DNA from: Candidatus Buchananbacteria bacterium
Lineage (GTDB): Bacteria > Patescibacteriota > Patescibacteriia > CAIXNZ01
DNA: 64,000 nucleotides
Assembly: GCA_014729025.1 (NCBI GenBank)
Contig: WJKP01000045.1
Coordinates: 20,015-84,014 of the forward strand
Reading direction: 5' to 3'
Every line of letters starts with the position of its first letter. Positions within the stretch are counted from its first letter, which is position 1. The translations under genes were made by a program, and so were the position numbers. The notes under the pieces were generated by a model that was given only the letters and a program-made list of their open reading frames with translations, made no database searches and was not told the origin of the DNA. Positions 1-64,000 of this stretch are shown one piece after another.

Positions 1-2525
1 AGTATTTGATTTTGAATAACGCGTTTTAATGGACGAGCGCCAAATTGAGGATCAAAACCTTTTTCCGCCAAATATTTTTCCAATTCTTTGGTAAAATTAA
101 GTTTCATTTTCTTTTCAGCCAAACGTTCTTTAACCAAATGTAATTGCAAATCAATTATTTTAGTAATGTCTTTTTTGGATAACGGATGGAAAATAATTAT
201 TTCATCCAAACGATTCAAAAATTCCGGTTTAAAATGATTTTTCAACGCTTCATATACATTATCTTTTATTTCAGCTTCATCAACATTGGTTTTGGGACCG
301 GTTTTATCTTCAAAACCCAAAGCAACTTCTTTTAATAACTGGTTTCCCAGATTAGAAGTCATAATAATAATCGTATTTTTAAAATTAACCGAACGACCCT
401 TGGCATCAGTTAAATGACCGTCATCTAGTAATTGCAATAAAATATTAAAAACTTGCGGATGAGCTTTTTCTATCTCATCAAAAAGCACCACAGAATAAGG
501 TCGGCGACGCACTTGTTCGGTTAATTGTCCGCCTTCTTCATAACCAACATAACCAGGAGGAGAACCAATAAATTTGGAAACAGAATGCTTTTCCATATAT
601 TCTGACATATCAACCCGAATCATAGCCGATTCATCATTAAACATAAATTCAGCCAAAGCTTTGGCTAACTCCGTTTTACCGACACCGGTCGGCCCTAAGA
701 AAATAAAAGAACCAATTGGTCTATCTTCTTCAGCCACACCTGCTCTAGAACGACGTAACGCATTAGCAATTGATTTAATCGCTTCATCCTGGCCCACAAC
801 GCGTTTTCCTAATTCTTCTTCGGCTTTAACTAATTTTTCAGATTCGGTTTCTAGCATCTTGGAAACGGGAATACCGGTCCAGCGGGAAACAACACCAGCA
901 ATATCTTCTTCTGTCACTTCTTCTTTTAAAATCTTTTGCTCTTTTTGAATATTGGCTAATTTCTTCTCTAAATCCTTTATTTTCTTTTCAATTGTCGGGA
1001 TTTTGCCATACCGAATTTCAGCCACTTTTTCTAATTCAGCTTTTCTTTCCAAAATATCGGCTTCTTGTTTTAATGAATCAATTTGTTTTTTGGCTTCACG
1101 AATCTGCGTAATTATTTCTTTTTCATTTTTCCAATGCAGTTCAAGTTGCTTAGCCTCTTCCTGCAAATCATTTAATTCTTTATTTAATGATTTTAAATGT
1201 TCTTTTGATTCTTTTTCAGTTTCTTTACTTAAAGCGGCTTTTTCAATTTCTAATTGTTTAATTTTACGTTTAATTTTATCCAATTCTTCTGGCATTGAAT
1301 CAATTTCCATACGCAGGGAAGAGGTGGCTTCGTCAATTAAATCAACGGCTTTATCAGGTAAAAACCTGTCAGTAATATATCTTTGTGATAATTCAGCTGC
1401 TGCCAAAATCGCTGAATCAGTAATTCTGACACCATGATGAACTTCATATTTTTCTTTAATACCCCTTAAAATCGCAATCGTGTCTTCAGTACTTGGCTCC
1501 AAAACCATAACAGGTTGAAAACGTCTTTCCAACGCCGGGTCTTTTTCAATATATTTTTGATATTCTTTTAAAGTTGTCGCGCCAATCGCATGCAAGTTAC
1601 CCCTTGCCAAAGCCGGTTTTAACATATTGGACGCATCCATTGAACCTTCAATTGCACCAGCGCCAACTACAGTATGTAATTCATCAATAAATAAAATGAT
1701 CTGGCCGTCAGAATTCTCGACCTCTTTTAAAACCGCTTTTAAACGATCCTCAAATTCACCACGAAACTTAGTCCCAGCCAAAAGTGAACCAATATCCAAA
1801 GCTATAACTTCTTTATTTTTTAAAGTTTCCGGCACATCACCAGCCACAATACGTTGAGCCAAACCTTCAACTATAGCTGTCTTACCAACCCCGGCTTCAC
1901 CGATTAAAACCGGATTATTCTTGGTTCGGCGTGATAAAACTTGCATTACCCGGCGAATCTCATCATCACGACCAATCACCGGATCTAATTTTTCTTGTCG
2001 GGCTTGTTCAGTCAAATTTTGGGCATATTTTTCCAAAACCTGAAATTTTGATTCCGGCTCTGGATCAGTTACTCTAGCTGAACCCCTTAATTCTTTTAAA
2101 ATTTTTAAAACTTGTTCATGTGAAATATCAAAAGAATCCAGCAAATTTTTAACCCTGGACTTGGTATTTAACATTGATAAAAAAATATGCTCAGTTGAAA
2201 TATATTCATCTTGTAAATCTTTGGCTTCTTTTTCCGCACCAGCCAATAACTTAGCCAAATCTTCTGTTAAAAACATTTGCGCATAATTTAATTCAACCTT
2301 ACTTTTGGCCAATCCTTCAATTTGCTGAGCAATCTGATTTTTTAATTCAGCTATTTCAATCTCTAATTTCTTCAAAATAGTTAAAACCAGACTATCTTCC
2401 TGCAAAAGCAAAGCGGCCATCAAATGAAGACCATCGACTTGCTGATTTTGTGAATCAGCCGCAAGTTGCTGAGCCTGACGCAAAGCTTCTTGAGATTTTG
2501 TAGTAAATTTATTTATATTAAACAT
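1..2525 (-). CDS. clpB: ATP-dependent chaperone ClpB (AAA+ disaggregase). The C-terminal ~20 aa lie beyond the window edge.
   Basis: Minus-strand translation starts [26 protein letters not shown] (Clp N domain). Two AAA+ modules are present. A long coiled-coil M-domain ([29 protein letters not shown]...) is typical of ClpB rather than ClpA/C. The ATG is at 2523-2525 (cat on the + strand). The + strand ORFs 574-1857 are antisense artefacts. Confidence 0.9.
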
Positions 2526-2630
2526 AATTAAATAAAAATAATTATTATTGAAATTAGAATACCAGTTAAGCAAATAATCACTTATTTATGTAAAAAAATT
2601 TATTTAACTAGCCTTCAAACAACGACTAAT

Positions 2631-2657
2631 TTAGCACTCACCATCAAAGAGTGCTAA
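2631..2657. promoter_or_regulatory. CIRCE operator (HrcA binding site), a perfect TTAGCACTC-N9-GAGTGCTAA inverted repeat about 105 bp upstream of the clpB start
   Basis: The sequence ttagcactc accatcaaa gagtgctaa matches the CIRCE consensus exactly, with 9-bp arms and a 9-nt spacer. Confidence 0.8.
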
Positions 2658-2695
2658 ATTAATTATATTAAACAAAAAAAAGAATGTCAAGTATT

Positions 2696-2796
2696 AAAAA
2701 AAACGCCCTTGTCCTCAAATGTCATTCTAAACTTAATGAAAGATCTGTAAATTCGCAGATTCTTTGTTTTGCTCGGAATAACAAGGGGCGTTTTTA
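2696..2796 (-). terminator. Intrinsic terminator of the radical SAM gene with an unusually long (67-nt) interior that contains its own hairpin
   Basis: The arms aaaaacgcccttgt (2698-2712) and acaaggggcgttttt (2781-2795) are inverted repeats. On the minus strand the 3' arm is followed by U9. The inner hairpin atctg-taaattcg-cagat lies at 2743-2760. The element abuts the stop codon at 2794-2796. Confidence 0.5.
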
Positions 2797-3816
2797 TTTT
2801 AAAATTAATTCAATCTGCTCACCACATTCAGGGCACTTACTTTTTTTATCAAAACTATCAATATCATAACCGGTTCGTCTAATTATTAATTCACCGCATT
2901 TGGGACAATATGTATTTTCATGAACATCAGAAACAATATTACCGCCATAAACATATTTCAAACCAGCCTCTTTACCTAATTTATAAGCCTTATAAATCAA
3001 TTTTTCTTTGGTAGAATCTTGATCCTGCATTTTATACTGCGGAAAAAAACGAGAAACGTGCCAAGGAGTTTCCGGTCCCAAGTAATTTTTAATAAATTTG
3101 GCAATAGCTAATATCTCTTTATCAGAATCATTTAAGCCTGGGATTATCAGGGTAGTGACCTCCAGCCAAATTTTTTTTCTATTTAAAAATTTCAAATTTT
3201 CTAAAATTGGCTGCAGCTTTGCCCCACAAATTTTTAAATAGGTTTCATTATTAAAAAATTTCAAATCAATATTAATGGCATCAAGATAAGGAAGTATTTT
3301 AGAACAAGCTTTTTGAGTTATATAACCATTAGAAACCCAAACATTTTTCAAACCATGTTTTTTAGCCAATTTCATGCAATCAAGGGCAAATTCGGCATAA
3401 ATTGTTGGTTCTGTATAAGTATAAGCTATTGACTCACAGCCGGCTACTTTAGCTTTGGCAATAATTTCTTTAATTTCCATTTGCTTGCCAGGCAATGAAT
3501 TCTCATCTTTTAATCGCTCATTGATAGGATATTGAGAAATATCAGCGTTTTGACAATGCTGACAACGAAAATTACAGCCTACCGTGGCAATTGAATAGCT
3601 TAAACTGCCGGGCATAAAATGAAATAATGGTTTTTTTTCAATCGGATCAATATTTTCAGCAATCACTTTACCATAAACTAAAGAATAAAGCCGGCCATTA
3701 ATATTTTTTCGCACACCACAAAGCCCCGCTTTCCCTTTATCAATTAAACAATAATGGTTGCAAAGCTGACATTGAATTTTATTATTTTTTGATTGCCAAA
3801 ATCGCGCTAATTTCAT
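2794..3816 (-). CDS. AmmeMemoRadiSam-system radical SAM enzyme (AmrS-like) with N- and C-terminal zinc-ribbon motifs
   Basis: The N-terminus carries CQLCNHYCLIDKGKAGLCGVRKN. The radical SAM Cx3Cx2C motif is in GCNFRCQHCQNADIS, and PIEKKPLFHFMPGS is typical of the AmrS family. The C-terminus carries CPKCGELI...CPECGEQ. Confidence 0.8.
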   Translation of the reverse strand: MKLARFWQSKNNKIQCQLCNHYCLIDKGKAGLCGVRKNINGRLYSLVYGKVIAENIDPIEKKPLFHFMPGSLSYSIATVGCNFRCQHCQNADISQYPINERLKDENSLPGKQMEIKEIIAKAKVAGCESIAYTYTEPTIYAEFALDCMKLAKKHGLKNVWVSNGYITQKACSKILPYLDAINIDLKFFNNETYLKICGAKLQPILENLKFLNRKKIWLEVTTLIIPGLNDSDKEILAIAKFIKNYLGPETPWHVSRFFPQYKMQDQDSTKEKLIYKAYKLGKEAGLKYVYGGNIVSDVHENTYCPKCGELIIRRTGYDIDSFDKKSKCPECGEQIELILK

Positions 3817-3829
3817 ATACTTTCATTAT

Positions 3830-4387
3830 ATGACAAAACGCTTGTTTTTAGCAATAAATATACCGCCAGTAATAAAAAATCAGCTAACTGAACTTATTTT
3901 AAAATTACAAAAAAATAATAAAAATAAACCAATTAAGTGGGTTGCTCCTAAAAATCTTCATTTAACTTTACATTTTTTAGGTTCAGTCCCAGAACAAAAA
4001 ATCCCAGCCATTAATCGAGCAATAGAACCGATTGTAGCAAAATTTCCAATTTTAAACTTTGCCCTTTCCAACTCCATCAATTCTTTTCCTGACCTTAATA
4101 ATCCAAAAGTGATTTTTCTGGAAATTAAAGAATTAAACGACGGACAAACAATTAAATTACAGAAAAAAATAGGCGAGAGTTTAGCGCAATTAGGCTTTAA
4201 AATAGATAAAAGGCCGTTTCATTTACATTTAACTTTGGGTCGTGTCAAATTTAAAACTACTGTTCAAATACCTAATCTTCAATATCCAAACTCAAATTTT
4301 CAAATAGATTCAATTGATCTTATGGAAAGTCAAATAACTCTGCAAGGACCAATTTATTCTATAATTAAACAATATAATTTAGTATAA
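3830..4387 (+). CDS. thpR: RNA 2',3'-cyclic phosphodiesterase / 2'-5' RNA ligase family (2H phosphoesterase)
   Basis: Two H-x-T/S-x motifs (HLTLHFLG and HLHLTLGR) sit in a ~185-aa protein. Its start lies 13 bp from the divergent radical SAM start. Confidence 0.7.
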   Translation: MTKRLFLAINIPPVIKNQLTELILKLQKNNKNKPIKWVAPKNLHLTLHFLGSVPEQKIPAINRAIEPIVAKFPILNFALSNSINSFPDLNNPKVIFLEIKELNDGQTIKLQKKIGESLAQLGFKIDKRPFHLHLTLGRVKFKTTVQIPNLQYPNSNFQIDSIDLMESQITLQGPIYSIIKQYNLV

Positions 4388-4394
4388 TTAAATT

Positions 4395-5813
4395 ATGAGA
4401 AAAATATTACTTTGCTTAATTATAAGTTTAATCTTGCCGGCACAGGCAATTGCCCAAGAAACAACCAATGATAATATGATCACCAGACCAATGATACGCA
4501 TTTTAAATTCTGAAAATTTTACCTTAGAATATGAATTTTATCCATTTTCAGAAGACTCAACAGCCCAAGGCGCTAATATTGCTACTGCTGACTTAAATAA
4601 TGACGGTTACAAAGAAATAATAGTAGCCACTGGCCGAAATGAAAAACCTTGGGTAAAAATATTTAATCATCTTGGTAAATTTCAATATCAATTTTTAGCC
4701 TATGCCGAGACTTTTCAAAAAGGCTTTAAGATAATCACTGCTGATTTATATAATGATGGTTCGCCTGAAATAATTACTGCGCCTAATGAAGGCGGTGGGC
4801 CACAAATCAGAATTTTTGATAATCTTGGTTTTGCTTATTTTAGTTTTTTTGCTTTTGATGAAAGCCTAAGGGGTGGCGCCAATGTTTCAGTCGGTGATGT
4901 CAATGGGGACAGCCAACCAGAAATAATAGTTGGTGCTGGTTATGACCAAGAACCAATCATTAAAATCTTTGATAATTACAGCAATTTTATAAAAGCCTTT
5001 TATACTTATGACGATAGTTTTAAAGGTGGTATTTCGGTTTTAGCGGCTGATTTAAATAAGGACAAAACCGCTGAAATAATTACTGCGCCTTATATTGAAA
5101 AAGAACCAATGATCAGAATTTTTGATTATGACGGTAATTTAATTAATCAATTCATTGCTTATCCTCAAGGCTTTTGGGGCGGAGTTAACTTAGCCAAAAG
5201 TGATGTTGATCGGGACGGTTATTTAGAAATTTTAACCGGCGCCGGTTATAGTGGGGGGGCTCATTTAAGATTTTTTAATAAAGAGGGCATTCCTAAAATT
5301 AACCCAACTTTATTTATTTTTGATAATTTTAAAGGCGGTATTTCCATTGCTGACGGTGACATTAATAATGACGGCCAAACAGAAATATTAGCCGCGACAC
5401 AAATAATTTCACCAATTGATAAATATGATTCTTACAAATCTATTGAAATTGATATTAATCAGCAAAAATTATTTACTTATTTTAAAGGCCAGCCAGTCAA
5501 AGAATTTTGGGTATCAACAGGCACCTGGAAATTCCCAACACCCTTGGGTGAATATAAAATTTATGCCAAGGTTCCCAGTACAAATATGACCGGTTATTAT
5601 GGTTTTAATCATCCTGATAACTATGAACTGGCTAATGTACCGCATGTTATGCCTTTTTATAAAAATTATGCTATCCATGGTGCTTACTGGCATTGGAATT
5701 TTGGTACCAGAGTCAGCCATGGCTGTGTTAATTTAAAATTACCAGATGCAGAATGGTTATATAATTGGTCTCATATTGGCACACCTGTAAAAATTCATTA
5801 TTCAGCTCAATGA
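4395..5813 (+). CDS. Secreted FG-GAP/VCBS-like repeat protein with a C-terminal L,D-transpeptidase (YkuD) domain
   Basis: A signal peptide MRKILLCLIISLILPAQA is present. About 6 repeats of the form AD(L/V)N(N/G)DG..EII.A are visible. The C-terminus carries ...GTRVSHGCVNLKLPDAEWLYNW, the YkuD catalytic His/Cys. Confidence 0.7.
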   Translation: MRKILLCLIISLILPAQAIAQETTNDNMITRPMIRILNSENFTLEYEFYPFSEDSTAQGANIATADLNNDGYKEIIVATGRNEKPWVKIFNHLGKFQYQFLAYAETFQKGFKIITADLYNDGSPEIITAPNEGGGPQIRIFDNLGFAYFSFFAFDESLRGGANVSVGDVNGDSQPEIIVGAGYDQEPIIKIFDNYSNFIKAFYTYDDSFKGGISVLAADLNKDKTAEIITAPYIEKEPMIRIFDYDGNLINQFIAYPQGFWGGVNLAKSDVDRDGYLEILTGAGYSGGAHLRFFNKEGIPKINPTLFIFDNFKGGISIADGDINNDGQTEILAATQIISPIDKYDSYKSIEIDINQQKLFTYFKGQPVKEFWVSTGTWKFPTPLGEYKIYAKVPSTNMTGYYGFNHPDNYELANVPHVMPFYKNYAIHGAYWHWNFGTRVSHGCVNLKLPDAEWLYNWSHIGTPVKIHYSAQ

Positions 5814-6994
5814 AAAAAATCTATATTTTAGGCACAAAAATTAATGACTTATCCCTGAATGAAGTTATTAATCAAATCAAACATCATTTAAATAATAATG
5901 GGGAAAAAGGCTATATTGTTACGCCAAATCCTGAAATTTGTTTAATTGGCTATAAAAACAAAAAATTCCGCAGGATTTTAAAAGATTCTTTTATTTCCAT
6001 ACCTGATGGTTTTGGTTTAAAATTAGCTGCGCCTTTATGGGGTAATTTTTTAAACAACAGAACTACTGGTATTGATTTAACTAAGCAACTGTTAAAATTT
6101 GCTGGAAAAAATAATTATTCAGTTCTTTTACTGGGTGGCAAACAAAAAATTGGCCTAAAAGCCTTGAAAAATATAAACAAAAAACATCCCAATCTAACCA
6201 TTCAATATATTGATGGCGGTAATTTTAATCAAAAAGGTGAATCTGACAAGCTTAATTTAATTTCACAAATAAATGATCTAGCTCCTGATATTATTCTGGT
6301 TAACCTGGGCGCGCCAAAACAAGAATTTTTCATGGCTAAAAATATTGATAAATTAAATACAAAATTAATGCTAGGAGTAGGGGGGAGTATTGACTTTATT
6401 GCCGGAGAAATTAAAAGAGCGCCGCAAATTTGGCGTAAAATTGGTTTGGAATGGTTATGGCGTTTAATCCAAGAACCCAGGCGCTGGCCAAGGATAATAA
6501 ATGCTGTTATAATATTCCCATTAGCTTGTATTTATTTCAGAATTCACAGTCAATTATTTTACAGAAAAAATGTGGCTGGTTTTATTATTAATGATGATAA
6601 AAAAATATTAGTTGCAAAACACGCTAATAATAATTACTGGCAATTGCCACAAGGTGGGGCTAAAAACTCAAAATCGAAACAAGAATTACAAAAAGCTATT
6701 TTAAGAGAAATGAAACAAGAACTTGGTACTGATAAATTTAAAGTAATTAAAATGTTAAAAAATTGTTATAAATATAAGTGGCCCAAAACTGATAAAGATT
6801 TTGATCATTTTAAAGGCCAAAAACAAACCTTATTTTTATTAAAATTTACAGGCAATAACAATGATATAAAACTGGACCCTCGTGAACATAATCAGTGGCA
6901 ATGGGTTAATAAAAATAAAATATTAAATTTAGTGCCCGATTTTAAAAAAAACTTAATTAAAATTGGGCTCAAAAATTTTAAAAATTATCTATAA
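5810..6994 (+). CDS. WecB/TagA/CpsF-family glycosyltransferase (GT26) fused to a C-terminal NUDIX hydrolase domain
   Basis: The N-terminal MKKIYILGTKINDLSLNEVINQI...ITPNPEI...DGFGL resembles UDP-ManNAc(A) transferases. The C-terminus carries a Nudix box GGAKNSKSKQELQKAILREMKQELG. The ATGA overlap with the upstream stop suggests the start is at 5810. Confidence 0.6.
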   Translation: MKKIYILGTKINDLSLNEVINQIKHHLNNNGEKGYIVTPNPEICLIGYKNKKFRRILKDSFISIPDGFGLKLAAPLWGNFLNNRTTGIDLTKQLLKFAGKNNYSVLLLGGKQKIGLKALKNINKKHPNLTIQYIDGGNFNQKGESDKLNLISQINDLAPDIILVNLGAPKQEFFMAKNIDKLNTKLMLGVGGSIDFIAGEIKRAPQIWRKIGLEWLWRLIQEPRRWPRIINAVIIFPLACIYFRIHSQLFYRKNVAGFIINDDKKILVAKHANNNYWQLPQGGAKNSKSKQELQKAILREMKQELGTDKFKVIKMLKNCYKYKWPKTDKDFDHFKGQKQTLFLLKFTGNNNDIKLDPREHNQWQWVNKNKILNLVPDFKKNLIKIGLKNFKNYL

Positions 6995-6997
6995 AAT

Positions 6998-7348
6998 ATG
7001 CCAAATTTAGAAAAATTAGAAAATTCAAATAAATATAAGCCTAATTTTAACAATTTACAAGAAATAGCCGAAGCTGATGAAGCACAAAAATTATCTGATA
7101 AGGAATTACTTTTAGAAATAGCCAAACAAAAATATATAAAAGGTCAGGGAACCATTGAATTAATGAAAAAATTAAAAGATTCTCCTGCTGATACTCAAAA
7201 ACGGCTCAAAGAATTTATTAGTATTGTTGCCTTAACTGACTTACCCGAAGAAGAAATTATGACAGCCTTAGAAAATAAAAACAATAAAGACGAAATATTA
7301 GAATCAATTAATTTAATTGAAAAATTCAAGAAAAAAATAAATCATTAA
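6998..7348 (+). CDS. hypothetical acidic protein
   Basis: It is a 116-aa ORF tightly packed between the GT-NUDIX gene and gltX. No motif is recognised. Confidence 0.45.
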   Translation: MPNLEKLENSNKYKPNFNNLQEIAEADEAQKLSDKELLLEIAKQKYIKGQGTIELMKKLKDSPADTQKRLKEFISIVALTDLPEEEIMTALENKNNKDEILESINLIEKFKKKINH

Positions 7349-7350
7349 TT

Positions 7351-8859
7351 ATGAATGAAATTAAAACCAGATTTGCTCCCAGCCCAACCGGATTTTTGCA
7401 TGTTGGGGGACTTAGAACAGCTTTGTATAATTTTTTATTTGCCCAAAAAAACAAAGGTGAATTTTTACTTAGAATTGAAGATACTGATCAGACTCGTTTA
7501 GTACCTGGCTCTGACCAGCAAATAATTGACTTATTAGATAAATTTAAATTAAAAAGAGATAACAATAAAATTATTTACCAATCTCAAAGATTGGATATTT
7601 ATAAGCAATACGCCGAACAACTAGTTGATTCGGGCAATGCTTATTATTGTTTTTGTCAAGAATCAAGCTTGAACAAAATCCGTGAACAACAAAAAAAAGA
7701 CAAACAACCACCGGGTTATTGGGGGCCTTATCGCCAATGTCATAAATTATCAATTGAAGAAGTTAAAAAAAGAATTGCTAATAACGAATCCTATGTTATC
7801 AGATTTAAAATGCTACCTAATAATAACGAGCTAAAACAAAAAGATGCACCGTCCCAATGGACTGATAAAATTCACGGTAATATTGCTGTTAGCATGGAGC
7901 ACCAAGATGATTTTGTCATGATTAAAAGTGATAGCTATCCAACTTATAATTTTGCCAATGTAATTGATGACTATAAAATGGGAATCACCCATGTCATCAG
8001 AGGTGAAGAATTCTTATCCAGCACAATCAAACATATCAAACTTTACAAAGCTCTTGACTGGCAATTACCAACCTTTGCTCATTTGCCATTATTATTAAAC
8101 CCGGATAAATCAAAATTAAGCAAAAGACAAAATGATGTCGCAGTGGAAGAATATTTAAAACAAGGTTATTTACCAGCCACTTTAATTAATTTTATTGCTT
8201 TATTGGGCTGGAATCCTGGTTCTGGCAGCACTGAGGAATTTTTTAATTTGCCAGAATTAATCAACGATGATTTTAATTTTAGTCAAGGCCAAATTAAAAA
8301 TTTGATTAATGAATTTTCTTTAGACAAAATCAATAAATCAGGCGCCGTCTTTGATCTTGAAAAATTAGACTGGCTTAATGGCTGGTATATTCGTAATTTA
8401 AAGTTCAATAAATTAGTTGATTTATGTAAACCTTACTTATCTCAAATAAAAAACCGGGGATTATTGGAAAAGATTATTCACATTGAACGTGAACGAATCA
8501 AAAAAATATCTGATATTAGCCAAAATATTGACTTCTTTTATAAAGAAAAAATTGATTATAAACCAGAATTATTAATCTGGAAAAAATCAAATAAAAAAGA
8601 AACATTGGAAAATCTGGTAAGGCTAGAGGATTTTTTAATAACTTTAAAAAATCAAGATTTTGATAAAATTGAAAATTTGGAAACTAAAATAACCGATTGG
8701 ATCAAAAAAAATAATTACGGGGTAGGGGACATACTTTGGCCAATGAGAGTTGCTTTATCAGGCCAGCAAAATTCACCAAATCCTTTTGAAATTGCCTGGG
8801 TTTTTGGTAAGAAAAAAACAATTCAAAGGCTTAATAAAGCTCAAAATAAACTAAAGTAA
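7351..8859 (+). CDS. gltX: Glutamyl-tRNA synthetase
   Basis: The HIGH region is RFAPSPTGFLHVGGLRTALYN and the KMSKS-type motif is KLSKR. Length is 502 aa. Confidence 0.9.
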   Translation: MNEIKTRFAPSPTGFLHVGGLRTALYNFLFAQKNKGEFLLRIEDTDQTRLVPGSDQQIIDLLDKFKLKRDNNKIIYQSQRLDIYKQYAEQLVDSGNAYYCFCQESSLNKIREQQKKDKQPPGYWGPYRQCHKLSIEEVKKRIANNESYVIRFKMLPNNNELKQKDAPSQWTDKIHGNIAVSMEHQDDFVMIKSDSYPTYNFANVIDDYKMGITHVIRGEEFLSSTIKHIKLYKALDWQLPTFAHLPLLLNPDKSKLSKRQNDVAVEEYLKQGYLPATLINFIALLGWNPGSGSTEEFFNLPELINDDFNFSQGQIKNLINEFSLDKINKSGAVFDLEKLDWLNGWYIRNLKFNKLVDLCKPYLSQIKNRGLLEKIIHIERERIKKISDISQNIDFFYKEKIDYKPELLIWKKSNKKETLENLVRLEDFLITLKNQDFDKIENLETKITDWIKKNNYGVGDILWPMRVALSGQQNSPNPFEIAWVFGKKKTIQRLNKAQNKLK

Positions 8860-8876
8860 TATTTAAGTATTCCACA

Positions 8877-8904
8877 AAAGACAGCTTTTTTAAAAAGCTG
8901 TCTT
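8877..8904 (+). terminator. Intrinsic terminator downstream of gltX
   Basis: A perfect palindrome aaagacagcttttt/aaaaagctgtcttt is followed by a T-rich tract. A tataat -10 box at 8920-8925 precedes the next gene. Confidence 0.6.
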
Positions 8905-8936
8905 TTATCTTAAAAATATGTTATAATATAAGTAAG

Positions 8937-10172
8937 ATGAAAAAAACAAAAAAATTAATTTTTCTGTTAATTTTATGCTTATTGATTTTAAGCTGCAATT
9001 TTAGCGTTGCCTCAGAAACAAATTATGATTTATATTCTGATGATTCAGAAATTCAAGATCTGAATCAAAAAATCAAAAATAATCAAAATAAAATAGAAAA
9101 TTTAAAAAAAGCTACTGAAGAATATGCGCAAAAAATTGAAGAATACAGAGATAAGGCTGCTTCTTTAAAAAATCAAATTTCTTTACTGGATAATCAAATC
9201 TTAAAATTAGAATTGGATATAAAAACAACACAATTGCAAATAGATAAAATAAAACTGGAAATAGAATCAATGGAATTTCAAATTGATAAAGAAGAAAAAG
9301 ATATTGAACTGCAAAAAAATAATTTAATTGAATATATTAAATTAATAGATCAAACTGATCAAAAATCATATTTAGAAATTTTAATTCTTAATAATTCGTT
9401 TGCTGAATTTTTCAACCAATTAAATTATTTGGAGGAAATTCAAAATAATATTAAAAATTCTGTTGATCGGCTTAAATTATTAAAGGAGGCGATTGAAGTT
9501 CAAAGAGCTGATAAAGTAACTCGTCAAGAAGAATTAGAAGAGCTAAAACAAGAGCAGGAGGCACAAGAAGAAAAATTAAAACAAGAAAACAAAGCTAAAG
9601 AAATTTTACTTCTAGAAACAAAATCTTCAGAAATTCAATTTGAAAGACTTTTGGTTGAAACCAGGCAAAGGCAAGAAGCTATTGGTACTGACATTGTTGA
9701 CATTAAACATAAAATTGAAGACCGGATAGAAAGACTAAGAAGTGGTAGTACCTCACCAAAAACAACTTTGCTTAGCTGGCCAATTCCTGCCCCTCATACT
9801 GTAACGGCTTATTTTCATGACCCTGATTATCCTTATCGTTATATTTTTGAACATCCGGCTATTGATTTAAGAGCCAGTCAAGGCACAGCCATTACAGCCC
9901 CGGCACCTGGCTATGTCGCTAGAATTAAAGATGCAGGCTATGGCTATAGTTATATAATTTTGATTCATGATAATAATATTTCTACAGTCTATGGTCATGT
10001 CAGTGCCATGTATGTTACTGAAGACACTTTTGTTGACACAGGTGATGTTATTGGTTTAACAGGCGGAATGCCCGGTACGCTAGGCGCTGGTAATTTGTCA
10101 ACCGGACCTCATTTGCATTTTGAAGTTAGATTAAACGGTATTCCTGTAAATCCTTTGGAATATTTGCCTTAA
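8937..10172 (+). CDS. Secreted coiled-coil M23 (LytM/EnvC-like) metalloendopeptidase
   Basis: A signal peptide is followed by a long heptad coiled coil (QDLNQKIKNNQNKIENLKK...). The C-terminal M23 motifs are HPAIDL (HxxxD) and GPHLHFEVR (HxH). Confidence 0.8.
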   Translation: MKKTKKLIFLLILCLLILSCNFSVASETNYDLYSDDSEIQDLNQKIKNNQNKIENLKKATEEYAQKIEEYRDKAASLKNQISLLDNQILKLELDIKTTQLQIDKIKLEIESMEFQIDKEEKDIELQKNNLIEYIKLIDQTDQKSYLEILILNNSFAEFFNQLNYLEEIQNNIKNSVDRLKLLKEAIEVQRADKVTRQEELEELKQEQEAQEEKLKQENKAKEILLLETKSSEIQFERLLVETRQRQEAIGTDIVDIKHKIEDRIERLRSGSTSPKTTLLSWPIPAPHTVTAYFHDPDYPYRYIFEHPAIDLRASQGTAITAPAPGYVARIKDAGYGYSYIILIHDNNISTVYGHVSAMYVTEDTFVDTGDVIGLTGGMPGTLGAGNLSTGPHLHFEVRLNGIPVNPLEYLP

Positions 10173-10194
10173 TTATAAAAATATAAAAAAAATA

Positions 10195-11235
10195 ATGAAA
10201 TCTAAAAATTTTATTAATAATAAAATTTTTCTTATTACTGGTATTATATTGCTAAGCTATATTTTTTTATTTACCTCAAATTTAAAAGCAGCTTCCCCCA
10301 CAAAACAGGCTGAATTAACCCTACAAGTTCCTTTACTTGGTTATACGAAAGCTTCGGGTATAGCAGAATATATAGGTAAAATATATGAAGCATCACTTTA
10401 TATTATAGTACCGATTGTTATTGTTATAATAATATTTGCTGGTATTAAATGGATTTTTGCTGGGGGAGATGTATCTAAAATAAAAGAAGCTAAAAAATAT
10501 ATTACCAGTGCTTTTATTGGTTTAACTATAGCCCTTTTAAGTTATGTTATTTTATCATTTATTGGTATAACTGAATTAGGGACACCTGAAATTAAGCATA
10601 TTGAAGAAATAGAATCACCTGATATTTTTAGCGCTCCACCAACTGGGTTTAATGTTAGCGCACCAGGTGTTATTCCTGGCGATATTTATTGTCCTAAATC
10701 AGGAGGTGCTGCATCCATGGAAAAAATAGCCAAATCAGCAGTTGGTAGGGTTACTTATAGAATGGGAGGGAAAATCTGGAACGGACCGCCTTATACTGCT
10801 GATAGTAAGGATTGCGGAGTCGCTCCTTGTAAATCTTTTTGTCCAACAGGAACTGTTTGCCTTGACTGTTCTGGCTTTGTGAGTTTTGTATATAAATGTG
10901 GTGGTTTAAAAGGCCCCCCTTCATATACTGGCTCGATGTTTGGTTGTAATTGCAGTAAAAGTGAAAAAATTAATAATGTTGGACCCAACTCAATAAACGG
11001 TAAAACATTAGTCCCTGGTGATTTTGTTGGTTATCCTTCTGGCTGTAAACACGGAGTCGGCCATGTTTACATTTATGTTGGCGGTGGAACCATATTTGAA
11101 AGCCATGGCGGTGGCGGAACTTCAAACCCCAATAGTGGCAGACATCCTGGTAAAGCTATTTTAGGCACACCTTTTAATTCTCACCGCTGGGTAGGCGCTG
11201 GCAAACCTAAATGCGTGGTTAGAATTAATCCTTAA
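10195..11235 (+). CDS. Secreted protein with a VirB2/TrbC-pilin-like N-terminal two-helix module fused to a Cys-rich NlpC/P60 peptidase domain (paralog 1 of 3)
   Basis: The N-terminal module is LQVPLLGYTKASGIAEYIGKIYEASLYIIVPIVIVIIIFAGIKWIFAGG...FIGLTIALLSYVILSFIGI. The C-terminus carries the NlpC/P60 catalytic Cys in CLDCSGFVSFVYKCGG and His in GHVYIYVGGGTIFESHGG. Confidence 0.7.
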   Translation: MKSKNFINNKIFLITGIILLSYIFLFTSNLKAASPTKQAELTLQVPLLGYTKASGIAEYIGKIYEASLYIIVPIVIVIIIFAGIKWIFAGGDVSKIKEAKKYITSAFIGLTIALLSYVILSFIGITELGTPEIKHIEEIESPDIFSAPPTGFNVSAPGVIPGDIYCPKSGGAASMEKIAKSAVGRVTYRMGGKIWNGPPYTADSKDCGVAPCKSFCPTGTVCLDCSGFVSFVYKCGGLKGPPSYTGSMFGCNCSKSEKINNVGPNSINGKTLVPGDFVGYPSGCKHGVGHVYIYVGGGTIFESHGGGGTSNPNSGRHPGKAILGTPFNSHRWVGAGKPKCVVRINP

Positions 11236-11241
11236 ATTAAT

Positions 11242-12195
11242 ATGAAATTTAAAAAAATAAAATTAACAATATTTTTTTCTGTTATTTTTTTATCCGTTAA
11301 ACCATTAGTTGGGTTAGCCACAACAGCAGAAACAGCTAAGTTAAAATTGCAAGTACCTTTATTAGATTACACGGAAGCAAGCAACATAGCCGAATACATC
11401 GGTAATATTTATACCGCAGTTTTATATATTATTGTTCCAATTATAATTGTTGTAATAATTTTTTCTGGTATTTTATGGGTTATAGCAGGTGGCAATCAAG
11501 AATTAATCAATAAAGCTAAAAGTCGAATTTTACATGGATTTATTGGTTTAGGTATTGCTTTATTTAGTTATGTTTTACTTTCTTTTGTTGGAATAAAAGA
11601 AATAACAACACCGGGTATCGCTAAAATTGATCCGGTAAAAGGACAATACATAATTATCGATGGAGAAGTTTTATCTGTTGATGAAGCTATGTCAAAACTT
11701 CCACCAGAAAGAAGGGGGAAAATGAGTGCTTTTGATGCTGCCAGCTGTCCCAAAGGACAAACAACATTTGAGGTCTTCTTCACAAATTATTATTTTCCAC
11801 AATATGGAGAATCTTATGGCAATAACGACTTTTTTTGTAATGTTGGCATGCAGTGCAGCTGCCCCAAAGGCAAAGATACAAGTAGACAATGTAATTATGG
11901 GAAACGATATAATCCCTGTGCTTATTTCCCGAAGGGAACGCCTTATTGTAATGCAACCGCCTCTGGCAGACCTCCCAAGGCGAATTATACGGTAGCTGCT
12001 GATGATTCCTGTTTTAAATATGGTTGCAAATTTACTATTCAAGGAAGCGCTTCTAATACATACGAAATTATGGATACTGGTAGTTGGATAAAAAACAGAC
12101 ACATGGATTTATTTGTTGGTACTAGAAGTAATATTAATAAAATCCATGGCGTATATACTATTAATTTATTAAACCCTTCAGCCTGCTTTAAATAA
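11242..12195 (+). CDS. Secreted protein with a pilin-like N-terminal module fused to a Cys-rich 3D (MltA/YuiC-like, DPBB) domain (paralog 2 of 3)
   Basis: The N-terminal module is LQVPLLDYTEASNIAEYIGNIYTAVLYIIVPIIIVVIIFSGILWVIAGG...FIGLGIALFSYVLLSFVGI. The C-terminal ...YEIMDTGSWIKNRHMDLFVGT resembles the conserved-Asp 3D domain. Confidence 0.6.
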   Translation: MKFKKIKLTIFFSVIFLSVKPLVGLATTAETAKLKLQVPLLDYTEASNIAEYIGNIYTAVLYIIVPIIIVVIIFSGILWVIAGGNQELINKAKSRILHGFIGLGIALFSYVLLSFVGIKEITTPGIAKIDPVKGQYIIIDGEVLSVDEAMSKLPPERRGKMSAFDAASCPKGQTTFEVFFTNYYFPQYGESYGNNDFFCNVGMQCSCPKGKDTSRQCNYGKRYNPCAYFPKGTPYCNATASGRPPKANYTVAADDSCFKYGCKFTIQGSASNTYEIMDTGSWIKNRHMDLFVGTRSNINKIHGVYTINLLNPSACFK

Positions 12196-12211
12196 AATTT
12201 TACGACACATC

Positions 12212-13357
12212 ATGAAAAACCATAAAAAAACAAAATATTTATTAATTATTTTTATTGTAATTTTTTTATTTTGTTTAGCTACAAACACTGTAAATGCTCA
12301 ACAGACTTGTGAACAAAAATATCCGGGTGGGGATGGCGTCTGTCGTGATACTTGTAAAGATTGGGAATCTGAAGATAGTGCTTCTGGACTTTGTTCTGAT
12401 GCAAATGAAACATGCTGTCACGAATTTGCTGAAACAGCCAGCTTACAACTACAAATACCGATTTTGCAATACACTGAATCTTCAAATGTTTATGAATATG
12501 CCGGTAATATTTATACTGCTGCTTTATATATTATAGTACCAATCGCAATTGTAGTTATTATTATATCCGGTATAATTTGGGCGTCTTCAGGCGGTAATGC
12601 CGAACAAATGCAATCCGCTAAAAATATGATTTTAAGGGCTTTTATTGCTCTTGGTATTGCACTTTTAAGTTATACGATTTTATCCGTTGTAGGTATTACC
12701 TCTATCGGCGGCGGGGCAGGGGTAACCTATCTAGAACCAACATCTGAAGAATACGGAATTTTAGAATTTGAAAACTCAGTTGGCATGTCAACAGGAGTCA
12801 CCGGTGCTAATTATCCCAGTATTGGGGGCAAATGTTTTCCAGTTGCCGCTAATAGTTTTAAAAAAATTAGCTGGAATTGGGGAAATAGAAGAAGTGATGG
12901 AAAAAGATGTCATGCCGGAATCGATATTTATACCAAAAGTCCTGGCCATGTTATTGCTATTGCTGAAGGGGTTATAACTGGAATCTCTAAAAATTTTTAT
13001 ACTTGCAAATCCGGCTGGACAGGCCCTGGCAAAGTAGGTAAAATTATGATTAACCACGGCATCCATACAATAAATTATGCTGAAATAGATGTTGATAAAT
13101 TTGCTGGTGGTATACGAATCGGTAAAACTGTAAAAGCCGGAGAATTTCTGGGTGTTGCCGGACATTGCGGTATGTTGCATTTTGAATTATATAAAGGTAA
13201 AACAAGCAACAGCACCCCCTGGTACCCACCTTCAGGTAAAAGGGTAGGAGGAGCAGCAAATTATTGCCGCGCCCATTATCTTTCTTCTAAGCCAGCGAAT
13301 CTACTTGATCCCTCAAAAACAATACAAGCTTTACAAAGTAATATGTGTGGTAAATAA
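12212..13357 (+). CDS. Secreted protein with a Cys-rich leader, a pilin-like module and a divergent M23 peptidase domain (paralog 3 of 3)
   Basis: The module LQIPILQYTESSNVYEYAGNIYTAALYIIVPIAIVVIIISGIIWASSGG...FIALGIALLSYTILSVVGI is present. The M23-like motifs are CHAGIDIY (HxxxD) and GHCGMLHFELY. The N-terminus has 6 Cys in 40 aa. Confidence 0.65.
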   Translation: MKNHKKTKYLLIIFIVIFLFCLATNTVNAQQTCEQKYPGGDGVCRDTCKDWESEDSASGLCSDANETCCHEFAETASLQLQIPILQYTESSNVYEYAGNIYTAALYIIVPIAIVVIIISGIIWASSGGNAEQMQSAKNMILRAFIALGIALLSYTILSVVGITSIGGGAGVTYLEPTSEEYGILEFENSVGMSTGVTGANYPSIGGKCFPVAANSFKKISWNWGNRRSDGKRCHAGIDIYTKSPGHVIAIAEGVITGISKNFYTCKSGWTGPGKVGKIMINHGIHTINYAEIDVDKFAGGIRIGKTVKAGEFLGVAGHCGMLHFELYKGKTSNSTPWYPPSGKRVGGAANYCRAHYLSSKPANLLDPSKTIQALQSNMCGK

Positions 13358-13363
13358 ATTATT

Positions 13364-13744
13364 ATGAACCATTATTCTAATATTGAACAAATCTTTAATC
13401 AAGCCAGTAAATGTTTAAAAGTTACAGGGTTTGCTTTTAAAGTAATGAATAGAAAAGCACCAATTAATACATCTAAAAATTTTTCTGTTGGTTATATTAA
13501 TTTAAAAACAAAAATAATTGCTTTGGATATTTATACCCCCAAAAGAAGACAACCTAAAAGCATTAATTCAATTTTACGTATAATTGCCCACGAAATAGCA
13601 CATTATCAAAAAAAGCCTTATAAACAATATTTTAAAGGACGCTGGATAACCAGAAGCCACTATCCAGGCTTTTATAAACAAGTAAATAAGAATATTAAAA
13701 AATTACAAAAAGATAAGGAATTAGGTGAATATTTTAAAAAATAA
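13364..13744 (+). CDS. Short basic HExxH protein of the DUF45/YgjP/SprT-like zincin family
   Basis: IIAHEIAHYQKKPYKQYFKGRWI...HYPGFYKQV resembles the HELxHLxxxNHSxxFW motif of DUF45 metal-dependent hydrolases. It is only 126 aa. Confidence 0.45.
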   Translation: MNHYSNIEQIFNQASKCLKVTGFAFKVMNRKAPINTSKNFSVGYINLKTKIIALDIYTPKRRQPKSINSILRIIAHEIAHYQKKPYKQYFKGRWITRSHYPGFYKQVNKNIKKLQKDKELGEYFKK

Positions 13745-13767
13745 AAATAAAATATAATTAAAATAAA

Positions 13768-13800
13768 AAAGAAGGTATTTGAAAAAACCTCTTTTTTTTT
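13768..13800 (+). terminator. Intrinsic terminator after the HExxH gene
   Basis: An imperfect hairpin aagaaggt-atttgaaaaa-acctctt is followed by T9. Confidence 0.5.
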
Positions 13801-14061
13801 ATTAATAAATTAAAAGGAGAGTGGTTATCTTACGAACAGCATTGCGACGCACAATATATCTTATACGACACAACAAGCGTATATTTACACAAGTGCCTTT
13901 CTTATTAATTTCTAAAAAATAAAAATTTATACATTTTGTAAAATTTTCAAACTTTATTTAAATTTAATAATAATTTCAATTAATTCAAACGGATAAAATC
14001 TATTATATTATATTTAATTAATACTTCCAGATTCAAATATTTAACTCAAATAACCCAAGTA

Positions 14062-14090
14062 TTGACAAATCGTCAAATATATGATATATT
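14062..14090 (+). promoter_or_regulatory. Near-consensus sigma-70 promoter with an extended -10 (TTGACA-N17-tgaTATATT)
   Basis: TTGACA lies at 14062-14067. A 17-nt spacer follows. TG is at 14082-14083 and TATATT at 14085-14090. The promoter sits about 38 nt upstream of the aaaaggaggt SD and the ATG at 14128. Confidence 0.55.
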
Positions 14091-14127
14091 ATAAAATTGC
14101 ATTTAATCTTAAAAGGAGGTAACGGTA

Positions 14128-14274
14128 ATGCCAATACTGAATTGCCCACAATGCGGCGCTCAAATGAATTATTTTGATAATAATTCTAGAGCTCAATGCC
14201 CAATCTGCAAAACCTGGGATTTTGCTTTCAGGTTGCTAAAATGGACAAAACAGACTACACCGGCAACAATGTAA
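14128..14274 (+). CDS. 48-aa zinc-ribbon small protein (CxxC...CxxC), not in the ORF track
   Basis: The product is MPILNCPQCGAQMNYFDNNSRAQCPICKTWDFAFRLLKWTKQTTPATM. A strong SD AAAAGGAGGT is 7 nt upstream. A consensus promoter lies upstream. The ORF is followed by a caccggc/gccggtg-like hairpin and T-run that overlap the ftsQ 3' end. Confidence 0.5.
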   Translation: MPILNCPQCGAQMNYFDNNSRAQCPICKTWDFAFRLLKWTKQTTPATM

Positions 14275-14297
14275 AGTTGTATAAGACCGGTGCTTTT

Positions 14298-15209
14298 TTA
14301 TTTAAATTTATAATAAATACTTTCACCTAATCTCAAATCTATATAATCCAAAGCTGATAAATTTTCTTTTTTTATCTTATCTCTAATTAAGACATTTAAA
14401 CGATTTATTTGGCTATCAACTGAATCAGCCAAATTAAAATGGATTTGCCAATTATTAAGCGTAGTAATTGTTATATATTCAGGAAAATTATTAGGTACTG
14501 ACAGCTCTTTTATTACAAAGGAATCACTTTCTTCCAATTTTGTTAATAAATTAAAAATAAAATTTATATCTTGAGGATTAATAATTTTATCACCTAAATT
14601 AATATCCTGATTTGCCAGATTTTTAATTATCAATAAATTATCATTTTGCTTATTATCATTTTCAGGATCAATTTGGGTTAATTGAAAAATTTTAGGCGTA
14701 ACTAATTTATAATATCTTTTTATAATAATTCCCTGCTGATCAACCAGATAAGTCTGCTGATTAGTCAACCATTTAAACGCAACGTCTTTTTCTTGAATAT
14801 TTATCCTTATAGTATTTGGCAAGATTTTCTCAATAACTATATTATCCAAAATTACAACTTTATTTATATTTGATGCCAAGGCTGACTTACTAAATAAAAA
14901 AATATTATTATTTTTAAAAAATAATAATTTATTTTTAGCTAAATAATTATTAGTAATATCTAAAACATCCTCAGTAGATATTATTTCATTACCAGTAACC
15001 TCAACGTTAGTAATATTATAAAAATTAGAAAAAATAAAAAAATACAAACAACCGAGAATCCCCAAAATCAATAATAAATTTATTATTCTAAAAAGTTTAA
15101 ATTGAAACACCCCCTTTTTTATTTTTAAAGGATTTTTATAACGCACCTGCCGTTCCACCCTGTATAATTTATTCGCGAATTTATTTTTTCTTTTTTTCTT
15201 AAAAAACAT
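14298..15209 (-). CDS. ftsQ: Cell division protein FtsQ/DivIB-like (POTRA domain)
   Basis: A basic cytoplasmic N-terminus is followed by a single TM (LLILGILGCLYFFIFSNF) and a POTRA-like ITNVEVTGNEIISTEDVLDI. The gene lies in a dcw-like context. Confidence 0.65.
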   Translation of the reverse strand: MFFKKKRKNKFANKLYRVERQVRYKNPLKIKKGVFQFKLFRIINLLLILGILGCLYFFIFSNFYNITNVEVTGNEIISTEDVLDITNNYLAKNKLLFFKNNNIFLFSKSALASNINKVVILDNIVIEKILPNTIRINIQEKDVAFKWLTNQQTYLVDQQGIIIKRYYKLVTPKIFQLTQIDPENDNKQNDNLLIIKNLANQDINLGDKIINPQDINFIFNLLTKLEESDSFVIKELSVPNNFPEYITITTLNNWQIHFNLADSVDSQINRLNVLIRDKIKKENLSALDYIDLRLGESIYYKFK

Positions 15210-15215
15210 TATAAT

Positions 15216-15950
15216 TTATATTTTCTTATAATAATTTGAAGCAAATCTTGATATTAAATAGCTCCAAACAGCATGAACACCAAACTTATTCAAATTAGCT
15301 TGCCCCTCTTCCCCATTAACATTGAATTTAAATTTTTGACCATTTTCAATTTGCTGCAAGTTATAAGCTCTTATTAATGACTTATCTGATAAACCAAATT
15401 TATAAATTTTATTCTTTGGTAATTCCAACTCAGATAATAATAAGTCTTCATTTAAAATAATGGCACTCCCCCTCACCCAAAAACCAATCAATCCCTTGAC
15501 AGATTCTTGAGATTTTTTGCTAAAATTAGCATCAAAATCACTAAAGATGACGATATTAGGCTGTTTAAACTTAAATAAATATCTAATATCTTTTAGGTTA
15601 TTAATTGTCACCTCCAAAACCAAAATTTCCTTAATGTCATTGCTTTTTATTTTCTTGAATAATAATTTATTAAATCCGTTAAAAAATAATTTAAGCCATT
15701 TAAAAACAGAAGAAAAACCAGCTTGTAAATTTAAAATGGACAAAGGCACGCCAATTTCAGAATTATATCCCTTTAAATTGCCTCTTACTTTATATTTATT
15801 ATCAGCTAAATCCTTAACTATTTCTTCTTTTATATTACTGCGATTAATTTGACCAAAAACTAAAATTATCTCCGGTTTAAATTTTTTAATATAAAATTGG
15901 GCCTGCCAGCTCAATATAAAAACAGCCATTTTCCTGAAAATTTTTTTCAT
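15216..15950 (-). CDS. Truncated MurF-like Mur ligase paralog with a degenerate P-loop (N-terminal and central domain only). It may be a pseudoenzyme or a relic.
   Basis: Against E. coli MurF, SWQAQF matches QWRAQF. IILVFGQINRSNIKEEIV sits in place of VIAITGSNGKTTTKEM, so GxxGKT is lost. GNLKGYNSEIGVPLSILNL matches GNLNNDIGVPMTLLRL. The C-terminal domain is absent (244 aa against ~450). Confidence 0.55.
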   Translation of the reverse strand: MKKIFRKMAVFILSWQAQFYIKKFKPEIILVFGQINRSNIKEEIVKDLADNKYKVRGNLKGYNSEIGVPLSILNLQAGFSSVFKWLKLFFNGFNKLLFKKIKSNDIKEILVLEVTINNLKDIRYLFKFKQPNIVIFSDFDANFSKKSQESVKGLIGFWVRGSAIILNEDLLLSELELPKNKIYKFGLSDKSLIRAYNLQQIENGQKFKFNVNGEEGQANLNKFGVHAVWSYLISRFASNYYKKI

Positions 15951-15962
15951 GATTAAATTATT

Positions 15963-17264
15963 TTATTTTTTAGTAATTTTCTGCTGATTTGCTAAATACG
16001 GTCTTAAAACTTCTGGTATTGTTATACTACTATCTTTATTTTGATAATTTTCCCAAAGAGCTATTAAAATACGAGGCGAAGCCAAGGCAGTATTATTTAA
16101 AGTATAAGCGTACTTAGTCTCGCCTTTTTGATCCTTATATCTAAGATTTAAGCGGCGAGCTTGCCAATCAGTTAAAAAAGAATCGGAATGAGTTTCCGAA
16201 TAAGCCCGGCGAGAAGGCATCCAAGTTTCAAGATCATACATTTTATATTTACCTGCTCCCATATCACCAGTACAAATTGAAACAACCTGATAAGGTAATT
16301 TAAAATCCTGTAAAATTTCTTCGGCAATTTCACGTAAATTTTCCAAAAATTTTAAACCTTCTTTAATATCAGCCTGACAAATAATTACCTGCTCAACTTT
16401 CCAAAATTCATGCAACCTATAAATACCCCGGGTATCTTTCCCATAACTACCAACTTCACTTCTATAGCAAGGAGAAAAAGCGCAATATTTTAAAGGTAAT
16501 TCTTTTTTATCCAAAATTTCATTGGCATGATAAGCAAGCAAGGCCGGCTCAGAAGTTCCGGCCAAAAATAATGACTCTTTGACTTTTTCACCTGTTTCCA
16601 ATTTACCAGGATTGCCAATCTGATAAACTTCTTCTTTGCCTTCCGGAAAATGCCCTGAACCGATTAAAGCCATTTCTCTGACTAAAGTTGGAGGGATAAA
16701 AGGCGTAAAACCTTTAGCAATTAATTTATTAAAAACATACATTAAAACAGCTAGATGCATTCTGGCACCATCATTTTTCAAATAATAACCACGAAAACCA
16801 GATGCTTTTACTCCTCTATCAATATCCAAAATATTCAAGTCTTTACCTAACTGCAAGTGATCTTTAATCTTAAAATTAAACTCAGGTAATTCACCTTTTT
16901 TATCAATAACTTTATTAACAGATTCATCAGACCCAACCGGTGTATCTTCTGAAATAAGATTGGGTACTTTTAGCATCATTTCGTCAAATTGGGCTTTAAC
17001 TTTATCAAAATCATTTTCTAGAGCCATTAATTTATCTTTTAAGACTTTTCCTTCATTGATTAATTTATTAGTTCTTTTTTGGGGATCTTTGAGTAATTCA
17101 GCATTAGCATTTCTTTTCTGGCGTAAATCATCAATTTTTTGAATTAATTCCCGTCTTTTATCATCTAATTTTAATAATTTTTCATAATCTAATTCAATGC
17201 CTTTATTTTTAGTTACTTGTTTTAATTCTTGTAAATTGTCTCTTATAAAATTTATATCTAACAT
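15963..17264 (-). CDS. serS: Seryl-tRNA synthetase
   Basis: An N-terminal coiled-coil arm MLDINFIRDNLQELKQ... is followed by a class II core (FRGYYLKNDGARMHLAV..., GSGHFPEGKEEVYQ, CFSPCYRSEVGSYGKDTRGIYRLHEF). Confidence 0.9.
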   Translation of the reverse strand: MLDINFIRDNLQELKQVTKNKGIELDYEKLLKLDDKRRELIQKIDDLRQKRNANAELLKDPQKRTNKLINEGKVLKDKLMALENDFDKVKAQFDEMMLKVPNLISEDTPVGSDESVNKVIDKKGELPEFNFKIKDHLQLGKDLNILDIDRGVKASGFRGYYLKNDGARMHLAVLMYVFNKLIAKGFTPFIPPTLVREMALIGSGHFPEGKEEVYQIGNPGKLETGEKVKESLFLAGTSEPALLAYHANEILDKKELPLKYCAFSPCYRSEVGSYGKDTRGIYRLHEFWKVEQVIICQADIKEGLKFLENLREIAEEILQDFKLPYQVVSICTGDMGAGKYKMYDLETWMPSRRAYSETHSDSFLTDWQARRLNLRYKDQKGETKYAYTLNNTALASPRILIALWENYQNKDSSITIPEVLRPYLANQQKITKK

Positions 17265-17489
17265 ATATTTTAATGGTTAATATTGAGTAGTCTATTATAA
17301 ATAAAAATTTTCAGCTAAAATCCGAGCAAATTTTACTGTAAATAACAAAATAATCAAATTGTTTTAAGCTTAACTGCATAACTAAATTCTAGCAAAAATT
17401 GACATTGTAATCAAGATTTTATAAGATTTAAATATCAATAGCACATTAACAATCGCGAAAATAAATCAAAACCCAAAAAGGAGGAGAAC

Positions 17490-19073
17490 ATGTGTGGTAT
17501 CGGAGGTGAAGTCTTAAAAAATAAACAAAAAAAACTTATTGCTCTAAGAGCAAGGAATGCTGGTATTGCCATTAACTATCGAGGCAATGAATCTGCTGGC
17601 ATTACCATAACCGATGGGATTAACTTACGAACTCAAAAAGGCTATGGTGAATTTATTGAAGCTATTCCTTTAACCTGGGCTGAACTAAAAAAAGGATTGG
17701 CCGCAATTTTCCAAAACCGATATTCAACTACTGGTAGCGGTGTTAACCAGACCGAAAGAACCAGGCAAAAACCAATCAATCCCTTGATTGAATTTGAGGA
17801 TATGGAAGATTTGCCGGGCCTAGCCAACTGTCAACCTTTTTATTTAGACTCTGAAAAACTACGAATCAATATTGCTTTAGTGCAAAATGGCAACCTGACT
17901 AACCTTTCAGAAATAAAAACTTTTCTCGATAAACACGGGATTAATGAGTTTCTAACAGAAACTGACACTGAACTCATTGTTCGGTTAATTGTTTATTTTC
18001 TAGAAAATCCCCCCCATAACAAAGCAAAAGGCAAGCATCGTATTGTTACGGCAATAAAAACAACTATGCAAAAAATAAAAGGCGCTTATTCCTGCCTTTT
18101 GTTGACCAATGAAGGTATTTTTGCTTTTCGCGATCCTCATGGTATTCGCCCCTTAAAAATTGCTGAAACACCCGACAGTTTTATTTTTGCGTCAGAACCA
18201 GTTGCCTGGCACGGACGTGAAGCGACTTATCTGGGAAATGTCAGCCCAGGACAAATAATAGAGGCCCGAATTGGTTCAAAAACGCTTAAAACTCATCAGG
18301 GCGTAAAAAAAAGCAAAAGAGCTTTTTGTATATTTGAAGATATATACTTACAGGCTGGCTATAACGAAAAAGTTGCTGTAATTCGAAAAAAATTCGGAGA
18401 AAGACTTTTTGATTTACATGCCAAACCAGGCATTGTTATTCCGATAATGAATTCCGGTGAAATAGCCGCTTTAGGGTATCACTCTTCTCAGAGTTTAAAA
18501 TTCCCTGGCAAATCATTCTACTGGCCAGCGCTTTACAAAAATCCTCATGTGGGCCGAACTTTCTTAGAACCAGACGAAGAAGATCGCATCAAAAAGAATA
18601 AAAAGAAATACTTCACTTTATTCAAAGCTCTAAAAAAGGAGCTATATTTCCTGGCTAAGATGCAAAAGGAAATTTGGCTTATCTTTATTGATGATTCACT
18701 GGTTAGATCAAATGTTTCAAGGACGCTTATTAAAATAGTCAGACAATGCCTAAAAGAGCTTTATCCTGATATTTATGCCAAAATCAAGATTGCCTGGCTA
18801 CTTAGCTCGCCCCCCTATACACATCCTTGTTTTTATGGAGTTGATACTTATAATGTAAATGATCTTATTGCTGCTAAATTTGACAGTAATATTAAAAAAA
18901 TACGACAAAGTATCAATGCTTCTTACTTGGGCTACCTACCAATTGAAGATACATTAACTATCGCTGCAGAAGTACACGGGCTTAAATCAATAGATTTTTG
19001 TTGTGCCTGTTTTACTGGCAAATATCCAGTAAAAATAGATCCTCAACAAACTAAAATGTGTCTGGTTATTTAA
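17490..19073 (+). CDS. purF: Class-II (Ntn) glutamine amidotransferase with a C-terminal PRTase domain, amidophosphoribosyltransferase-like
   Basis: The protein starts MCGIGGEV (catalytic Cys2). NGNLTN, CQPFY and RDPHGIRPL blocks are present. The PRTase motif is IWLIFIDDSLVRSNVSRT. The SD is aaaaaggagga. Confidence 0.7.
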   Translation: MCGIGGEVLKNKQKKLIALRARNAGIAINYRGNESAGITITDGINLRTQKGYGEFIEAIPLTWAELKKGLAAIFQNRYSTTGSGVNQTERTRQKPINPLIEFEDMEDLPGLANCQPFYLDSEKLRINIALVQNGNLTNLSEIKTFLDKHGINEFLTETDTELIVRLIVYFLENPPHNKAKGKHRIVTAIKTTMQKIKGAYSCLLLTNEGIFAFRDPHGIRPLKIAETPDSFIFASEPVAWHGREATYLGNVSPGQIIEARIGSKTLKTHQGVKKSKRAFCIFEDIYLQAGYNEKVAVIRKKFGERLFDLHAKPGIVIPIMNSGEIAALGYHSSQSLKFPGKSFYWPALYKNPHVGRTFLEPDEEDRIKKNKKKYFTLFKALKKELYFLAKMQKEIWLIFIDDSLVRSNVSRTLIKIVRQCLKELYPDIYAKIKIAWLLSSPPYTHPCFYGVDTYNVNDLIAAKFDSNIKKIRQSINASYLGYLPIEDTLTIAAEVHGLKSIDFCCACFTGKYPVKIDPQQTKMCLVI

Positions 19074-19078
19074 AAATT

Positions 19079-19112
19079 AAAGGGAGATCCGAATGGATCT
19101 CCCTTTTTTATT
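19079..19112. terminator. Bidirectional intrinsic terminator between the purF-like gene and lysS
   Basis: The 10-bp perfect stem agggagatcc/ggatctccct has a gaat loop and is flanked by A-run and T-run. Confidence 0.75.
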
Positions 19113-19124
19113 TTTATTTAAATT

Positions 19125-20564
19125 TTATTTTTCAGATTTCATTAATGGAAATAACTGGCATTCACGAGCTGTTTTATCTTCTAAAAATGAAAACAAGCGT
19201 TCTGAAAAACCAAAACCAGCTGTTGGCGGCATACCGTATTCCAAAGCTTCCACAAAATTCTGATCGTGCATTTGAGCTTCCAAATCACCTAATTCACGCA
19301 TTTTAGACTGTTCTTCAAATCTTTCAGCCTGATCTATGGGATCATTTAATTCTGAATACCCGTTCCCCATTTCAGAACCAGCTAAAATAATTTGAAATCT
19401 TTGAACTTTATTGGGATCTTTTGGATCTCTTTTAGCTAATGGTGAAACTTCAACCGGATGATTAATTAAAAAAACAGGACCAACAATGGTTTTTCTAACT
19501 TGTTTCCATAAAATATCAATCAAACGGGCTTTTGATAAATTATTATCAAAATCAACTTTTAATTCTTTTAATTTTTTAATTAAAGCTTCTTTGGTTGACT
19601 TGGTTACATCAATCTCAAATTCTTTCTGAATAATCTTCACGTAATCAATTTCCTGCCAAGGCTGATCAAAATCCACAGTAAAACCATTAATCTCAAACTG
19701 TAATTTGTTATAAACTTGCTTTAATATATATTTATACATTTTTTCAACCAATTGCATCATCTGTTTATAATCAGCATAAGCCCAATAACATTCCATTTGG
19801 GTATAATCTTGTAAATGTTCCCGGCTAATCCCCTCATTACGAAATTGTCGGCCAATTTCAAAGGTTTTTTCAAAACCAGCCACCATTAATCTTTTTTGCC
19901 ATAATTCCCCCATAGAAATACGCAAATATAAATCAATGTCTAAAACTTTATGATGAGTAATAAAAGGCTCAGCGTCAGCTCCGCCAGGCGTAGTTTCCAA
20001 AACCGGAGTTTCAACTTCTAAAAATTCGTTTTTTAATAAAAAATCACGACAAGACTGCCAAAATTTGGCTTTGCGATAAAATAATTCTTTTAATTCTGGA
20101 TTGGCAATAAAATCCAAATAGCGCTTTCTCAACTTTAATTCTTCATCTGTTAAACCATGCCATTTTTCCGGTAAAGGCCGCAAAGCTTTGGCTAATAATT
20201 GATAATTTTTTATTTTAATTGAAATTTCACCTTTATGAGTTTTAAAAACTTCACCTTCAATCCCAATAAAATCGCCCATATCAATATTTTTTACAAACCA
20301 TTTATAATCTTCTTTACCAACTGTATCAACTTGCAAAGCAATTTGCATTTTTTGAGTCTCATCCATTAAATGACCAAAACAAAGCTTGCCCATATCCCTA
20401 ATTGTCATAAGCCGTCCAGCAGTTTTAACTTTAGTACCTAGCTCAGAATTATAAGCTTGTTTTAAACTATTTTGTTTATCAAAATTAGACGGATAAGTCT
20501 TAATTCCTTCCGCTTTAATTTTGGCTAATTTATTTAAACGATTTTGTTTCTCGTCCTGAGCCAT
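19125..20564 (-). CDS. lysS: Lysyl-tRNA synthetase (class II)
   Basis: MAQDEKQNRLNKLAKIKAEGIKTYPSNFDK is followed by an OB anticodon-binding domain and a class II core (FLEVETPVLETTPGGADAEPF, GSEMGNGYSELNDP). Confidence 0.9.
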   Translation of the reverse strand: MAQDEKQNRLNKLAKIKAEGIKTYPSNFDKQNSLKQAYNSELGTKVKTAGRLMTIRDMGKLCFGHLMDETQKMQIALQVDTVGKEDYKWFVKNIDMGDFIGIEGEVFKTHKGEISIKIKNYQLLAKALRPLPEKWHGLTDEELKLRKRYLDFIANPELKELFYRKAKFWQSCRDFLLKNEFLEVETPVLETTPGGADAEPFITHHKVLDIDLYLRISMGELWQKRLMVAGFEKTFEIGRQFRNEGISREHLQDYTQMECYWAYADYKQMMQLVEKMYKYILKQVYNKLQFEINGFTVDFDQPWQEIDYVKIIQKEFEIDVTKSTKEALIKKLKELKVDFDNNLSKARLIDILWKQVRKTIVGPVFLINHPVEVSPLAKRDPKDPNKVQRFQIILAGSEMGNGYSELNDPIDQAERFEEQSKMRELGDLEAQMHDQNFVEALEYGMPPTAGFGFSERLFSFLEDKTARECQLFPLMKSEK

Positions 20565-20653
20565 AATTTTTATTTATTATTGATTAACTAGCTATTTTAA
20601 AGCAATTAGCTTGCAATAACTATATTCTACCTTTAATTAGGCCAAAAGGTCAA

Positions 20654-20692
20654 ACCCCCGTATTTACTAAAATACGGGGTTTGACTAATAAA
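20654..20692 (-). terminator. Intrinsic terminator downstream of greA
   Basis: The stem caaacccccgtattt/aaatacggggtttg has a short loop and a T-run on the minus strand. Confidence 0.55.
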
Positions 20693-20707
20693 CTATCATT
20701 CAATATT

Positions 20708-21169
20708 TTAATCAATTGATAAAATTTTATATTTTATTATCCCTGAAGGAGTTTCAACTTCAACAACATCATTTTTTTTATGACCAATAAAAGCCTTGCC
20801 AATCGGTGACTCATTCGAAATTAATCCCTGCAAAGGATCTGATTCTGACGGTCCAACAATAGTAAATTCTTTTTCTTTGCCATCATAACTAGTCTTAATA
20901 GTATCACCAATACTAATAGTACTTTTATCACCATTATTATTAATAACTATTGATTTTTTTATTATTTCTTCTAATTCCCTAATTCTTGCTTCATTTAATC
21001 CCTGATCATCTTTAGCCTCATGATATTCGGCGTTTTCTGATAAATCACCCAATTTAATCGCTTCTTCTATTCGCTGACGAATTTCATTTCTTTTTTCATT
21101 TTTACGATATTCCAATTCTTTTTTTAATTTTTCCAGGCCTTCTTTTGTTAAATATTCTTCTTCTGGCAT
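20708..21169 (-). CDS. greA: Transcription elongation factor GreA
   Basis: LTKEGLEKLKKELEYRKNEKRNEIRQRIEEAIKLGDLSENAEYHEAKDDQGLNEARIRELEEII matches the Gre coiled-coil domain. An FKBP-like C-terminus follows. Confidence 0.85.
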   Translation of the reverse strand: MPEEEYLTKEGLEKLKKELEYRKNEKRNEIRQRIEEAIKLGDLSENAEYHEAKDDQGLNEARIRELEEIIKKSIVINNNGDKSTISIGDTIKTSYDGKEKEFTIVGPSESDPLQGLISNESPIGKAFIGHKKNDVVEVETPSGIIKYKILSID

Positions 21170-21277
21170 AAATTAATTTTTATTTTTTAAACAATATTAT
21201 AAAAATAACAAAACAAAAAAAAATCGTCAAGCCTTTATCCACATAGATACTAATTTATCAATCTGATAAAATCTTGT

Positions 21278-21562
21278 CTATTCTAATTGCCGATCTTCTA
21301 AAATAATTATATCAGTAAGTGCAATAATTTTATGATATTGATTAGCAGGAATTCTAATTTTTACCGAGGATTTAATTTTTTGTTCATCCTCGCCAATGAT
21401 TATTTTAATTTCACCTTTTAACAAATATAAAATTTCAGGATCAATATGTTTATGATCTGCGCTTATTGTCCCCTTTCTTCTTTCAATAAAATTCAATTTA
21501 TCACAATCATACATTATACCTCTTGCATCATCTTTTAATACTTTTATCTTTTTAAAATCCAT
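21278..21562 (-). CDS. Small cupin-domain protein
   Basis: It is 94 aa. ADHKHIDPEILYLLKGEIKIIIGEDEQ is a cupin-like beta motif. Confidence 0.45.
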   Translation of the reverse strand: MDFKKIKVLKDDARGIMYDCDKLNFIERRKGTISADHKHIDPEILYLLKGEIKIIIGEDEQKIKSSVKIRIPANQYHKIIALTDIIILEDRQLE

Positions 21563-21574
21563 AATTGTAAATTA

Positions 21575-23503
21575 TTAGTCGTTTTGTAAATAATCATTAA
21601 AATACCAATTTAAAACTTCATAAGCAATTGGCACACTAACCTGACTACCTTCACCTCCTTCTTCAACTAAAACAGTAATCACCACTTCTGGATTATCATA
21701 AGGAGCAAAACCTGTAAACCAGGCGTGATTATTTTTATCTTTACGCCATTGAGCAGTACCAGTTTTTCCAGATACGGAAAAATTTAAATTATTTAAATAT
21801 TGGGCACTGCCATTTGTTACGGTTTGACGCATTGCTTGCTTAATAATATTTAAATTATCCTGATTAATAAAACCGTCTCTTAAAATTTTAGGGCTAATTT
21901 TTCTTGATTCATTTTGATTGGAAAATACTTCTTTAACCAAATGGGGTTGATACAATGTACCTCCATTAGCAAAAACAGAAGTAAAATTAGCGACTTGTAA
22001 AGGAGTCACCAATAAATCACCCTGTCCTATAGCAATGTGATAAGTATCACCAATATACCATTCTTCATCTTTTACTTTAATTTTCCAATCAGGATCAGGT
22101 ACCAAACCATGTTCTTCTCCAATTAAATCTATACCAGTTTCTTGCCCTAAGCCAAATAAATTATAATATTTTTTTAAACCCTCAACGCCTAAACCTTGAA
22201 AATCCTCGTAACCGCCGCCAATAATATAAAAATAAGTATTAACTGACCAAGCAATAGCTTTATAAACATTAGTTAAACCGTGCCCACCAGTTGCCCAATC
22301 AGGAAAAAACCAACGATCATATAACCAAAGTCCGCCAGAACTCATAAAACTAGTTCTGTCAGTAATAATCCCTTGATCTAAAGCACCAGCTGCTACAACC
22401 GGTTTAATTGTTGAACCTGAGGGATATTCCCCTTTTATTGTCCGATTAAATAAAGGCTGATCCTCATTTTCTATTAATTGTTTATAATCTTGACTAGATA
22501 TCCCTTTAGCAAACAAATTATTATCAAAATCAGGTAAACTAACCAATGCCAGTATTTCCCCATTTTGTGGATTCAACATGACCAAACTGGCTCTTTTTTT
22601 ATTCAATCTAGTCAAATAGCTGTTTAATATTTCCCTAACTTTTTGCTGAACATTTTTATCAATACTCAAAATTAAATTTTCACCACTTTGCGGCTCTTCA
22701 TAGTAAAGCACTTTTTTTTCTTGCCCCATAACATCGACTTCTACGCGTTTTTTGCCATATTCACCTCTTAAAACATCTTCATAAGCTAATTCCAAGCCGG
22801 TCTTGCCAATATAATCATTTAATAAATAATCGCTATTATATTTTTCCAATTCTATTTTTGTGATTTTACCCAAATAACCCAAAATATGAGAAAAATCAAT
22901 CGCATTATTGTATTCCCTTTGATTCCTCGTCTCTATATATAAACCCGGAATTTGTTGAGCTTTAATTTTTAATAAAAGTGCGTCTTGATAATCAATATTT
23001 TCTCTGATTGTTAAAAAATATTTAAAATTCCTAGGATACTCGTTAAGTAATTCGGCTATTTTATTTTTATCCTGATTAATTACTTGACAGATTAATTCAA
23101 TTTGCTCAGCCCGTTTTCCCGTATTTAAACTTAAATCCTTAGGTAAAATTAAAGCGTCAAAAATTGGCACATTTTTAACTAATGGCTGTTTATTTTTATC
23201 GTAAATTAAACCCCTTGCCGCTAAAACTGGTTTTTCCACGGTTCTATTTATCTCTGCTAATTGCACATAATGCTCACCTTTAACTACCTGTAATTGAAAT
23301 GTCCTGACAAATAACAAGCTTAAACCTAAAAAAATCAAAATCAAAAATATATTTATCTTTTTTTCAGATAAATGCTTGCCCAAAAATTCATCATTATTTT
23401 TATAGCTATCAGCGGTTTCCGTATTAAATTCATCATTATAAAAAAAATCTTCTTCAATTTCTTGGGATTTTTTATATTTTCTTTTAATAAAAAGTGATTT
23501 CAT
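21575..23503 (-). CDS. mrdA: Penicillin-binding protein 2 (elongasome transpeptidase)
   Basis: An N-terminal TM and a PBP dimer domain are followed by transpeptidase motifs SGSTIKP (SxxK), SVN and SGKTGTAQ (KTG). The gene is adjacent to mreBCD. Confidence 0.85.
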   Translation of the reverse strand: MKSLFIKRKYKKSQEIEEDFFYNDEFNTETADSYKNNDEFLGKHLSEKKINIFLILIFLGLSLLFVRTFQLQVVKGEHYVQLAEINRTVEKPVLAARGLIYDKNKQPLVKNVPIFDALILPKDLSLNTGKRAEQIELICQVINQDKNKIAELLNEYPRNFKYFLTIRENIDYQDALLLKIKAQQIPGLYIETRNQREYNNAIDFSHILGYLGKITKIELEKYNSDYLLNDYIGKTGLELAYEDVLRGEYGKKRVEVDVMGQEKKVLYYEEPQSGENLILSIDKNVQQKVREILNSYLTRLNKKRASLVMLNPQNGEILALVSLPDFDNNLFAKGISSQDYKQLIENEDQPLFNRTIKGEYPSGSTIKPVVAAGALDQGIITDRTSFMSSGGLWLYDRWFFPDWATGGHGLTNVYKAIAWSVNTYFYIIGGGYEDFQGLGVEGLKKYYNLFGLGQETGIDLIGEEHGLVPDPDWKIKVKDEEWYIGDTYHIAIGQGDLLVTPLQVANFTSVFANGGTLYQPHLVKEVFSNQNESRKISPKILRDGFINQDNLNIIKQAMRQTVTNGSAQYLNNLNFSVSGKTGTAQWRKDKNNHAWFTGFAPYDNPEVVITVLVEEGGEGSQVSVPIAYEVLNWYFNDYLQND

Positions 23504-24024
23504 GTCTTTATTAAAAAAGCTAAATTTAATCTTTTATACGTAATTTTGGCAATAATAAAAATTAAAGCCATTAAACTTAAATTTAATATTATTTGTTTTA
23601 CAAAAGAATCGAGCAAAAGTCTATCCATTGTTATATAAATATTAGATAAATTAAATAAATAAAACAAAAATGAAAATAAAACAATAAATATAAAATAAAA
23701 TAAAGTGGATAAAGAAATCAGTATCAAGCTAGTATTAAAAGATAAATTAATAAAAATATTTTTATATAAAAAATTAACCAATAATAAAACTAATAAAAAA
23801 ATTACAATAAAACTACCGATTGGCAGAAATGAATAAACACTTAAAAAAAGTCCGATGAAAATTGCAAAAATAAAACCCAAATTAAATCCCCAAATTATTG
23901 TAACAAAAATTAAAAAAACCAATAATAAATTCAAATCACTCAAAACCCCAAAAGCGCTCAAAACACTTTGCTGAATCAAAACCAAAAAGAAGGATAAAAA
24001 TAAATAATATAAATATTTAATCAT
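23500..24024 (-). CDS. mreD: Rod shape-determining protein MreD-like polytopic membrane protein
   Basis: It is a 174-aa highly hydrophobic protein directly downstream of mreC, with a 4-bp overlap with the PBP2 gene. Confidence 0.5.
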   Translation of the reverse strand: MIKYLYYLFLSFFLVLIQQSVLSAFGVLSDLNLLLVFLIFVTIIWGFNLGFIFAIFIGLFLSVYSFLPIGSFIVIFLLVLLLVNFLYKNIFINLSFNTSLILISLSTLFYFIFIVLFSFLFYLFNLSNIYITMDRLLLDSFVKQIILNLSLMALIFIIAKITYKRLNLAFLIKT

Positions 24025-24835
24025 TACTAAAAAATTTAGGAATTATAACACTTAAAAAAGTTATTTCTTCATAATCAACCAAAGGGCTAATTGTCACTGA
24101 TTTAAACAAATCATTTTCATGACTAATTATCCTATTTACTTTACCCAAAATTAAACCTCTGGGAATATTTTTTTCTAAACCAGAAGTAATTATTAAATCA
24201 TCTTGTTTAATTTCTAAATCTTGCGGTATTAAATCTACTTTAATGCTTAAACCAAATTCACCTTGAGCTAAACCAGTTGTTTTATTAGTGTCAATTTTAC
24301 TAATTGCCAATTGACTTAAATTATCAGTAACAAGTAAAACAGTAGAGAGATTATCCCTTACTGAAATTGTTTTACCAATAATTATACCATTATCAACAAC
24401 TACCGGGTAACCTTCTTTAATCCCTTGCTGACTGCCTTTATTAATTAACAAGGTATTATCTTTATCCATATCTCTACCGATCACCTTAGCTGTTAAATAA
24501 TCAAAGTCATTTTCTTGAAAATAATTCAAAAGCTCTTTTAATTTCTCATTTTCTAACTTATAAGCCTTTAATTGACTATTTTCATAAATTAGCTGATTCA
24601 ATTCACTTTGTAACTGCTCATTTTCACTTTTAAAAGCCTGGGCTTCTTGGTAATTAATAAAGGAAAATCTTAATTTGGTTAAAAAAGTGTAGGTTTCATG
24701 CTGCAAATCAGTTAAAACTCTTAAAGTATAATATTCTGGTTTAACCAAAACGCCTAAGTAATGTAAAAAAATAAGCAGTACAATAACTGCTAAAATATAA
24801 ATTTTTATTTTACGATTTTTTCTTTTCTCAATCAT
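24017..24835 (-). CDS. mreC: Rod shape-determining protein MreC
   Basis: An N-terminal TM and a coiled coil (QLQSELNQLIYENSQLKAYKLENEKLKELL) are followed by a beta-rich periplasmic domain (GYPVVVDNGIIIGKTISV). Confidence 0.75.
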   Translation of the reverse strand: MIEKRKNRKIKIYILAVIVLLIFLHYLGVLVKPEYYTLRVLTDLQHETYTFLTKLRFSFINYQEAQAFKSENEQLQSELNQLIYENSQLKAYKLENEKLKELLNYFQENDFDYLTAKVIGRDMDKDNTLLINKGSQQGIKEGYPVVVDNGIIIGKTISVRDNLSTVLLVTDNLSQLAISKIDTNKTTGLAQGEFGLSIKVDLIPQDLEIKQDDLIITSGLEKNIPRGLILGKVNRIISHENDLFKSVTISPLVDYEEITFLSVIIPKFFSND

Positions 24836-24842
24836 ACATTAA

Positions 24843-25895
24843 TTATAACTCATCTTCCTGCGATGCCGACGAAGTAATTTTCTTTAATAAATCCAAATCA
24901 TCCAATAAATAACCCGTCCCCCTAACTACTGCGGTTAAAGGATCATCAGCAACATATACAGGAATTTGTGTAGCCCTAGATATAGCCTTATCTAAACCTT
25001 TTAATAGCGCCCCACCGCCAGTTAAAAGAATTCCTCGTTCATAAATATCAGCCACCAATTCCGGCGGAGTAATTTCCAAAGTCGCTTTAATATTGTCAGT
25101 TATTGATCTGATTGATTTTACTAATGCTTCCCTAATTTGCTCGTCACTGACAATAATTTCTTTGGGTAATCCGGATACCAAATCTCTACCACGCATTTGA
25201 GTTTCTAATGGCTGTTTTAATTCAACAGCTGAACCGACTTTCATTTTAATATTCTCAGCAACTCTTTCACCTAAAAGTAAATTAAATTTATTTCTAGCAT
25301 ATTGAATAATATTTTTATTCATCTCGTCACCGGCTATTTTAATGGTTTTCCAAGTAACAATGCCGCCTAGAGAGATGACTGAAATCTCTGTTGTACCACC
25401 GCCAATATCAACCACCATGTTCCCCAAAGCATCCTCTATTGGCAAACGACAACCAATGGCAGCTGCCATAGACTCTTCTACCAAATAAACTTCCCTGGCA
25501 CCGGCTGAAATCGCTGCATCTTCCACGGCTTTTTTTTCAACTTCAGTAACATCCAAGGGAATACCAATCACAACTCTGGGGCGCGGTAATAAATAAAAAC
25601 CTTCTCTATGAGTTTTATCAATAAAATATTTTAACATTTTTTCCGTAACTTCAAAATCAGAAATAACACCATCAACCAACGGCCTAATAGCTGTAATATG
25701 CCCCGGTGTTTTACCAATCATTTTTCTAGCTTCATCACCAACAGCTAAAATCTGATCATTTCTTATATTGATTGCCACAACTGAAGGTTCATTAATTACA
25801 ATTCCCTTATCTTTAACATAAACCAAAGTATTAGCCGTACCTAAATCAATACCAATATCTTGTGAAAATCTGCCTAATATGCGATCAAATATCAT
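24843..25895 (-). CDS. mreB: Rod shape-determining actin homolog MreB
   Basis: DIGIDLGTANTLVYVKDKGIVINEPSVVA, VVDIGGGTTEISVISLGG and PVYVADDPLTAVVRGTG are present. Confidence 0.9.
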   Translation of the reverse strand: MIFDRILGRFSQDIGIDLGTANTLVYVKDKGIVINEPSVVAINIRNDQILAVGDEARKMIGKTPGHITAIRPLVDGVISDFEVTEKMLKYFIDKTHREGFYLLPRPRVVIGIPLDVTEVEKKAVEDAAISAGAREVYLVEESMAAAIGCRLPIEDALGNMVVDIGGGTTEISVISLGGIVTWKTIKIAGDEMNKNIIQYARNKFNLLLGERVAENIKMKVGSAVELKQPLETQMRGRDLVSGLPKEIIVSDEQIREALVKSIRSITDNIKATLEITPPELVADIYERGILLTGGGALLKGLDKAISRATQIPVYVADDPLTAVVRGTGYLLDDLDLLKKITSSASQEDEL

Positions 25896-25902
25896 AAATT
25901 TA

Positions 25903-27159
25903 TTATTTTAAATTATCATTTAAATATTTAACGACTTTCTCAAATTTTATTAATTCAATATTATCATTGGAACGTTTCTTTAATTCAACACTTGCTTGCT
26001 TCAGTGTTTTATCACTAATTACTAATCGAACTGGCAAACCTATCAAATCAGCATCATTTAATTTAATTCCTGGAGATTCCAAGCGATCATCAAATAAAAC
26101 CTCATAACCTGATTGAGTTAATTCATTATAAATATCTTCAGATTTTTTAATAAGCCGCTTATTATCTGATAATGCCAGCAAATGAACTTGATAAGGTGCC
26201 ACACTGACTGGCCAAATAATGCCTTTTGCATCATTATTTACTTCCACCAATGTCCCCATGATTCGACTTAAACCAATGCCATAACAACCCATAACAATAT
26301 CTTTTTTCTGACCATTTTCATCTATATAATTAAAGGCAAAATCCTTAGAAAAACGATTGCCTAACTTAAAGATATTACCAGTTTCAATAGCCTTTGCTTC
26401 TTTAAATTTATCCTTAGATGCCTTACATTCTTCACATTCTTTTATTTCGGTTATTATTTCCTTATTATAAGCCAAATTACAATTTTCGCAAATATAAATA
26501 ATATCTTCACCATTATCAGCTAAGGTCTGGAATTCATGAGAATATTTGGTAAAAACGCCGCCTGAAGCAAAAGTCCAATAAGTTAAATCTTTTAAACCTA
26601 ATCTTTTGAAAATTTTAAAATAAGATAATTTGACTTTTTGATAATAGTTGTTTAAATCGGCTTCATCCTTATGAAACGAATACAAATCTTTCATTAAAAA
26701 TTCCCGGCCACGCAACAAACCAGATTTTGCTCTTGGTTCATTACGAAATTTATCCTGGATCTGATAAATATATTTCGGTAAATCTTTATAAGAAAAAATA
26801 TTTTTTTTAACTAAAGGGGTAACAACTTCTTCATGGGTAGCACCCAAAGCATATTCTTTATTATCATGCCCCTGCAATTTAAATAAAGCGTCAAACCCTT
26901 CCCAACGATTAGTTTTTTCCCAATTTTGCTTAGGAGTTAAAGCCGGCATTAAAATTTCCTGCCCACCAATCTCGTTCATTTCTTGTCTGATTATATTCTC
27001 AATTTTAGCCAAAACTTTAAGCCCTAAGGGTAAATAAGTATAAACTCCGGTAGTTAATTTATCAATAAAACCAGCTCGGATTAATAATACTGCATTTAAG
27101 CTTTTTTCATCCCCTTCTATTTGTTTTTTTGTTTTAGTTAATAAAAAAGATTGTCTCAT
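25903..27159 (-). CDS. proS: Prolyl-tRNA synthetase (compact form without editing domain, Cys-cluster insertion)
   Basis: The N-terminus is LIRAGFIDKLTTGVYTYLPLGLKVLAKIENIIRQEMNEIGGQEILMPAL. A class II core is present. The Zn-ribbon-like insertion is CENCNLAYNKEIITEIKECEECK. Confidence 0.7.
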   Translation of the reverse strand: MRQSFLLTKTKKQIEGDEKSLNAVLLIRAGFIDKLTTGVYTYLPLGLKVLAKIENIIRQEMNEIGGQEILMPALTPKQNWEKTNRWEGFDALFKLQGHDNKEYALGATHEEVVTPLVKKNIFSYKDLPKYIYQIQDKFRNEPRAKSGLLRGREFLMKDLYSFHKDEADLNNYYQKVKLSYFKIFKRLGLKDLTYWTFASGGVFTKYSHEFQTLADNGEDIIYICENCNLAYNKEIITEIKECEECKASKDKFKEAKAIETGNIFKLGNRFSKDFAFNYIDENGQKKDIVMGCYGIGLSRIMGTLVEVNNDAKGIIWPVSVAPYQVHLLALSDNKRLIKKSEDIYNELTQSGYEVLFDDRLESPGIKLNDADLIGLPVRLVISDKTLKQASVELKKRSNDNIELIKFEKVVKYLNDNLK

Positions 27160-27593
27160 ATTTTTAAACTTGGTTTAGTTTTATAGCTCATAAAAAATAA
27201 TTCCAATAAAGTAAAGGCTAAAATTAATAAAATAATATTTTTCCAAGCCAATAAATCAAGGCTTTTTAAATGCAAGCTGATAATAATTAATAAAGAAAAC
27301 CAAATCGCCTGGCGAAAAGAGATAATAACTTTTTTTAAAACTAATTTTTCTTTAGTAAAAATTAGCCTAACAAAAAGACCAAAAACAGAAAAACTGCCAA
27401 TTAATGTTAAAAATAAGCTTAAATAAAAAAATAATAATGCCCAAATTCCACCGGCAAATGGATCAAAAAAATAAACTACAGCTAAAAAAGCTAACAAACA
27501 AGCAATTGTAGCTAATAACATTAAAAAAATATAACTACGCAAAGACATACTTAATAATATTAAGTCTTTAAAAATATATCTTAACTTTAGCAA
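27156..27593 (-). CDS. hypothetical polytopic membrane protein
   Basis: It is 145 aa with four hydrophobic helices. The ATGA overlap with proS suggests co-translation. Confidence 0.4.
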   Translation of the reverse strand: MLKLRYIFKDLILLSMSLRSYIFLMLLATIACLLAFLAVVYFFDPFAGGIWALLFFYLSLFLTLIGSFSVFGLFVRLIFTKEKLVLKKVIISFRQAIWFSLLIIISLHLKSLDLLAWKNIILLILAFTLLELFFMSYKTKPSLKI

Positions 27594-27618
27594 ATTTTAT
27601 AAATTTTAGCAACTGCTA

Positions 27619-27909
27619 TTAAACAGTAAATTTAATATCTTTCAGTAATTCTTCTTCAAATTTATGATTTATTTTTTCAATTATGTTTTGCTTATAAAAA
27701 ACGAATTCTTGAACAATAACACTACTCAAACAAGCTACTATTAAAATTTTATTTTTAATATAGAGGGGTTTTACTTTTTGAGAAATATTTCCCCCTAAAT
27801 CATCCTGTATTAATTTTTCAAATTCTTTAATTACTAAAGCTGTTTTGACATTTTTATCAAACCCTGATTCTTTTAAGCGTCTATTTAATAAATTTTTTAT
27901 ATGCTGCAT
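27619..27909 (-). CDS. hypothetical small protein
   Basis: It is a 96-aa ORF directly downstream of the helicase-nuclease gene. Confidence 0.4.
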   Translation of the reverse strand: MQHIKNLLNRRLKESGFDKNVKTALVIKEFEKLIQDDLGGNISQKVKPLYIKNKILIVACLSSVIVQEFVFYKQNIIEKINHKFEEELLKDIKFTV

Positions 27910-27915
27910 ATCAAC

Positions 27916-30897
27916 TTAAATTTTAAATTCACAAATATTTCTAAAATCACAAAATTTGCATTTATGAAATTCCGGATTGGCAGCAAACTTACTAGTTTTA
28001 ATTTGCTCAACAGTAGTAATAAAACGATCTTCTAGCTTTGCTAAATCTTTATCATTGCCAATAAAAGATAAACGGCTATTATTATCCAAATAATAAAAGG
28101 TTAATTTACTGACCGGATAACCAACGGTTATTTCAGGAATTTTTTGACAGGCATATTGGTATAATAAAAGCTGTTCCTTTTGCTCAAATGTCAATTTTTC
28201 TTTGGGATTACCTGTTTTATAATCAATTAATTCAACGGTTTTATCAGGCAAGACATCAATCCTATCTATAAAACCTTTGAAAGAATACAGCTCGTTTTTT
28301 GACCCCATTTTAAAATTAAAACCCTTTTCCAAAGCTATAACTGATAATTCCTGACCTTTATTTTCTTCATAAAATAATTTTAAAAAATCCAGTCCCTTTT
28401 TTAAGTATTTGGCTTTGTCAGTCTTGTTATCAAACCAATCATCTTGCCAACTTTCAGAAAAAATCTCTTTTAATTCTTCAAAACTAACTAGCTGCCCAAT
28501 TTTTTTAGTTGCAGAATCTTTGACTGCCGCAAATAAATCCGACTGTTTATTTTTTTGTCTAGATATAGCCAATTCAAGAAATTTCTGCAAAGTAGCATGC
28601 ATTGTTTTACCATAAGAAAAAACCGCTTTGCCTTTGATAGGGATACGATAAATATGGGCAAGCTTATACTGATATGGACATGTCTGAAACGCTGCTATTT
28701 GTGAATAAGAAAACTGAGATGGTAGCACATATTTATTATTTTCTTTTTTATTGCTTGTTGATTCAGGCACATTGACCGCTTTTAAATTGTCTGCTACAGC
28801 TTCAGCTTTTTCATCTAATTTAAAACCTTTGTTAGTTTCAGTTAATTCGACTAAAAATTTGGATATTTTTTTAACTCTAGCACCGCCATAATCATTTGCC
28901 GAAGTCAGATACAATCCCTCTTTGGCTCGAGTCATGGCAACATAAAATAAGCGGCGTTCTTCCTGAAGATGAAAATCCCCTTCCGGTAAAATATCCTTTA
29001 CTAATTCTTCCGGTATTTCAATTGGTTCGCCCCTTTTATTTGTAGGAAAACGCTGATCAACTAAGTTGGGAATAAAAACATATTTGAATTCCAAACCTTT
29101 AGCTGAATGAACCGTCATGATTTTAATCACATCAGGCCCAAGTTCAATATCAAATTTCAAAGATCCGCTTTCACCTGATTCTAATTCTAAATCCAATTCA
29201 GCCAAAAAATCTTGTAATGAAGGATCGGTTGCGCCTTCTTCAAAAACTTTTATCCTATCATAAAATTGATTTAAATATTCAGCATTTTGCTTAGCAATAG
29301 CCTCATCAGCTTGAACAATTTTTTGCAAATATTGAGAATCATTCATAAAAGTTAATAGAATTTCTCCGGCTGTTTTATTTCTGGTTAAATTAGTATGTTT
29401 TTCAATTAATGATAACAAACGATTTATTTCCGAAACAGTTTCAGATGATAAACCTTTTATGGAACCAGCTTGTTTTAAAGCTTCATATAGAGAAATTGTT
29501 TTCTTCTTAGCCCAATAACAAAGCTTAGTCACATCTTCATCAGATAAATTAATTATCGGCGAACGTAAAATACGAAATACGGCAGAACTTTCATGATAAT
29601 CATCAAGCAGTTTAAAATAATTTAAAATATCCAGAATAATGGGTTTGGAATATAATCCGCGCAAAGCGACGAATTGGTAAGGTAAATTGGTCTTACGCAA
29701 AAAATTAGTAAAAGTAGTAGCACTATCATTAGCTCTAACTAAAATCGCAAAATCTGACCAGGCTGCATTTTTATCTTGCTTTTTTATTTCCAAAATTTTC
29801 TCAATCACTCCCCTGACCTCGTCATCTAAAGTCTGAAAATGTAGATGCTTAATTTGCGCCTTTTTTTTCAAATTAGATTTTAATTGTTTTTTTATCTTAG
29901 AATTTTTTTGAGCTTCCAAGCGATTAGGGTCATTTAATTTGATAAAATTATATGACAAATCCAGAATCTCTTGACAGGAGCGATAATTATTGATCAGAAC
30001 AATCTGAGTTGCTTTAGGATAATCCTTGCTAAATTGCAAAATATTAGAAACTGAAGCTCCACGAAATTTATAAATTGACTGGTCATCATCAGCAACAACG
30101 GTTAAATTACCTTTATCACCAGCTAAAAGCTTAACCAAGTTATATTGGGCATAATTAGTATCCTGAAATTCATCAACTAAAATATATTTAAACTGTTTTT
30201 GATATTTTTGCAAAATAGCCGGCCGTTCTTTAAATAACCATAAAGTATAATTAATTAAATCACCAAAATCCAAAGAATTATTATCCAACAGCAACTGCTG
30301 ATAAATATGATAAGCATTGGCAATTTCTTTTAAACGTTTAGCTTCATCCTGGACTACCTGATCACTGTTTTTATTGTCCATATCAAGCTCTAATTTTTCC
30401 GCATAAGCCAAATAATCTTGAGGATAAATCTCCTCATCTTTACAGCGTGAAAAATGGTTCAGTAAGGCATGGATAAACTTGGTCGGATTTCCCAAAGGCT
30501 TATAATAATCAAGTTCAAATTTATGCAAATTCTGTCTAACTAAAAGCCACTGGCTGGTCTGGTTAAGTAGTTTAAAATCATTAGACAAACCAATATCCAA
30601 GGCATGTTGCTCCAGTATTGTTTGGCAAAACGAATGGAAAGTGGATATCCATAAGTCAATATAACCATAAGGTAATAACTTATCCACTCTTTCCTGCATT
30701 TCTCCGGCTGCTTTTTCAGTAAAAGTCAAAGCTAAGATAGCATCAGTTTTAACACCTTTATCCAAAATCAAATGGGCAATCCGCCTGGTAATAACCATTG
30801 TTTTACCAGTACCCGCGCCTGCAATAATCAAAAGTGGGCCATCTCCAAAGGTAATGGCTTTCTTTTGTTCGGAATTAAATTTTATTTTTTCTTCCAT
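27916..30897 (-). CDS. UvrD/PcrA-family ATP-dependent DNA helicase fused to a C-terminal PD-(D/E)xK nuclease with a Cas4/AddB-like Cys cluster
   Basis: Helicase motif I is AGAGTGKTMVITRRIAHLI. Motif II is VDEFQDTNYAQY and motif VI is VAMTRAKEGL. The C-terminal nuclease motif is IDRIDVLPDKTVELIDYKTG. The Cys cluster is CPYQY...CKFCDFRNIC. Confidence 0.8.
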   Translation of the reverse strand: MEEKIKFNSEQKKAITFGDGPLLIIAGAGTGKTMVITRRIAHLILDKGVKTDAILALTFTEKAAGEMQERVDKLLPYGYIDLWISTFHSFCQTILEQHALDIGLSNDFKLLNQTSQWLLVRQNLHKFELDYYKPLGNPTKFIHALLNHFSRCKDEEIYPQDYLAYAEKLELDMDNKNSDQVVQDEAKRLKEIANAYHIYQQLLLDNNSLDFGDLINYTLWLFKERPAILQKYQKQFKYILVDEFQDTNYAQYNLVKLLAGDKGNLTVVADDDQSIYKFRGASVSNILQFSKDYPKATQIVLINNYRSCQEILDLSYNFIKLNDPNRLEAQKNSKIKKQLKSNLKKKAQIKHLHFQTLDDEVRGVIEKILEIKKQDKNAAWSDFAILVRANDSATTFTNFLRKTNLPYQFVALRGLYSKPIILDILNYFKLLDDYHESSAVFRILRSPIINLSDEDVTKLCYWAKKKTISLYEALKQAGSIKGLSSETVSEINRLLSLIEKHTNLTRNKTAGEILLTFMNDSQYLQKIVQADEAIAKQNAEYLNQFYDRIKVFEEGATDPSLQDFLAELDLELESGESGSLKFDIELGPDVIKIMTVHSAKGLEFKYVFIPNLVDQRFPTNKRGEPIEIPEELVKDILPEGDFHLQEERRLFYVAMTRAKEGLYLTSANDYGGARVKKISKFLVELTETNKGFKLDEKAEAVADNLKAVNVPESTSNKKENNKYVLPSQFSYSQIAAFQTCPYQYKLAHIYRIPIKGKAVFSYGKTMHATLQKFLELAISRQKNKQSDLFAAVKDSATKKIGQLVSFEELKEIFSESWQDDWFDNKTDKAKYLKKGLDFLKLFYEENKGQELSVIALEKGFNFKMGSKNELYSFKGFIDRIDVLPDKTVELIDYKTGNPKEKLTFEQKEQLLLYQYACQKIPEITVGYPVSKLTFYYLDNNSRLSFIGNDKDLAKLEDRFITTVEQIKTSKFAANPEFHKCKFCDFRNICEFKI

Positions 30898-31012
30898 GTA
30901 ATATATTTTAACTTAAATTATGAAAAATTAAAACTCTTGACAAAATAACAATTTTAATGCTCAAATATCCAAGAAACATGGCTATAGGCCAGAGCCTACT
31001 AATTTTTTAAAA

Positions 31013-31040
31013 AAAGACCGCCCAAAGCGGTCTTTTAAAT
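31013..31040. terminator. Bidirectional intrinsic terminator
   Basis: The stem aaaagaccgc-ccaaa-gcggtctttt is flanked by A and T runs. Confidence 0.6.
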
Positions 31041-31193
31041 TTTATATTAATTGCAGATTCATCAGCAAAATAACATGAATAATAAAAGAAATCAACAAGG
31101 GCAACCAAAAACGTTTACCAAATCCAATAAAAATAAGCCGAATGATTTATTTTTACTAACTGGATTCATCTCCCCCCCCTTTTTAGTTAATTA

Positions 31194-31703
31194 TTATTCA
31201 AAAACAAACTGATTATCGACTTTTAAACTATTTTCAAAAACGTGCAAATCATCTTCATGATCAGCATTTTTTTCTTCATCAAAAAACAAAACATTGGTAT
31301 GACCACCAACAAAACTATAATTATTCCATTCTGGATACATTTTATCTAAATTATTTTCTTCAATCACATAATCTCGATTATTCCAGCTAAATATAACCTG
31401 ATTATCTTTTTTAAATTCAATTATCGTACTTTGAGCATCAACTCCCATTAATTCAAACTCAAAATCTTTGGGTAAATAAAAAGTATAGGTCTTTTGACTT
31501 TGAATATCCGGATCAGTTCGCCCCAACTCTAAACTATAAAATTCCCAATCAGAAAAATTATCAGCATCACTTAAATCGTTATTCAAATTTTCATTAAATA
31601 AATCTGGTACAGGTTCCGGCCTAATTGATTCGGGGCTGGCAACAAAATTACAGCCACCCAATAAAACCAATAGGCTTAAAATTAAAAAATTGAATTTTTG
31701 CAT
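31194..31703 (-). CDS. hypothetical lipoprotein
   Basis: The signal and lipobox are LLVLLGGCNF. An acidic mature domain follows. Confidence 0.5.
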   Translation of the reverse strand: MQKFNFLILSLLVLLGGCNFVASPESIRPEPVPDLFNENLNNDLSDADNFSDWEFYSLELGRTDPDIQSQKTYTFYLPKDFEFELMGVDAQSTIIEFKKDNQVIFSWNNRDYVIEENNLDKMYPEWNNYSFVGGHTNVLFFDEEKNADHEDDLHVFENSLKVDNQFVFE

Positions 31704-31707
31704 AATT

Positions 31708-32775
31708 TTATTTATAAACTTTTAATTGTTTAGCGAGTTCATTACTAAATGATTTTATGGGATTATTTAAAATTTCTTTTTTTATTTTATTCAAATAAAT
31801 TTGATAAACACTTTTTTTCATGGGACTGCCGACCAATTCCATAAAGCCCAGGCCTTTAACTTTTTTATTCTTTATTTTTCCTTGAACTTCAATCCCTCCT
31901 TCCCAATAATTAATTGTACCAAAAATCATTTCTTGTTGTCTATTAAAAGATTTGACCTCCAAATTTATCTGCCAATCAGGCAAATAAATCTCATAATTTA
32001 AATAATAATCAGACCCGGTCTCTTTACTATGATATTTATTTCCTTTGGCTTTTAAAATTAAATCATCAGTAAATTCAACTTTACCATTTTCATCAATTAA
32101 ACTGGCGTGAAAAGTTTTTACCTCATCACCATACACAAAACAAAGCATATCAATCCCATTATTTAACTGAATAGAAAACCAGGTCCATTTATCACCACGC
32201 ATTAAAGGCCCTTGAGCCCATTGATGATCCATCCAGGAAAGCCCCTCAACTTCTAGCCATTTATTTTTAACCTTAATTATGCCTTTAGTTTTCAAATTAG
32301 TCAAAGAATAATAATAAGTTGTTTTCATGCCTAAATCCAAAAAACCGGTTTTATTCAAAAGTAAAGGCTGCTTGCTCGCTTCTAAATTTAAATCAATAAA
32401 ATCATTAACTATATGATAATTAAATTGACTAGTTTCTTCAATTAAACAAGCGTTATCATATTGAGCCCAAAGTAAAGGTTTTGTAAAGCTATTATGGTTG
32501 ACCCAGCAAACAGGATTAATTTTATATTGGAACTTATTGGCCTTATTGTCAGTCAATAAATGATGGGAAAAATATAAAGTTTTTAAAGGAATATTACTTA
32601 AAAAAGGAATCTTAACTTTTTTAGGTTTTGCGGCAAATAATGTATTCATATAAGAAAATAAACGGCCAGATTTACTTTTCAAATTACCATTAAAATACCA
32701 CCATTCAATCACATGATTATGTTTTTGTTCATCTTGCGGAAATTTAATTGGCTTATATTTTTCCCTGTATTTCAT
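31708..32775 (-). CDS. AttH/CrtC-like (hydroxyneurosporene synthase family) lipocalin-fold protein
   Basis: The N-terminus HNHVIEWWYFNGNLKSKSGRLFSYMNTLF matches the CrtC/AttH EWWY block. Confidence 0.45.
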   Translation of the reverse strand: MKYREKYKPIKFPQDEQKHNHVIEWWYFNGNLKSKSGRLFSYMNTLFAAKPKKVKIPFLSNIPLKTLYFSHHLLTDNKANKFQYKINPVCWVNHNSFTKPLLWAQYDNACLIEETSQFNYHIVNDFIDLNLEASKQPLLLNKTGFLDLGMKTTYYYSLTNLKTKGIIKVKNKWLEVEGLSWMDHQWAQGPLMRGDKWTWFSIQLNNGIDMLCFVYGDEVKTFHASLIDENGKVEFTDDLILKAKGNKYHSKETGSDYYLNYEIYLPDWQINLEVKSFNRQQEMIFGTINYWEGGIEVQGKIKNKKVKGLGFMELVGSPMKKSVYQIYLNKIKKEILNNPIKSFSNELAKQLKVYK

Positions 32776-33551
32776 ATTTTTTTAATCCAATTTTTAAAAA
32801 TTTGTTTTATTTCAGCCAAATATTCTTGATCGTAAAAAGTATGAGCAGCACCTTTGATAATATATAATGCCTTCGGGCCAGGCAGTTTTTCATAAAGCAT
32901 TTGCTGATGAGTAAAAGGCGTAGAAGTATCATGCTCACCAACTATTAATAATACTGGTAATTTCAATTCATCAGCTTTAGTTAAGATATCATATTTCAAA
33001 TTATCTTCCATATGCGACCAAGGCAATCTTTTTATAAGTCCGGGCTTGGAAAAACTTTCATATTCATACCAGCCTGTTTTTTGCCAAGCTTTTACATGTT
33101 CTTCACCTAAAAACATTTTATAAGCTTCCAGCCTTAACTTGCCGGAAACTACTGTTGAAATGGGAGCAACAGCTTTAACTTGTTCGGGGAAATTTAAAGT
33201 ATATAATAAAATCGCGATACCTCCCAAACTATGACCGACCAATACAAAGGGTTCGATATACCAATCTTGTTTTTTAGCCCAAGCAATAACATCTTCTAAA
33301 TCCTGATAATGTTTTGTTACACTAGCTTCTTCAAATTGGCCTTCACTTTCATTAAAAGAGTTAGTAGCATCAAAGCGTAAAACAGTATAACCTGATTCTT
33401 TAAATGCCTCGGCAAATGTTGCTATATGTCCCTGTTCTTTAAATCCGCCCAAACCATGTAAAATAATGGCCAAACCTTTTGCCTGATCAGCTTTTTCTAT
33501 CAAAACTGAGATATTCAAATCATAACTATTTTTAATTATTTTTTTTATCAT
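32772..33551 (-). CDS. alpha/beta hydrolase (esterase/lipase family)
   Basis: The nucleophile elbow is VGHSLGG, and the distal motifs are HDTSTP and GAAHTF. Confidence 0.7.
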   Translation of the reverse strand: MIKKIIKNSYDLNISVLIEKADQAKGLAIILHGLGGFKEQGHIATFAEAFKESGYTVLRFDATNSFNESEGQFEEASVTKHYQDLEDVIAWAKKQDWYIEPFVLVGHSLGGIAILLYTLNFPEQVKAVAPISTVVSGKLRLEAYKMFLGEEHVKAWQKTGWYEYESFSKPGLIKRLPWSHMEDNLKYDILTKADELKLPVLLIVGEHDTSTPFTHQQMLYEKLPGPKALYIIKGAAHTFYDQEYLAEIKQIFKNWIKKI

Positions 33552-33665
33552 ATTAATTTAATTTTAGCTTAAAATTCATAATAAGTAAATAAAAACAATC
33601 TATTGACAAAAATTAAAATTTATTATACAATAAAATAAGTAATAAAGTAAAAAAGGAGAAAAACA

Positions 33666-33896
33666 ATGAGCTCAAACTATCAAACAGTCAAAGACTTTTT
33701 TCAGGAAAGGTTTCCTGAGGCTAATGAAGATATTTTAAAGTTGGTCGCCAATCAACGTCTTAAAGGCTTGGGTATTAATACCGAACTGACAAAAATCGAG
33801 GAACAAACAGCTCAAAAACTGATTGACTTTTTTAAAACTCTTTCTCCTGAAGAATTACAAGAATTGACATTCAATGCCATGAGTAACACTATTTGA
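33666..33896 (+). CDS. hypothetical small acidic protein
   Basis: It is 76 aa. A strong SD aaaaaggagaaaaacaATG precedes it. An agcgatat/atatcgct hairpin follows the stop. Confidence 0.4.
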   Translation: MSSNYQTVKDFFQERFPEANEDILKLVANQRLKGLGINTELTKIEEQTAQKLIDFFKTLSPEELQELTFNAMSNTI

Positions 33897-33961
33897 GCAC
33901 AAGCGATATGATCCAATGATTATATCGCTTTATTTATTTAAAATTATTTTATTATAAAAAT

Positions 33962-34990
33962 ATGAACAAAGCAGAACAAGAACTAATTCAACCCGAGCAA
34001 GACAAAACACCTGAACAACAAATCGAAGAATTAAAACAAAAAAATAAAGAATTAAAAGATCGTTTAAAAGAAGCCATTACCGATCCGGTTACTGGCTTGG
34101 AAAGGCGTGCCGGTTTATTTCAAGATATAAACCAAGAAATCACAGAAATGATGGGAGAAAAAGGATTGAAAAAATTAGAGGAATTAACAGATAATGAATT
34201 AATAGAATTTATTGATCAATTACTTAATAATGAAACAATAAAAAAACAACCACTAAACATTGCCATTTGTGATGTTGCTTATTTATCTTTGGCCAATAAA
34301 AGCGGTTTGCAAGGTGGCGATCAGCTTTTAGGCAGGATCGGTGATGCGGCTCGAGCAGTTGGGTCGCCAAAAGTGACCTTACCGGAAGATTTAAATGAAT
34401 CAGAAAAAAAGCCGATTGTTAAATTCTTCAGACATGGCGGAGATGAATTAACCGCTATTGTCAGGGAATGGCCGCAAGAAGCAGAACAAAAATTACAAAA
34501 ATTTGCTCAACAAGTCTCAAAAATAAAAAATATTAAAGATTTTGAAGAAGCAAATCTTTCTACTCATATAGATTATGGCCTGGCCCATATTACCGAAGCT
34601 TTAACAGCTTTTAAAAAAATAATGGAAACAAAAGAAGGTCCTAAAGATATTCCCCCATCGGCTCGCTTAAAAAATCTGGAAAATATTTGGCTGGAAATTG
34701 CGGAATTAAAAGCAACCATTGAAAAAACTAAAATCAGGCTAAAACTTTTAGCCGAATTAAAAACAAAACAACCAGAACTTTATGATAAAGTCATTGCTTA
34801 TCTACGTAAAGGGGCTCATAATATTACTGAAAAAAAATTAAACGAATTAATCGAACAAGCCGATCAAAAATTTTCCGGAGAAAAATGGGATGATATTACT
34901 TCTGAATTTATTATTCAAGAATTAAAAAATGAAAAAGCATTGGATGAACAATCACAAATAAACCTTGAAACTATTTTAAAATCCGAATAA
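33962..34990 (+). CDS. Coiled-coil protein with a degenerate GGDEF-like (nucleotidyl cyclase palm) domain carrying GGDEL
   Basis: IAICDVAYLSLANKSGLQGGDQLLGRIGDAARAV...KFFRHGGDELTAIVRE aligns to the GGDEF blocks lDiDhFKxiNDtyGHxaGDxvL...RxGGDEF. No RxxD I-site is present. Coiled coils flank the domain. Confidence 0.5.
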   Translation: MNKAEQELIQPEQDKTPEQQIEELKQKNKELKDRLKEAITDPVTGLERRAGLFQDINQEITEMMGEKGLKKLEELTDNELIEFIDQLLNNETIKKQPLNIAICDVAYLSLANKSGLQGGDQLLGRIGDAARAVGSPKVTLPEDLNESEKKPIVKFFRHGGDELTAIVREWPQEAEQKLQKFAQQVSKIKNIKDFEEANLSTHIDYGLAHITEALTAFKKIMETKEGPKDIPPSARLKNLENIWLEIAELKATIEKTKIRLKLLAELKTKQPELYDKVIAYLRKGAHNITEKKLNELIEQADQKFSGEKWDDITSEFIIQELKNEKALDEQSQINLETILKSE

Positions 34991-35046
34991 AAACAATAAA
35001 AAAACAATAATTTTATTATCACGAATTATTGTTTTTTTATTGTTTT

Positions 35047-36069
35047 TTAGTGATTATATTTATTTGCTAATTGACCACAAGCTGCATCAATCTCTTTACC
35101 AAAACGATGCCTTTCAGTGACATTAATTTTATTACGCCCCAAAATATGCTTAAATAAGGCAACATTTTTGGGACTAGATGGTTGAAATTTATTGTTTAGA
35201 AAATCACCCTTATTATATAAAATTAAATTAAGTAAATAAAGTTTTGACGGTAAATATTTTAACAATTCTACCAATTGATTAGCCGCTTGTTCACTATCAT
35301 TAAAATCTTTTAACATAATATACTCAATCATTACCCGCCGATTGGTTTCCTTGATATAATCTTTTACTACCGTTAAAACCTGATTTAACGAATATTTTTT
35401 ATTTAAAGGTATAAGTTTATCACGTAATTTATTATTAGGCGCATGTAAGGAAATAGCCAAATTAATCTGTAAATTTTCTTTGCTTAATTTATAAATATCT
35501 TCAGGTAAACCGATTGTTGAAATTGAAATATGCCGGGCACCGATATTAAAATAATCTTTATTATTTAAAATTTTTATAGCCTCGATAACATTATCATAAT
35601 TTAAAAATGGTTCCCCCATTCCCATAAAAACGACATTTGTCACCTTTTTATTTTCTTTTTTTAATAATCTGGCAAAAAACAAAACCTGAGTAATTATCTC
35701 ATCTATTTCTAAATTACGTTTATAGCCTACCTGACCAGTTGAACAAAACAAGCACCCCAAAGGACACCCTACCTGTGAAGAAACACAAACAGTATTGCGG
35801 CCGTCATTATGACGCATTAAAACTGTTTCAATTTTCTTATCATCAATTAAAGTAATTAAAGCCTTAATAGTTTTTTTATCATCAGACCTAATAATTTTAG
35901 CTTCTAACTCTAAGGGTATTTTTTGATTCAATTCAACTCGAAGTTTTTGTGGTAAATTAAAAGCTTTTTGCCAATCATCAATTAAATCATGCCAAATTAC
36001 TTGCTGGCATTGCTTAAAACGATAAGCAGGCTCGTTCTTTAATGAATTTTTTAATAATTTCAGATTCAT
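35047..36069 (-). CDS. rlmN: 23S rRNA (A2503 C2) methyltransferase RlmN (radical SAM)
   Basis: CVSSQVGCPLGCLFCSTG, MGMGEPFLNYDNV and GKEIDAACGQL are present. Confidence 0.85.
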   Translation of the reverse strand: MNLKLLKNSLKNEPAYRFKQCQQVIWHDLIDDWQKAFNLPQKLRVELNQKIPLELEAKIIRSDDKKTIKALITLIDDKKIETVLMRHNDGRNTVCVSSQVGCPLGCLFCSTGQVGYKRNLEIDEIITQVLFFARLLKKENKKVTNVVFMGMGEPFLNYDNVIEAIKILNNKDYFNIGARHISISTIGLPEDIYKLSKENLQINLAISLHAPNNKLRDKLIPLNKKYSLNQVLTVVKDYIKETNRRVMIEYIMLKDFNDSEQAANQLVELLKYLPSKLYLLNLILYNKGDFLNNKFQPSSPKNVALFKHILGRNKINVTERHRFGKEIDAACGQLANKYNH

Positions 36070-36144
36070 AAAATAATTTTAACTTAAAAATAAAAAAAAT
36101 ATCCAAGTGGACATTTTAACTAACAGCTTCAAACTGATAATCAA

Positions 36145-36282
36145 CTAAAATTTTAAATATTTCTTTACCCTTTGATTTTCCTTTAAATCCTCTGGTGATC
36201 TGTAAATGCAAACAATAAGCAAAAATATTGTAATATTCAGCGCTACCAACGGGAATTTCATAAAACTGTCACCGGTATTCAA
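36145..36282 (-). CDS. Possible 45-aa hydrophobic micropeptide with a TTG start
   Basis: The minus strand reads AAGGAGGttttatTTG aat acc... and encodes (M)NTGDSFMKFPLVALNITIFLLIVCIYRSPEDLKENQRVKKYLKF. A perfect SD lies 6 nt from the TTG. TTGACA-N17-TAAGGT lies upstream. It is not in the ORF track. Confidence 0.3.
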   Translation of the reverse strand: MNTGDSFMKFPLVALNITIFLLIVCIYRSPEDLKENQRVKKYLKF

Positions 36283-36364
36283 ATAAAACCTCCTTTGAAT
36301 GCTATTTTGATTTAAACCTTAGCATATTAATTTCTATTTGTCAAGCCAAAAATTAAATTGTTAT

Positions 36365-36805
36365 TTATAATTTATTAATCTTTTTCCAGCGGATAACTGC
36401 CTTAGTTCTGGCTAATTCTTTAGCTAAACTGGCATTAATATTGGCAAAACGTTCCTTATCAGAAGTTCGTAAATTTTTCAAACTCTGTTCAGCTGTTTTT
36501 CTGGCGGCTTCAGCTTTAGCCAAATCGATTTCTTCGGCGCGTTCAGCCGTATCAGCTAAAAGCACGACCTTATTTCTAAATACCTCAATAAACCCACCGG
36601 AAACCGACATTATTTTATGTTCATTATTTTCATTAACTAATTCAATAACACCTGGCTTTAAAATCCCAACCAAAGGCATATGTTTTGGTAAAACAGTAAT
36701 AAAACCTTCCTCAGTCGGCACCGTGACTTTTTTAATCATTTCCTTTAAAGCAATTTTTTCTGGAGTTACTATTTCAAATTTAATTATTTCTTTTGATTTA
36801 TACAT
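36365..36805 (-). CDS. atpC: F1 ATP synthase epsilon subunit
   Basis: It has a beta-sandwich N-terminus (FEIVTPEKIALKEMIKKVTVPTEEGFITVLPKHMPLVGILKPGVIEL) and a helical C-terminus, and it follows atpD. Confidence 0.85.
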   Translation of the reverse strand: MYKSKEIIKFEIVTPEKIALKEMIKKVTVPTEEGFITVLPKHMPLVGILKPGVIELVNENNEHKIMSVSGGFIEVFRNKVVLLADTAERAEEIDLAKAEAARKTAEQSLKNLRTSDKERFANINASLAKELARTKAVIRWKKINKL

Positions 36806-36816
36806 ATAATTATTAT

Positions 36817-39184
<2,368 letters not shown>

Positions 39185-39189
39185 TATTT

Positions 39190-40713
39190 TTAATTAATTA
39201 AATAATCTAAGGTATCTTTAAAATTATTAATAACTGTTTTTAAATTATTTTCATCTTCTTCTGTTAATTCACCGGTTTGCTCAATATTATTTAAAATCGA
39301 CTGACCATTGTCTCTGACAAATTCAAGCAAACTATTTTCAAATTCTGAAACTTTTTCCACTGGCACATCATCTATTAGGCCAGAAATCAAAGCAAAGAAA
39401 ATAACAACCTGTTCAGCCACTGGTACCGGTTCATACTGATCCTGCTTTAAGATCTCTATTAATCTTTTACCTCTTTCCAATTTAGTCTGAGTTTCTTTAT
39501 CCAAATCAGAACCAAATTGGGCAAAAGCTGCCAATTCACGATATTGAGCAGCCTCCAGGCGCATTTTACCGGCAACTTTTTTCATAGCTTTAATTTGAGC
39601 TGCCGAACCGACACGTGAGACTGATAATCCGGCATTAATTGCCGGCCGAACTCCTTGATAAAATAAATCGGGCTCCAAATAAATCTGGCCGTCAGTAATC
39701 GAAATAACATTAGTTGGAATATAAGCCGAGACATCACCGGCCTGAGTTTCAATAATCGGTAAAGCAGTAATTGAACCGCCACCATTTTTTTCATTTAATC
39801 TACAAGCCCTTTCCAATAATCTTGAATGCAAATAAAAAACATCTCCGGGATAAGCCTCACGCCCGGGCGGACGTTTTAACAGTAATGAAATTTCACGATA
39901 AGCTACCGCATGTTTTGATAAATCATCATAAATTATTAAAACATCCTCGCCTTTATCAAGAAAATATTCAGCCATAGCACAGCCGGCATAAGGTGCAATA
40001 TAAAGCATTGACGATGGATCAGACGCACCAGCCAGAATCACGGTTGTATAATCCATGGCTTTAGTTTCTTTTAATTTGGCTACAATATTTGCTATTTTTG
40101 ATTCCTTTTGTCCAATAGCCACATAAATACATTTCATGTTTTGACCTTTTTGATTAATAATCGCATCAATAGCAATTGCGGTCTTACCTATTTGTCGGTC
40201 ACCAATAATCAATTCCCTTTGACCACGGCCAATGGGAATCATGGCATCAACGGCTTTAATACCGGTTTGCACCGGCTGATCAACAGGCTGTCGCGCAATC
40301 ACGCCAGGTGCTATTTTTTCTATTGGATAATAATTTTTAGTTTTAATTGCTTTCCCACTATCCAAAACTTTACCCAAAGGATCCAAAACTCGTCCGACAA
40401 CTTCTTCGCCAACCGGAACTTCTAAAATTCTTTGCAAAGCAATTACTTCATCACCTTCTTTGATTTTTTCATAATTACCAAAAATAATAGCGCCGACACT
40501 ATCCTCTTCCAAATTTAAAACTACACCAAAAATAGACTCGGTCTCAGTTTTAAATTCCAACATTTCTGACATCACTACTTGTGATAAGCCTGAAATTTTA
40601 GCAATACCGTCACCAACTTCAATAACCTTGCCAAAATTCTTTTCTGTAGACTCATTTTTAAAATCTTGTATCTGCTCCTTTAATTGAGTAATGATATAAT
40701 CTTTATTTGTCAT
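39190..40713 (-). CDS. atpA: F1 ATP synthase alpha subunit
   Basis: The P-loop is [37 protein letters not shown] is present. Confidence 0.95.
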
Positions 40714-40731
40714 AATATTCTATGAATTATT

Positions 40732-41130
40732 TTAATTAATTAATTTGGTTTTTAATTTTCTTAAACGATTTTTCAAACTATAATCTATTAAATTATCATT
40801 ATAACGCAATAAAAACCCGCCTTTTAATTTTTTATCAACCTCAGCAGAAAATTCTATTTCACCATCAACCAATTTTTCTAAATATTTTTTTAATAATGTC
40901 TCAGTCTGTTCATCAAGCTTATAAGCGCTTATTATTTTTGTACTCGTTATATTTTTTCGTTTATTCCAAAGCTTATCAAAAAAATAAATTATTTTATCCA
41001 GCTGAGAAATTTGATTATGTTCAAGCAATAATTTAGCAAAATTATTAATCATCTTTTGCCAATCTGATTGTGGAGCCTGTTCAAGACTCTCGAATAAAAC
41101 TTGGGCGTATTGCTGCGGTTTGATTTTCAT
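40732..41130 (-). CDS. atpH: F1 ATP synthase delta (OSCP) subunit, short form
   Basis: The C-terminus GGFLLRYNDNLIDYSLKNRLRKL matches the OSCP signature. It is 132 aa, against ~180 typically. Confidence 0.7.
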   Translation of the reverse strand: MKIKPQQYAQVLFESLEQAPQSDWQKMINNFAKLLLEHNQISQLDKIIYFFDKLWNKRKNITSTKIISAYKLDEQTETLLKKYLEKLVDGEIEFSAEVDKKLKGGFLLRYNDNLIDYSLKNRLRKLKTKLIN

Positions 41131-41131
41131 A

Positions 41132-41629
41132 TTATTTTTTTAAATTTGTTACTATTTCTTCAATAATCTTCTTATCTTCGGATTTATCCACCTTTTTATC
41201 AATTATTTTTTCCAAGGCAATTACAATCAATTTACTAACATCTTTTTTTACTTCATTAACCAACTCGGCTTTTTCCTGTTTGATTTTAGTTTTTTCTTCA
41301 TTAATAATTACTGAAATATCTTGTTTGGCTTTAGCGATTAATTCTTTTCTTTTTTCTTCAGCCTGATTTTTGGCATTTTCAACTATTGCTAAAGCTTCTT
41401 TTTTGGCATCTTTAATTATTTTTTTTTCTTTTTCACTCAATTCTTCTAATTTAGCTTGAGCTTTTTCGGCATTGATTACGCCCTCTTCGATCTTTTTACG
41501 TCTATCATCCAAAAACCTCAAAATTGGTTTATAGCCGAATTTATATAAAATAAAAACCAAAACAGCAAAATTAATCAATTGCGCTATTAAAATTTTATAA
41601 TTCAAACCTAATGATTCAATTAATTCCAT
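41132..41629 (-). CDS. atpF: Fo ATP synthase subunit b
   Basis: An N-terminal TM is followed by a long charged helix (KIEEGVINAEKAQAKLEELSEKEKKII...). Confidence 0.75.
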   Translation of the reverse strand: MELIESLGLNYKILIAQLINFAVLVFILYKFGYKPILRFLDDRRKKIEEGVINAEKAQAKLEELSEKEKKIIKDAKKEALAIVENAKNQAEEKRKELIAKAKQDISVIINEEKTKIKQEKAELVNEVKKDVSKLIVIALEKIIDKKVDKSEDKKIIEEIVTNLKK

Positions 41630-41692
41630 ATTAAATAATTAAAATTTAAATTAATCCAGCCCTTTAATTAAGAGCTGAACAATATCTAATTT

Positions 41693-41920
41693 TTAACCGA
41701 ATAAAATAATTAGAGCAACAACCAATGAATAAATAGCGGTTGATTCGGCAATAGCCATGGTAACAAAAATCAAAGGAGTAATTTTATCAGCGGCTTCAGG
41801 ATTTCGGCCAATTGCTGATAAGGCGTTACCAGCAATAATCCCTTCGCCGATACCTGAACCAATCGCACCAAGTCCAATTGCTAAACCAGCAGCTAATAAT
41901 TTAAAAATTTCTGGATCCAT
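41693..41920 (-). CDS. atpE: Fo ATP synthase subunit c
   Basis: It is a two-helix hairpin with the conserved carboxylate in AIAESTAIYSLVVALIILF. GxGxGxG packing is seen in LGAIGSGIGEGIIAG. Confidence 0.85.
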   Translation of the reverse strand: MDPEIFKLLAAGLAIGLGAIGSGIGEGIIAGNALSAIGRNPEAADKITPLIFVTMAIAESTAIYSLVVALIILFG

Positions 41921-41999
41921 AAATTTAATGTTAATTATTTATTAGTTAATTTGTTTATTAGTCTGACCAATTTACCAATAAATAAATCAACCAACAAAC

Positions 42000-42758
42000 C
42001 TATATTGAATGCTGTTCAACAACTTCATCACGATCTATTTCAGCAGCTAAACTGATAAAAACCAAAGTCAAAACAGAAAAAACAAAAGCCTGAACAACAG
42101 CTGTTAAAATTCCCAAAAATATAAACGGTAACGGTATAAAAAAGGGAGCTAAAAATAACATTACAGCCCCCAAGACTTCACTGGCAAAAATATTGCCAAA
42201 TAAACGGAATGATAAAGAAATTATTTTAGCGATCTCACTAATAATATCCATTAAGCCCAAAATGAAATTTAACGGACTGGAAAAATTAATAAATTTCTTT
42301 AAATAACCAAATGGCCCATGAACAATAATAGCCACAACATGCATAGTAATAATAGTTATCATGGTCATTACAAAAACCATACCATAATCAGACATAACCG
42401 CTCGAAAAACCGGTACAATACCTTCGGATTTATGCAGATTAACAGCTGCTTGCCCCGGAATATAAATAACCAGATTAGCCACCAAAGTAAAAATAAACAT
42501 TGTCATTACCAAAGGAAAAATTTTCCTGGCTTTTTCTTCTGTACCGATTATTGATTTTACAAAATCATAACCCTTTTCAATTAAAAGTTCGAAAACGCTC
42601 TGAATTTTACCAGGGATCAATTTTTTACGTTTATTTAAAATTAAAGTAAAAATAATCAAAAAAAGACTTATAACAAAAGTCCATAGTAAAGTATTGGTGA
42701 TCGGAAATCCAGCTATCTCAAATATGGTTTCTGGGGCTAATGATATATTAAGCTTCAT
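42000..42758 (-). CDS. atpB: Fo ATP synthase subunit a
   Basis: A polytopic membrane protein carries the conserved LSFRLFGNIFASE block, which includes the essential Arg. Confidence 0.85.
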   Translation of the reverse strand: MKLNISLAPETIFEIAGFPITNTLLWTFVISLFLIIFTLILNKRKKLIPGKIQSVFELLIEKGYDFVKSIIGTEEKARKIFPLVMTMFIFTLVANLVIYIPGQAAVNLHKSEGIVPVFRAVMSDYGMVFVMTMITIITMHVVAIIVHGPFGYLKKFINFSSPLNFILGLMDIISEIAKIISLSFRLFGNIFASEVLGAVMLFLAPFFIPLPFIFLGILTAVVQAFVFSVLTLVFISLAAEIDRDEVVEQHSI

Positions 42759-43023
42759 TGTCTTTAATATCCTTTCGATTATTTTTAAATTCTTTTTTTA
42801 CTACTTGATTTAAATTTTTTATTTTTTTATATAAAAATATATTAGTAAAGATAAAAGCGATTAATACACCAATAATCAAAATAATTGGTTGGGTATTTAA
42901 ATATTTATCCAATAAATAACCGATTCCGCCAAAAAAAATTAAAGGACCTAAAATTAAAGCACCGGTATACAGGCTTAAATTTAACATTAATTTTTTTATA
43001 TTGGAAACAATATCTTCTGGCAT
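42748..43023 (-). CDS. AtpI/AtpZ-like small membrane protein heading the atp operon
   Basis: It is a 91-aa two-TM protein immediately upstream of, and overlapping, atpB. Confidence 0.4.
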   Translation of the reverse strand: MPEDIVSNIKKLMLNLSLYTGALILGPLIFFGGIGYLLDKYLNTQPIILIIGVLIAFIFTNIFLYKKIKNLNQVVKKEFKNNRKDIKDNEA

Positions 43024-43149
43024 ACTTTTAAAAGTAAAAAGAAAAAAACTCGAATCGAGCTTTTTGGGAAAAAAAATTCATAATCACCAATATAGTACAT
43101 CTTTTTTTTAAAAAAGTCAAGCTGTTTTTAAAATTTAACTGTGCATAAT

Positions 43150-43770
43150 TCAAATTAATTGCCGCTGACTGATTGGTTTATATGATTTTCTATGGATTGG
43201 ACAAATATCATATTTGCTTAGCATTTGCTGATGCAATTTGGTACCATACCCTTTATGTAAATCAAAACCATACTTAGGGTATTTTTGGGCTAATTTTAGC
43301 ATAATATCATCTCTAGCCACCTTGGCTAAAATCGAAGCGGACGCAATAGAAAAAACCAAATTATCACCTTTGACAATTGTTTCCCAGGGAATTCTTATTT
43401 TATATTTAGTTACGCTGGCTTTATCAATTAATAAATATTGTGGTCGAATACTCAAACCATTAATCACCTTGTCTATAACTAAAGCATTAGCCTTACCAAC
43501 TCCAATTTCATCAATTACAGTATTATCAATTACCACAACCGTACAGGATAAAGCTTTATATTTAATTTCCTCAACTAACTTTTTTCTTTTAAAAGCTGAT
43601 ATCTTCTTAGAATCTTTTAACCCTTTGATCATTTTTCTGCGCTCAAAAATAACACCCGCTGCCACAATTGGCCCAGCCCAAGCTCCCCGACCAACTTCAT
43701 CTATCCCGGCTACATATTGATAGCCTCGTTGCCATAAACCAGATTCCCTTTTCCAGTCAGGATTTTTCAT
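43150..43770 (-). CDS. rnhB: Ribonuclease HII
   Basis: GIDEVGRGAWAGPIVAAGVI (DEVGRG catalytic motif) is present. Confidence 0.85.
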   Translation of the reverse strand: MKNPDWKRESGLWQRGYQYVAGIDEVGRGAWAGPIVAAGVIFERRKMIKGLKDSKKISAFKRKKLVEEIKYKALSCTVVVIDNTVIDEIGVGKANALVIDKVINGLSIRPQYLLIDKASVTKYKIRIPWETIVKGDNLVFSIASASILAKVARDDIMLKLAQKYPKYGFDLHKGYGTKLHQQMLSKYDICPIHRKSYKPISQRQLI

Positions 43771-44660
43771 TATTGTAAATTAAATAATTTAACAGCATTA
43801 TTAAAGGTTTGTTTTTCAATCTCTGTAAAAGTTAATTCTTTTAAATCCGCTATTTTTTGGGCAATATAACGAACAAAATAAGGTTCATTTTTCTGACCGC
43901 GATAAGGCTCAGGTGCCAAAAAAGGCGCATCTGTTTCAATTAAAATTTTATCCAAAGGAGTCTCTTTGGCAATTTCTTGCAATTCTTGGGCATTTTTAAA
44001 AGTAACAATACCAGTAAATCCGACATAAAAACCTAAATTTAAAAATTTTCGAGCCTGAGTTTTATTACCACCATAGCAATGAATAACGCCCTTATGATAA
44101 TCTTCTTTTTCTAAAATATCCAAAATTAAATCATAAGCGCCATAAGGGTCGCTTTCCTCTCCTCGACAATGCAAAACCAATGGCAAATCAAGTCTTTTGG
44201 CTAATTGAATAAATTGTTTAAAAACATTTATCTGTATTTCTTTAATCTTATCCATTGTATATTCTTCATCCGCCATGCGAAAGAAATCTAAACCAGTCTC
44301 CCCTATGCCCACAACCGTATCACTTGATTGCGCTAAATTTAAATATTTATCATAATCTCCGCCAAGGGCGGATCCGCCTCTGGCGGAAAATTTTTCCTTA
44401 GGGGTGAAAAAACTGTGCTCTTCCCCACCAAAACTGGCTTTTTCAGTTACATCTTTAACCAAATGTATAGGATGACAACCAATCACAGCCCAAATTCCTT
44501 TGCCAAATTTTTTTGCAATATCAATTGTTTTTTGACTGGTTTCATAATTTGACCCAACATTAATTATCCAGGTTTTATTATCAAAAGAACGCTGAACTAC
44601 ATCATTAAGTTCAGCGGCATATTCATGAAAATTTATATGAGCATGAGAATCAATTAACAT
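43770..44660 (-). CDS. tatD: TatD-family metal-dependent DNase/hydrolase
   Basis: MLIDSHAHINF, VVGIGETGLDF, LPLVLHCR and IETDAPFLAP are present. Confidence 0.85.
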   Translation of the reverse strand: MLIDSHAHINFHEYAAELNDVVQRSFDNKTWIINVGSNYETSQKTIDIAKKFGKGIWAVIGCHPIHLVKDVTEKASFGGEEHSFFTPKEKFSARGGSALGGDYDKYLNLAQSSDTVVGIGETGLDFFRMADEEYTMDKIKEIQINVFKQFIQLAKRLDLPLVLHCRGEESDPYGAYDLILDILEKEDYHKGVIHCYGGNKTQARKFLNLGFYVGFTGIVTFKNAQELQEIAKETPLDKILIETDAPFLAPEPYRGQKNEPYFVRYIAQKIADLKELTFTEIEKQTFNNAVKLFNLQ

Positions 44661-44718
44661 AAATTAAGTAATATAAAATAAAAATCACATTAAACTTTAT
44701 AAACTTTTAAACTTATCA

Positions 44719-45228
44719 CTAAATTACCGATTGTAATTGGCGTAAAAGTTCCGGCAGCATCCATTGCAAGATACTGGAAGTTTTTAAAAACCAAGGAGCC
44801 AATTTAGACGCCTGCAAAACAGCAGTGAACCATTCAGAGACCGGAAAACGTGAAATCATAAATAAAGCTAAACCAATCACCAAAATTCCTTCAAAAAAGC
44901 CCAAAACCGCACCTAAAATCCGATTAATTGTTTTTAAAAAAGGTATAATACTCAAAAATCTAAAAATACGATCTAAAATATAAAAAGCAAACCCGATTAA
45001 CCGATTAACAATAATAAAAATAAAAATAAAAGCAAAAATTTTCATTAAATTAGGATGACCGAAAATTTGAGTTAACCAGACACCAAGCTCGTCATACCAT
45101 AAACCGGCAAAAAAAGCACCGGCAAAAGTCCCAACTATTGCACCTAAAGTATGGATCAAGCCAAACCATAAACCGAATAAAATAAAGCCACCTAAAATTA
45201 TTAATAAAATTACGTCAAAAATAGTCAT
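44719..45228 (-). CDS. cvpA: CvpA-family membrane protein
   Basis: It is a four-TM, 169-aa protein with an N-terminal MTIFDVILLIILGGFILFGLWFGLIHTLGAIVG typical of colicin V production protein family members. Confidence 0.5.
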   Translation of the reverse strand: MTIFDVILLIILGGFILFGLWFGLIHTLGAIVGTFAGAFFAGLWYDELGVWLTQIFGHPNLMKIFAFIFIFIIVNRLIGFAFYILDRIFRFLSIIPFLKTINRILGAVLGFFEGILVIGLALFMISRFPVSEWFTAVLQASKLAPWFLKTSSILQWMLPELLRQLQSVI

Positions 45229-45246
45229 AAATTAGTAATTAATTTA

Positions 45247-46806
45247 TTATTGTTTATTATTTAAACGCGGAAATAAAGGCTTGTCTTTTTTTATTTTTTG
45301 GCCCAAAGGTAAAGTAGCCCATTTTCTCAAATCAAGGATTGATTTTTTAAATTCTTTTGCCGGTGAAAAACCTAATTGTTTTAAAATCTTTTCGCTGGCA
45401 GCGGGCATAAATGGCCGAATCATGATAGCGGTCTGACGCAAAGTTTCCAAAAGATTATACATGACATCAGCTAAAATATCTTTATCCATTTCTACTAATT
45501 CCCAAGGCCGTTCTTTTTCAATATAAGCATTTGATTTTCTAATATTTTCCCAGGCAACTGCCAAAGCCTGATCAAATTGAAAACTTGTCATATAATGATC
45601 ATATCTCTCCCAATCGGTTTTTAAATCAAATTCAAAAAATTTATCAGAATCTCCGCCAGAGGCGGAAACATTAAATTTTGGGACTTTGCCATAAAAATAT
45701 TTTTCAGTCATGGATAAGGTGCGAGAAAGCAAATTCCCCAAATCATTGGCCAAATCAGAATTATATTTTTTTTCAAATCTTTCATAAGTAAAATCACTAT
45801 CTTCAAATGTAGGCAAACCACTTGCAATAAAATAACGAACAGTATCAGTACCGTATTTATGCACTACTTCCATTGGGTTAATTACATTGCCTAAACTTTT
45901 ACTCATTTTTTGACCGCCTGAATTAATAAAACCAAAAATCAAAACCTGTTTGGAATTGGGCAAACCGGCTGACATTAACATAGCCTGCCACATGGCAGTT
46001 TGCTGACGCAAATTATCTTTACCAGCCACCTGAATCCCCGGCCAAAATTTTTCAAATGTTTTATTATCTTTAGGCCAGCCTAAACATGAAATATAATTAA
46101 CCAAAGCATCAAACCAAACATACATAACATGTTCTTCATCATCAGGCACAGGCACGCCCCAGGGCATTTTATCTTTTAAACGCGAGATGGAAAAATCTTG
46201 CAAACCGGCTGAAACAAAATTTTTAATCTCATGTAAACGATGCTGAGGTATGACAAAATTTTGATTTTTTTCATAAAAATCCAAAAGTTTTTGCTGATAT
46301 TTAGACCAGGCAAAAAAATAATTCTCCTCATCAATTAATTCTAATTCCTGATTAGGATGGATCGAACAACGGCCGTTTTCCAACTCCGAATCACTTTTTT
46401 CCATTTCACAACCAACACAATACTTAACCTGATAATTTTTCTTATAAATATCGCCGTTTTCCTTGCATAAACGCCAAAATTCCTGAGCAGCTTTAATATG
46501 CTTAGGATCGGTAGTACGAATAAAACTATTAAAACTTAAATTTAAAGCGTCATCAAGCAATTGAAACTTGGCCGCATATTCATCAACATATTTTTGCACA
46601 TCTTTGCCAGCTTCCTGCGCCTGCCGATAAATTTTTAGACCATGTTCATCCGTTCCGGTATTAAAAAAAACTTCTTTACCAATCATGCGCTGATAACGCG
46701 CAATAATATCAGCTCTAACAATTTCAGCGGCAAAACCAATATGCGGATCCGCATTAACATAAGGCAAGGTAGTTGTAATATAAAAAGTTTCTTTTTTAGC
46801 AGACAT
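45247..46806 (-). CDS. metG: Methionyl-tRNA synthetase
   Basis: The HIGH-type motif is PYVNADPHIGFAAE and the KMSKS motif is KMSKSLGNVI. The Zn knuckle is CVGCEMEKSDSELENGRCSIH. Confidence 0.9.
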   Translation of the reverse strand: MSAKKETFYITTTLPYVNADPHIGFAAEIVRADIIARYQRMIGKEVFFNTGTDEHGLKIYRQAQEAGKDVQKYVDEYAAKFQLLDDALNLSFNSFIRTTDPKHIKAAQEFWRLCKENGDIYKKNYQVKYCVGCEMEKSDSELENGRCSIHPNQELELIDEENYFFAWSKYQQKLLDFYEKNQNFVIPQHRLHEIKNFVSAGLQDFSISRLKDKMPWGVPVPDDEEHVMYVWFDALVNYISCLGWPKDNKTFEKFWPGIQVAGKDNLRQQTAMWQAMLMSAGLPNSKQVLIFGFINSGGQKMSKSLGNVINPMEVVHKYGTDTVRYFIASGLPTFEDSDFTYERFEKKYNSDLANDLGNLLSRTLSMTEKYFYGKVPKFNVSASGGDSDKFFEFDLKTDWERYDHYMTSFQFDQALAVAWENIRKSNAYIEKERPWELVEMDKDILADVMYNLLETLRQTAIMIRPFMPAASEKILKQLGFSPAKEFKKSILDLRKWATLPLGQKIKKDKPLFPRLNNKQ

Positions 46807-46807
46807 G

Positions 46808-47428
46808 TTATATTATATTATTTTTAATTAAATTATCCTTAATTACCTGAAACATGATTTCATGACCTTGTTCATCAGGGTGAATACCATCAACCAAATT
46901 ATCTGTAGCAACTTTATCATATAAATCAATAAATAAAATATTTCTTGACTGACAAAAATCCTTAATTATTTTATTATACTGTAATATATTTTGATTATTA
47001 TAAAAAATATTAGGTTTCCAAGGTATGGGAGAAACCATGGGCTGATTAACGGTTGTTAAACCAATAAATATTATTTTATCAGAATATTCAGAGGCTTGAT
47101 TAAATAATTTTTCCAAATTATCTTTAAAAACCTCAATTTCTGTCCTTTGTTTATTTTCTTTTTCTAAAAAAGCAGAATCATTGGTGCCTGTTGCAAAAAT
47201 AACAATATTTTCCTCATCTTCATCAACTCTATATTTTATATCTGTCTCAAAACGGTCTAAAACCATAGAACTGGTATCACCAGGAATACCAAAATTATAA
47301 ACAAAATAATCTTGTAATTCATGATTTTTTTCAAGATAACTACGTAATCTCTGAACCCAACCGCCTTTGGTAATGTCCCAGGCTCCATAAGTTATGCTAC
47401 CGCCAAAAATTAAAATATTTTTTGTCAT
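46808..47428 (-). CDS. SGNH/GDSL-type hydrolase
   Basis: Block I is ILIFGGSITYGAWD, block III is GTNDS and block V is DGIHPDEQGH. Confidence 0.6.
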   Translation of the reverse strand: MTKNILIFGGSITYGAWDITKGGWVQRLRSYLEKNHELQDYFVYNFGIPGDTSSMVLDRFETDIKYRVDEDEENIVIFATGTNDSAFLEKENKQRTEIEVFKDNLEKLFNQASEYSDKIIFIGLTTVNQPMVSPIPWKPNIFYNNQNILQYNKIIKDFCQSRNILFIDLYDKVATDNLVDGIHPDEQGHEIMFQVIKDNLIKNNII

Positions 47429-47433
47429 AAAAT

Positions 47434-48120
47434 TTAATTTATTATAACTACAAATTCACCTTTTATGGTATCATTATTTAATTGTTTTAAAACCTCATCA
47501 ATTGTGCCCCGATAAACGGTTTCAAATTTTTTAGTTAATTCACGGCAAATTACCACTTGCTTAGTTAAACCTAATTCTTGTAATTTATTTAAAGTTTTTA
47601 AAATCCTATGAGTTGATTCATAAAAAACAGAAGTAAACTTATTATTGATTATTTCTTGTAAAATCTTTTCTTTACCTTTTTTATGCGGCAAAAAGCCATA
47701 AAAAATAAATTTATCAGTTGGTAAGCCGGAAATTGATAAAGCAGAAACAACAGCTGAGGGACCGGGAATTGTTATAATTTCCACACTATTTTTCAATACT
47801 CCAATCACCTGCTCTATTAACTTATTACCCGGGTCAGAAATACCCGGAGTTCCGGCATCTGATACCAAAGCGAAATCATTCCCCTTTTTTAATAAATCAA
47901 TTATCTTATTAACTTTGGTAATTTTAGAATGTTGAAAATAACTTAAAGTTGCTGTTTTAATCTCATATTTATTTAATAAAACTTTTGTCACCCTGGTATC
48001 TTCGCATAAAACAAAATCAACCTCCTTTAAAATTCGCAGGGCTCTTAAAGTAATATCCTCCAAATTACCGATTGGTGTAGCAACTATATATAATTTACTC
48101 ATTTGCCCTAATTTTAACAA
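47434..48120 (-). CDS. rsmI: 16S rRNA (C1402 2'-O) methyltransferase RsmI
   Basis: LYIVATPIGNLEDITLRALRILKEVDFVLCEDTRVTKVLL is present (tetrapyrrole-methylase fold). Confidence 0.85.
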   Translation of the reverse strand: MLKLGQMSKLYIVATPIGNLEDITLRALRILKEVDFVLCEDTRVTKVLLNKYEIKTATLSYFQHSKITKVNKIIDLLKKGNDFALVSDAGTPGISDPGNKLIEQVIGVLKNSVEIITIPGPSAVVSALSISGLPTDKFIFYGFLPHKKGKEKILQEIINNKFTSVFYESTHRILKTLNKLQELGLTKQVVICRELTKKFETVYRGTIDEVLKQLNNDTIKGEFVVIIN

Positions 48121-48173
48121 AAATAAGCAGTTTTGTCGAATAAAAAAACACGCCCTTTTACGGGCAGTGTTTT

Positions 48174-48278
48174 TTATTCATCATCTAAATCAGCTGTAGT
48201 TGGCTCATAAAATTCATAATCTTGTTCGCAAGTACATTTATCAATATCATTATCACAAATAGGACATTTTTCCATCAT
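48174..48278 (-). CDS. Possible 34-aa Cys-rich acidic micropeptide (MMEKCPICDNDIDKCTCEQDYEFYEPTTADLDDE). It could instead be the body of an sRNA.
   Basis: The ORF lies between a consensus promoter and a terminator-like hairpin (aaaacacgccc...gggcagtgtttttt at 48141-48172). No SD is present. Confidence 0.25.
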   Translation of the reverse strand: MMEKCPICDNDIDKCTCEQDYEFYEPTTADLDDE

Positions 48279-48321
48279 CTTTTTTTGTCTTAATTTTTAT
48301 TTTAAAATAAATATATTCAAG

Positions 48322-48351
48322 ATTATAAAATATGCATAAAATACTTGTCAA
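48322..48351 (-). promoter_or_regulatory. Consensus sigma-70 promoter (TTGACA-N18-TATAAT) on the minus strand
   Basis: On the minus strand, ttgaca is at 48346-48351 and tataat at 48322-48327. The promoter drives a ~180-nt unit that ends at the 48141-48172 hairpin. Confidence 0.5.
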
Positions 48352-48443
48352 GTTTTTAAAAGCACTTATCCACAAATTTAAATGGCTCCTGCCAAAATTG
48401 ACAGAAGCCATTGTCCCTTTCACCCTTGATGGGCGCTCCCTCA

Positions 48444-48917
48444 CTATTTATTTTTAATATATTTTTTAAATTTTTGCAATTTTTCCTTTTGTGGTTTCTC
48501 AATATGAATTTCGTTCCTTTTTTTCTTAATTTTTCTATTGGCTTCAGAAAAAGACAGGCCTTGATATATAAAATGGGCAGCTAAAATCGTTGGGGCACGG
48601 CCATGACCGTTTTTACAATGCAAATAAATTTTAACTTTTTGGTCAAGCAAAGCTTCTATTGTTTTAACACCCACCCAAAGTTGTTTTAAAGTCGGTGCGG
48701 TATGATCTTTAACCGGCAGCCATAAAAAACAATCAACACCAATTGGTTGATCAATCCTTTCATCTTCAATTGAAATATCAGCTTTAATACCTTTATTTAA
48801 AAGTTCTTGTTTAAAATGCCTTTGACAACAAGCATTTGTCCCCAAATATATCAAAGGAGTAATTTTATTATATTCAAATTTAACATGGTCTTTTTTCTTG
48901 TCTTTAGATTTTGCCAT
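48444..48917 (-). CDS. Dual-specificity (Cys-based) protein phosphatase
   Basis: The CX5R P-loop is HCKNGHGRAPT. A general-acid Asp is upstream in VKDHTAP. Confidence 0.7.
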   Translation of the reverse strand: MAKSKDKKKDHVKFEYNKITPLIYLGTNACCQRHFKQELLNKGIKADISIEDERIDQPIGVDCFLWLPVKDHTAPTLKQLWVGVKTIEALLDQKVKIYLHCKNGHGRAPTILAAHFIYQGLSFSEANRKIKKKRNEIHIEKPQKEKLQKFKKYIKNK

Positions 48918-49884
48918 AAATATTTATATCAATTTTAGACAATTGTTTTTGCAACGGTAATTTTTCCAATAAACCATGTTTTGCTCCCATAGCCTGAATT
49001 ACACCACTAGAATTTAAAATTGCCAAACGCAAAGCATAATCCCAGTCAGATTTTAAAATTATACCGGCACAAAACCCGGATCCAAAAGCATCACCAGCTC
49101 CAGTAGTGTTAAGTACTTCTGCTTTTAAAACATCAGCCTTATAAATTAAAATGTCATCAGATAAATAAGCGCCTTTTGAACCGTCAGTAATTACCAAGTA
49201 ATTAGGAGTTAATTTATCTAAAACTTTAAAAATTTTTTTAATATCTTTTTTTCCTGATAATTTGGCTGCTTCGGATTTATTAATATTAAAAATAGTTGTT
49301 TGTTTAATTAAAGGCTCTAATTTAGCTTTGCCATGCTTTAATTCCCCGCTACCCGGATTCCAAGCAATTTTTATTTTATTCTTTTTCGCAAAATTGAATA
49401 TTTTTTTCAATAAACTTAAATTCCCAGCCAAAGAAGTAATATAAAACCATTTAGTTTTTAATTTATCCCATTGAAAATCGGAAGAAGAAAAATTAGCACT
49501 GGCACCGCGATAAACTAAAATCGTGCGGTCACCGCCAGGCGTAATCAAAATTGTTGAATAAGCTGTTTTGTGTTTTTTATCAGCTACTAAATTTGACGGA
49601 TTTATATTATTATCAGCCAAGACTGACATTATTTCCATGCCATAAATATCATGGCCGATTTTTGATACAACCGAAGTATTTAATCCCAAATTAGCAAAAG
49701 TATAAGCTGCATTGGTTGCCCCACCACCAGTGTCAAAATAAATATCACCTAGTTCTATTTTAGCACCATAAGCAAAACATTCACCAACTCCGCCTTTAAA
49801 TTTATCACTTTTAATTATCTTAAAATCTTTGGAAACTAAAAAAACATCTTTGGTGGCTGAACCGATTGTAATTACATCAAACAT
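48904..49884 (-). CDS. PfkB-family carbohydrate/nucleoside kinase (ribokinase-like)
   Basis: The N-terminus is MFDVITIGSATKDVF. The GG dipeptide is TGGGATNAAY and the anion hole is NTTGAGDAFGSGF. The start is set at the internal Met (49884) to avoid overlap with the upstream gene. The ORF-track start 49965 is the alternative. Confidence 0.7.
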   Translation of the reverse strand: MFDVITIGSATKDVFLVSKDFKIIKSDKFKGGVGECFAYGAKIELGDIYFDTGGGATNAAYTFANLGLNTSVVSKIGHDIYGMEIMSVLADNNINPSNLVADKKHKTAYSTILITPGGDRTILVYRGASANFSSSDFQWDKLKTKWFYITSLAGNLSLLKKIFNFAKKNKIKIAWNPGSGELKHGKAKLEPLIKQTTIFNINKSEAAKLSGKKDIKKIFKVLDKLTPNYLVITDGSKGAYLSDDILIYKADVLKAEVLNTTGAGDAFGSGFCAGIILKSDWDYALRLAILNSSGVIQAMGAKHGLLEKLPLQKQLSKIDINIYGKI

Positions 49885-49906
49885 AATTTTATAGTAATTT
49901 AAATCT

Positions 49907-50812
49907 TTATTTAAATACTTTAAATTTTTGCCAGTATTTAATGAAAAATTGATAATTTTTGGCAATTAAATCTATTGTTTCTTTTTTATTGATTTTCTTA
50001 TCACGGTATTTTTTCAAGGATGGGGAAAATATAGTCCGGCCAATGGCAAAACCAAAAATTTCTTCAAAGCCAGCAGCGTTTTTCAACCAATATTTAACAA
50101 CTTTTTTAGGAGCGGCGCGACCTAAAACAATTATTTTAAAATCTTTTTTATTATCCTTTTTTATTTCTTTAATAATCATTGGCCAGTCAGATTTTTTCTC
50201 CATGGCTTCTAATTTCCAAATATCAGGCTCTATGCCAAAAACTCTGATTTCTTTAATTGCTCGCTTGGTTAAATTAGGTCTGGCTTTTTTATCATAATTA
50301 AATTTATCCTTATAAACTTCCAACTGTTTATCGGTTGCCGGAACCAATAATTCAAACAAAAGGCCGATTTTCTTTTTTTGGCAAAAATTATTTATTTTCT
50401 TTAATCTTTTTAATTGCATTAAATTATTCTTTTTATTACTTGGATTATAACGCACCAAAACTTTGGCATAATCAGGTTTAAATTTTAAAATATGCTTGTC
50501 AAAATCTTTACCGTACTCAAAATCAAATACCTTTTGTCCACTTTTTTCCGTAGTTAAAATAGTCACAATATTCATTTTCTTGGCTTTTTTTAAAATTTCC
50601 GAACCAAATTGTTCATCAACCAAGATGCCTAAATATTCTTTAAACGAACTTTTTAAATGTACTTTTAAAAAAGCCTGCCAGATTATTTGTTTTGTATCCT
50701 TAATTTTTTGCACTTGCGCTTTATTAATCGGCTCATCCCAACCAAATAAATTGCTTCTAAAAGTTGAACGATGATCAAATGGTAAAATATAAAGCTGTTT
50801 TGGTTTTTGCAT
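49907..50812 (-). CDS. hypothetical protein (possible TIM-barrel/DUF2090-like partner of the adjacent PfkB kinase)
   Basis: It is 301 aa and basic. ILPFDHRSTF...IIVLGRAAPKK...GFAIGRTIF is present. The call is unverified. Confidence 0.3.
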   Translation of the reverse strand: MQKPKQLYILPFDHRSTFRSNLFGWDEPINKAQVQKIKDTKQIIWQAFLKVHLKSSFKEYLGILVDEQFGSEILKKAKKMNIVTILTTEKSGQKVFDFEYGKDFDKHILKFKPDYAKVLVRYNPSNKKNNLMQLKRLKKINNFCQKKKIGLLFELLVPATDKQLEVYKDKFNYDKKARPNLTKRAIKEIRVFGIEPDIWKLEAMEKKSDWPMIIKEIKKDNKKDFKIIVLGRAAPKKVVKYWLKNAAGFEEIFGFAIGRTIFSPSLKKYRDKKINKKETIDLIAKNYQFFIKYWQKFKVFK

Positions 50813-50814
50813 AA

Positions 50815-51783
50815 TTATTTTAATAATTTATTAACTCGTTTAATAATTTCTTGATAATTAATTTTATATTTATTTAATAATCTATCTGCACTGCCGGACT
50901 CGCCAAAACTGTCAGGCATACCTATTACCTCAAGAGGCACAGGATAATTTTGAGTCAAAACTTCAGCGATAGCGCTACCTAATCCTCCATTAACCTGGTG
51001 TTCTTCAATAGTCACAATTTTATTTGTTTTTTTAGCCGAAGCAATAATTGTTTTTTTGTCAATTGGTTTGATTGTATGACAATTAATTACTTCCGCTTTA
51101 ATTTTATTTTTAGCCAAATTTTCAGCTGCCATCAGCGCTTCATAAACCATAAGACCGCAAGCTATTATTGTCACGTCTTTACCTTTTTTTAAAACTTCAG
51201 CCTGGCCGATTTTAAAAGATTTTTGAGTATCAGTAAAAACCGGTGATTTAGCCCGGCCATAACGAATATAAACGGGGCCTTTAATTTTAGCAGCTGCCCT
51301 AACAGCTTTTTTAGTCTCCAAATAATCACTGGGCGCAATTACCGTCATATTCGGTAAAACTCGCATAATTGCCAGATCTTCCAACGCCTGATGCGTCGCA
51401 CCATCCGGTCCGACATTTAAACCGGCATGCGAACTGACTATTTTAACATTAGCATTATTATAACAAATTGAAACTCGAATTTGTTCCCAATTTCTACCCG
51501 GACTAAAAACCGCAAATGAGCACATAAACGGAATAAAACCGTCCAAAGCCAAACCAGTTGCCACACCAGCCATATTTTGCTCAGCCACGCCAACTTCAAA
51601 AAAACGTTTAGGGTATTTTTTGCCAAAGTCCAAACAGCGGGTTGATTCAGCCAAATCTGCTGAAACCGCAACAATCTTCTTGTTCTTTTTACCTAATTCT
51701 AATAACGCCTCGCCAAACGCATCACGGCAAGCTTTGCTTGAAATTTGAGAATTGAGATTTGATATTTTTTTGTTATTTGTCAT
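50815..51783 (-). CDS. Transketolase, C-terminal (pyrimidine-binding) subunit
   Basis: AFGEALLELGKKNKKIVAVSADL, FEVGVAEQNMAGVATGLALDG and HAGLNVGPDGATHQALEDLAIMRVLPN are present. Confidence 0.85.
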   Translation of the reverse strand: MTNNKKISNLNSQISSKACRDAFGEALLELGKKNKKIVAVSADLAESTRCLDFGKKYPKRFFEVGVAEQNMAGVATGLALDGFIPFMCSFAVFSPGRNWEQIRVSICYNNANVKIVSSHAGLNVGPDGATHQALEDLAIMRVLPNMTVIAPSDYLETKKAVRAAAKIKGPVYIRYGRAKSPVFTDTQKSFKIGQAEVLKKGKDVTIIACGLMVYEALMAAENLAKNKIKAEVINCHTIKPIDKKTIIASAKKTNKIVTIEEHQVNGGLGSAIAEVLTQNYPVPLEVIGMPDSFGESGSADRLLNKYKINYQEIIKRVNKLLK

Positions 51784-51793
51784 TTATTATTTA

Positions 51794-52627
51794 TTATTTC
51801 AAAGCGCCCTGTAACTCTTTCAATGCCCTCTCAGCCTCAATTTCAGAAGGTACTTTGCCGTGCCATTGCCATTTGTTTTCCATAAAACTAACACCTTTCC
51901 CCGGAATGGTATGGGCAATAATAACTTTGGGTTTATTTTTTATTTGCTTAGCTTTTTCTATGGATTTTAAAATTTGCTTCATATCATTACCATCAATTTG
52001 CTGCACATGCCATTTAAAAGCCTGATATTTTTCATATAAATTATTCAAAGGCATAATATTTTTTGTAAATCCGTCAATTTGTATCATGTTACGATCAACA
52101 ATAAAAATTAAATTATCTAATTTATATTTAGCAGCCGCCATAACAGCTTCCCAAGTCTGACCTTCATTATGTTCGCCATCACTGGTTATACAATAAACAA
52201 AATGCTTCTGTTTTTTTAATTTAGCTGCCAAAGCCATGCCAACTGCCACTGAGACACCCTGGCCCAAAGGACCAGAAGAATGCTCTAAAGCCGGGAAATC
52301 ATGATATGAAGGGTGTCCTTGCAAAGGAGAACCTAATTTTCTAAGTGTTTTTAATTTACTAATGGAAAAATAACCACTTCTGGCCATAGCGGCATAACGA
52401 ACAGGCACAACATGACCGTTTGATAAACATAAACGATCCCTTTTTTCCCATTTTGGCTTTTTCGGATCATGATTCAAAATATTAAAATACAAGGCAACAA
52501 AAATATCAGCCAAGCCCAAAGAACCGGCTGAATGGCCTGAACCTGCCTCAGCCAACATTTTTATAATATCTTGTCTAATAATATTAGCCTTTTCTTGTAA
52601 TTGCTTTACTTTATAACTTTTTTTCAT
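51794..52627 (-). CDS. Transketolase, N-terminal (TPP-binding) subunit
   Basis: GSGHSAGSLGLADIFVALYF, DRLCLSNGH and ITSDGEHNEGQTWEA are present. Confidence 0.85.
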   Translation of the reverse strand: MKKSYKVKQLQEKANIIRQDIIKMLAEAGSGHSAGSLGLADIFVALYFNILNHDPKKPKWEKRDRLCLSNGHVVPVRYAAMARSGYFSISKLKTLRKLGSPLQGHPSYHDFPALEHSSGPLGQGVSVAVGMALAAKLKKQKHFVYCITSDGEHNEGQTWEAVMAAAKYKLDNLIFIVDRNMIQIDGFTKNIMPLNNLYEKYQAFKWHVQQIDGNDMKQILKSIEKAKQIKNKPKVIIAHTIPGKGVSFMENKWQWHGKVPSEIEAERALKELQGALK

Positions 52628-52630
52628 AAA

Positions 52631-53071
52631 TTAAGCTGAATCAATCTTATTTTCTTTAGCCCATTTGGGGGTTACATACAAAGAACAATGACATCTACCC
52701 CATATTTCAATTTCACCCATATATAAATAACAAGGACAAATTATTTTTCTATCAGCCTCGGGATTATTGGATAAAACGCGACAGGGACAATAACATTGCT
52801 GGCCTTCTTTTAAATATTTTCCCATAGATTCAGCTAAACCTTTTAAAGTTTCTTCATTGGGATTTAATTTAATTTCATCTTGATATTTTGTTGCATTCAT
52901 CCATTTAACCTGGCGCTGCCAAGTATCTTTAAAAAATTCGAAATTAAGACTGTCAGGACTTATCTGATTAAAACTTTTCTGATTATGACAAAAAGGACAT
53001 TCACAAGGAGCTTTTTTATCACGATAAATATAACCACAAACTGAACATCGATATATTTTTATATCAGTCAT
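52631..53071 (-). CDS. Rubredoxin-domain fused ferredoxin:thioredoxin reductase catalytic-subunit-like (FTR-like) protein
   Basis: The N-terminal rubredoxin knuckles are CSVCGYIY...CPFC. The C-terminus CYCPCR-x14-CPC-x12-CHCSLYV matches the FtrC CPC...CPC...CHC signature. Confidence 0.65.
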   Translation of the reverse strand: MTDIKIYRCSVCGYIYRDKKAPCECPFCHNQKSFNQISPDSLNFEFFKDTWQRQVKWMNATKYQDEIKLNPNEETLKGLAESMGKYLKEGQQCYCPCRVLSNNPEADRKIICPCYLYMGEIEIWGRCHCSLYVTPKWAKENKIDSA

Positions 53072-53079
53072 AATTAAAA

Positions 53080-53292
53080 TTATTCAAACTTATCTTTTTT
53101 AATATGCTCAGCCAATTCATCCTGCAATAAATTGATGTGTTTTTTTAAATCTACTCGCATTTGTTCATAAACACCTTGACAGCCCTTACATTTTATTTTT
53201 TTAGCATCCTTAATATAAAAATTTTCCAAGCGCCATAAATCATCCAAAGAATTATGAAGCATTTTAATTAAATTGTAATTAGCATTTTTCAT
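53080..53292 (-). CDS. hypothetical small protein
   Basis: It is a 70-aa ORF containing CKGCQG, located between rpe and the FTR-like gene. Confidence 0.35.
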   Translation of the reverse strand: MKNANYNLIKMLHNSLDDLWRLENFYIKDAKKIKCKGCQGVYEQMRVDLKKHINLLQDELAEHIKKDKFE

Positions 53293-53301
53293 AATTTTAA
53301 A

Positions 53302-53982
53302 TTAATCTTTAATTTTATTTTTTATTTGATTAACTATTTTTCTTACATTTTCCGCTTCAAAAAACATTGTCCCGGCAGCAATAATATTAACGCCTGATTT
53401 TGCCACCTTAGCAATATTATTCAAATTAACGCCGCCATCAATTTCAATATCCAGTTTGGGATATTTTTGCCTAGCCTGTTTGGCTTTATTTAAAATAGAA
53501 GGTCTTAAAACCTGACCTCCCCAGCCAGGCTTAACGCCTAATAAAAATAATACATCAATTTTCGGGATAAATTTTTCAACTTGATTTAATTTTGTTTCAG
53601 GATTAATAGCCAAACCAACTTTAAATTTTCTTTTTTTTAAATATTTAATTAAATCAAAAATATCCTCATCATTTTTCATTGCTTCATAATGAAAAATGAT
53701 TTTTTTAACTTTTTTAAAATTCTGCCATTTTTTGATTAATTTTAAAGGCTCAGCAACCATTAAATGCAATTCATAATTCAAATACGTTCTGATTGTTTTG
53801 ATTTTAGACAAATCATAAAAAGTCTTATTTTTGACAAACTTATTGTCCATGCAATCAATCTGCACCAATTTAAAATAAGGTGCAACTAAATTAAGCTTTT
53901 CTTTAAATTCTGAAAACGAGTGAGTTAAAAGCGTAGGTACTAATTTTATATTTTTATTATTTTCTTTACTCATATATACCAT
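53302..53982 (-). CDS. rpe: Ribulose-phosphate 3-epimerase
   Basis: LVQIDCMDNKFVKN (metal-binding Asp), a GGVNLNNI-type C-terminus and the (beta/alpha)8 length are present. Confidence 0.8.
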   Translation of the reverse strand: MVYMSKENNKNIKLVPTLLTHSFSEFKEKLNLVAPYFKLVQIDCMDNKFVKNKTFYDLSKIKTIRTYLNYELHLMVAEPLKLIKKWQNFKKVKKIIFHYEAMKNDEDIFDLIKYLKKRKFKVGLAINPETKLNQVEKFIPKIDVLFLLGVKPGWGGQVLRPSILNKAKQARQKYPKLDIEIDGGVNLNNIAKVAKSGVNIIAAGTMFFEAENVRKIVNQIKNKIKD

Positions 53983-54003
53983 TATTTTCAGGCGAAAGGC
54001 TAA

Positions 54004-54465
54004 TCAGCCTCTGGCTGAAAATTCTTTATTCTCAATTTTTTTTATTTTATTAATCCTTCTGATTCTGCGGGGCTTGGCGTCAAATTTGGCATTTAAAAAA
54101 GTATCAACTATTTTTTTAGCTTTATCAAAAGGCAGCCCCCAGCCTGGCAAACACATAATATTAGCGTCATTATGTCTTCGTATTTCTTTGGCTTCTTGCT
54201 CATTTTTAACTGACACAGCCCGAACACCTTTGACCTTATTGGCAATGATACACATGCCATAAGAGGTGCCGCAAATTAAAATTCCTTTAGAATTTTTATC
54301 TTTAGCCACAGCTTGAGCGACTTTATATCCATATTGCGGATAATCATCATCTTTTTCGTATTTTAAATTGCCTTTATCTTCATAAGGCTGATTGATTTTA
54401 TACAAATATTTTTTTATTTGCTCTTTTAAATCAAATCCGGCATGATCTGCGCCTAAATAAATCAT
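54004..54465 (-). CDS. rpiB: Ribose-5-phosphate isomerase B
   Basis: MIYLGADHAGFDLKEQIKKYL and ILICGTSYGMCIIANKVKGVRAV are present. The active-site Cys is in GTSYGMC. Confidence 0.85.
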   Translation of the reverse strand: MIYLGADHAGFDLKEQIKKYLYKINQPYEDKGNLKYEKDDDYPQYGYKVAQAVAKDKNSKGILICGTSYGMCIIANKVKGVRAVSVKNEQEAKEIRRHNDANIMCLPGWGLPFDKAKKIVDTFLNAKFDAKPRRIRRINKIKKIENKEFSARG

Positions 54466-54504
54466 AAATTTTACTAATTACTACTAATATGCAAACATTA
54501 AAAA

Positions 54505-56526
54505 TTATAATTCAATTATATCACCTTCTTTAACATTATTATTATTTTCCTCTGCTGAAGCCAGTAAATTAGCCGCTGGCAATTTTTCTTTTGTCGAGCC
54601 TTTTTCTGCTTTTTCTGCTTTTTCTTGAACTTGTTGTGAAGATTCTTTTTTCTCCGGAGCTAACACTTTTTCTTGTTCTACAGATTCTTTTTCTGCTTCA
54701 ACCGGTTGTGTTTTTTTAATTTCCTTTTGTATTTCTGGTCTTGAAATTTCTTGTTTGGTTGGCTGTACTGGCTTAGTTTCTTTTATTGTCTTTTGCTTGG
54801 CTAATCCTATGGGCTTATCTTCTTTAATTGGTTGGATTTTTTGAGGTTCAGACTGTTTTGCTGATTCCGATTTTTTTTCTTCAGGTGATTTACCTTTAAA
54901 ATCAACGGTTTTTTGCGAAATCTGTGATAAAGAAACAGCTTCTTGTTGTTGTTGCGTTTTTTCTTTACTCACTTCATCAGGTTTAACACCTATTTCTCCG
55001 CGGCGAGCTTTTTTAAGGCATTCTTTACAAAAAACTGGACGCACATTATCTGGCTTAAAAGGTACTTCAATTTCTTTTTTACAGCCAGAACAAACAGCTG
55101 GCCAGCCCTTATCTTTCTTTTTTTCATTTGATGTGGTTTCCGCCTCTCCTTGTTTTAATTTTTGCTCATTTGACTGTTGAGAAATCAGCTTACCTTTTCC
55201 TTCAACTTCCTTTTTGTCTTCAGTTATTACACCACTCCATCTTTTTATTTTATCTTCAACTACATTTTTGGGTTTAGCGTATCTTTCCCTGGAAACATTA
55301 ATAACTTTTTGTTCGTTACCCAAAGAATCACTATAAACCGGGGGTAACCCTCTAGCTGAAAATGGTTCAGAGGCTATCCCGTCAATCATTAATTTTAAAT
55401 AGATATGAAACTTTGGCAAAGCGACCAGATCTTCCTGAGTTAAATAAGGCATAAACTCTTTTTCTAAAAATTCAGCATCAGCTGCACCGACCCGAAAACA
55501 CATTAAAGTGCCGACATTACCAAAAACTGCCGGTCTAACTACCTCGCCTAATTGTTCTATATATTGATGAGCAATAATTAAATTCAAGCGATACTTACGA
55601 GCCTCTGATAAAATATCAGCAAAAGAATCGGTCGCAAAATTCTGAAATTCATCAACATATAAATAAAAATCTTTCCGATTATCTTCTGGAATATCAACCC
55701 GGCTCATAGCTGCCAACTGAATTTTTGTAACCATCATGGCACCAAGTAAAGCAGAAGCGTCTTCACCAATTCTCCCCTTGGAAAGATTTAGAATTAAAAT
55801 TTTATTTTCATCCATTACTTTTCTTAAATCAACTGCTGATTTAACCTGACCGACTACATTACGAATTAATGAAGTTGATAAAAACTGCCCCACCTTGTTT
55901 TGAATCGGTGAAACAACTTCTTGTAAAACTCTTTCATTCCATCTGGGAAATTCATCAACCCAAAAAGAACGAACTACCGGATCAGTAATTTTAGCTACTA
56001 CTTTTTTACGATATTCTTTATCAACCAACATACGGTTAATTCCCAATAAAGTACTATCTGGATATTCCAAAAGAGCCAAAATCGCATTTCTTAAAATATA
56101 TTCCAAACGAGGTCCCCAAGAATCAGCCCATAACTTTTTAAATACACCAATTAAACCAGAAGCAACCAAATGACGATGCTCAGAAGAAACTTTTTCCAAA
56201 ACATTAAATGAAATGGGATAATGCAAATCAGACGGATTAAAATAAATAACATCATTAATACGACTGCTTGGTATCCAGCTCAACATCTTTTCGGCAGTAT
56301 CACCATGAGGATCAACATAACAAACCCCTTTACCGGCAATAATATCCGAATAAACCATATTTTCAATCAAAGTTGTTTTCCCCATACCGGTTTTACCAAT
56401 AATATAAACGTGACGACGCCGATCATCTTCTTTAATCCCAAAAATCCGCTCTCTGTTTCTAAAAGTTGTTACAGCAAAAGGTGTGATTCCGCTTTCCACT
56501 GCTTTTTTAATTTGTTCTGTTACCAT
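54505..56526 (-). CDS. VirD4/TraG/TrwB-like type IV coupling-protein ATPase domain protein. It has no N-terminal TM, a C-terminal Zn ribbon and a K/E-rich tail.
   Basis: Walker A is HVYIIGKTGMGKTTL and Walker B is FYLYVDEFQNF. RKYRLNLIIAHQYIEQL and an all-alpha-domain-like AVFGNVGTLMCFRVGAADAEFLEKEF are present. The C-terminal zinc ribbon is CSGCKKEIEVPFKPDNVRPVFCKECLKK. Confidence 0.55.
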   Translation of the reverse strand: MVTEQIKKAVESGITPFAVTTFRNRERIFGIKEDDRRRHVYIIGKTGMGKTTLIENMVYSDIIAGKGVCYVDPHGDTAEKMLSWIPSSRINDVIYFNPSDLHYPISFNVLEKVSSEHRHLVASGLIGVFKKLWADSWGPRLEYILRNAILALLEYPDSTLLGINRMLVDKEYRKKVVAKITDPVVRSFWVDEFPRWNERVLQEVVSPIQNKVGQFLSTSLIRNVVGQVKSAVDLRKVMDENKILILNLSKGRIGEDASALLGAMMVTKIQLAAMSRVDIPEDNRKDFYLYVDEFQNFATDSFADILSEARKYRLNLIIAHQYIEQLGEVVRPAVFGNVGTLMCFRVGAADAEFLEKEFMPYLTQEDLVALPKFHIYLKLMIDGIASEPFSARGLPPVYSDSLGNEQKVINVSRERYAKPKNVVEDKIKRWSGVITEDKKEVEGKGKLISQQSNEQKLKQGEAETTSNEKKKDKGWPAVCSGCKKEIEVPFKPDNVRPVFCKECLKKARRGEIGVKPDEVSKEKTQQQQEAVSLSQISQKTVDFKGKSPEEKKSESAKQSEPQKIQPIKEDKPIGLAKQKTIKETKPVQPTKQEISRPEIQKEIKKTQPVEAEKESVEQEKVLAPEKKESSQQVQEKAEKAEKGSTKEKLPAANLLASAEENNNNVKEGDIIEL

Positions 56527-56538
56527 ATTTAAATAAAA

Positions 56539-58221
56539 TTAATCAATAAATGGAATATTACCAGGAATAGCTCCTGTCGATTTATCTGATTCAGAATCCT
56601 CTTTTTCTTCTTTTAGTTTTGTAGATTCTGTTTCTTTTTTGGTTTCCTTTGCTTTTTGGGGTTCAGCTTCTTGTTTTTTTATTTCTGCTAATTTTTCTTT
56701 TTCTTCTTTAGCTATTTCTGCCAATCTATCTTCTCTGACCGGCCGTGTCTTTTTAAATTTATCTTTATCTTTGGCAAATTGCATTTCAAAATCATCACTA
56801 TCATAATCAAAAGTCGGCTCAAATTGTTTTTCTTCTTCAGGTGTTTCTTGGTGAGCTTGTTCTGCCCTATCTTCAACCGGTTTTAATGGGGCTTCTTGAA
56901 CGGGTAACCCAACCGGCGCTGCTGCTTTGGTAAATTCTGTTTTCTTTAATAAAGGCGCTTTAACATACATACTTGGGAAATGCCACAAAGAAGCTAATTC
57001 TTCACTACATAATGGTTTAGCTGGTACACCAACAACTGTATCGCGGTTAATATAAGCTCGAATAAATTGATTTTTACGCCATTTTTTACGAGCTTGAATT
57101 AAAATATATTGAGGTGAATTAGTGCCAGTTTCTTTTAACATCGGCCTTAAACCATTAGTATTGACATCTGTCCATTGCTTTATAGAACCAATCATCGCAT
57201 TAACACCCAATGTTTTATTCATTTTATCTTTTTCTGCTACATAAAGATAACGTATCTTAGTATTAAAAGCCCATTTGGCTGTTTTTCTTTCAATACCATC
57301 AACTATTTCTTTTTGAGCTGAAGTTAAATTCATTATACTGGGCTGTTTTTCATCTACTTTAGCCTCTTCACCGCCCCCTAAATTCACCCCAGCTAATTGA
57401 TCTGTAAATTCATTTATAAAATCAGCTGGAAATTTAAACAGACTTCCAAAAAATCCTTGTTTTGGCTTTGATTTAATACCTATAACTTTATTTACCTCTT
57501 CTTTACCTTGTTTAATGCCCCAATCAACCGCCAAAGGAGTTAAAATATATTGAACCCAAATTTGCTCGCCTGGACCTATAGAACTCATTGTTTCTAATAA
57601 TGCTGCCATAGGATCAACAAAAGTTTCAGAAAAACGGTGCTCAAATTTTTGCCATGATTTTAAAGGAATCAACGGATTAGCTGAAAGTGTAAATTCTACA
57701 CCCCAAATATCATGTGTATCATTGGGATAATCTTTAGGAACAGAATTAACATAATCTTCAACCTCAGTAATTTCCGCATCAGGAAATTGAGAATAAACAG
57801 CCGCCTCAACCAAATTACGCCAATCACCTGGACAACGAATTAGAAACTGAATATTGCCTTCAATACTAACCAACTCAACTGATAATGAACGCATGAACTC
57901 ACCTTCAATATATGTCCCCCATTTAGTAAAAGTTGTATGAGCGCCTTGTAAGTGATCAAAAAAGTTTTCCATCGCCTGAATACTTTGCTCATTTCTTTTA
58001 GGGACATCTATAGCCAAAATTACCGGACCAGGCTGTTTACTAGCCCATTTTCCGCCAATATATAAACGATATTCAGGATATATTAAATAACGCAAAACAA
58101 TATAAACAAATAAAACCCAGAGCCAATACTTAAATAACAGGATATATAATATCCCAAAAGTTGATTGACCTTCAAACTGGGCTAAAAATTGATAAAAATA
58201 AGTTAAATCTATTTCAATCAT
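56539..58221 (-). CDS. hypothetical membrane-anchored protein, probable partner of the downstream coupling ATPase
   Basis: The N-terminal TM is ILYILLFKYWLWVLFVYIVL. A ~400-aa globular domain and a K/E-rich tail follow. Only 12 nt separate it from the ATPase gene. Confidence 0.45.
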   Translation of the reverse strand: MIEIDLTYFYQFLAQFEGQSTFGILYILLFKYWLWVLFVYIVLRYLIYPEYRLYIGGKWASKQPGPVILAIDVPKRNEQSIQAMENFFDHLQGAHTTFTKWGTYIEGEFMRSLSVELVSIEGNIQFLIRCPGDWRNLVEAAVYSQFPDAEITEVEDYVNSVPKDYPNDTHDIWGVEFTLSANPLIPLKSWQKFEHRFSETFVDPMAALLETMSSIGPGEQIWVQYILTPLAVDWGIKQGKEEVNKVIGIKSKPKQGFFGSLFKFPADFINEFTDQLAGVNLGGGEEAKVDEKQPSIMNLTSAQKEIVDGIERKTAKWAFNTKIRYLYVAEKDKMNKTLGVNAMIGSIKQWTDVNTNGLRPMLKETGTNSPQYILIQARKKWRKNQFIRAYINRDTVVGVPAKPLCSEELASLWHFPSMYVKAPLLKKTEFTKAAAPVGLPVQEAPLKPVEDRAEQAHQETPEEEKQFEPTFDYDSDDFEMQFAKDKDKFKKTRPVREDRLAEIAKEEKEKLAEIKKQEAEPQKAKETKKETESTKLKEEKEDSESDKSTGAIPGNIPFID

Positions 58222-58324
58222 AATTATTATATATTATACTAAATTTTAATTGTTTTTACTAGTTTAAAAATAACAAAAAACCTCTTTAGGAGGTTTTTTG
58301 TTAAATTGTGTATTTGATTTATTA

Positions 58325-59395
58325 TTATATTAATTCATAACGTCCATTTTCTAGTCTTTTAAACTTATCTTTGTTCATTAAGACCAAAGTAATGGTTGTT
58401 TTTTGCACTAACCGCTGTTTTAAAACTTCTTCAGCTAATTCTTTTTTGGACATCGGGCCATTATTCTTTAAGATGTTTTCAATAATATCAGCAACCGTAC
58501 CTTCTTGATAACCCCATTCACGTAAAGCATAAATACCACGGCCAACCAGTACATATTTATCATCTAAAATTAATTCGTTATGAACTGTTGCCGGATGAGC
58601 TTTTTTTCTATCAAAATTAGCCTGATTAATCAATTCAGCCAATTCTTCGAAATGTAACGGACGATTTTCTCTTAACATTACCAAATAAGCTTTATCAGTC
58701 ATTCTTTTGGGTTTAATAGTATTCCAGTGATAAACACCCCATTGACCTAAAATATTTCTATTTAAATCTTGTCTAATACTTAATAAAGCTTCTAAAATTG
58801 CCAAATCTTCGGCTTGTCTTTCTTTTATATAATCGTAATATTTATGTGATTGAAATTGAGACGATAAATCCTCTAAATGTAATGGCTTACCATGATTTTC
58901 AATTAATTCTTTCAAAGCCGAAGCAATAGCTACTGCCTGGTCCAAATCAACATCTTGCAAGGCAAAAACTACATGGTGATCATTTAAATCAACGACTCTT
59001 TTAATATTACCGGCAAAAATATTAGCCAAAATAAAATTCAAAGCTTTTTCTTCTACTTCAAGCTGTTCTTGTAATAATTTTTCCTGTAAATGCCATTCTG
59101 CCATAATACCGCCATGTGATTTTAAATAATCTAAAATAATAGATTCCAGATCACGAACCGGTAATTTGGCTCTATCATAATCCATATTTTTAATTTTTTT
59201 CAAACCTTCTCTTTCGATTTGTCGAACACGTTCACGCGTAATATTAAAATCCTTACCAATTTGCTCCAAAGTGTGTTTTGGATAATCTGCTAAGGCATTT
59301 CTTTTTTGCAAGACTTCTTGTTCTCTATCAGATAAATTAGCCAATAAGGCATTAACCAAGTCTGCATAACTAATTGTTTTTATTTTTGCTGTCAT
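58325..59395 (-). CDS. Sigma-70 region-4-like HTH protein with C-terminal HARE-HTH/winged-helix domains (no region 2)
   Basis: The N-terminus LSDREQEVLQKRNALADYPKHTLEQIGKDFNITRERVRQIEREGLKKIK matches sigma region 4.2. The C-terminal HARE-HTH signature is KAHPATVHNELILDDKYVLVGRGIYALREWGY, with a second HARE-like element KDKFKRLENGRYELI. Confidence 0.6.
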   Translation of the reverse strand: MTAKIKTISYADLVNALLANLSDREQEVLQKRNALADYPKHTLEQIGKDFNITRERVRQIEREGLKKIKNMDYDRAKLPVRDLESIILDYLKSHGGIMAEWHLQEKLLQEQLEVEEKALNFILANIFAGNIKRVVDLNDHHVVFALQDVDLDQAVAIASALKELIENHGKPLHLEDLSSQFQSHKYYDYIKERQAEDLAILEALLSIRQDLNRNILGQWGVYHWNTIKPKRMTDKAYLVMLRENRPLHFEELAELINQANFDRKKAHPATVHNELILDDKYVLVGRGIYALREWGYQEGTVADIIENILKNNGPMSKKELAEEVLKQRLVQKTTITLVLMNKDKFKRLENGRYELI

Positions 59396-59570
59396 ATTAT
59401 TTAAATTATAATAATTATTGTTTATATAAAAAATACAAAGTATAAGTTATTTACCTATCTTTAATCTATATCATAGTATAACATATATAAAAAAATATGT
59501 CAAGGTTTTGCTAATAATTGTATTATAACTTATAATTTACATTTTGGCAAGTCTCTTGTCTAATTAATGT

Positions 59571-59599
59571 ATATTAAAATATTTTATTAAAATTGTCAA
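59571..59599 (-). promoter_or_regulatory. Sigma-70-like promoter (TTGACA-N17-TAATAT) on the minus strand, upstream of the HTH gene
   Basis: On the minus strand, ttgaca is at 59594-59599 and taatat at 59571-59576. It lies immediately after the terminator at 59611-59685. Confidence 0.45.
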
Positions 59600-59610
59600 G
59601 AAATTTAAGT

Positions 59611-59960
59611 AAAAAAAATATTCCCGACCACTTTATCTCATTATTATTCGCTTTGGCCTGCGAACTAGAGATTTTCATCGGGAATGCTTAGAATTTTCTT
59701 TTTCTCATCTTGTTTTCCCCCTTTTAGGTTGAATTTGCCAAAAATTGTTAGCGGGGGAAAGATTTTACCCACGAGCTCGTTATAGCCCCCAAGTTCGGCC
59801 ATAACATCATTGGGCAATTCTTCCTGCCATTCGCCAAGCAGTCTATCCCTTTCTGCTTTGCAGGGCTTCTGTAACAATACTAAACGGTCTTAAAATTACA
59901 GGTCGCTTTAGTAGCTGTACGATGATTAAAGTCATCGGTAATTTTAACAGTTTGTCTTGT
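59611..59960 (-). ncRNA. Candidate structured RNA of unknown class. It is a ~45% GC island ending in an intrinsic terminator.
   Basis: The 180-nt core counts 81/180 G+C, against ~30% around it. The stems are tttccccc/gggggaaa (59714-59722/59751-59759) and attcccga/tcgggaat (59620-59627/59678-59685), followed by U9 on the minus strand. No RNase P, tmRNA or SRP consensus blocks were found by eye. Confidence 0.3.
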
Positions 59961-59970
59961 TTATTTAATT

Positions 59971-60990
59971 TTAGCTCTTTTTTAAGCGCCAGTCTAATTT
60001 TTGCCAAACAACCAATAATGGCGCAGCAATAAAAATTGAAGAATAAGCACCCAATAATATACCGGTAACCAAAACTAAAACAAAATCACTAATAGTTGTC
60101 CCGCCAAAGATTAAAATAGCCAGTAAAACCAATTCAGTAGTTAAAGAAGTATTAATTGAACGAGTAATTGTTTCGCGTACACTTTTATCAACAATTTCTT
60201 CAAATTCACCTTCATATTTATGCAAATTCTCCCTGATTCTGTCAAATACAACAATCGTATCATTAACCGAATAACCCAAAATAGTCAATAAAGCAGCTAC
60301 AAATGGCGTATTTACTTCCAAACCCAAATATTTGCCTAAAAATATAAAAATACCTAAAGTAATTAAAATATCATGAAATAAAGTAATAATTGCAATTATA
60401 CCATATTTCCAAGAACTGACCGGATACGAAACTTTACGAAAAGCCCAAGCAATATAAAAAACAATAGCAATCAAAACTAATAAAATTGCCCAAATTGACT
60501 TAGATTTTAATTCCTGTCCAATTGACGGCCCAATTGCTTCAAATCTTTGTTCAATTACTTTATCTTCAGATCCACTAACTGTAACTGCCTCGGCTTCTAA
60601 TTCCATTGTACTATTTTCAGCATCAGTAGTAATTTCAATATTTTCCTCACTTTCTTCAAGATCAGACTTTCTCTGCTCGTCCTTATCTTCTACATTATTT
60701 AATCTATTTAATATCTGCTGATGAGTTTCTTCACTTATTTCTTTAAATCTTAAAATATAACCATTTTCACCTGTTGGCTGTATATTTAATCCTTCTAAAT
60801 TTAAATCAGCCAATGATTGTTTTACTTGCTCAATATCTGGCCCTTGCTCTTTATATTTGACTTCCAATAAACTGCCACCTGTAAAATCAATGCCCAAATT
60901 CAAACCCCAGGCAATCCAAATCAAAATAGAGGTGAGTACGATCACACTCGAAATAGTAAAAAATATTTTTCTTTTATTAATAATCTTCAT
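59971..60990 (-). CDS. secF: Protein translocase subunit SecF (with an acidic insertion)
   Basis: GIDFTGGSLLEV and C-terminal TMs (YSVNDTIVVFDRIREN) are present. An acidic insert DKDEQRKSDLEESEENIEITTDAENSTMELEAEA is present. Confidence 0.85.
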   Translation of the reverse strand: MKIINKRKIFFTISSVIVLTSILIWIAWGLNLGIDFTGGSLLEVKYKEQGPDIEQVKQSLADLNLEGLNIQPTGENGYILRFKEISEETHQQILNRLNNVEDKDEQRKSDLEESEENIEITTDAENSTMELEAEAVTVSGSEDKVIEQRFEAIGPSIGQELKSKSIWAILLVLIAIVFYIAWAFRKVSYPVSSWKYGIIAIITLFHDILITLGIFIFLGKYLGLEVNTPFVAALLTILGYSVNDTIVVFDRIRENLHKYEGEFEEIVDKSVRETITRSINTSLTTELVLLAILIFGGTTISDFVLVLVTGILLGAYSSIFIAAPLLVVWQKLDWRLKKS

Positions 60991-60993
60991 ATT

Positions 60994-63039
60994 TTATTCA
61001 CTTTCTTGTGTCTTTTTATACAAAAATAACCAATTAATTTTATTAATAAAATTCCAGTTGATGACTGATTGTAAAACTGTCTTAGTTACAAACAATGCTG
61101 AAATCATAGAAATTAAAATACCAATCAATAAAGTTAAAGCAAAACCCTGAATAATACTTGTGCCAAACCAGTATAAAATAACACAAGTAATCAAAGTCGA
61201 GATATTACCGTCACGAATAGACGGCCAGGCGCGCTCAAATCCTTCGCTAAGCGCTGAACCTAGTGGTTTGCCTAACTTTAATTCTTCTTTCATTCTTTCA
61301 AAAATCAAAACATTAGCATCCACTGCCATACCAACTGATAAGATAAAACCAGCTATGCCAGCCAAAGTTAAAGTGACTGGAATTAATTTAAAAATAGCTA
61401 AAATCACTATCCCGTAAATACATAATGAAATAACCGAAATTAAACCGGGTAACCGATAATAAATTATCATAAACAAACCAACTAAAATCAAACCTAAAAT
61501 TGCGGCCTCTAAACTCTTAGTTAAAGATTCTTGCCCCAAACTGGCGCCAACGGTTTGCTGTGAAATAATATCAATTGGTACTGGCAAGGCACCGGCATTG
61601 AGGCGTCTGACTAAAGTTTTGGCCTCTTCTAAGGTAAATTTGCCAGTAATCACCGCTTTACCACCGCTAATTTTTTCATTGACCCTGGGTAAGCTAATAG
61701 GCTCACCATCAAGAAAAATACCAACGACCTGCCCGACATTACGAGCAGTTATTTCCTCAAAAAGTTGTTTTCCTTCATCATTAAACTGCAATTCAACGTT
61801 TGGTTCATTGGTATTAGGATTAAAACTAACCTGTGCGCCGTCTAATTGTTTACCGGAAAGTCCAGTATATTCAAACTGTTCCTGTGGCACAATATCTGAT
61901 TTTTTTTGTTTTTTAATTAAAACTCTGTAAACTTGAAAAGTTCTTTCTTGTTTTTCATCTACTTTATGAATCAAATGAAAACCAAATTGTGTTTCAACAA
62001 TATCAGAAATTTGACCATTTTCTAAATTAAACGCAACTTCTTCAAATTCAGGCACCATTTGTCCTTTACTAAAAAAGCCCAAATTACCACCACTAGTATC
62101 AGCGCCTGGTTCGGTTGAATTTTCTTTGGCTAATTCAGTAAAATTTTCAGGTGTAGCCTTTTCTTTTAATTCCTCAATCTTGCCTCTGGCATCTTCTTTG
62201 GAAATATCTTGTTCGCAACGAGTCGCGCCTTCATAACAGATTAAAATATGACTGGCTTGGACCTGTTTTTCTGTGCCGTTTTCACCACGTTTTAAAATAT
62301 TATAACCCTCACTATTTTCAAAAATCTGCCCATAAATATCACCTGGGGCAATTTGTTTAATTGGCGTTAAAAATTCGCTTTTAGGTCCGCTTTCACTAAT
62401 AAAACCTAAATCACCACCATCTTCTTTAGTTGCCAAATCTTCTGATTTTTCTTTGGCAATTTTCGAAAACTGATCAGGATTATTTTTAACTTCTTGTAAA
62501 ATTTCTTCAGCTTTTTGTTCTGCTTGTTGATTATATTCTTCTAATTGTTGCTGCTGGTCTTCGCTTAATTCAACTTCACTACTGGCTTGTTCTTTAAATT
62601 CCAATAAAGGTGTTTCACCGATCATTTTTATTGCTTCATTGACATCTTTAATGCCGGCTAATTCAACAATTACCCTATACTGTTTACCTACTTTAGTTGT
62701 CTGAACCAAGGGCTCGGACACGCCAAACGCATTAACTCTTCGTTCAATCACATCGCGAACACCTTCAACTGCATCGGCTTGATCTTTAGTCGGCACCTTA
62801 GAAACATCAGCATTATAAACCAAATGCGTGCCACCCTGTAAATCCAAGCCTAAAACAAACGATAAATCAGGATAATGAGGCAAATCAAATGGTAATTTAT
62901 TATTAGCCCAATCAACTGAATTATTCCAAATTTTGGGATAATCTAAAAAGCCTGCCAGAATTGCCACTAGCAAGATTAAAACTATATATAATCTAATTTT
63001 ATTGCGCTGACTAATTGTTACGCTTGATTTTCTTTTCAT
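60994..63039 (-). CDS. secD: Protein translocase subunit SecD carrying one canonical and one degenerate parvulin (PpiC-type PPIase) domain in the periplasmic head
   Basis: The N-terminus has GLDLQGGTHLVY and the TM core has VDANVLIFERMKEE. The inserted canonical parvulin is ASHILI...SGGNLGFFSKGQMVPEFEEVAF...TQFGFHLIHKV. A preceding degenerate copy is SEDLATKEDGGDLGFISESG...YNILKRGE. Confidence 0.85.
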   Translation of the reverse strand: MKRKSSVTISQRNKIRLYIVLILLVAILAGFLDYPKIWNNSVDWANNKLPFDLPHYPDLSFVLGLDLQGGTHLVYNADVSKVPTKDQADAVEGVRDVIERRVNAFGVSEPLVQTTKVGKQYRVIVELAGIKDVNEAIKMIGETPLLEFKEQASSEVELSEDQQQQLEEYNQQAEQKAEEILQEVKNNPDQFSKIAKEKSEDLATKEDGGDLGFISESGPKSEFLTPIKQIAPGDIYGQIFENSEGYNILKRGENGTEKQVQASHILICYEGATRCEQDISKEDARGKIEELKEKATPENFTELAKENSTEPGADTSGGNLGFFSKGQMVPEFEEVAFNLENGQISDIVETQFGFHLIHKVDEKQERTFQVYRVLIKKQKKSDIVPQEQFEYTGLSGKQLDGAQVSFNPNTNEPNVELQFNDEGKQLFEEITARNVGQVVGIFLDGEPISLPRVNEKISGGKAVITGKFTLEEAKTLVRRLNAGALPVPIDIISQQTVGASLGQESLTKSLEAAILGLILVGLFMIIYYRLPGLISVISLCIYGIVILAIFKLIPVTLTLAGIAGFILSVGMAVDANVLIFERMKEELKLGKPLGSALSEGFERAWPSIRDGNISTLITCVILYWFGTSIIQGFALTLLIGILISMISALFVTKTVLQSVINWNFINKINWLFLYKKTQESE

Positions 63040-63254
63040 AATAATAAAAAATAACCTAGATAAAAAGTCTAAATTATAAATCCAGTATAATATAAATTTT
63101 ATTGTAAAGCAAGTCTAAAATTAAATCAATATTGACAAAATAACTAAAAATTGTTATGGTTTAATATCTAAGAAATTTGCCCTTTTTACAATATAAAAAT
63201 TGTTAATAAAACTAATTTACCAGGGATAAACAAAAAACACAAGGGAGGATTTGC

Positions 63255-63656
63255 ATGAAAAAACTAATCTTGACAGTAATTGTTTTTTGCTTGATTTTCG
63301 CAAGCAACTTAGGCTGCGGTGATCCAATGGAAGAAATGAATGATTTTTTATCTTCTAATGAAGAGTATACTGAAATCTGTGGTTTAAGCATGGTTTTTCA
63401 CCGGGAATGGTATGAACCACAGCACGAATATGCTTGGCGGTCAGTAGACGTCAAAAATCTACGTGACCAAAAAGTTTATTTACTGCTAACTGACAAGTCT
63501 GGTGGTATTATTCTGGAAAAATACATTTCCCGTCTTAATGAAAGGACCTATGAGGTTTATATCCAAGACGGTGAAGATGTAATCGTTGAAGTCCAATATT
63601 TAGTTGATTTCCACTGGGAAACTTGCGGAGAAACCGGGACGGTTTTAGAGCTTTAG
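63255..63656 (+). CDS. hypothetical lipoprotein
   Basis: The SD is aagggagga. The signal and lipobox are IFASNLGCGD. Length is 133 aa. Confidence 0.5.
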   Translation: MKKLILTVIVFCLIFASNLGCGDPMEEMNDFLSSNEEYTEICGLSMVFHREWYEPQHEYAWRSVDVKNLRDQKVYLLLTDKSGGIILEKYISRLNERTYEVYIQDGEDVIVEVQYLVDFHWETCGETGTVLEL

Positions 63657-63667
63657 GAGGTATTATA

Positions 63668-64000
63668 ATGAAAAAGATAAACCTACTCTTTACACTCTTA
63701 ATCATACTGACTGCTTGTGGTCCGCAAGAAGTTGAGAGAGAATCACCGACTCATCCAAAAGGCACAGTTGAATTTGCCGGTATTGAATTTCAATTCAATT
63801 TTTACCTTAATGAAATCAAAATGACAAACCACAACAATGACCCGGTTAAGGTAAAAATGATCAATCTCACTACCAATGCTACTTTGATCAATGATCTAAT
63901 CACTTGGCCTGGTAATACGCAGGTCAGACGTGATCTTAGCTTTGGGCAAGGCGAAGAGATTGAAATTCAAATCTGGCAAGGCTATTCATCAGTTTGGGAC
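63668..64000 (+). CDS. hypothetical lipoprotein (3' end beyond the window)
   Basis: The SD is ggagg. MKKINLLFTLLIILTACGPQE carries the lipobox. The ORF runs off the window end. Confidence 0.45.
   Translation, partial: MKKINLLFTLLIILTACGPQEVERESPTHPKGTVEFAGIEFQFNFYLNEIKMTNHNNDPVKVKMINLTTNATLINDLITWPGNTQVRRDLSFGQGEEIEIQIWQGYSSVWD

What the first reader, a model, noticed from the sequence alone, without database searches (positions are those of the whole stretch)
8937..14274. Tandem array of pilin-module/peptidoglycan-hydrolase fusions: three paralogs share a VirB2/TrbC-like N-terminal module but carry NlpC/P60, 3D and M23 domains
Three consecutive secreted proteins lie at 10195-11235, 11242-12195 and 12212-13357. 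They share a ~110-aa N-terminal module of the form LQVPLL(G/D)YT..S.IAEY.GNIY...LYIIVPI.IV.IIF.GI.W...GG......A......FIGL.IALLSYV.LSF.GI. That module is two hydrophobic helices joined by a short loop after a signal peptide. It has the size and topology of VirB2/TrbC type IV pilins. Each C-terminus is a different Cys-rich cell-wall hydrolase domain. Paralog 1 is an NlpC/P60 cysteine peptidase (DCSGFV ... HVYIYVG). Paralog 2 is a 3D/MltA-like domain (IMDTGSWI..HMDLFVG). Paralog 3 is a divergent M23 domain (CHAGIDI ... MLHFELY). A secreted coiled-coil M23 (EnvC-like) protein at 8937-10172 precedes the array. A short HExxH DUF45-like protein (13364-13744) and a zinc-ribbon peptide under a consensus promoter follow it. 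One anchoring module combined with three different glycan-strand and peptide-stem cleaving chemistries looks like a wall-breaching toolkit. It could work for a secretion or pilus apparatus. In an episymbiotic small-genome bacterium it could instead attack the host wall. I do not know this architecture (VirB2-like module fused to PG hydrolases, in triplicate) as a described family.
Basis: partly seen in the sequence, partly recalled or inferred. Interest (0 to 1): 0.85.

Follow-up and report, generated by a model that had tools for sequence, protein, structure and literature searches.

The report
Pilin-anchored, swappable cell-wall hydrolase array
Three neighbouring genes of an ultra-small (Patescibacteria) bacterium each join a pilin-like membrane hairpin from type IV secretion systems to a different cell-wall-cutting enzyme. 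Relatives exchange the enzyme part like a cassette, which ties the little-understood secretion pili of these bacteria to wall breaching.

Summary
Genes 10195-11235, 11242-12195 and 12212-13357 each have a signal peptide, then a Pfam PF18895 'T4SS_pilin' two-helix hairpin (all above the curated cut-off), then a disordered linker. The C-terminal domains are NlpC/P60, 3D (YuiC/MltA-like) and a divergent M23. The first two keep their catalytic residues. The M23 keeps its zinc ligands but lacks both accessory histidines.

This is not a private triplication. A profile of the module finds 43,939 cluster representatives, and the closest relatives carry M15/VanY, C39-like, amidase, SLT, M23, 3D or NlpC/P60 domains instead. 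Modules 80-92% identical carry unrelated enzymes. A genome about 88% identical to the window has an SLT-like cassette where the window has 3D.

The array occupies one conserved chromosomal slot: GluRS, coiled-coil M23, array, HExxH protein, dif-like site, FtsQ. No VirB4 lies in the window or within 10 kb in nine related genomes.

Best reading (inferred, about 0.45): these are pilin-module-tethered wall hydrolases working with the Patescibacterial type IV secretion system. The main rival is housekeeping autolysins. Pilin arrays are published, but I found no description of the fusion. The 'DUF45-like' call is not supported.

The parts
8937..10172 (+). Secreted or anchored coiled-coil M23 peptidase (EnvC-like layout) that heads the operon. 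The M23 domain is aa 306-406 (nt 9852-10154).
   Evidence: Pfam M23 79.9 bits. NCBIfam EnvC match over the coiled coil, below its cut-off. HxxxD (H306/D310) and HLH (H392/H394) are intact. An ortholog sits in front of the array in every syntenic genome.
10195..11235 (+). Fusion 1: signal peptide, pilin module (aa 38-141, nt 10306-10617), linker, Cys-rich NlpC/P60 endopeptidase (Pfam aa 222-307, nt 10858-11115).
   Evidence: PF18895 33.3 bits and PF00877 36.6 bits. C225/H290/E302 align with the RipA catalytic triad of 2xiv. Identical to a Candidatus Buchananbacteria MAG protein. dN/dS is 0.10 against L009.
11242..12195 (+). Fusion 2: signal peptide, pilin module (aa 31-133, nt 11332-11640), linker, 3D (YuiC/MltA-like lytic transglycosylase) domain (Pfam aa 250-305, nt 11989-12156). 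This is the variable slot.
   Evidence: PF18895 37.2 bits and PF06725 32.6 bits. D254/D278/D289 align with YuiC 4wli. In L009, about 88% identical in the flanks, this slot holds a 6-Cys + module + SLT-like protein, and only nt 11350-11603 still align at 79%.
12212..13357 (+). Fusion 3: signal peptide, 6-Cys mini-domain (aa 33-70, nt 12308-12421), pilin module (aa 75-178, nt 12434-12745), disordered linker (aa 163-205), divergent M23 domain (Pfam aa 233-331, nt 12908-13204).
   Evidence: PF18895 32.2 bits; M23 26.1 bits, below the 28.7 cut-off. The class profile hits M23 structures in the PDB. The AF2 model has pLDDT 82-92 in the C-terminal domain, and the top 21 Foldseek hits are all M23/LytM. 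H234/D238/H323 are kept. The accessory His residues are replaced by E291 and by a 5-aa deletion.
13364..13744 (+). Conserved 126-aa cytoplasmic HExxH protein that closes the operon (6-nt gap after fusion 3).
   Evidence: Orthologs 69-77% identical close the array in six other genomes. H76, E77, H80 and H99 are invariant. No Pfam DUF45 hit and no PDB hit; weak Peptidase_Mx1 at E 0.028.
13844..13871 (+). 28-bp dif-like element GCGACGCACAA-TATATC-TTATACGACAC between the operon and ftsQ.
   Evidence: Unique in the window, 0 expected by chance. Identical or one mismatch in L001, L003/4, L005, L009 and L013, although the flanks have diverged. GC skew and gene strand flip at about 14 kb. The similarity to E. 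coli dif is from memory.
14062..14274 (+). Near-consensus promoter (14062-14090) and 48-aa zinc-ribbon ORF (14128-14274).
   Evidence: The peptide is 54-57% conserved in L002/L010 and L003/L004, and internally deleted in L009. It probably does not belong to the hydrolase operon.

Best explanation
Shown: the three genes encode exported, membrane-tethered peptidoglycan hydrolases built on one plan. The plan is a Sec signal peptide, then an optional 6-Cys cap (present in fusion 3), then a PF18895 pilin-type hairpin, then a disordered linker of about 40 residues, then one disulfide-rich catalytic domain. The hairpin is two long hydrophobic helices joined by a short loop that is Lys-rich in fusions 1 and 2. 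The catalytic domains are an NlpC/P60 endopeptidase, a 3D lytic transglycosylase and a divergent M23 metallopeptidase. The genes form an operon with a coiled-coil M23 and a small HExxH protein. They are under purifying selection. They belong to a large Parcubacteria family in which the pilin module is the constant carrier and the enzyme domain is an exchangeable cassette.

Inferred: after signal-peptide cleavage the hairpin sits in the membrane with both ends outside and the charged loop inside, which is the VirB2 topology. The enzyme is therefore held on a flexible tether in the wall compartment. Because the carrier is the same module that forms the essential pilin arrays of Patescibacterial type IV secretion systems, I propose that it recruits the enzymes to the T4SS or pilus assembly site, or into the pilus. 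There they would cut peptide stems and glycan strands where the apparatus must cross peptidoglycan. That means the cell's own wall and probably the wall of the host it attaches to. This would supply the VirB1-type function that most of these genomes seem to lack as a separate gene.
For: Topology and structure: hydropathy finds a signal peptide plus two transmembrane segments. The loops AGGDVSKIKEAKKY (fusion 1) and AGGNQELINKAKSR (fusion 2) are Lys-rich; the fusion 3 loop has one Lys. AF2 gives a helix-loop-helix with pLDDT about 90 and a disordered linker.

The module is a T4SS pilin family. PF18895 is above cut-off in all three proteins and in 80 of 83 closest representatives, and 4 of those also hit TrbC PF04956. 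In Southlakia, short PF18895 pilins SEML1_0014-0019 lie in the essential T4SS locus. Separate lysozyme/cysteine-peptidase (SEML1_0006) and M15B (SEML1_0007) genes lie next to virB4 there (PMC10633639). These are the same enzyme kinds that are fused to the module here, which is a gene-fusion (Rosetta-stone) argument. In Jorgensenbacteria locus L014, a 302-aa extended PF18895 protein lies 1 kb downstream of VirB4, beside dnaA.

[quoted passage not shown] Gram-positive T4SSs use membrane-anchored multi-domain hydrolases, and the PrgK LytM domain is among the fold hits. The genes are functional: dN/dS is 0.10 for fusions 1 and 3, like their neighbours.
Against: No VirB4 homolog lies in the 64-kb window or in the 15 held loci other than L014 (tblastn). 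The array always sits among housekeeping and cell-wall genes: GluRS, FtsQ, SerRS, PBP2, MreBCD and YkuD. The only T4SS-like gene in the window is a coupling-protein-like ATPase at 54505-56526. It is 40 kb away and sits among pentose-phosphate genes.

Whether this genome has a T4SS at all could not be tested. A 200-aa domain on every subunit is sterically hard to reconcile with a packed pilus. The fold search of the module matches any helical hairpin. TrbC PF04956 itself is below its cut-off.
Confidence: 0.45

Rival explanations
1. Housekeeping autolysins. The pilin-like hairpin has been co-opted as a plain membrane anchor. The enzymes, together with the EnvC-like M23, remodel the cell's own wall during growth and division and have no link to a T4SS.
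For: The chromosomal slot is conserved and inherited vertically. It lies next to ftsQ, with PBP2, MreB/C/D and an L,D-transpeptidase nearby, across Buchananbacteria, Falkowbacteria and other Parcubacteria. Purifying selection equals that of the neighbours. No VirB4 lies within 10 kb. A second lineage couples the fusion to a DsbA-like gene next to RadA, again not to T4SS genes.
Against: Housekeeping autolysins are not expected to vary from 1 to 4 genes at one locus. Nor are they expected to exchange unrelated enzyme classes between close relatives. It is unclear why a generic anchor would always be a specific, well conserved pilin module rather than a simple transmembrane helix. The same enzyme kinds sit in the T4SS locus of Saccharibacteria.
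Confidence: 0.28
2. Polymorphic anti-host or anti-competitor effectors. The constant module is a delivery or display domain, and the variable enzymes are tuned to the peptidoglycan chemistry of the host or prey. The purpose would be feeding or attachment rather than building the secretion channel.
For: The family has a constant N-terminus and exchangeable C-terminus, the hallmark of polymorphic toxin systems. Modules 92%, 84%, 83% and 80% identical carry unrelated domains. Slot 2 has been replaced between genomes 88% identical. A gene fragment remains in L001. Across the family nearly every class of wall hydrolase appears. Known Patescibacteria live as epibionts (PMC11665869, PMC10633639).
Against: No immunity-like gene follows each fusion, since the gaps are only 6-16 nt. 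Fusions 1 and 3 evolve no faster than housekeeping genes. No host is known for this lineage. The enzymes stay tethered unless they are cleaved.
Confidence: 0.2
3. Pro-pilin precursors. The C-terminal enzyme is cleaved off at the conserved juxtamembrane motif (P-x-[IV]-[EQ]-Y-I-[ED]), releasing a mature pilin and a free hydrolase. From my own knowledge, RP4 TrbC and Ti VirB2 are trimmed at the C-terminus.
For: The motif directly after helix 2 is conserved regardless of the enzyme class. Single ORFs with 3-11 tandem modules exist, which suggests processing between modules. The linker is disordered. A conserved HExxH protein is co-transcribed.
Against: The strict motif is found in only 38 of 91 relatives and is degenerate in all three window proteins. 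The HExxH protein has no signal peptide or transmembrane segment, so it would be on the wrong side of the membrane. There is no direct evidence of cleavage. This reading can hold together with any of the others.
Confidence: 0.1
4. Remnant of a prophage lysis cassette: membrane-anchored endolysins, with the small 4-TM protein of relatives acting as a holin and an integrase nearby.
For: The catalytic domains hit phage lysin families. Relatives have a translationally coupled 142-147-aa 4-TM protein in front of fusion 1. Some also have a tyrosine recombinase gene.
Against: There are no other phage genes. The small protein and the module hit no PHROG family. tblastn finds no match in 50,697 phage records. 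The locus is syntenic across candidate phyla. The recombinase is better explained as a Xer-type enzyme at a dif-like site.
Confidence: 0.03

Closest known systems
Patescibacterial VirB2-like pilin arrays (Pfam PF18895; Southlakia epibionticum SEML1_0014-0019; Nanosynbacter TM7x; survey in PMC12102498)
   Same: Same Pfam family. Same layout of signal peptide plus two-helix hairpin. Same tandem arrangement of divergent paralogs: the survey reports a mean of 25% and a maximum of 54% identity within arrays, and the window shows 53-64%.
   Different: Published pilins are short proteins, about 125-140 aa, and are often next to virB4. The window proteins are 317-381 aa with a catalytic domain fused to the C-terminus. 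They lie in a housekeeping region without VirB4. The papers I read do not mention such fusions.
Membrane-anchored VirB1-type hydrolases of Gram-positive conjugation systems (PrgK of pCF10, TraG of pIP501, CwlT of ICEBs1, Tn916 Orf14/CD419)
   Same: An N-terminal membrane anchor followed by LytM/M23, lytic transglycosylase and NlpC/P60- or CHAP-type domains that open the wall for a T4SS. The PrgK LytM domain is a fold match to fusion 3.
   Different: Those enzymes combine several catalytic domains in one protein on a single transmembrane helix and are encoded inside the transfer operon. Here there is one domain per protein, the anchor is a pilin module, and the genes lie outside any T4SS cluster.
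Polymorphic toxin/effector systems and wall-degrading effectors of bacteria-killing secretion systems (T6SS Tae/Tge, Xanthomonas T4SS X-Tfe; from my own knowledge)
   Same: A constant N-terminal trafficking part with C-terminal enzyme domains that are replaced by recombination, and peptidoglycan as the target.
   Different: There are no adjacent immunity genes, no XVIPCD, PAAR or LXG-type delivery signal, and the proteins are predicted to stay membrane-tethered.
EnvC / NlpD-type coiled-coil LytM factors (for the upstream gene 8937-10172)
   Same: A signal or anchor sequence, a long coiled coil and a C-terminal LytM/M23 domain, located near division genes. Weak NCBIfam EnvC match.
   Different: The M23 active-site residues are intact (H306, D310, H392, H394), so it is probably an active peptidase rather than a degenerate amidase activator. 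No FtsEX genes were seen nearby.

Membership tests
PF18895 T4SS_pilin (Patescibacterial VirB2-like pilins) | Profile HMM score at or above the curated cut-off (26.6 bits) | tested here: met
   33.3, 37.2 and 32.2 bits; 80 of 83 nearest representatives also match.
PF18895 T4SS_pilin (Patescibacterial VirB2-like pilins) | Signal peptide followed by two hydrophobic helices joined by a short charged loop | tested here: met
   Hydropathy segments; AF2 helices 20-52 and 57-91 of the module with pLDDT about 90; loop sequences, Lys-rich in fusions 1 and 2.
PF18895 T4SS_pilin (Patescibacterial VirB2-like pilins) | Small stand-alone protein (about 100-160 aa) | tested here: not met
   317-381 aa with a C-terminal catalytic domain.
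PF18895 T4SS_pilin (Patescibacterial VirB2-like pilins) | Encoded in or near a virB4 T4SS cluster | tested here: not met
   No VirB4 in the window or in 15 held loci other than L014. The published survey itself finds the pilin near virB4 in only 1,135 of 1,948 assemblies.
PF18895 T4SS_pilin (Patescibacterial VirB2-like pilins) | Polymerises into a T4SS pilus | not testable with these tools
   Needs microscopy or biochemistry. To my knowledge from the papers read, it has not been shown for any Patescibacterial pilin either.
TrbC/VirB2 pilins (PF04956) | Profile HMM score at or above the cut-off (27.9 bits) | tested here: not met
   12.5-14.8 bits, E 0.03-0.17. Four of 83 relatives reach E <= 1e-3, the best 2e-5.
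TrbC/VirB2 pilins (PF04956) | Fold specifically similar to solved VirB2/TraA pilins | tested here: inconclusive
NlpC/P60 (PF00877) - fusion 1 | HMM above cut-off and a Cys-His-(Glu/His) catalytic triad | tested here: met
   36.6 bits against a cut-off of 23. C225, H290 and E302 align with RipA 2xiv/3pbc.
3D domain (PF06725; MltA/YuiC-type lytic transglycosylase) - fusion 2 | HMM above cut-off and the three conserved aspartates | tested here: met
   32.6 bits against a cut-off of 23.8. D254, D278 and D289 align with YuiC 4wli.
Peptidase M23 (PF01551) - fusion 3 | HMM score at or above the cut-off (28.7 bits) | tested here: not met
   26.1 bits, E 9.8e-6. However, a profile of 11 orthologs hits M23 structures (TagE 3.3e-4), and 8 of 83 relatives hit M23.
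Peptidase M23 (PF01551) - fusion 3 | M23/LytM fold | tested here: met
   The top 21 Foldseek PDB hits are all M23/LytM: lysostaphin at 9.9e-6, plus Csd3, LytM, DipM, EnvC and PrgK.
Peptidase M23 (PF01551) - fusion 3 | Zn ligands HxxxD ... H, plus two accessory catalytic histidines (LytM H260 and H291; numbering from memory) | tested here: inconclusive
   H234, D238 and H323 are invariant. The YxH histidine is an invariant Glu (E291). The first His of HxH is removed by a 5-aa deletion. Activity is therefore uncertain.
Gram-positive T4SS VirB1-type hydrolases (PrgK/TraG/CwlT) | Membrane anchor plus peptidoglycan hydrolase domain | tested here: met
Gram-positive T4SS VirB1-type hydrolases (PrgK/TraG/CwlT) | Encoded within the T4SS/transfer gene cluster and required for transfer | tested here: not met
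   Gene location was tested and is not met. The requirement for transfer is not testable here.
Polymorphic toxin/effector systems | Conserved N-terminal part with recombinationally exchanged C-terminal domains | tested here: met
Polymorphic toxin/effector systems | Cognate immunity gene directly downstream of each toxin gene | tested here: not met
   Intergenic gaps of 6-16 nt and no small ORFs between the fusions.
   No such hit at E <= 10 for seven orthologs. There is only the HExxH motif and a weak Peptidase_Mx1 match at E 0.028. No PDB hit.
EnvC-type amidase activators (8937-10172) | Coiled coil plus a degenerate, catalytically dead LytM domain | tested here: not met
   The coiled coil and LytM domain are present, but the catalytic residues are intact.

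The most novel reading that the evidence does not exclude
The fusions are true pilus subunits. Parcubacteria would then build a T4SS-type pilus, or pilus tip or base, that carries an exchangeable set of peptidoglycan hydrolases. This would be an enzymatically armed pilus that cuts into the host's wall, with the enzyme cassettes swapped by recombination to match the host's wall chemistry. It would also explain why the T4SS and its pilins are essential for epibiotic growth, and why a separate VirB1 is usually missing.
Probability: 0.15. Interest if true: 0.9.

Novelty: new variant of a known kind. Interest (0 to 1): 0.62.

Why it matters
The type IV secretion system and its pilin arrays are essential for the epibiotic life of cultivated Patescibacteria, yet their role is described as completely unknown (PMC11665869). 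A widespread gene fusion joins that pilin module to the same kinds of wall hydrolases that sit beside virB4 in Saccharibacteria. This gives a concrete, testable hypothesis: the pilins and the wall-cutting enzymes act together at the cell envelope.

The cassette-like exchange of enzyme classes between close relatives suggests adaptation to different wall chemistries. That could help predict hosts of uncultivated lineages. The family is also a ready-made panel of small, disulfide-stabilised peptidoglycan hydrolases with a common carrier.

Tried and rejected

I tried to link VirB4 to the array-bearing contigs by searching with the L014 VirB4. The 120 listed hits were all close relatives (78% identity or more), and none lay on those contigs. 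Attempts to see the rest of the 89-kb contig through proteins near the window start (2794-3816, 952-1437) and end (63255-63656) failed, because those proteins are not on record.

A 6-sequence alignment returned only six loci. tblastn of fusion 1 against phage records and of the module against plasmid records found nothing. PHROGs hit only the catalytic domains, so the prophage-lysis idea was set aside.

Rfam found nothing in the window and ARAGORN found no tRNA. The DUF45 label for the HExxH protein was rejected. The 365-aa protein next to the L014 pilin is not significantly similar to the 385-391-aa proteins inside the L007 and L011 arrays, although their C-terminal ends look alike. The 608-aa ORF in L012 is not VirB4.

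Full report
OBSERVATION. They are 8937-10172 (411 aa), 10195-11235 (346 aa), 11242-12195 (317 aa), 12212-13357 (381 aa) and 13364-13744 (126 aa). All are on the + strand and separated by 22, 6, 16 and 6 nt, which suggests one operon. The small zinc-ribbon ORF is 14128-14274. It follows a TTGACA-17-TATATT promoter-like site and an AAGGAGG ribosome-binding site. The window is low in G+C (about 31%). Fusion 1 is identical to a hypothetical protein of a Candidatus Buchananbacteria MAG (Parcubacteria group, Patescibacteria) on an 89,302-bp contig.

DOMAINS. Pfam places a PF18895 'T4SS_pilin' module in all three middle proteins, at 33.3, 37.2 and 32.2 bits against a cut-off of 26.6. It also gives weaker matches to TrbC/VirB2 PF04956 (E 0.03-0.17), DUF6112 and the NCBIfam Mycoplasma ICE 'pilin-like conjugal transfer' model.

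The C-termini are as follows:
- Fusion 1 is NlpC/P60 (36.6 bits). C225, H290 and E302 align with the RipA catalytic triad.
- Fusion 2 is a 3D domain (32.6 bits). D254, D278 and D289 align with the lytic transglycosylase-like YuiC.
- Fusion 3 matches M23 at 26.1 bits, just below the cut-off (E 9.8e-6).

For fusion 3, a profile of 11 orthologs hits solved M23 enzymes, led by TagE at 3.3e-4 and followed by Csd-type, zoocin A, LytM and lysostaphin. A full-length AF2 model has pLDDT 82-92 in the C-terminal domain. Its top 21 Foldseek hits are all M23/LytM structures, including the LytM domain of the conjugation hydrolase PrgK. The zinc ligands H234, D238 and H323 are invariant. The two accessory histidines of canonical M23 enzymes are not conserved: one is an invariant Glu (E291) and the other is lost in a 5-residue deletion. 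Fusion 3 is therefore an M23-fold protein whose activity is plausible but not assured.

The upstream protein is a coiled-coil M23 (79.9 bits) with intact catalytic residues. The downstream 126-aa protein has an invariant HExxH plus H99. It gives no DUF45 hit or any other significant family or PDB hit.

THE MODULE. Each fusion has a signal peptide and then two long hydrophobic segments. A short loop joins them. It is Lys-rich in fusions 1 and 2, and has a single Lys in fusion 3. AF2 models the module as a helix-loop-helix at about 90 pLDDT, preceded by a low-confidence beta-hairpin. A disordered linker of about 40 residues follows. By the positive-inside rule, both ends of the hairpin face outward, so the Cys-rich enzyme domain is extracytoplasmic. 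It has 11, 10 and 6 cysteines in the three proteins. This topology is inferred.

A LARGE, POLYMORPHIC FAMILY. A profile of the module finds 43,939 cluster representatives at E <= 1e-3, of which 3,026 are at <= 1e-10. Most of the roughly 95 best single-module hits are 300-600 aa long. Among 83 of these, 80 match PF18895. The attached domains are Peptidase_C39_2 (12), M15_4 (10), M23 (8), 3D (7), NlpC/P60 (7), VanY (6), Amidase_2 (3), SLT (2) and glucosaminidase (1). This covers almost every chemistry that cuts peptidoglycan.

Modules that are 92%, 84%, 83% and 80% identical carry unrelated enzyme classes. In two closely related genomes, L001 and L004, slots 2 and 3 have exchanged NlpC/P60 and C39-like domains. 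A leftover helix-2/linker fragment remains in L001.

The clearest case lies in the window's own lineage. L009 is 87-89% identical in DNA across both flanks and shares fusions 1 and 3 (91.6% and 86.6% protein identity). In slot 2, however, it has a 381-aa protein made of a 6-Cys cap, the module and an SLT-like domain, where the window has module plus 3D. Only the module (window 11350-11603) still aligns, at 79%.

Fusions 1 and 3 have dN/dS of 0.10, the same as neighbouring housekeeping genes (0.04-0.18). The genes are therefore functional, and the variation comes from cassette replacement rather than fast point evolution. A 6-Cys mini-domain (C..KYP.DG.C...C...D...LC...CC) precedes the module in fusion 3 and in 43 of 91 relatives.

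CONTEXT. The array occupies one conserved slot. The order is radical-SAM, LigT, FG-GAP/YkuD, WecG-NUDIX, GluRS, coiled-coil M23, a 4-TM protein of 142-147 aa (absent in the window and L009), then 1-4 fusions, the HExxH protein, FtsQ and SerRS. This order holds in the window and in L001, L002, L003/L004, L005, L007/L008, L009, L011, L012 (Falkowbacteria) and L013. Further along the window lie PBP2 and MreB.

In a more distant lineage, the fusion is translationally coupled to a DsbA-like gene next to radA. That fits a disulfide-rich exported enzyme.

No VirB4 homolog exists in the window or in any of these loci. The window's only T4SS-like gene is a coupling-protein-like ATPase at 54505-56526, 40 kb away among pentose-phosphate genes. 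By contrast, in Jorgensenbacteria locus L014 a 302-aa extended PF18895 protein lies 1 kb downstream of a bona fide VirB4, next to dnaA and dnaN. I could not see the remaining 25 kb of the window's contig, nor the rest of its genome.

WHAT IS KNOWN. Tandem arrays of 2-11 VirB2-like pilin genes (PF18895/PF04956) were reported in 383 Patescibacteria assemblies. [quoted passage not shown] In Southlakia epibionticum, the T4SS locus and its six short pilins are essential for epibiotic growth (PMC10633639, PMC12857230). Its Table S2 lists a lysozyme/lysozyme/cysteine-peptidase protein and an M15B peptidase directly beside virB4. None of the passages I read, and none of eight full-text searches, describe a pilin module fused to a hydrolase. 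Automated annotation has seen the combination: JGI names one relative 'D-alanyl-D-alanine carboxypeptidase-like protein/type IV secretion system pilin'.

MECHANISM. I take the following as shown: exported, hairpin-anchored, single-domain wall hydrolases; an operon with a coiled-coil M23; purifying selection; cassette exchange.

I infer the following. The pilin module brings the enzymes to the T4SS or pilus assembly machinery, or into the pilus, to cut peptidoglycan where that apparatus crosses the wall. The fusion of components that are separate neighbours of virB4 in Saccharibacteria is the main argument. The lack of T4SS genes near the array is the main objection. I give this reading about 0.45.

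The rivals are:
- Housekeeping autolysins that use the hairpin only as an anchor (0.28). Context favours this, but repertoire turnover argues against it.
- Polymorphic anti-host effectors (0.2).
- Pro-pilins whose enzyme part is cleaved off (0.1, compatible with the others).
- A prophage lysis remnant (0.03).

These confidences were assigned to each reading separately and are not mutually exclusive, so they add up to slightly more than 1.

NOVELTY AND LIMITS. The parts are known, and the fusion exists unremarked in databases. What appears to be new is three things: recognising it as a large, recombining family; its fixed chromosomal slot; and the functional link it implies. I therefore rate it a new variant of a known kind. 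No experiment, whole-genome co-occurrence test or filament model was possible here. The next-steps section lists the tests that would decide between the readings.

Noticed in passing
window 13844-13871 (+): A 28-bp imperfect 11-6-11 palindrome, GCGACGCACAA-TATATC-TTATACGACAC, is unique in the window. It is identical or one mismatch in six related loci whose flanks have diverged. It resembles a dif (Xer recombination) site. GC skew and gene strand flip here. Two of the four syntenic loci that lack the element (L002, L007) carry a tyrosine recombinase gene at this spot. The variable array therefore sits next to a candidate chromosome-dimer resolution site.
   Followed up: partly
L001 9564-10004, L002 9576-10004, L004 2536-2976, L005 9573-10004, L007 9567-10004, L011 9255-9695, L012 9465-9908, L013 7543-7974: A conserved 142-147-aa protein with four predicted membrane helices lies between the coiled-coil M23 and the first fusion, overlapping the fusion's start codon. 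It is missing in the window and in L009. It has no Pfam or PHROG match and its function is unknown.
   Followed up: partly
proteins P0037, P0038, P0040, P0111 and others: Single ORFs carry 3-11 tandem copies of the pilin module. P0037 has six in 552 aa and P0111 has eleven in 1,147 aa. These 'polypilins' imply either processing between modules or very large multi-hairpin membrane proteins.
   Followed up: no
window 12308-12421 (fusion 3 aa 33-70) and 43 of 91 relatives: An optional N-terminal 6-cysteine mini-domain (C..KYP.DG.C...C...D...LC...CC) sits in front of the pilin module. AF2 models it as a small beta-rich fold at pLDDT about 80-86. It has no family match and is gained and lost independently of the enzyme domain.
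   Followed up: partly
window 54505-56526 (-) and 56539-58221 (-): A soluble T4SS coupling-protein-like ATPase (TrwB_AAD_bind 34 bits, TraG-D_C 23 bits, plus a treble-clef zinc finger and a long Lys/Glu-rich tail) lies next to a 560-aa protein. That protein has an N-terminal membrane segment and no family match. The pair sits among pentose-phosphate genes, not in a T4SS cluster.
   Followed up: partly
window 14128-14274 (+): The 48-aa zinc-ribbon peptide (CPQC...CPIC) under a near-consensus promoter is conserved at 54-57% in L002/L010 and L003/L004. In the closest relative, L009, a 17-residue internal deletion removes the zinc ribbon.
   Followed up: partly
L006 9345-10004 and L015 1044-1664: In a more distant Patescibacterial lineage, a DsbA-like thioredoxin gene overlaps the start of a pilin-NlpC/P60 fusion, next to radA and recG. 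This suggests dedicated disulfide formation for these Cys-rich enzymes.
   Followed up: no
L004 4071-7886; L007 11004-12161; L011 11939-13114: Some arrays contain extra genes without a pilin module. One is a 1,271-aa protein with no family match. The L007 and L011 proteins (385 and 391 aa) are 34% identical to each other; the L007 protein starts with a hydrophobic segment. A 365-aa neighbour of the T4SS-locus pilin in L014 shares the same C-terminal ending (KLYF.N...L..L.L) but is not significantly similar overall.
   Followed up: partly
window 4395-5813 (+): A secreted protein combines FG-GAP/VCBS-type repeats with a C-terminal YkuD L,D-transpeptidase domain. It is conserved in the same position in all syntenic genomes and is another envelope-remodelling enzyme near the array.
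   Followed up: no

Follow-up and report, generated by a model that had tools for sequence, protein, structure and literature searches.

The 64,000-nt stretch of Candidatus Buchananbacteria DNA analysed here (hereafter the window; 31.5% G+C) encodes, on its minus strand, a 244-aa protein whose gene lies between those for seryl-tRNA synthetase (serS) and a homologue of FtsQ (Table 1). A preliminary description of this DNA had reported a clean reading frame at this site with the motifs SWQAQF, GNLKGYNSEIGVPLSILNL and GQINRSN, the last at the position of GSxGKT[ST] in MurF, the UDP-MurNAc-tripeptide:D-Ala-D-Ala ligase (EC 6.3.2.10). The frame is confirmed, and all of these motifs are present in its translation. 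The product matches exactly the NCBI entry MBD3359904.1 (GF365_04335), annotated as a 'hypothetical protein' on an 89-kb contig of a Candidatus Buchananbacteria metagenome-assembled genome.

Table 1. Genes and sequence features at the locus of the short MurF-like protein (window coordinates; residue numbers refer to the 244-aa product).
Feature	Position	Strand	Basis or remark
ftsQ homologue, 303 aa	14298..15209	-	Pfam POTRA_1 (E=3.2e-9), FtsQ_DivIB_C (E=2.3e-4)
Short MurF-like ORF, 244 aa	15216..15950	-	ORF and translation; Mur-ligase central domain only
Phe143 in place of the Mg-binding His ('xHLE'), which is lost	15522..15524	-	translation ANFSK
Glu113 of LxLE (Mg-binding Glu of Mur ligases), kept	15612..15614	-	translation VLEVT
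YNSEIGVPL, residues 62-70	15741..15767	-	MurF signature loop, kept in the short family; translation
Degenerate Walker A / P-loop GQINRSN, residues 33-39	15834..15854	-	replaces GS[VN]GKT[ST]; translation
serS (seryl-tRNA synthetase)	15963..17264	-	Pfam tRNA-synt_2b and Seryl_tRNA_N

The three genes are tightly packed. The serS stop lies 12 nt upstream of the ATG of the short gene, and ftsQ starts 7 nt past the stop codon of the latter (a gap of 6 nt), just as had been described; the start at position 15209 and the Pfam matches to FtsQ domains bear this out. The encoded FtsQ has a 41-aa basic cytoplasmic tail, followed by a transmembrane segment, a POTRA domain and the FtsQ/DivIB C-domain. Probably, serS is the first gene of a serS-short-ftsQ transcription unit. 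Promoter-like sites were seen at 17267-17432, all of them consensus matches near background level, and a consensus scan, whose matches are likewise near background, found no terminator-like sites between serS, the short gene and ftsQ. No tRNA or Rfam element was detected in the 550-nt ORF-free gap that follows ftsQ or elsewhere in the locus. Other genes nearby in the window include lysS, greA, a gene for a PurF-like amidotransferase, mreBCD-PBP2, ATP synthase genes and tRNA synthetase genes. No other Mur ligase gene, ddl, ftsA or ftsZ was found near the short gene in the window. The locus had been called dcw-like, which is apt for the adjoining ftsQ but not for the upstream side, occupied by serS, or for the wider surroundings with their lack of those four kinds of gene.

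Homology of the short protein to MurF is beyond chance. It matches the NCBIfam murF model TIGR01143 with E=1.4e-11, at a score of 44 bits that does not reach the curated cutoff of 288.6, and covers only positions ~97-261 of the 418 in that profile. The S. pneumoniae MurF structure is among the matches in the PDB (2am1, E=7e-4). All PDB alignments to MurF are restricted to the central domain: residue 16 of the query corresponds to residue 90 of the S. pneumoniae enzyme, and residue 14 to residue 70 of the T. maritima one. Since the alignments begin at MurF residues 70-90, the short protein consists of the central (ATPase) domain and a lead-in helix, and the SWQAQF block is the helix that enters this domain. 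The MurF N-terminal domain, which the preliminary description had taken to be present, is therefore absent. In a profile search, full-length CPR MurF proteins align with the query at 28-33% identity over ~96% of its length. The Pfam model of the Mur ligase central domain (PF08245) gives no match to the window protein and weak matches to its relatives.

The loss of the C-terminal domain, in contrast, had been recognized correctly. PF02875 is absent from the short protein, and the ORF stops at the last helix of the central domain. A six-frame HMM search of the window with the family profile detected neither a frameshifted C-terminal remnant nor a second copy of the gene, and the 6 nt before ftsQ leave no space for such a remnant directly downstream.

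Structure prediction supports the assignment. The AlphaFold2 model, built from a 62-sequence alignment, has a pLDDT of 91.3 and a pTM of 0.90 and ends in a long, confidently predicted helix (residues 225-243). In a Foldseek search of the PDB, the top matches of the model were MurF structures (2am1, 4cvm, 1gg4 and 3zl8; E of 1e-9 to 2e-8, TMq ~0.65), followed by structures of MurC, MurE, MurD and MurT; the probability was 1.0 for the central domains of MurF, MurC, MurE and MurD. This ranking indicates that the Mur-ligase central fold, whose retention had been singled out as worth checking, is kept, so that by its predicted fold the short protein is a member of the Mur-ligase superfamily.

The catalytic apparatus has fared differently. 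In active Mur ligases, the Gly preceding the Walker Lys and the Mg-binding His are invariant, and the C-terminal domain of MurF binds D-Ala-D-Ala and bears two invariant catalytic residues. In the window protein, the P-loop Lys position is taken by Arg37 and the loop lacks its second Gly, whereas all proteins of at least 390 aa in the motif table have G-x-x-GK[ST] at Walker A. The loss of the His can be followed along a chain of aligned sequences, from the canonical 'DAHIEYFG' (P0027) through 'SEYLDNFG' (P0006) to 'ANFSK' in the window. With the C-terminal domain, its invariant Arg and Asp have also gone. Lacking that domain, the context of the Walker Lys and the Mg-binding His, the short protein is not a ligase, and we infer that it carries out no catalysis at all.

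Other parts of the domain remain under constraint. Glu113 is invariant in all three alignments (A1, A2 and A3), and the window protein also keeps Lys41 and the N-x-D motif (Asn167 and Asp169). Four positions of the YNSEIGVPL loop (N63, G67, P69 and L70) show no or almost no variation among either the short or the full-length proteins. When 60 short and 113 full-length sequences were compared with weighting, the loss of constraint proved to be concentrated around the P-loop; the hydrophobic core, the YN[ST]EIGxPL loop, LxLE and N-x-D stay conserved in both. A search for positions that became conserved only in the short proteins yielded just two weak candidates, and the sequences therefore give no sign of a new interface.

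The window protein belongs to a sizeable family. A first search returned five homologues of 238-248 aa with 37-73% identity. In the profile search, 20 short homologues scored at least 208 bits and were separated by a gap from the full-length Patescibacteria MurFs, which reached at most 160 bits, measure 416-434 aa and have intact P-loops of the GSVGKTS type. An exhaustive profile search of 1.84 billion representatives added dozens more short clusters among its best 150 matches, and ~57 short clusters in which the P-loop is degenerate occur among the matches of the two homology searches taken together. When metagenomes were scanned from a seed in the other branch of the family (see below), 80 further loci came to light, all encoding proteins of 236-291 aa. 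Altogether, the family numbers over 60 sequence clusters and is encoded at 94 genomic loci, as a short protein of 227-291 aa. The genes of the relatives have intact frames, free of frameshifts and internal stops, down to ~35% identity. The named sources are Buchananbacteria, Falkowbacteria and 'Patescibacteria group'.

In a neighbour-joining tree built from central-domain columns, the 57 short sequences with degenerate P-loops and three short sequences with GxxGK[ST] form one 60-member clade that contains no full-length member. With the P-loop columns removed, the split between short and full-length proteins was recovered in 25 of 40 bootstraps (62%), a moderate level of support, and the monophyly of the short clade may owe something to long-branch attraction among fast-evolving sequences. 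The clade consists of two main branches. The branch of the window (branch a) has a GQxxR[ST]N loop and no trace of the His motif, the His position itself being Phe, Leu or absent. The larger branch (branch b) has a conserved G[ST]TNKT loop and, in most members, Tyr in place of the His ('RYLE'). Three to five members of the family keep GxxGK[ST]. The window protein, with its degenerate Walker A and lost His, falls inside the clade. Phosphate or nucleotide binding may persist in the family, given G-[ST]-T-N-K-T in most of the sister branch and GxxGK[ST] in the few; judged from these motifs, the label 'dead' appears safest for the branch of the window only. From an intact P-loop, through GSTNKT with His changed to Tyr, to GQxxR with the His motif gone, the family displays a stepwise decay, and these stages provide a useful natural series on how enzymes turn into pseudoenzymes.

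Nei-Gojobori estimates of selection on the short gene came from comparing the window with L001 and L004, two orthologues that derive from other samples (74% and 72% amino acid identity). Its dN/dS is 0.24-0.28 at a dS of ~0.6, which is not saturated; the same comparisons gave 0.10-0.19 for ftsQ and 0.07 for serS. The short gene is clearly under purifying selection, somewhat more relaxed than that on its neighbours.

The linkage to ftsQ extends far beyond the window. In 71 of the 84 informative loci, defined as those with at least 200 nt of downstream sequence, ftsQ lies directly downstream on the same strand, with gaps of -73 to +193 nt. The serS-short-ftsQ order is kept in close relatives; in the branch of the window, serS is directly upstream and ftsQ directly downstream in all eight loci. 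A scan of representative genomes also found the short-ftsQ pair in Falkowbacteria and other Patescibacteria loci. In branch b, the gene upstream of the short gene in 74 of the 78 informative loci encodes a class-I aminotransferase (PF00155), whose best-scoring models are of the 'aminotransferase A'/AspAT type, with scores short of the respective cutoffs. The ddl gene is found in the flank of 15 loci, often preceded by serS, and in distant relatives the short gene does sit between ddl and ftsQ. The recurrent order serS-ddl-aminotransferase-short-ftsQ, which appears to be ancestral, puts the short gene where ddl and ftsQ classically meet in the division/cell-wall cluster. In the branch of the window, ddl and the aminotransferase gene have been lost from the site, and the short gene and ftsQ have been kept. 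The cytoplasmic tails of FtsQ in these organisms measure ~20-55 aa and are basic, with lineage-conserved motifs (YKNPLK, Y-x-NPFF).

The preliminary description had raised the question of where the real MurF is. No other Mur ligase was found in the window. The window does encode PBP2, MreBCD, an L,D-transpeptidase and M23/NlpC peptidases, which implies that peptidoglycan is made and that a functional MurF is to be expected. The full-length Patescibacteria-type MurF is very widespread: in a profile search for it, 6443 clusters passed an E of 1e-60, and the 120 best of these included none with a Buchananbacteria label. Nor did matching of accession numbers against eight NCBI MurFs yield any from the P0008 or P0019 genomes. 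One locus (L014) carries a full-length CPR MurF gene at the canonical mraZ-rsmH-ftsL-ftsI-murF position. Another contig (L078) has the order MurF, ddl, aminotransferase and short gene; its MurF is a 322-aa fragment that scores 169 bits against TIGR01143 and has intact NESHLE and DDSYN motifs (the His and C-terminal motifs, respectively). MurF and the short form thus coexist in at least one relative. Together, the wide spread of the full-length type, its canonical locus in L014, the L078 contig and the cell-wall genes of the window are indirect pointers to a separate, functional MurF within the radiation.

The closest full-length relative that we found is the Patescibacteria MurF itself (~420-435 aa). 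It has in common with the short protein the N-terminal helix and an insertion after the NSEIGVPL loop, as well as the fold, YN[ST]EIGxPL, LxLE and N-x-D; the short protein differs from it in the lack of PF02875, Walker A and the Mg-binding His. The genes also differ in position, the short one preceding ftsQ and that of MurF following ftsI or murE. We conclude that, as a pseudoenzyme variant of MurF, the short family is both new and widespread, and that its genes are strongly tied to ftsQ by their genomic position. A literature search on truncated or dead MurF and Mur ligases in CPR returned no description of it. Cell division and wall synthesis in CPR are almost unstudied, and their small genomes hold few superfluous genes. 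A dead MurF paralogue that selection has kept in many lineages and that gene order ties to ftsQ is therefore a concrete candidate for connecting precursor synthesis to the divisome in a lineage-specific way.

The short protein is probably best seen as a paralogue of the Patescibacteria-type MurF that has been conserved without ligase function, consists of the central domain alone and serves as an accessory protein in wall synthesis and division. It would have arisen through one ancient duplication, with truncation of the C-terminal part, at the ddl-ftsQ end of the division/cell-wall cluster, and its gene would have been maintained by purifying selection ever since. The gene would be co-transcribed, and probably translationally coupled, with ftsQ. 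The signature that resembles the substrate side of MurF has been kept, whereas the D-Ala-D-Ala domain has been lost together with the chemistry of the ATP phosphate and the metal, a combination that favours a role as a cytoplasmic binding or adaptor protein. The presumed co-expression with FtsQ, whose tail is long, basic and motif-bearing, favours an adaptor linked to the divisome. Such a protein could tie the divisome to the late steps of precursor synthesis in the cytoplasm (Ddl/MurF, UDP-MurNAc-peptide), the candidate binding partners being a precursor-like ligand, a Mur or Ddl enzyme, or the long basic cytoplasmic tail of FtsQ; both the binding partner and the link to division are what we infer from these features. 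The preliminary description had offered, as one of two choices, a catalytically dead protein retained with the divisome. The motif and domain losses and the frequent adjacency of ftsQ speak for this choice; the loss of activity and the association with FtsQ that it includes are presumptive.

In its most specific form, the adaptor would recognise a peptidoglycan precursor or MurF/Ddl, dock on the unusually long basic tail of FtsQ and so bring the final cytoplasmic reactions of precursor synthesis into physical contact with the divisome of these minimal cells. We put this forward tentatively, as a proposal with the balance of probability against it; if true, it would add to the divisome a previously unrecognised component specific to Patescibacteria.

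Several analogies bear on such a role. The fold matches include a subunit of the plastid PEP with a Mur-ligase fold (8r6s_Q and 9epc_Q), the MurE-like PEP-associated protein PAP11 of plants. In it, the Mur-ligase fold serves as a structural subunit of a larger machine and not as a ligase; unlike the short protein, it is derived from MurE, has kept all three domains, is eukaryotic and located in plastids, and belongs to transcription. The likeness is confined to the principle. Also among the fold matches (9sqj and 9sq9) is MurT of the MurT/GatD lipid II amidotransferase, a Mur-ligase homologue without the classical N-terminal domain that works only with a partner protein, but it is catalytic and has an active ATP site and a C-terminal domain (DUF1727), neither of which is found in the window protein. 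Mycobacterial CwlM, a catalytically inactive amidase homologue that regulates MurA, offers a likeness in concept, since there too a peptidoglycan enzyme has a dead copy that now regulates precursor synthesis in the cytoplasm; it differs in its amidase_3 fold, its control by phosphorylation and its lineage, and has no homology to the short protein. For the Mur ligases of M. tuberculosis (MurC-F), a two-hybrid-type assay has revealed interactions with FtsQ, FtsW and FtsZ (PMC3605390), a precedent for contacts of Mur-ligase folds with FtsQ and further morphogenetic proteins, although those ligases are full-length active enzymes, and MurG has been described as acting as a scaffold (PMC6420597). 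The plastid subunit, CwlM, the Mur-divisome contacts and MurG are all functional analogies, and none is a homologous system. To our knowledge, no dedicated non-catalytic Mur-ligase adaptor has been described.

Alternatively, the short protein could act on precursor synthesis as a non-catalytic regulator or sensor without any physical connection to FtsQ, for example by binding UDP-MurNAc-tripeptide or by forming a heterodimer with MurF or Ddl. The operon linkage of the short gene and ftsQ may reflect only the ancestral dcw position, the adjacency being a relic of the birthplace at the ddl-ftsQ junction. In line with this, 13 of the 84 informative loci have a downstream gene that is not a detectable ftsQ; in seven of these, lgt is found downstream, either directly or, mostly, after a gene for a small membrane protein. 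The retained MurF signature loop would suit a regulator as well. However, adjacency to ftsQ has outlived the rearrangements that removed ddl and the aminotransferase gene in the branch of the window, and the very short or overlapping intergenic distances suggest coupled expression. On these grounds, we rate a regulator unconnected to FtsQ as possible but rather unlikely.

An enzymatic role is unlikely. Under such a reading, the protein might be one half of a split or heteromeric ligase, with the C-terminal function supplied in trans, or might depend on a nucleotide held by the modified loop, in which N-K-T or N-R-S acts together with the retained Mg-binding Glu and N-x-D; the aminotransferase and Ddl might then be partners in modifying the precursor. 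The replacement loops are conserved within their branches, as G[ST]TNKT in most members of branch b and as GQxxR[ST]N in branch a, which makes the changes of Lys to Arg and Thr to Ser conservative ones. The persistence of Glu113, Lys41, Asn167 and Asp169, the few members with GxxGK[ST] and the linkage of branch b to ddl and an apparently intact aminotransferase point the same way. Against this, nearly all members lack the Gly before the Walker Lys as well as the Mg-binding His, none of the 94 loci has a separate gene for a C-terminal domain beside the short gene, and the branch of the window has kept the short gene and ftsQ without the aminotransferase and ddl neighbours.

The other choice of the preliminary description, a recently decayed murF, would make the ORF a pseudogene fragment with a frame open by chance. 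The degraded catalytic motifs, the missing C-terminal domain and a dN/dS above that of the neighbouring genes would be expected of it, but dozens of lineages, whose sequences form a single clade, share the truncated length across their clusters and loci and show neither frameshifts nor internal stops; moreover, dN/dS is far below 1 at an unsaturated dS, synteny is conserved and the truncation falls exactly at a domain boundary marked by the confident terminal helix. The relative with a catalytic-looking MurF beside its short copy (L078) also contradicts recent decay. On the strength of the conserved length, the clade, the dN/dS and the synteny, we excluded this reading as highly improbable. 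A sequencing or assembly artefact that wrecked the P-loop or the C-terminal domain of a normal murF, conceivable in a metagenome-assembled genome, was also excluded and is scarcely credible, since independent assemblies from other samples (Logan, JGI and NCBI) share the architecture and the GQINR[ST]N loop, the 912 nt that follow form a clean reading frame for FtsQ, and Mur_ligase_C-like sequence occurs in no frame of the window; a sequencing error and a lack of truncated homologues in relatives, which had been named as grounds for abandoning the initial interpretation, are thus both contradicted.

The distinction from MurF has a practical side. In the databases, members of the short family are labelled 'hypothetical protein', 'UDP-N-acetylmuramyl pentapeptide synthase' or even MurF ligase itself, and metabolic reconstructions could wrongly count such mislabelled proteins as MurF.

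Among the homologues of FtsQ encoded in the window and at the relatives' loci with a MurF-like gene, the cytoplasmic tails are long (about 20-55 residues) and very basic. They carry short motifs that are conserved by lineage, YKNPLK in the clade of the window and Y-x-NPFF in others, and these two motifs together account for 14 of the 63 distinct tails; another group of tails has the motif RNP[KR][IM]YSGVPKR. These motifs are possible docking sites. Immediately downstream of ftsQ, about 550 nt (window 13745-14297) are free of open reading frames of at least 50 codons on both strands, and a tRNA and Rfam scan gave no tRNA and no Rfam match there. Such a length is unusual given the compactness of the genome.

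One sub-group of seven loci (L083, L084, L085, L090, L091, L096 and L078) has lgt, the gene for prolipoprotein diacylglyceryl transferase, rather than ftsQ downstream of the short MurF-like gene. In four of the seven (L084, L085, L090 and L096), lgt comes after the gene for a small membrane protein (about 100 aa), and in L083, L084, L090, L091 and L096 it is followed by the gene for a conserved protein some 350 residues long.

In branch b, the larger branch of the short MurF-like clade, a class-I aminotransferase gene is conserved, with ddl on one side of it and the gene for the short MurF-like protein on the other; the aminotransferase occurs in 74 of the 78 informative loci and is absent from the window. 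This enzyme is apparently intact (domain PF00155, lysine motif SFSK) and matches both 'aminotransferase A'/AspAT-type and DapL-type models, in every case with a score below the model cutoff. Its genomic setting is of the dcw type.

The full-length MurF proteins of Patescibacteria (about 416-435 aa; P0021, L014:10001-11290 and the other full-length matches) are likewise missing the greater part of the classical N-terminal (UDP-binding) domain. In the alignment, their residues 1-17 pair with approximately residues 56-73 of Thermotoga maritima MurF. These proteins also have an insertion of about 30 extra residues downstream of the NSEIGVPL loop.

Several other genes of the window are listed in the table. 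The relatives keep the glutamine amidotransferase-like gene at the same position; the L008 homologue matches purF weakly (112 bits; cutoff, 350), and the product may be a divergent amidophosphoribosyltransferase-like enzyme.

Features of the window and of two other loci (L011, L064)
Feature	Location	Strand	Details
FtsQ cytoplasmic tail	residues 1-41 of window gene 14298-15209		
Class-I aminotransferase	L011:3362-4522; L064:8700-9890		PF00155, SFSK Lys motif
L,D-transpeptidase (YkuD) domain	window 4395-5813	+	fused to FG-GAP repeats
M23 peptidase	window 8937-10172	+	with coiled-coil
Three ORFs (346, 317, 381 aa)	window 10195-13357	+	N-terminal pilin-like segment common to all three
Glutamine amidotransferase-like protein, 527 aa	window 17490-19073	+	N-terminus MCGIGG; opposite strand, between lysS and serS
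SecD homologue, 681-aa ORF	window 60994-63039	-	two Rotamase stretches; SecD P1 head and SecD C-terminal domains

An apparent fusion joins the SecD homologue to rotamase domains (peptidyl-prolyl isomerase, PPIC type); a database look-up found no record of the exact translation of this ORF, and its true start may therefore differ. Four genes lie in tandem on the same strand at window 8937-13357. The first, for the M23 peptidase, has no pilin match, and the pilin-like assignment of the other three is based on T4SS_pilin matches of their orthologues in L004, a relative's locus. The pilin-like segment is fused to an NlpC/P60 cell-wall hydrolase domain in the 346-aa ORF and to a cell-wall hydrolase domain with a weak M23 match in the 381-aa ORF.

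Follow-up and report, generated by a model that had tools for sequence, protein, structure and literature searches.

A rubredoxin-like/FTR-like fusion protein, predicted to be a disulfide reductase, within a pentose-phosphate gene cluster of one Patescibacteria clade

The locus described here raises the question of why a gene for a protein resembling ferredoxin:thioredoxin reductase (FTR) lies among genes of the non-oxidative pentose-phosphate pathway. The known FTR-like [4Fe-4S] disulfide reductases comprise the FTR of phototrophs and a few characterized archaeal and bacterial FDRs, and little is known about thiol reduction in ultra-small fermentative CPR bacteria. A sequence-only reading of this stretch of DNA (64 kb, hereafter the window) had recognized a rubredoxin-fused FTR-like protein, here called Rd-FTR, in a pentose-phosphate cluster with a split transketolase, and had proposed that it serves as a thiol-redox switch on pentose-phosphate flux. 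Pfam matches and gene coordinates confirm the protein and its setting, but the proposed switch is not supported. The features concerned are as follows.

48444..48917, minus strand: dual-specificity CX5R phosphatase (DSPc; PF22785 and PF00782; motif HCKNGHGR)
48904..49965, minus strand: PfkB-family sugar kinase (PF00294, 3.2e-39)
49907..50812, minus strand: DUF2090 protein, class I aldolase candidate (PF09863, 5e-38; aldolase half of NF047869)
50815..51783, minus strand: split transketolase, C-terminal subunit (TKC, tktC), with pyrimidine-binding and C-terminal domains (PF02779, 4.4e-45; PF02780, 1.7e-36)
51794..52627, minus strand: split transketolase, N-terminal TPP-binding subunit (TKN, tktN; PF00456, 3.9e-60)
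52631..53071, minus strand: Rd-FTR gene, 146 aa, predicted rubredoxin-like plus FTR-like disulfide reductase
52646..52900, minus strand: FTR-like [4Fe-4S]/disulfide domain of Rd-FTR (aa 58-142)
52973..53053, minus strand: rubrerythrin-type rubredoxin-like domain, N-terminal in Rd-FTR (aa 7-33; C9, C12, C25, C28)
53080..53292, minus strand: orf70, 70 aa, no family, directly upstream of Rd-FTR (between it and rpe)
53302..53982, minus strand: Rpe, ribulose-phosphate 3-epimerase (PF00834, 1.4e-39; NF004076, 170 bits, above cut-off)
54004..54465, minus strand: RpiB, ribose-5-phosphate isomerase B (PF02502, 3.4e-45; NF004051, 161 bits)

Rd-FTR does lie between rpe/rpiB and the split transketolase genes, as had been read, but it is not the direct neighbor of rpe in the window, where orf70 intervenes. 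The orf70 product was considered as a redox partner and rejected: it carries a single conserved Cys, matches no family, is present in only some Rd-FTR carriers and missing from most, and is kept where Rd-FTR has been lost. The 301-aa protein previously called unknown is recognized by Pfam as DUF2090, for which a LacD/DeoC-related class I aldolase assignment draws on PMC9007349 among other support. Among relatives, DUF2090 and the PF01116 aldolase are mutually exclusive; a single-sequence structure model of the DUF2090 protein (pLDDT 40) was set aside. The true start of PfkB is likely the ATG at 49887, which yields a 327-aa protein that matches its relatives. Scanning the window for Rfam families and tRNAs gave no matches.

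Rd-FTR is a two-domain protein in which a Cys4 rubredoxin-like module precedes an FTR-like domain carrying the six Cys residues and the His of that family. Its translation reads C9-x2-C12-x12-C25-x2-C28 in the first domain, which matches RUBY_RBDX (PF21349) over aa 7-33 with 34.4 bits (E=1.4e-8; cut-off 26.5 bits), and C95-P-C97, x14, C112-P-C114, x12, C127-H-C129 in the second, which matches FeThRed_B (PF02943) over aa 58-142 with 52.7 bits (E=4.8e-14; cut-off 22 bits). Judged by its sequence, the first module is of the rubrerythrin-type rubredoxin-like kind, and its metal may be Fe or Zn. The six Cys of the FTR domain align column-for-column with those of FDR, the glutaredoxin/FDR fusion, classical FTR catalytic subunits (FTRc), and archaeal stand-alone forms. 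Based on homology to 1DJ7/2PVD and 4TPU, we infer that C95, C112, C114, and C127 are the ligands of a [4Fe-4S] cluster and that C97 and C129 form the redox-active pair. His128 separates C127 from C129, the final Cys pair of the motif.

All ten Cys are invariant among 24 homologues at 60-79% identity, as are approximately 40 further positions in sequences down to 60% identity, whereas His128 is found in 22 of the 24 and is replaced by Gln in the other two. The reading frame is unbroken in all of the roughly 30 homologues and about 20 loci. The gene has thus been kept under constraint. These data make it scarcely plausible that Rd-FTR is a decaying, non-functional passenger without a selected role, even though one nested lineage or more has been able to dispense with the gene.

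The family is narrowly distributed. At 50% identity it makes up a single cluster in a set of 1.84 billion representatives, and it occurs in 9 of 185,579 species genomes, all of them Patescibacteria, and a search for homologues with the FTR domain alone recovered the same family only. Carrier records are labeled Buchananbacteria, Falkowbacteria, and Parcubacteria, and they form one clade across which a block of approximately 16 kb, from SecDF to MetRS, is syntenic. In a neighbor-joining tree of TKN plus TKC, there is one gain of Rd-FTR and at least one nested loss, represented by three loci within the carrier clade (L021-23) that are negative for the gene by tblastn. Outgroup Patescibacteria possess the rpiB-rpe-tktN-tktC-pfkB cluster without it. 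Rd-FTR therefore entered the cluster a single time, taking a place between rpe and tktN in the ancestor of one clade of Patescibacteria.

This history bears on the idea that Rd-FTR is dedicated to redox control or repair of the operon enzymes, acting on them directly or via thioredoxin so that flux would be tied to the redox state of ferredoxin. Its candidate targets would be RpiB (Cys65, C72, and C105), TKC (C19, C107, C209, and C235), PfkB, and the CX5R phosphatase. In keeping with this idea, all the relatives found preserve the synteny of Rd-FTR with rpe and transketolase. The gene adjoins rpe in every carrier locus, including the rearranged L008 (rpe, Rd-FTR, pfkB), and its place in each of the others is between rpe and tktN. 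However, because the carriers form one clade sharing some 16 kb of synteny, the conserved order reflects a single insertion and not repeated selection. Moreover, unrelated genes separate Rd-FTR from its neighbors in four loci (L010, L012, L014, and L011), and the clusters of relatives have also received unrelated insertions, including glycosyltransferase, membrane protein, SET, PDDEXK, and GIY-YIG genes. Independent recurrence of a linkage between FTR-like and sugar-phosphate genes was not found in unrelated lineages.

Gene packing can be read in a similar manner. Around Rd-FTR, the gaps in the window are only 9, 8, and 3 nt, and in five loci (L004, L006, L061, L062, and L008) one or both of its junctions show start/stop overlaps or gaps of 0-6 nt. 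Such packing is in line with co-expression. In L004 the overlaps involve both rpe and tktN, in L006 rpe, and in L061 tktN; they are of the type associated with translational coupling and would suit dedicated control. Against this, tight co-directional packing is the rule across the window (median intergenic gap 11.5 nt). Scans for promoter and terminator consensus sequences inside the cluster performed no better than shuffles, and were not used to define the operon.

The cysteines of the operon enzymes provide a more direct comparison. It is established enzymology that the catalytic Cys residues on which RpiB and CX5R phosphatases rely are sensitive to oxidation, and Cys65 of RpiB corresponds in position to the catalytic Cys of the E. 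coli enzyme. Furthermore, TKC and RpiB of the carrier clade are unusually rich in Cys compared to outgroups. But no CxxC pair is present in any of the operon enzymes, among them transketolase, Rpe, and RpiB, in which regulatory Cys pairs were to be mapped. In the three loci that lost Rd-FTR, none of the conserved Cys residues of RpiB, Rpe, TKN, TKC, or PfkB has disappeared; those retained include RpiB C65/C72/C105, TKN C146, TKC C19/C107/C209/C235, and PfkB C63/C299. C72 and C105 of RpiB are invariant in all carriers and in the nested loss lineage; both also occur in outgroup L024, and C105 in outgroups L039-41. No co-variation was found between the presence of Rd-FTR and Cys residues of the pentose-phosphate enzymes. 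The phosphatase gene, in turn, is found in a subset of relatives and in only some carriers.

The proposed switch also drew on phototrophs, in which FTR and thioredoxin were said to control these same enzymes. The classical chloroplast targets of the FTR/thioredoxin system are FBPase, SBPase, PRK, and GAPDH/CP12. Rpe, Rpi, and transketolase are not known to be among them, and so the parallel was overstated. Taken together, the single insertion, the Cys residues kept after loss, the clusters lacking the gene, the generally tight packing, and the lack of a thioredoxin-fold gene (see below) make dedicated control of the operon enzymes unlikely, although the gene's constant place beside rpe lends a specific link to the sugar-phosphate genes some plausibility.

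The anticipated thioredoxin or ferredoxin partners were likewise not encountered at the locus. Motif scans revealed no thioredoxin-, glutaredoxin-, or ferredoxin-like open reading frames in the window, and Pfam scans of 20 further window open reading frames gave no such match. No ferredoxin, thioredoxin, glutaredoxin, or thioredoxin-reductase genes were found in the window or in the approximately 20 carrier loci. The sole motif-scan matches were DsbA-like proteins in outgroup loci L039-41, all of which are without Rd-FTR.

This absence of a nearby protein partner, together with the rubrerythrin-type character of the rubredoxin-like module, could be taken to mean that Rd-FTR is an electron-transfer or oxygen-defense protein, which would pass electrons to acceptors such as peroxidases, O2, or low-molecular-weight disulfides, or would reduce a small thiol compound or a 4-Cys microprotein. 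The microprotein (48174-48278) has a conserved CPxC...CTC pattern and its own strong promoter and terminator, and among the loci compared it is confined to the Rd-FTR clade. Yet it persists, as does orf70, in loci from which Rd-FTR is gone. In addition, conservation of both active-site Cys residues and of the FTR-type His is what disulfide chemistry would lead one to expect, and relatives are encoded beside thioredoxin- or glutaredoxin-fold proteins, which characterized relatives are reported to reduce. Given these observations, we regard a role in electron transfer or defense as quite improbable.

On balance, we lean modestly toward the view that Rd-FTR reduces disulfides with electrons from ferredoxin, and that it shares expression with the pentose-phosphate genes rather than serving as a dedicated switch on them. 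The rubredoxin-like center would take single electrons from a low-potential donor and hand them on to the cluster. As donor, the best candidate is ferredoxin reduced by 2-oxoacid:ferredoxin oxidoreductase, an enzyme common in CPR (PMC5220378). The cluster would then cleave the C97-C129 active-site disulfide, allowing reduction of a substrate disulfide. Somewhat less securely, we suggest that, as with related enzymes, the substrate has a thioredoxin or glutaredoxin fold, its gene lying elsewhere in the genome, and that the outcome is a route of thiol maintenance independent of NADPH. The location of the gene in a pentose-phosphate/glycolysis operon would then represent constitutive co-expression of a hitch-hiking insertion.

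It is also conceivable, but we give it little credence, that ferredoxin-driven Rd-FTR acts independently of thioredoxin, either directly on operon targets (RpiB, the split transketolase, and the CX5R phosphatase) or on the clade-specific 4-Cys microprotein. If so, it would constitute the first FTR-type redox control of pentose-phosphate or glycolytic flux in a non-phototroph, and would provide an ultra-small genome with a minimal thiol system.

Ultra-small fermentative CPR bacteria mostly lack the pentose-phosphate pathway's NADPH-generating oxidative arm, and a clade-specific, self-contained Rd-FTR fusion would be a plausible NADPH-independent solution. The practical value of the finding is modest: Rd-FTR is a small, defined candidate of 146 aa for biochemistry, and carrier genomes and the nested L021-23 lineage offer a natural presence/absence pair, but no long-standing question is opened by the protein itself.

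Comparison with known systems places Rd-FTR closer to FDR-type and stand-alone proteins than to classical FTR. The sequence-only reading had taken CPC-x14-CPC-x12-CHC as the signature of the FTR catalytic subunit. The motif is present, but classical FTRc has the spacing CPC-x16-CPC-x8-CHC (Synechocystis 2pvd). Relative to Rd-FTR, the 2pvd fragment has +2 residues in the first spacer and -4 in the second, and its similarity in sequence is only marginal (E=0.18). Between the last two Cys, classical FTRc and Rd-FTR both have a His (equivalent to His86; His128 in Rd-FTR). FTRc comes from phototrophs, which the present organism is not, and pairs with a variable subunit, FTRv, as a heterodimer; the window open reading frames scanned with Pfam included no FTRv gene. 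By analogy with FDR, the fused rubredoxin-like domain probably replaces FTRv.

The x14/x12 spacing is shared with the FDR of the archaeon Methanosarcina acetivorans (PDB 4TPU), which also has a CxxC-x12-CxxC rubredoxin-like domain, and both domains align with those of bacterial Rd-FTR. In 4TPU, however, the rubredoxin-like domain is C-terminal to the FTR-like domain, and Tyr occupies the position of the His; indeed, all representatives whose rubredoxin-like domain stands at the C-terminus are of the CYC or CFC type. This FDR is reported to reduce a single atypical M. acetivorans thioredoxin, which PMC6262447 calls MaTrx5 in its text but MaTrx1 in its Table 1. The glutaredoxin/FDR fusion of Desulfotalea psychrophila (PDB 7PWE) likewise has x14/x12 spacing, but its N-terminal module is glutaredoxin-like (substrate-type) where that of Rd-FTR is rubredoxin-like (donor-side), and it carries CYC in place of CHC.

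The nearest relatives of the FTR domain are stand-alone proteins of 90-110 aa from Asgard archaea and Bathyarchaeota (for example, P0076 and P0194), which score 57-64 bits and have x14/x12 spacing and CHC identical to Rd-FTR, but which lack the rubredoxin-like domain and occupy other gene neighborhoods. The contexts of these archaeal relatives show no link to sugar-phosphate genes; the Bathyarchaeota gene is divergently adjacent to a thioredoxin gene. An uncharacterized family with CPC-x14-CPC-x13-CWC (P0040, P0048, P0050, P0083, P0109, P0116, P0146, and P0168) has the same domain order as Rd-FTR, but is separate from it (E ~1e-14 to the Rd-FTR profile). Its second spacer is 13 or 17, its first is 15 or 16 in two members, and the His position is held by Trp in seven members and by Ile in P0040. 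At one such locus, of archaeal-type context, the gene is directly followed by a 97-aa CPHC glutaredoxin-like gene. Because such genes are adjacent in relatives and FDR is reported to reduce a thioredoxin, a thioredoxin-fold partner is the norm among these proteins.

Since the FTR domain alone scores nearer to stand-alone CHC-type proteins than to FDR, the Rd-FTR fusion looks independent of the FDR fusion. What is new in Rd-FTR is thus an FDR-like architecture that has apparently been re-invented, with reversed domain order and a plant-type active-site His.

Both halves of the proposed FTR-like protein with a preceding rubredoxin-type domain were confirmed by Pfam at scores above the curated cut-offs. 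The 146-aa protein (termed Rd-FTR) is encoded in a window of approximately 31% G+C whose minus strand carries almost every gene between about 14 kb and 63 kb. As read from the translation, its first cysteine block (C9-x2-C12-x12-C25-x2-C28) lies in a RUBY_RBDX domain (aa 7-33, E=1.4e-8), and the second (C95-P-C97, x14, C112-P-C114, x12, C127-H-C129) in a FeThRed_B domain (aa 58-142, E=4.8e-14, 52.7 bits versus a cut-off of 22). Pfam also agrees with the sequence-only reading on the neighbors, namely RpiB, Rpe, a two-gene transketolase (N- and C-terminal subunits TKN and TKC), a PfkB kinase, and a CX5R dual-specificity phosphatase. The 301-aa protein left unnamed in that reading is now identified as DUF2090. 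Relevant features of the window are as follows.

54505-58221, minus strand: DUF8128 protein and TrwB/VirD4-like ATPase, directly upstream of rpiB
53080-53292, minus strand: orf70, encoding a helical 70-aa protein, between rpe and the Rd-FTR gene
52631-53071, minus strand: Rd-FTR
49907-50812, minus strand: DUF2090, candidate class I aldolase (LacD-like), PfkB-linked and downstream of the transketolase genes

Approximately 20 loci carrying Rd-FTR share the order SecD-SecF-sigma70-DUF8128-TrwB/VirD4-like-RpiB-Rpe-[orf70]-RdFTR-TKN-TKC, followed by (DUF2090 or PF01116 aldolase)-PfkB-[phosphatase]-...-rsmI-like-GDSL-MetRS; one rearranged locus (L008) reads Rpe-RdFTR-PfkB. The DUF8128 and TrwB/VirD4-like pair, whose ATPase has a long low-complexity tail and a C-terminal treble-clef zinc finger, precedes rpiB in all carrier loci that reach upstream of this gene. 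At one or both junctions, Rd-FTR lies 0-10 nt from its neighbor or overlaps it at a start/stop codon in the window, L001, L004, L006, L007, L061, L062, and L008. L003 has wider gaps of 33-46 nt, as does L007 on its rpe side. Unrelated genes part Rd-FTR from rpe or tktN in L010, L012, L014, and L011: GT4-like glycosyltransferases, a small membrane protein, and a PD-(D/E)XK protein. Repeated unrelated insertions have been accepted by the pentose-phosphate cluster of this clade:

L010:7635-9951, L012:8735-9868, L014:1843-3015: GT4-like glycosyltransferases after rpe
L010:10534-10968, L012:10714-11124, L014:3864-4307: conserved membrane protein of ~140 aa after Rd-FTR
L006:6177-7298, L010:11787-12956, L012:11928-12983: secreted protein of ~350-390 aa splitting tktN from tktC

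The product of orf70, present in eight distinct carrier loci and the window, has no detectable family. We rejected it as a dithiol partner because just one of its two cysteines is conserved among five aligned copies.

Farther downstream, the carrier clade has a conserved Cys-rich acidic micro-ORF of 32-37 aa (consensus CP[IV]C..N.PCTC.QDY....PTT[AG]D.DD[ED]), whose unit with promoter and terminator spans 48151-48351 of the window (minus strand):

48351-48322, minus strand: promoter, perfect sigma-70 consensus (TTGACA-18-TATAAT)
48174-48278, minus strand: micro-ORF (34 aa), MMEKCPICDNDIDKCTCEQDYEFYEPTTADLDDE
48166-48151, minus strand: terminator, hairpin and T-run

Copies occur at L001:12516-12620, L003:14815-14919, and L062:13698-13811, and also in L004, L006, L010, L012-L016, L018, and L021-23; it is present in carriers and in the loci of the same clade that have lost Rd-FTR (L021-23). 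It has no match in Pfam and did not turn up in the outgroup loci compared.

The placement of Rd-FTR had been taken to suggest a thiol-redox switch on non-oxidative pentose-phosphate flux. A metagenome scan with TKN yielded 43 further loci, and more distant Patescibacteria carry rpiB-rpe-tktN-tktC-pfkB without Rd-FTR. In a neighbor-joining tree of concatenated TKN and TKC, all carriers fall in one clade, within which L021-23 are nested. These three loci (records Ga0209498_1000340, Ga0114946_10000527, and OMKS01003402.1) keep orf70, have a 120-bp hairpin-rich spacer in place of Rd-FTR, and gave no Rd-FTR remnant by tblastn. Therefore, Rd-FTR was gained once, descended vertically, and was lost at least once. 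The synteny with rpe and transketolase is indeed conserved in relatives, but it records a single evolutionary event in one clade rather than repeated selection for adjacency. The spacer itself (L021:5880-6001, likewise L022 and L023) consists of several short G+C-rich palindromes (GGGCGAAAACGCCC, GACGGCTTTAGCCGTC, GCCTCCTAAAGGAGGC, GGGCGTTTTCGCCC) and may represent the scar of a deletion, a stack of terminators, or a small repeat element.

Regulatory cysteines were sought in the presumed targets. RpiB, Rpe, TKN, TKC, and PfkB contain no CxxC, and all cysteines conserved in the carriers' RpiB, TKN, TKC, and PfkB are unchanged in L021-23, as is Rpe C44, though this residue varies among carriers. 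Neither the window nor any carrier locus yielded a gene for a thioredoxin (Trx), glutaredoxin (Grx), or ferredoxin-like protein. Genes in this genome are as a rule tightly packed and co-directional (median intergenic gap in the window 11.5 nt; 32 of 46 gaps at most 25 nt). Adjacency is the sole observation pointing to the proposed switch, and we regard a dedicated role of Rd-FTR on the operon's enzymes as possible but unlikely.

The PfkB-linked cluster has alternative aldolases. DUF2090 and the class II aldolase PF01116 are mutually exclusive there: 16 locus identifiers have only DUF2090, seven only PF01116, and none both, counts that take in near-identical duplicates such as L001/L017 (further positions of either aldolase: L004:10259-11182, L006:8287-9204, L010:14635-15555, L062:10238-11155). 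The pattern parallels the displacement between IolJ and DUF2090 that Price et al. 2022 (PMC9007349) proposed. It suggests that PfkB and DUF2090 together form a kinase/aldolase step on a fructose-bisphosphate-type or DKGP-type substrate, in CPR said to lack PFK.

A word-indexed search for Rd-FTR returned 31 clusters at ≥60% identity, all with the two-domain architecture except one fragment. When 1.84 billion representatives were searched exhaustively with a profile, a single 50%-identity cluster reached E<1e-30. The next 149 matches, sorted by motif, form four groups:

Group 1: FDR (ferredoxin:disulfide reductase) types with C-terminal rubredoxin-like module, CYC or CFC
Group 2: many stand-alone proteins of 90-120 aa, with CHC, CLC, CKC, and others
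Group 3: a separate family with N-terminal rubredoxin-like module, CWC (CIC in one member), mostly x13
Group 4: multi-rubredoxin proteins without an FTR domain

In one representative, P0032 (148 aa), an N-terminal half that is hydrophobic and unrelated is followed by the C-terminal half of an Rd-FTR-family FTR domain (GKQAYCPCRILTGNELADKKVICPCYFYMGEVELQGHCHCSLY); this protein is likely a truncated copy or a chimera produced in assembly or gene calling. A search of 185,579 species genomes gave nine Rd-FTR loci, all of the Patescibacteria type, some under Gammaproteobacteria labels. Carriers include the MAGs GCA_964590345.1, GCA_975847985.1, and GCA_042568725.1 and the 565-kb Falkowbacteria contig CAVZGV010000003.1. 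L009, L013, and L017 (CAZHFK010000031.1, CAYNWH010000015.1, CAZPVP010000003.1) are titled "uncultured Gammaproteobacteria bacterium" despite the typical Patescibacteria syntenic block, and these titles are probably taxonomic mislabels.

A "hypothetical protein" from a Candidatus Buchananbacteria MAG matches the window protein at 100% identity. Other members are named [quoted passage not shown] (JGI) and "FTR catalytic domain-containing protein" (NCBI); the domain content is already recognized by automated annotation. NCBIfam has no model covering the family, and literature searches turned up no publication about Patescibacteria FTR-like proteins.

By homology, a [4Fe-4S] cluster would be held by C95, C112, C114, and C127 next to a disulfide between C97 and C129, and His128 would assist, as His does in FTR. 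Electrons would enter at the Cys4 module, as was reportedly proposed for FDR by Kumar in 2015 and Prakash in 2018. They would probably come from reduced ferredoxin, because 2-oxoacid:ferredoxin oxidoreductase is widespread among CPR (PMC5220378), and most likely pass to a Trx/Grx-fold protein whose gene lies elsewhere.

The best solved sequence relative is the ferredoxin-dependent disulfide reductase of M. acetivorans (4TPU, E=2.6e-14, both domains), followed by the Desulfotalea glutaredoxin/FDR fusion 7PWE (E=3.6e-9), whereas the classical FTR catalytic subunit (FTRc; 2PVD) matches marginally (E=0.18). In a joint alignment of Rd-FTR, FDR, Grx-FDR, FTRc, and archaeal stand-alone forms, six cysteines are the sole invariant block. 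Classical FTRc has spacers of x16/x8, whereas x14/x12 is common to Rd-FTR, FDR, Grx-FDR, and the archaeal forms. Thus, the six cysteines of the claimed FTRc signature are present, but their spacing is really of the FDR/FTR-like type. Because of this spacing, Rd-FTR falls outside classical FTRc. FDR has CYC and a C-terminal rubredoxin-like module; in contrast, Rd-FTR has CHC, keeping the plant-type His, and an N-terminal module. Domain order and the Tyr position likewise set it apart from strict 4TPU-type FDR. Rd-FTR most likely works as FTRc and FDR do.

When scored by itself, the FTR domain has its nearest relatives among stand-alone CHC proteins, with the best matches in Heimdallarchaeota/Hodarchaeales and Bathyarchaeota, and on this basis the fusion looks independent of that in FDR. 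Unlike Rd-FTR loci, the archaeal relatives lie beside genes for Trx-fold proteins: a stand-alone FTR-like gene of Bathyarchaeota is divergent from an adjoining thioredoxin gene (L065/L066:4540-5270). A gene of the N-terminal-rubredoxin CWC type is directly followed by a 97-aa glutaredoxin-like ORF with CPHC (L068:4749-5499).

Follow-up and report, generated by a model that had tools for sequence, protein, structure and literature searches.

In a 64,000-nt stretch of DNA from Candidatus Buchananbacteria (GTDB lineage Bacteria; Patescibacteriota; Patescibacteriia; CAIXNZ01), hereafter the window (assembly GCA_014729025.1, contig WJKP01000045.1, positions 20,015–84,014 of the forward strand), a gene for a membrane protein of the DUF8128 family is directly followed by a gene for an ATPase without a transmembrane (TM) helix (Table 1). 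The original prediction regarded the two as a coupling-protein-like ATPase split into anchor and motor genes. The locus therefore raises the question of whether both genes encode a single machine, and which process such a machine would serve. The spacer between them contains no terminator-like site and is consistent with their co-transcription, while a hairpin located between the DUF8128 gene and the upstream sigma70_r4/HARE-HTH gene suggests that a separate transcription unit begins with the pair. Promoter-like sites were not enriched over shuffled sequences (42 vs 40.1 expected), and thus no promoter is claimed.

Table 1. Coordinates of the features of the DUF8128–ATPase locus, numbered from the first nucleotide of the window.
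Feature	Position	Strand	Description or basis
DUF8128 protein gene	56539..58221	(-)	560 aa; TM helix, domain of predicted VirB4-N-terminal-domain-like fold, tail
ATPase gene	54505..56526	(-)	673 aa; no TM helix; VirB4/VirD4 clade by predicted fold
CxxC-x17-CxxC treble-clef zinc finger (ATPase residues 479-503)	55018..55092	(-)	zf_Tbcl_2 and TIGR04272 matches; Cys conservation
K/E/Q-rich low-complexity ATPase tail (residues 504-673)	54505..55017	(-)	Composition, alignment
12-nt spacer between the DUF8128 and ATPase genes	56527..56538	(-)	No terminator-like site
Terminator-like hairpin	58271..58303	(-)	14-15 bp stem followed by a T run; pattern match only

The ATPase and its membrane partner

The three motifs originally ascribed to the ATPase (GKTGMGKT, FYLYVDEFQNF, and RKYRLNLIIAHQ) are all present in it. 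The protein carries Walker A at residues 44–51, Walker B at 287–293, an all-alpha insertion at ~115–240 that comprises eight helices in the predicted model, and a conserved core that extends to ~432. The key Walker A/B residues are invariant across 60 homologs, in keeping with an FtsK/HerA-related P-loop NTPase, and the core is 62–88% identical across lineages, whereas the DUF8128 partner shows 33–67% identity. Judged by its invariant motifs and conserved core, the ATPase is active and important. Its hydropathy (a maximum Kyte–Doolittle 19-residue mean of 1.30) stays below TM grade, which agrees with the predicted lack of an anchor. The C-terminal ribbon likewise held up, with C479, C482, C500, and C503 forming a CxxC-x17-CxxC finger that scored above the cutoffs of both zf_Tbcl_2 (44.8 bits, cutoff 27) and TIGR04272 (46.3 bits, cutoff 36). 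Three of these four cysteines are invariant and the remaining one is at least 90% conserved (60 homologs), and members of this zinc-finger family have been shown experimentally to bind zinc (PMC12704099). The predicted K/E-rich tail was also recovered (18.9% K and 15.5% E over residues 441–673), and the alignment revealed a recurring G-[EQ]-x-[IV]-x-[LF] motif that closes it.

The ATPase matched TrwB_AAD_bind (34.0 bits, Pfam cutoff 20.5) and TraG-D_C (23.1 bits, cutoff 22). A best match to a HerA- or FtsK-like protein would speak against a coupling-protein affinity; the best sequence matches were TrwB and DotL. Comparison of the predicted fold with solved structures gave scores of 23.3 for the VirB4 C-terminal domain (CTD), 23.1 for DptH, 21.4 for TrwB, and 21.3 for DotL; HerA scored lower and FtsK far lower. 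Neither an FtsK_SpoIIIE motor domain, as expected of an FtsK/SpoIIIE or TcpA-type protein, nor an above-threshold HerA central domain with a NurA-type partner was found. The curated full-length NCBIfam cutoffs were missed as well (at best 43.9 bits vs 366 for SXT_TraD; 34.2 vs 250 for CD1115; 19.9 vs 643 for TIGR00929), and the VirB4_CagE match covers the P-loop only. The modeled fold of the ATPase lies within the VirB4/VirD4 clade.

The DUF8128 protein contains a single TM segment (~residues 21–47), whose flanking charges suggest an N-out/C-in topology, followed by a cytoplasmic alpha/beta domain (~66–425, ~350 aa) and a disordered tail (20% E, 17% K), in which a DYDxDxFExxFAKDK motif is conserved and a PxNLPF motif occupies the C-terminus. 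The TM helix and the K/E-rich tail had been anticipated, but the ~400-aa domain described as unrecognised is a known family: PF26449 (DUF8128) is precomputed on close homologs of the 560-aa protein (62–69% identical and lower). A scan of the protein itself against local Pfam and NCBIfam gave no match, since the PF26449 model was missing from that Pfam copy. The VirB4 sequence models (AAA_10, CagE_TrbE_VirB, and TIGR00929) did not match it either, and sequence searches of the PDB with the single sequence and with the profile returned nothing meaningful. At the level of predicted fold, however, the cytoplasmic domain corresponds to the VirB4 N-terminal domain, and the DUF8128 protein would thus be more than an anchor.

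Natural fusions and genomic setting

That the two genes encode two halves of one membrane-anchored motor is strongly supported. The split into anchor and motor is backed by natural single-chain proteins, found in metagenomic and CPR lineages, in which an N-terminal TM helix is followed by DUF8128 and the ATPase, and which match PF26449, PF10412, PF01935, and PF12696. The DUF8128 profile maps to positions 37–384 of the fused family (E 1.5e-61) and the ATPase profile to positions 381–813 (E 1e-192), head-to-tail. These fusions argue for a physical DUF8128–ATPase complex. In uncultivated lineages, Candidatus Gracilibacteria among them (P0477-P0519), the architecture equals the sum of both window genes, and the ATPase part bears the same TrwB_AAD_bind and TraG-D_C signatures; unlike the split pair, these proteins consist of one chain and lack the CxxC-x17-CxxC finger, which was present in 0 of the 22 fused proteins checked. 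The fused genes of Gracilibacteria and other lineages are chromosomal orphans among housekeeping genes.

The same domain order recurs in fusions encoded on plasmids and ICE-like elements of Bacillaceae and Paenibacillaceae (WP_229762801.1, NZ_CP086062.1; WP_003349917.1, pBM69), which were reached only via the ATPase match and profile comparison. Here, hhalign aligned the DUF8128-like domain with a probability of 96.5–97% (E ~1e-10), PF26449 being precomputed on many members, and the ATPase part directly after it with 99.9% (E ~1e-33). These proteins differ from the split pair in being one polypeptide with neither an N-terminal TM helix nor a zinc finger, and their ATPase is only ~29% identical to that of the window. 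In Bacillus plasmids, the fused gene heads a Tn916/pCW3-type conjugation module (Replic_Relax, TcpC, TcpE, AAA_10 VirB4, and an SLT/NlpC-P60 hydrolase), where it adjoins the relaxase-type Replic_Relax gene and occupies the place of the DNA-transfer coupling ATPase. None of the Bacillaceae/Paenibacillaceae fusions appears to have been studied experimentally in the literature. The plasmid pLS20 was rejected as a Bacillus context, its type IV coupling protein (T4CP) being of the conventional two-TM type. The Bradyrhizobium and Rhodococcus homologs carry N-terminal extensions in which no DUF8128 similarity was detectable.

In the split form, the partner gene is a conserved neighbor, as the original prediction required: a same-strand ATPase gene lies directly downstream of DUF8128 in 60 of the 76 species-level loci with sequence long enough to judge adjacency. 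The named lineages with DUF8128, whether split or fused, are Buchanan-, Uhr-, Falkow-, Magasanik-, Kerfeld-, Moran-, Parcu-, and Gracilibacteria as well as Minisyncoccia; for divergent DUF8128 representatives, the names of the cluster members gave no taxonomy. The typical gene order is SecD-SecF-(sigma/HARE)-DUF8128-ATPase, amid housekeeping genes. The idea that the pair is a T4SS remnant did not survive; it is instead inherited vertically as a conserved chromosomal module, and the constraint on it is strong. Relaxase and T4SS genes were absent beside the pair in three related CPR loci with called-gene tables, and VirB3, VirB6, and VirB8 genes did not adjoin it in the window or in the CPR loci examined. 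No DUF8128 relatives emerged from plasmids (tblastn) or from viral contigs (pattern scan).

As predicted, the pilin-like modules at 10195–13357 proved to be three proteins in which T4SS_pilin (PF18895) is joined to cell-wall hydrolase domains; they lie 41 kb from the pair. A scan of 30 larger ORFs of the window revealed neither a relaxase nor a VirB4, in line with the earlier reading, and no VirB6 or VirB8.

Candidate functions

The best explanation of these data is a distinct sub-family of T4CP-like ATPases whose single-chain form is TM-DUF8128-ATPase. Canonical T4CPs (VirD4, TrwB, TraD, DotL) have N-terminal TM helices of their own, lack a VirB4-N-domain-like module, and as a rule show genetic linkage to a relaxase or a T4SS. 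In the Patescibacteria pair, the adjacent DUF8128 protein contributes the TM helix, and linkage to relaxase or virB4 genes is seen not in the pair but in its fused Bacillus relatives. By description, the window ATPase resembles pIP501 TraJ, a coupling ATPase without a TM helix for which TraI has been proposed as membrane anchor, a precedent for anchoring in trans (PMC12857230); pIP501 TraI, however, is a small two-TM protein of a plasmid-borne conjugative system and lacks a large cytoplasmic domain such as that of DUF8128.

We propose that the N-terminus of the DUF8128 protein lies outside while its domain faces the cytoplasm, and that a hexamer of the soluble ATPase would dock on that domain; the conserved short motifs ending both disordered tails may help join the separate halves. 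The complex would spend ATP to feed a macromolecular substrate, most likely nucleic acid or nucleoprotein recruited by the zinc finger and the charged tail, into a membrane channel. Since the genome carries T4SS pilin genes, the most likely channel would be the chromosomal monoderm-type T4SS encoded elsewhere in Patescibacteria. The pair might then be a T4SS coupling ATPase kept after relaxase loss, for epibiont–host transfer rather than conjugation. We see about an even chance that this split membrane-anchored motor serves as the coupling ATPase of the Patescibacteria T4SS. The role is suggested by the position of the fused Bacillus relative in a conjugation module; the orphan fused relatives in Gracilibacteria and other lineages count against it, as do the lack of VirB4, VirB6, VirB8, and a relaxase among the 30 larger ORFs of the window and the published findings on unlinked and dispensable T4CP homologs given below. 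In the only species in which genes were tested genome-wide, the T4SS of Patescibacteria proved essential (PMC11665869, PMC12102498).

It is possible, though on the doubtful side, that the pair is instead a domesticated, T4SS-independent translocase, pumping DNA or RNA alone or through another channel, of which ComEC and the division septum are examples; it might thereby segregate or clear chromosomes or take up nucleic acids of the host. The conserved Sec-linked gene order in a housekeeping context free of T4SS genes, the very strong conservation of the ATPase, the equally orphaned fused relatives, and the gain of the zinc finger specifically in the split CPR form all favor this. So does the literature, which leaves exaptation open: only 148 of 5,713 Patescibacteria T4CP homologs lie near virB4, and in Southlakia epibionticum ML1 the T4CP homolog, which may not belong to the split DUF8128–ATPase sub-family, is dispensable for epibiotic growth while other T4SS genes are essential (PMC12102498). 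Uptake of host RNA has moreover been reported for a cultured Patescibacterium (bioRxiv 10.64898/2026.06.21.733656). On the other hand, the closest setting that can be characterised is a conjugation module, and even true conjugative systems often have T4CP genes unlinked from virB4.

A DUF8128 N-domain joined to the ATPase, with a VirB3-like TM helix, would reproduce the VirB4 architecture, and the pair might then be a divergent split VirB4 that gives the T4SS a further VirB4-type ATPase for assembly or energising. We regard this as improbable: the sequence models favor VirD4/TraD/TrwB, with AAA_10 below its cutoff (15.3 bits vs 27.5), and hhalign of both pair profiles against a real AAA_10 VirB4 gave a probability of only 2–3%. 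The margin of VirB4-CTD over TrwB and DotL in the fold comparison is small, and the pair differs from VirB4/TrwK (with VirB3) by its two-gene split. In addition, the Bacillus modules contain a genuine VirB4 besides the fusion, which has a relaxase-type gene as its neighbor. The SecD-SecF genes, found upstream in 37 of the 58 loci whose sequence reaches far enough in that direction, and YidC directly downstream of the pair in one locus (L004) raise the prospect of an accessory to Sec/YidC protein export, which we consider very unlikely. Long co-directional housekeeping arrays surround the locus in every lineage sampled, SecF and the pair have the terminator-like hairpin and a further gene between them in the window, and SecF was not found upstream in 14 of the 44 loci with an adjacent ATPase and enough upstream sequence; to our knowledge, no member of the ATPase clade acts with Sec. 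Just as remote is an anti-phage or conflict ATPase of the MADS mad8-like or DptH-like kind, with DUF8128 as sensor or anchor. Mad8 and the C-terminal domain of DptH/DndH have other partners and contexts, and no defence genes adjoin the window pair; methyltransferase, nuclease, and other defence genes were absent beside the pair in the three loci with called-gene tables, and PADLOC gave no match for DUF8128. The vertical, syntenic, and highly conserved inheritance is also unlike that of a defence island.

Implications for Patescibacteria

Published work has counted the T4CP homologs of Patescibacteria; the DUF8128 partner, the split, and the zinc finger are new here. A more far-reaching interpretation, which we hold to be rather unlikely, is that the pair is a domesticated coupling-protein descendant, now a core T4SS-independent nucleic-acid motor, and at the same time a surviving VirB4/VirD4 intermediate. 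If true, it might be the cytoplasmic engine that pulls host RNA or DNA into the epibiont, with the lineage-specific zinc finger and charged tail as its nucleic-acid handle, and the combination of a VirB4-type N-domain with a VirD4-type motor in one family would represent that surviving intermediate.

A large share of bacterial diversity falls to the Patescibacteria, which rely on host cells. For an orphan ATPase of these organisms we propose an architecture of two subunits, the second being a conserved partner whose predicted fold is VirB4-N-domain-like; natural fusions argue for a complex of both, and a conjugative relative gives the proposed function its footing. Such a mixed VirB4-like/VirD4-like lineage bears on the divergence of both signature T4SS ATPases, and what was a vague T4CP-homolog annotation becomes experimentally tractable.

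The tandem gene pair and its neighbourhood

Both predicted ORFs were borne out, with their coordinates, on the minus strand of a chromosomal stretch with a GC content of ~31%. The 30 larger ORFs scanned in the window are otherwise mostly housekeeping genes, including those for aminoacyl-tRNA synthetases, F-type ATP synthase, MreB/PBP2/FtsQ, an AddA-type helicase-nuclease, pentose-phosphate enzymes, and SecD/SecF. Among them we detected neither VirB4 nor VirB6, nor any relaxase, which agrees with the original remark that no relaxase or VirB4 is recognisable in the window. The pilin-like modules recognized earlier at 10195-13357 proved to be three T4SS_pilin (PF18895) membrane modules, each fused to a different cell-wall hydrolase (NlpC/P60, 3D, or M23), and look like VirB2-like pilin paralogs joined to VirB1-like enzymes.

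Features of the pair and its surroundings in the window
Feature	Position	Strand	Details
M23 peptidase gene, then three tandem T4SS_pilin genes	8937-13357	+	
Transketolase, split into two genes	50815-53071	-	N-terminal and C-terminal halves
ATPase gene	54505-56526	-	673 aa
Upstream DUF8128 gene	56539-58221	-	560 aa; 12 nt from ATPase gene
Terminator-like hairpin 5' of DUF8128 gene	58271-58303		perfect 14-15 bp inverted repeat, T runs on both strands
Sigma-70 region 4 protein	58325-59395	-	three HARE-HTH matches

Judged from its sequence, the inverted repeat between the sigma/HARE gene and the DUF8128 gene is a candidate bidirectional terminator; no such hairpin lies inside the 12-nt gap of the pair. 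The sigma70_r4/HARE-HTH protein weakly matches MzaA, an MZA defence sigma factor, and its gene immediately precedes DUF8128 in 31 of the 58 loci whose upstream sequence is long enough to tell. Beside the split transketolase lies a small cysteine-rich protein, whose homolog at locus L003 is annotated RUBY_RBDX and FeThRed_B (rubredoxin-like and ferredoxin-thioredoxin reductase beta-like).

In three divergent homologs (37-49% identity) the next gene downstream is always that of the ATPase, and the order SecD-SecF-(sigma70_r4/HARE-HTH)-DUF8128-ATPase, set among housekeeping genes, is common to all three. Scanning the GTDB species representatives identified at least 519 loci. Among the best 80 of these, 76 had enough downstream sequence, and the ATPase followed immediately on the same strand in 60 (79%); two of the remaining 16 were examined, and both had unrelated genes downstream. 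The ATPases have a median identity of 69% to the window protein, and the DUF8128 proteins one of 37%. The pair is vertically conserved and chromosomal in Patescibacteria. Many of the GTDB species-representative records with this Patescibacteria-type locus (L007, L009, L012, L014, and others) bear the title 'uncultured Gammaproteobacteria bacterium'; the taxonomy of these deposited MAGs is probably mislabelled or a placeholder.

The motor belongs to the VirB4/VirD4 clade

The ATPase is 100% identical to a protein (P0121) deposited from a Candidatus Buchananbacteria MAG. The original description of this protein held in each respect: Walker A/B and sensor-like motifs are present, no segment reaches TM-grade hydrophobicity, and a CxxC-x17-CxxC finger (C479/C482/C500/C503) precedes a K/E-rich tail. 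Pfam matches exceeded their cutoffs for TrwB_AAD_bind (34.0 bits, cutoff 20.5), TraG-D_C (23.1, cutoff 22), and zf_Tbcl_2 (44.8, cutoff 27), while NCBIfam gave partial matches to TraD, CD1115, and CedB far under the curated cutoffs. The only PDB sequence matches were TrwB and DotL. In the AF2 model (pLDDT 81.8), Walker A and Walker B are separated by an eight-helix insertion (~115-240), which matches the position of the all-alpha domain in type IV coupling proteins (T4CPs).

Structural comparison ranked the VirB4 C-terminal domain (4ag5) first (23.3), followed by the DptH/DndH C-domain (23.1), TrwB (21.4), DotL (21.3), HerA (18.3), Cag-beta (18.0), TcpA (12.9), and FtsK (12.7). This ranking places the ATPase in the VirB4/VirD4 clade and outside FtsK and TcpA. 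By fold alone the VirB4 C-terminal domain and VirD4 are inseparable, but the sequence models lean towards VirD4. Named Patescibacteria lineages share 62-88% identity in the core (residues 1-432). Of the four finger cysteines, three never vary in 60 homologs and the other reaches at least 90% conservation; the tail is variable except for a G[EQ]x[IV]x[LF] motif that recurs at its C-terminus. Small CxxC-x17-CxxC proteins bind zinc in experiments (PMC12704099).

The pair as separated halves of one protein family

The upstream protein has the predicted N-terminal TM helix (~residues 21-47) and E/K-rich tail; K/R flanks of 0 before and 3 after the helix suggest an N-out/C-in topology. Its central domain, originally called unrecognised, corresponds in homologs to Pfam PF26449 (DUF8128). 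An exhaustive profile search retrieved 3,093 clusters at 50% identity, 1,071 of them at E <= 1e-30; all of the best 150 are 340-690 aa long. In the AF2 model (pLDDT 81.8, core mostly >90), the TM helix leads into an alpha/beta domain (~66-412), after which come a disordered stretch and a long helix. Foldseek, independently of the other fold search, ranked 13 TrwK chains first. The top 60 structural matches contained no other P-loop ATPase and no VirB4 entry limited to the C-terminal domain, so the modelled domain appears to match the non-ATPase N-terminal domain of VirB4; zero sequence-level similarity to VirB4 was found.

Single-chain relatives connect the two proteins. A tblastn search of plasmids with the ATPase returned 474 records, all <60% identity. 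The homologs of Bacillus sp. BC1-43 (904 aa) and B. methanolicus pBM69 (833 aa) are each one protein, matching the DUF8128 profile at residues ~54-305 (hhalign 96.5-97%, E ~1e-10) and the ATPase profile at ~323-716 (99.9%, E ~1e-33); on a B. subtilis plasmid the fused gene is broken into two ORFs. The fused Bacillus gene opens a module encoding Replic_Relax, TcpC, TcpE, an 847-aa AAA_10 VirB4, a large membrane protein, and an SLT+NlpC/P60 hydrolase. This module represents a Tn916/ICEBs1/pCW3-type conjugation system, in which the fused protein occupies the place of the coupling protein. Used as a query, it revealed precomputed PF26449 matches on many Bacillaceae and Paenibacillaceae proteins. 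ATPase matches on plasmids H2 (NZ_CP045273.1, Priestia megaterium) and H5 (NZ_CP062975.1, Pontibacillus) fall in three pieces (~2.4 kb per ~400 aa of query), which suggests large insertions, possibly inteins, in these motor domains. The closest non-CPR ATPase relative (L086; 41.7% identity), on a Sulfitobacter plasmid (NZ_CP081110.1, 99994-101181), is a 395-aa core without N-domain, TM helix, or finger, surrounded by transposase and recombinase genes.

A second fused group (750-1,130 aa), including one protein from Candidatus Gracilibacteria, carries PF26449 with PF10412, PF01935, PF02534, and PF12696; most members have one N-terminal TM helix, with Walker A at ~390-490. As the ATPase downstream of this single helix is cytoplasmic, the intervening DUF8128 domain must be cytoplasmic too. 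The window's two profiles lie head-to-tail along this group: its positions 37-384 correspond to DUF8128 columns 75-459 (E 1.5e-61), and its positions 381-813 to ATPase columns 16-449 (E 1e-192). The window's genes are therefore separated halves of a TM-DUF8128-ATPase family, which upholds the original idea of a coupling protein split into anchor and motor. We checked 22 fused proteins for the zinc finger, and it is missing from every one.

Function and relation to known systems

The abundance of the ATPase family in Patescibacteria is already known, with 5,713 VirD4-type T4CP homologs, just 148 of which lie close to virB4, in 2,918 genomes (Quinonero-Coronel et al. 2025, PMC12102498), as is DUF8128 as an uncharacterised Pfam entry. 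The portions of that article available to us describe no partner gene, missing TM segment, zinc finger, or fusions, and a literature search for 'DUF8128' returned no paper. As far as the literature shows, the pairing, the partner's modelled VirB4-N-domain-like fold, the fused/split series linking the pair to the conjugative coupling-protein slot, and the finger specific to the split form seem to be new.

The main rival reading, an exapted translocase independent of any T4SS, strikes us as rather unlikely. The ML1 T4CP homolog is non-essential, and the authors of that study left exaptation open (PMC12102498); the fused genes of Gracilibacteria and two other lineages are orphans in housekeeping surroundings. 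A 2026 preprint also reports that host RNA is taken up, by a route not yet resolved (bioRxiv 10.64898/2026.06.21.733656). What the Patescibacteria T4SS does is, according to PMC11665869, unknown. The conjugative position of the fused Bacillus protein points to coupling, and in a T4SS review pIP501 offers a precedent for a TM-less coupling protein, TraJ, with a separately encoded membrane protein, TraI, as its proposed anchor (PMC12857230). We give an even chance to the best-supported function, that of a coupling-type ATPase serving the monoderm-type T4SS of this lineage. The motor itself carries VirD4-type sequence signatures and falls in the VirB4/VirD4 ATPase clade; together with the DUF8128 half it would form a membrane-tethered hexameric motor, to which the zinc finger and charged tail may recruit a nucleic-acid or nucleoprotein substrate.
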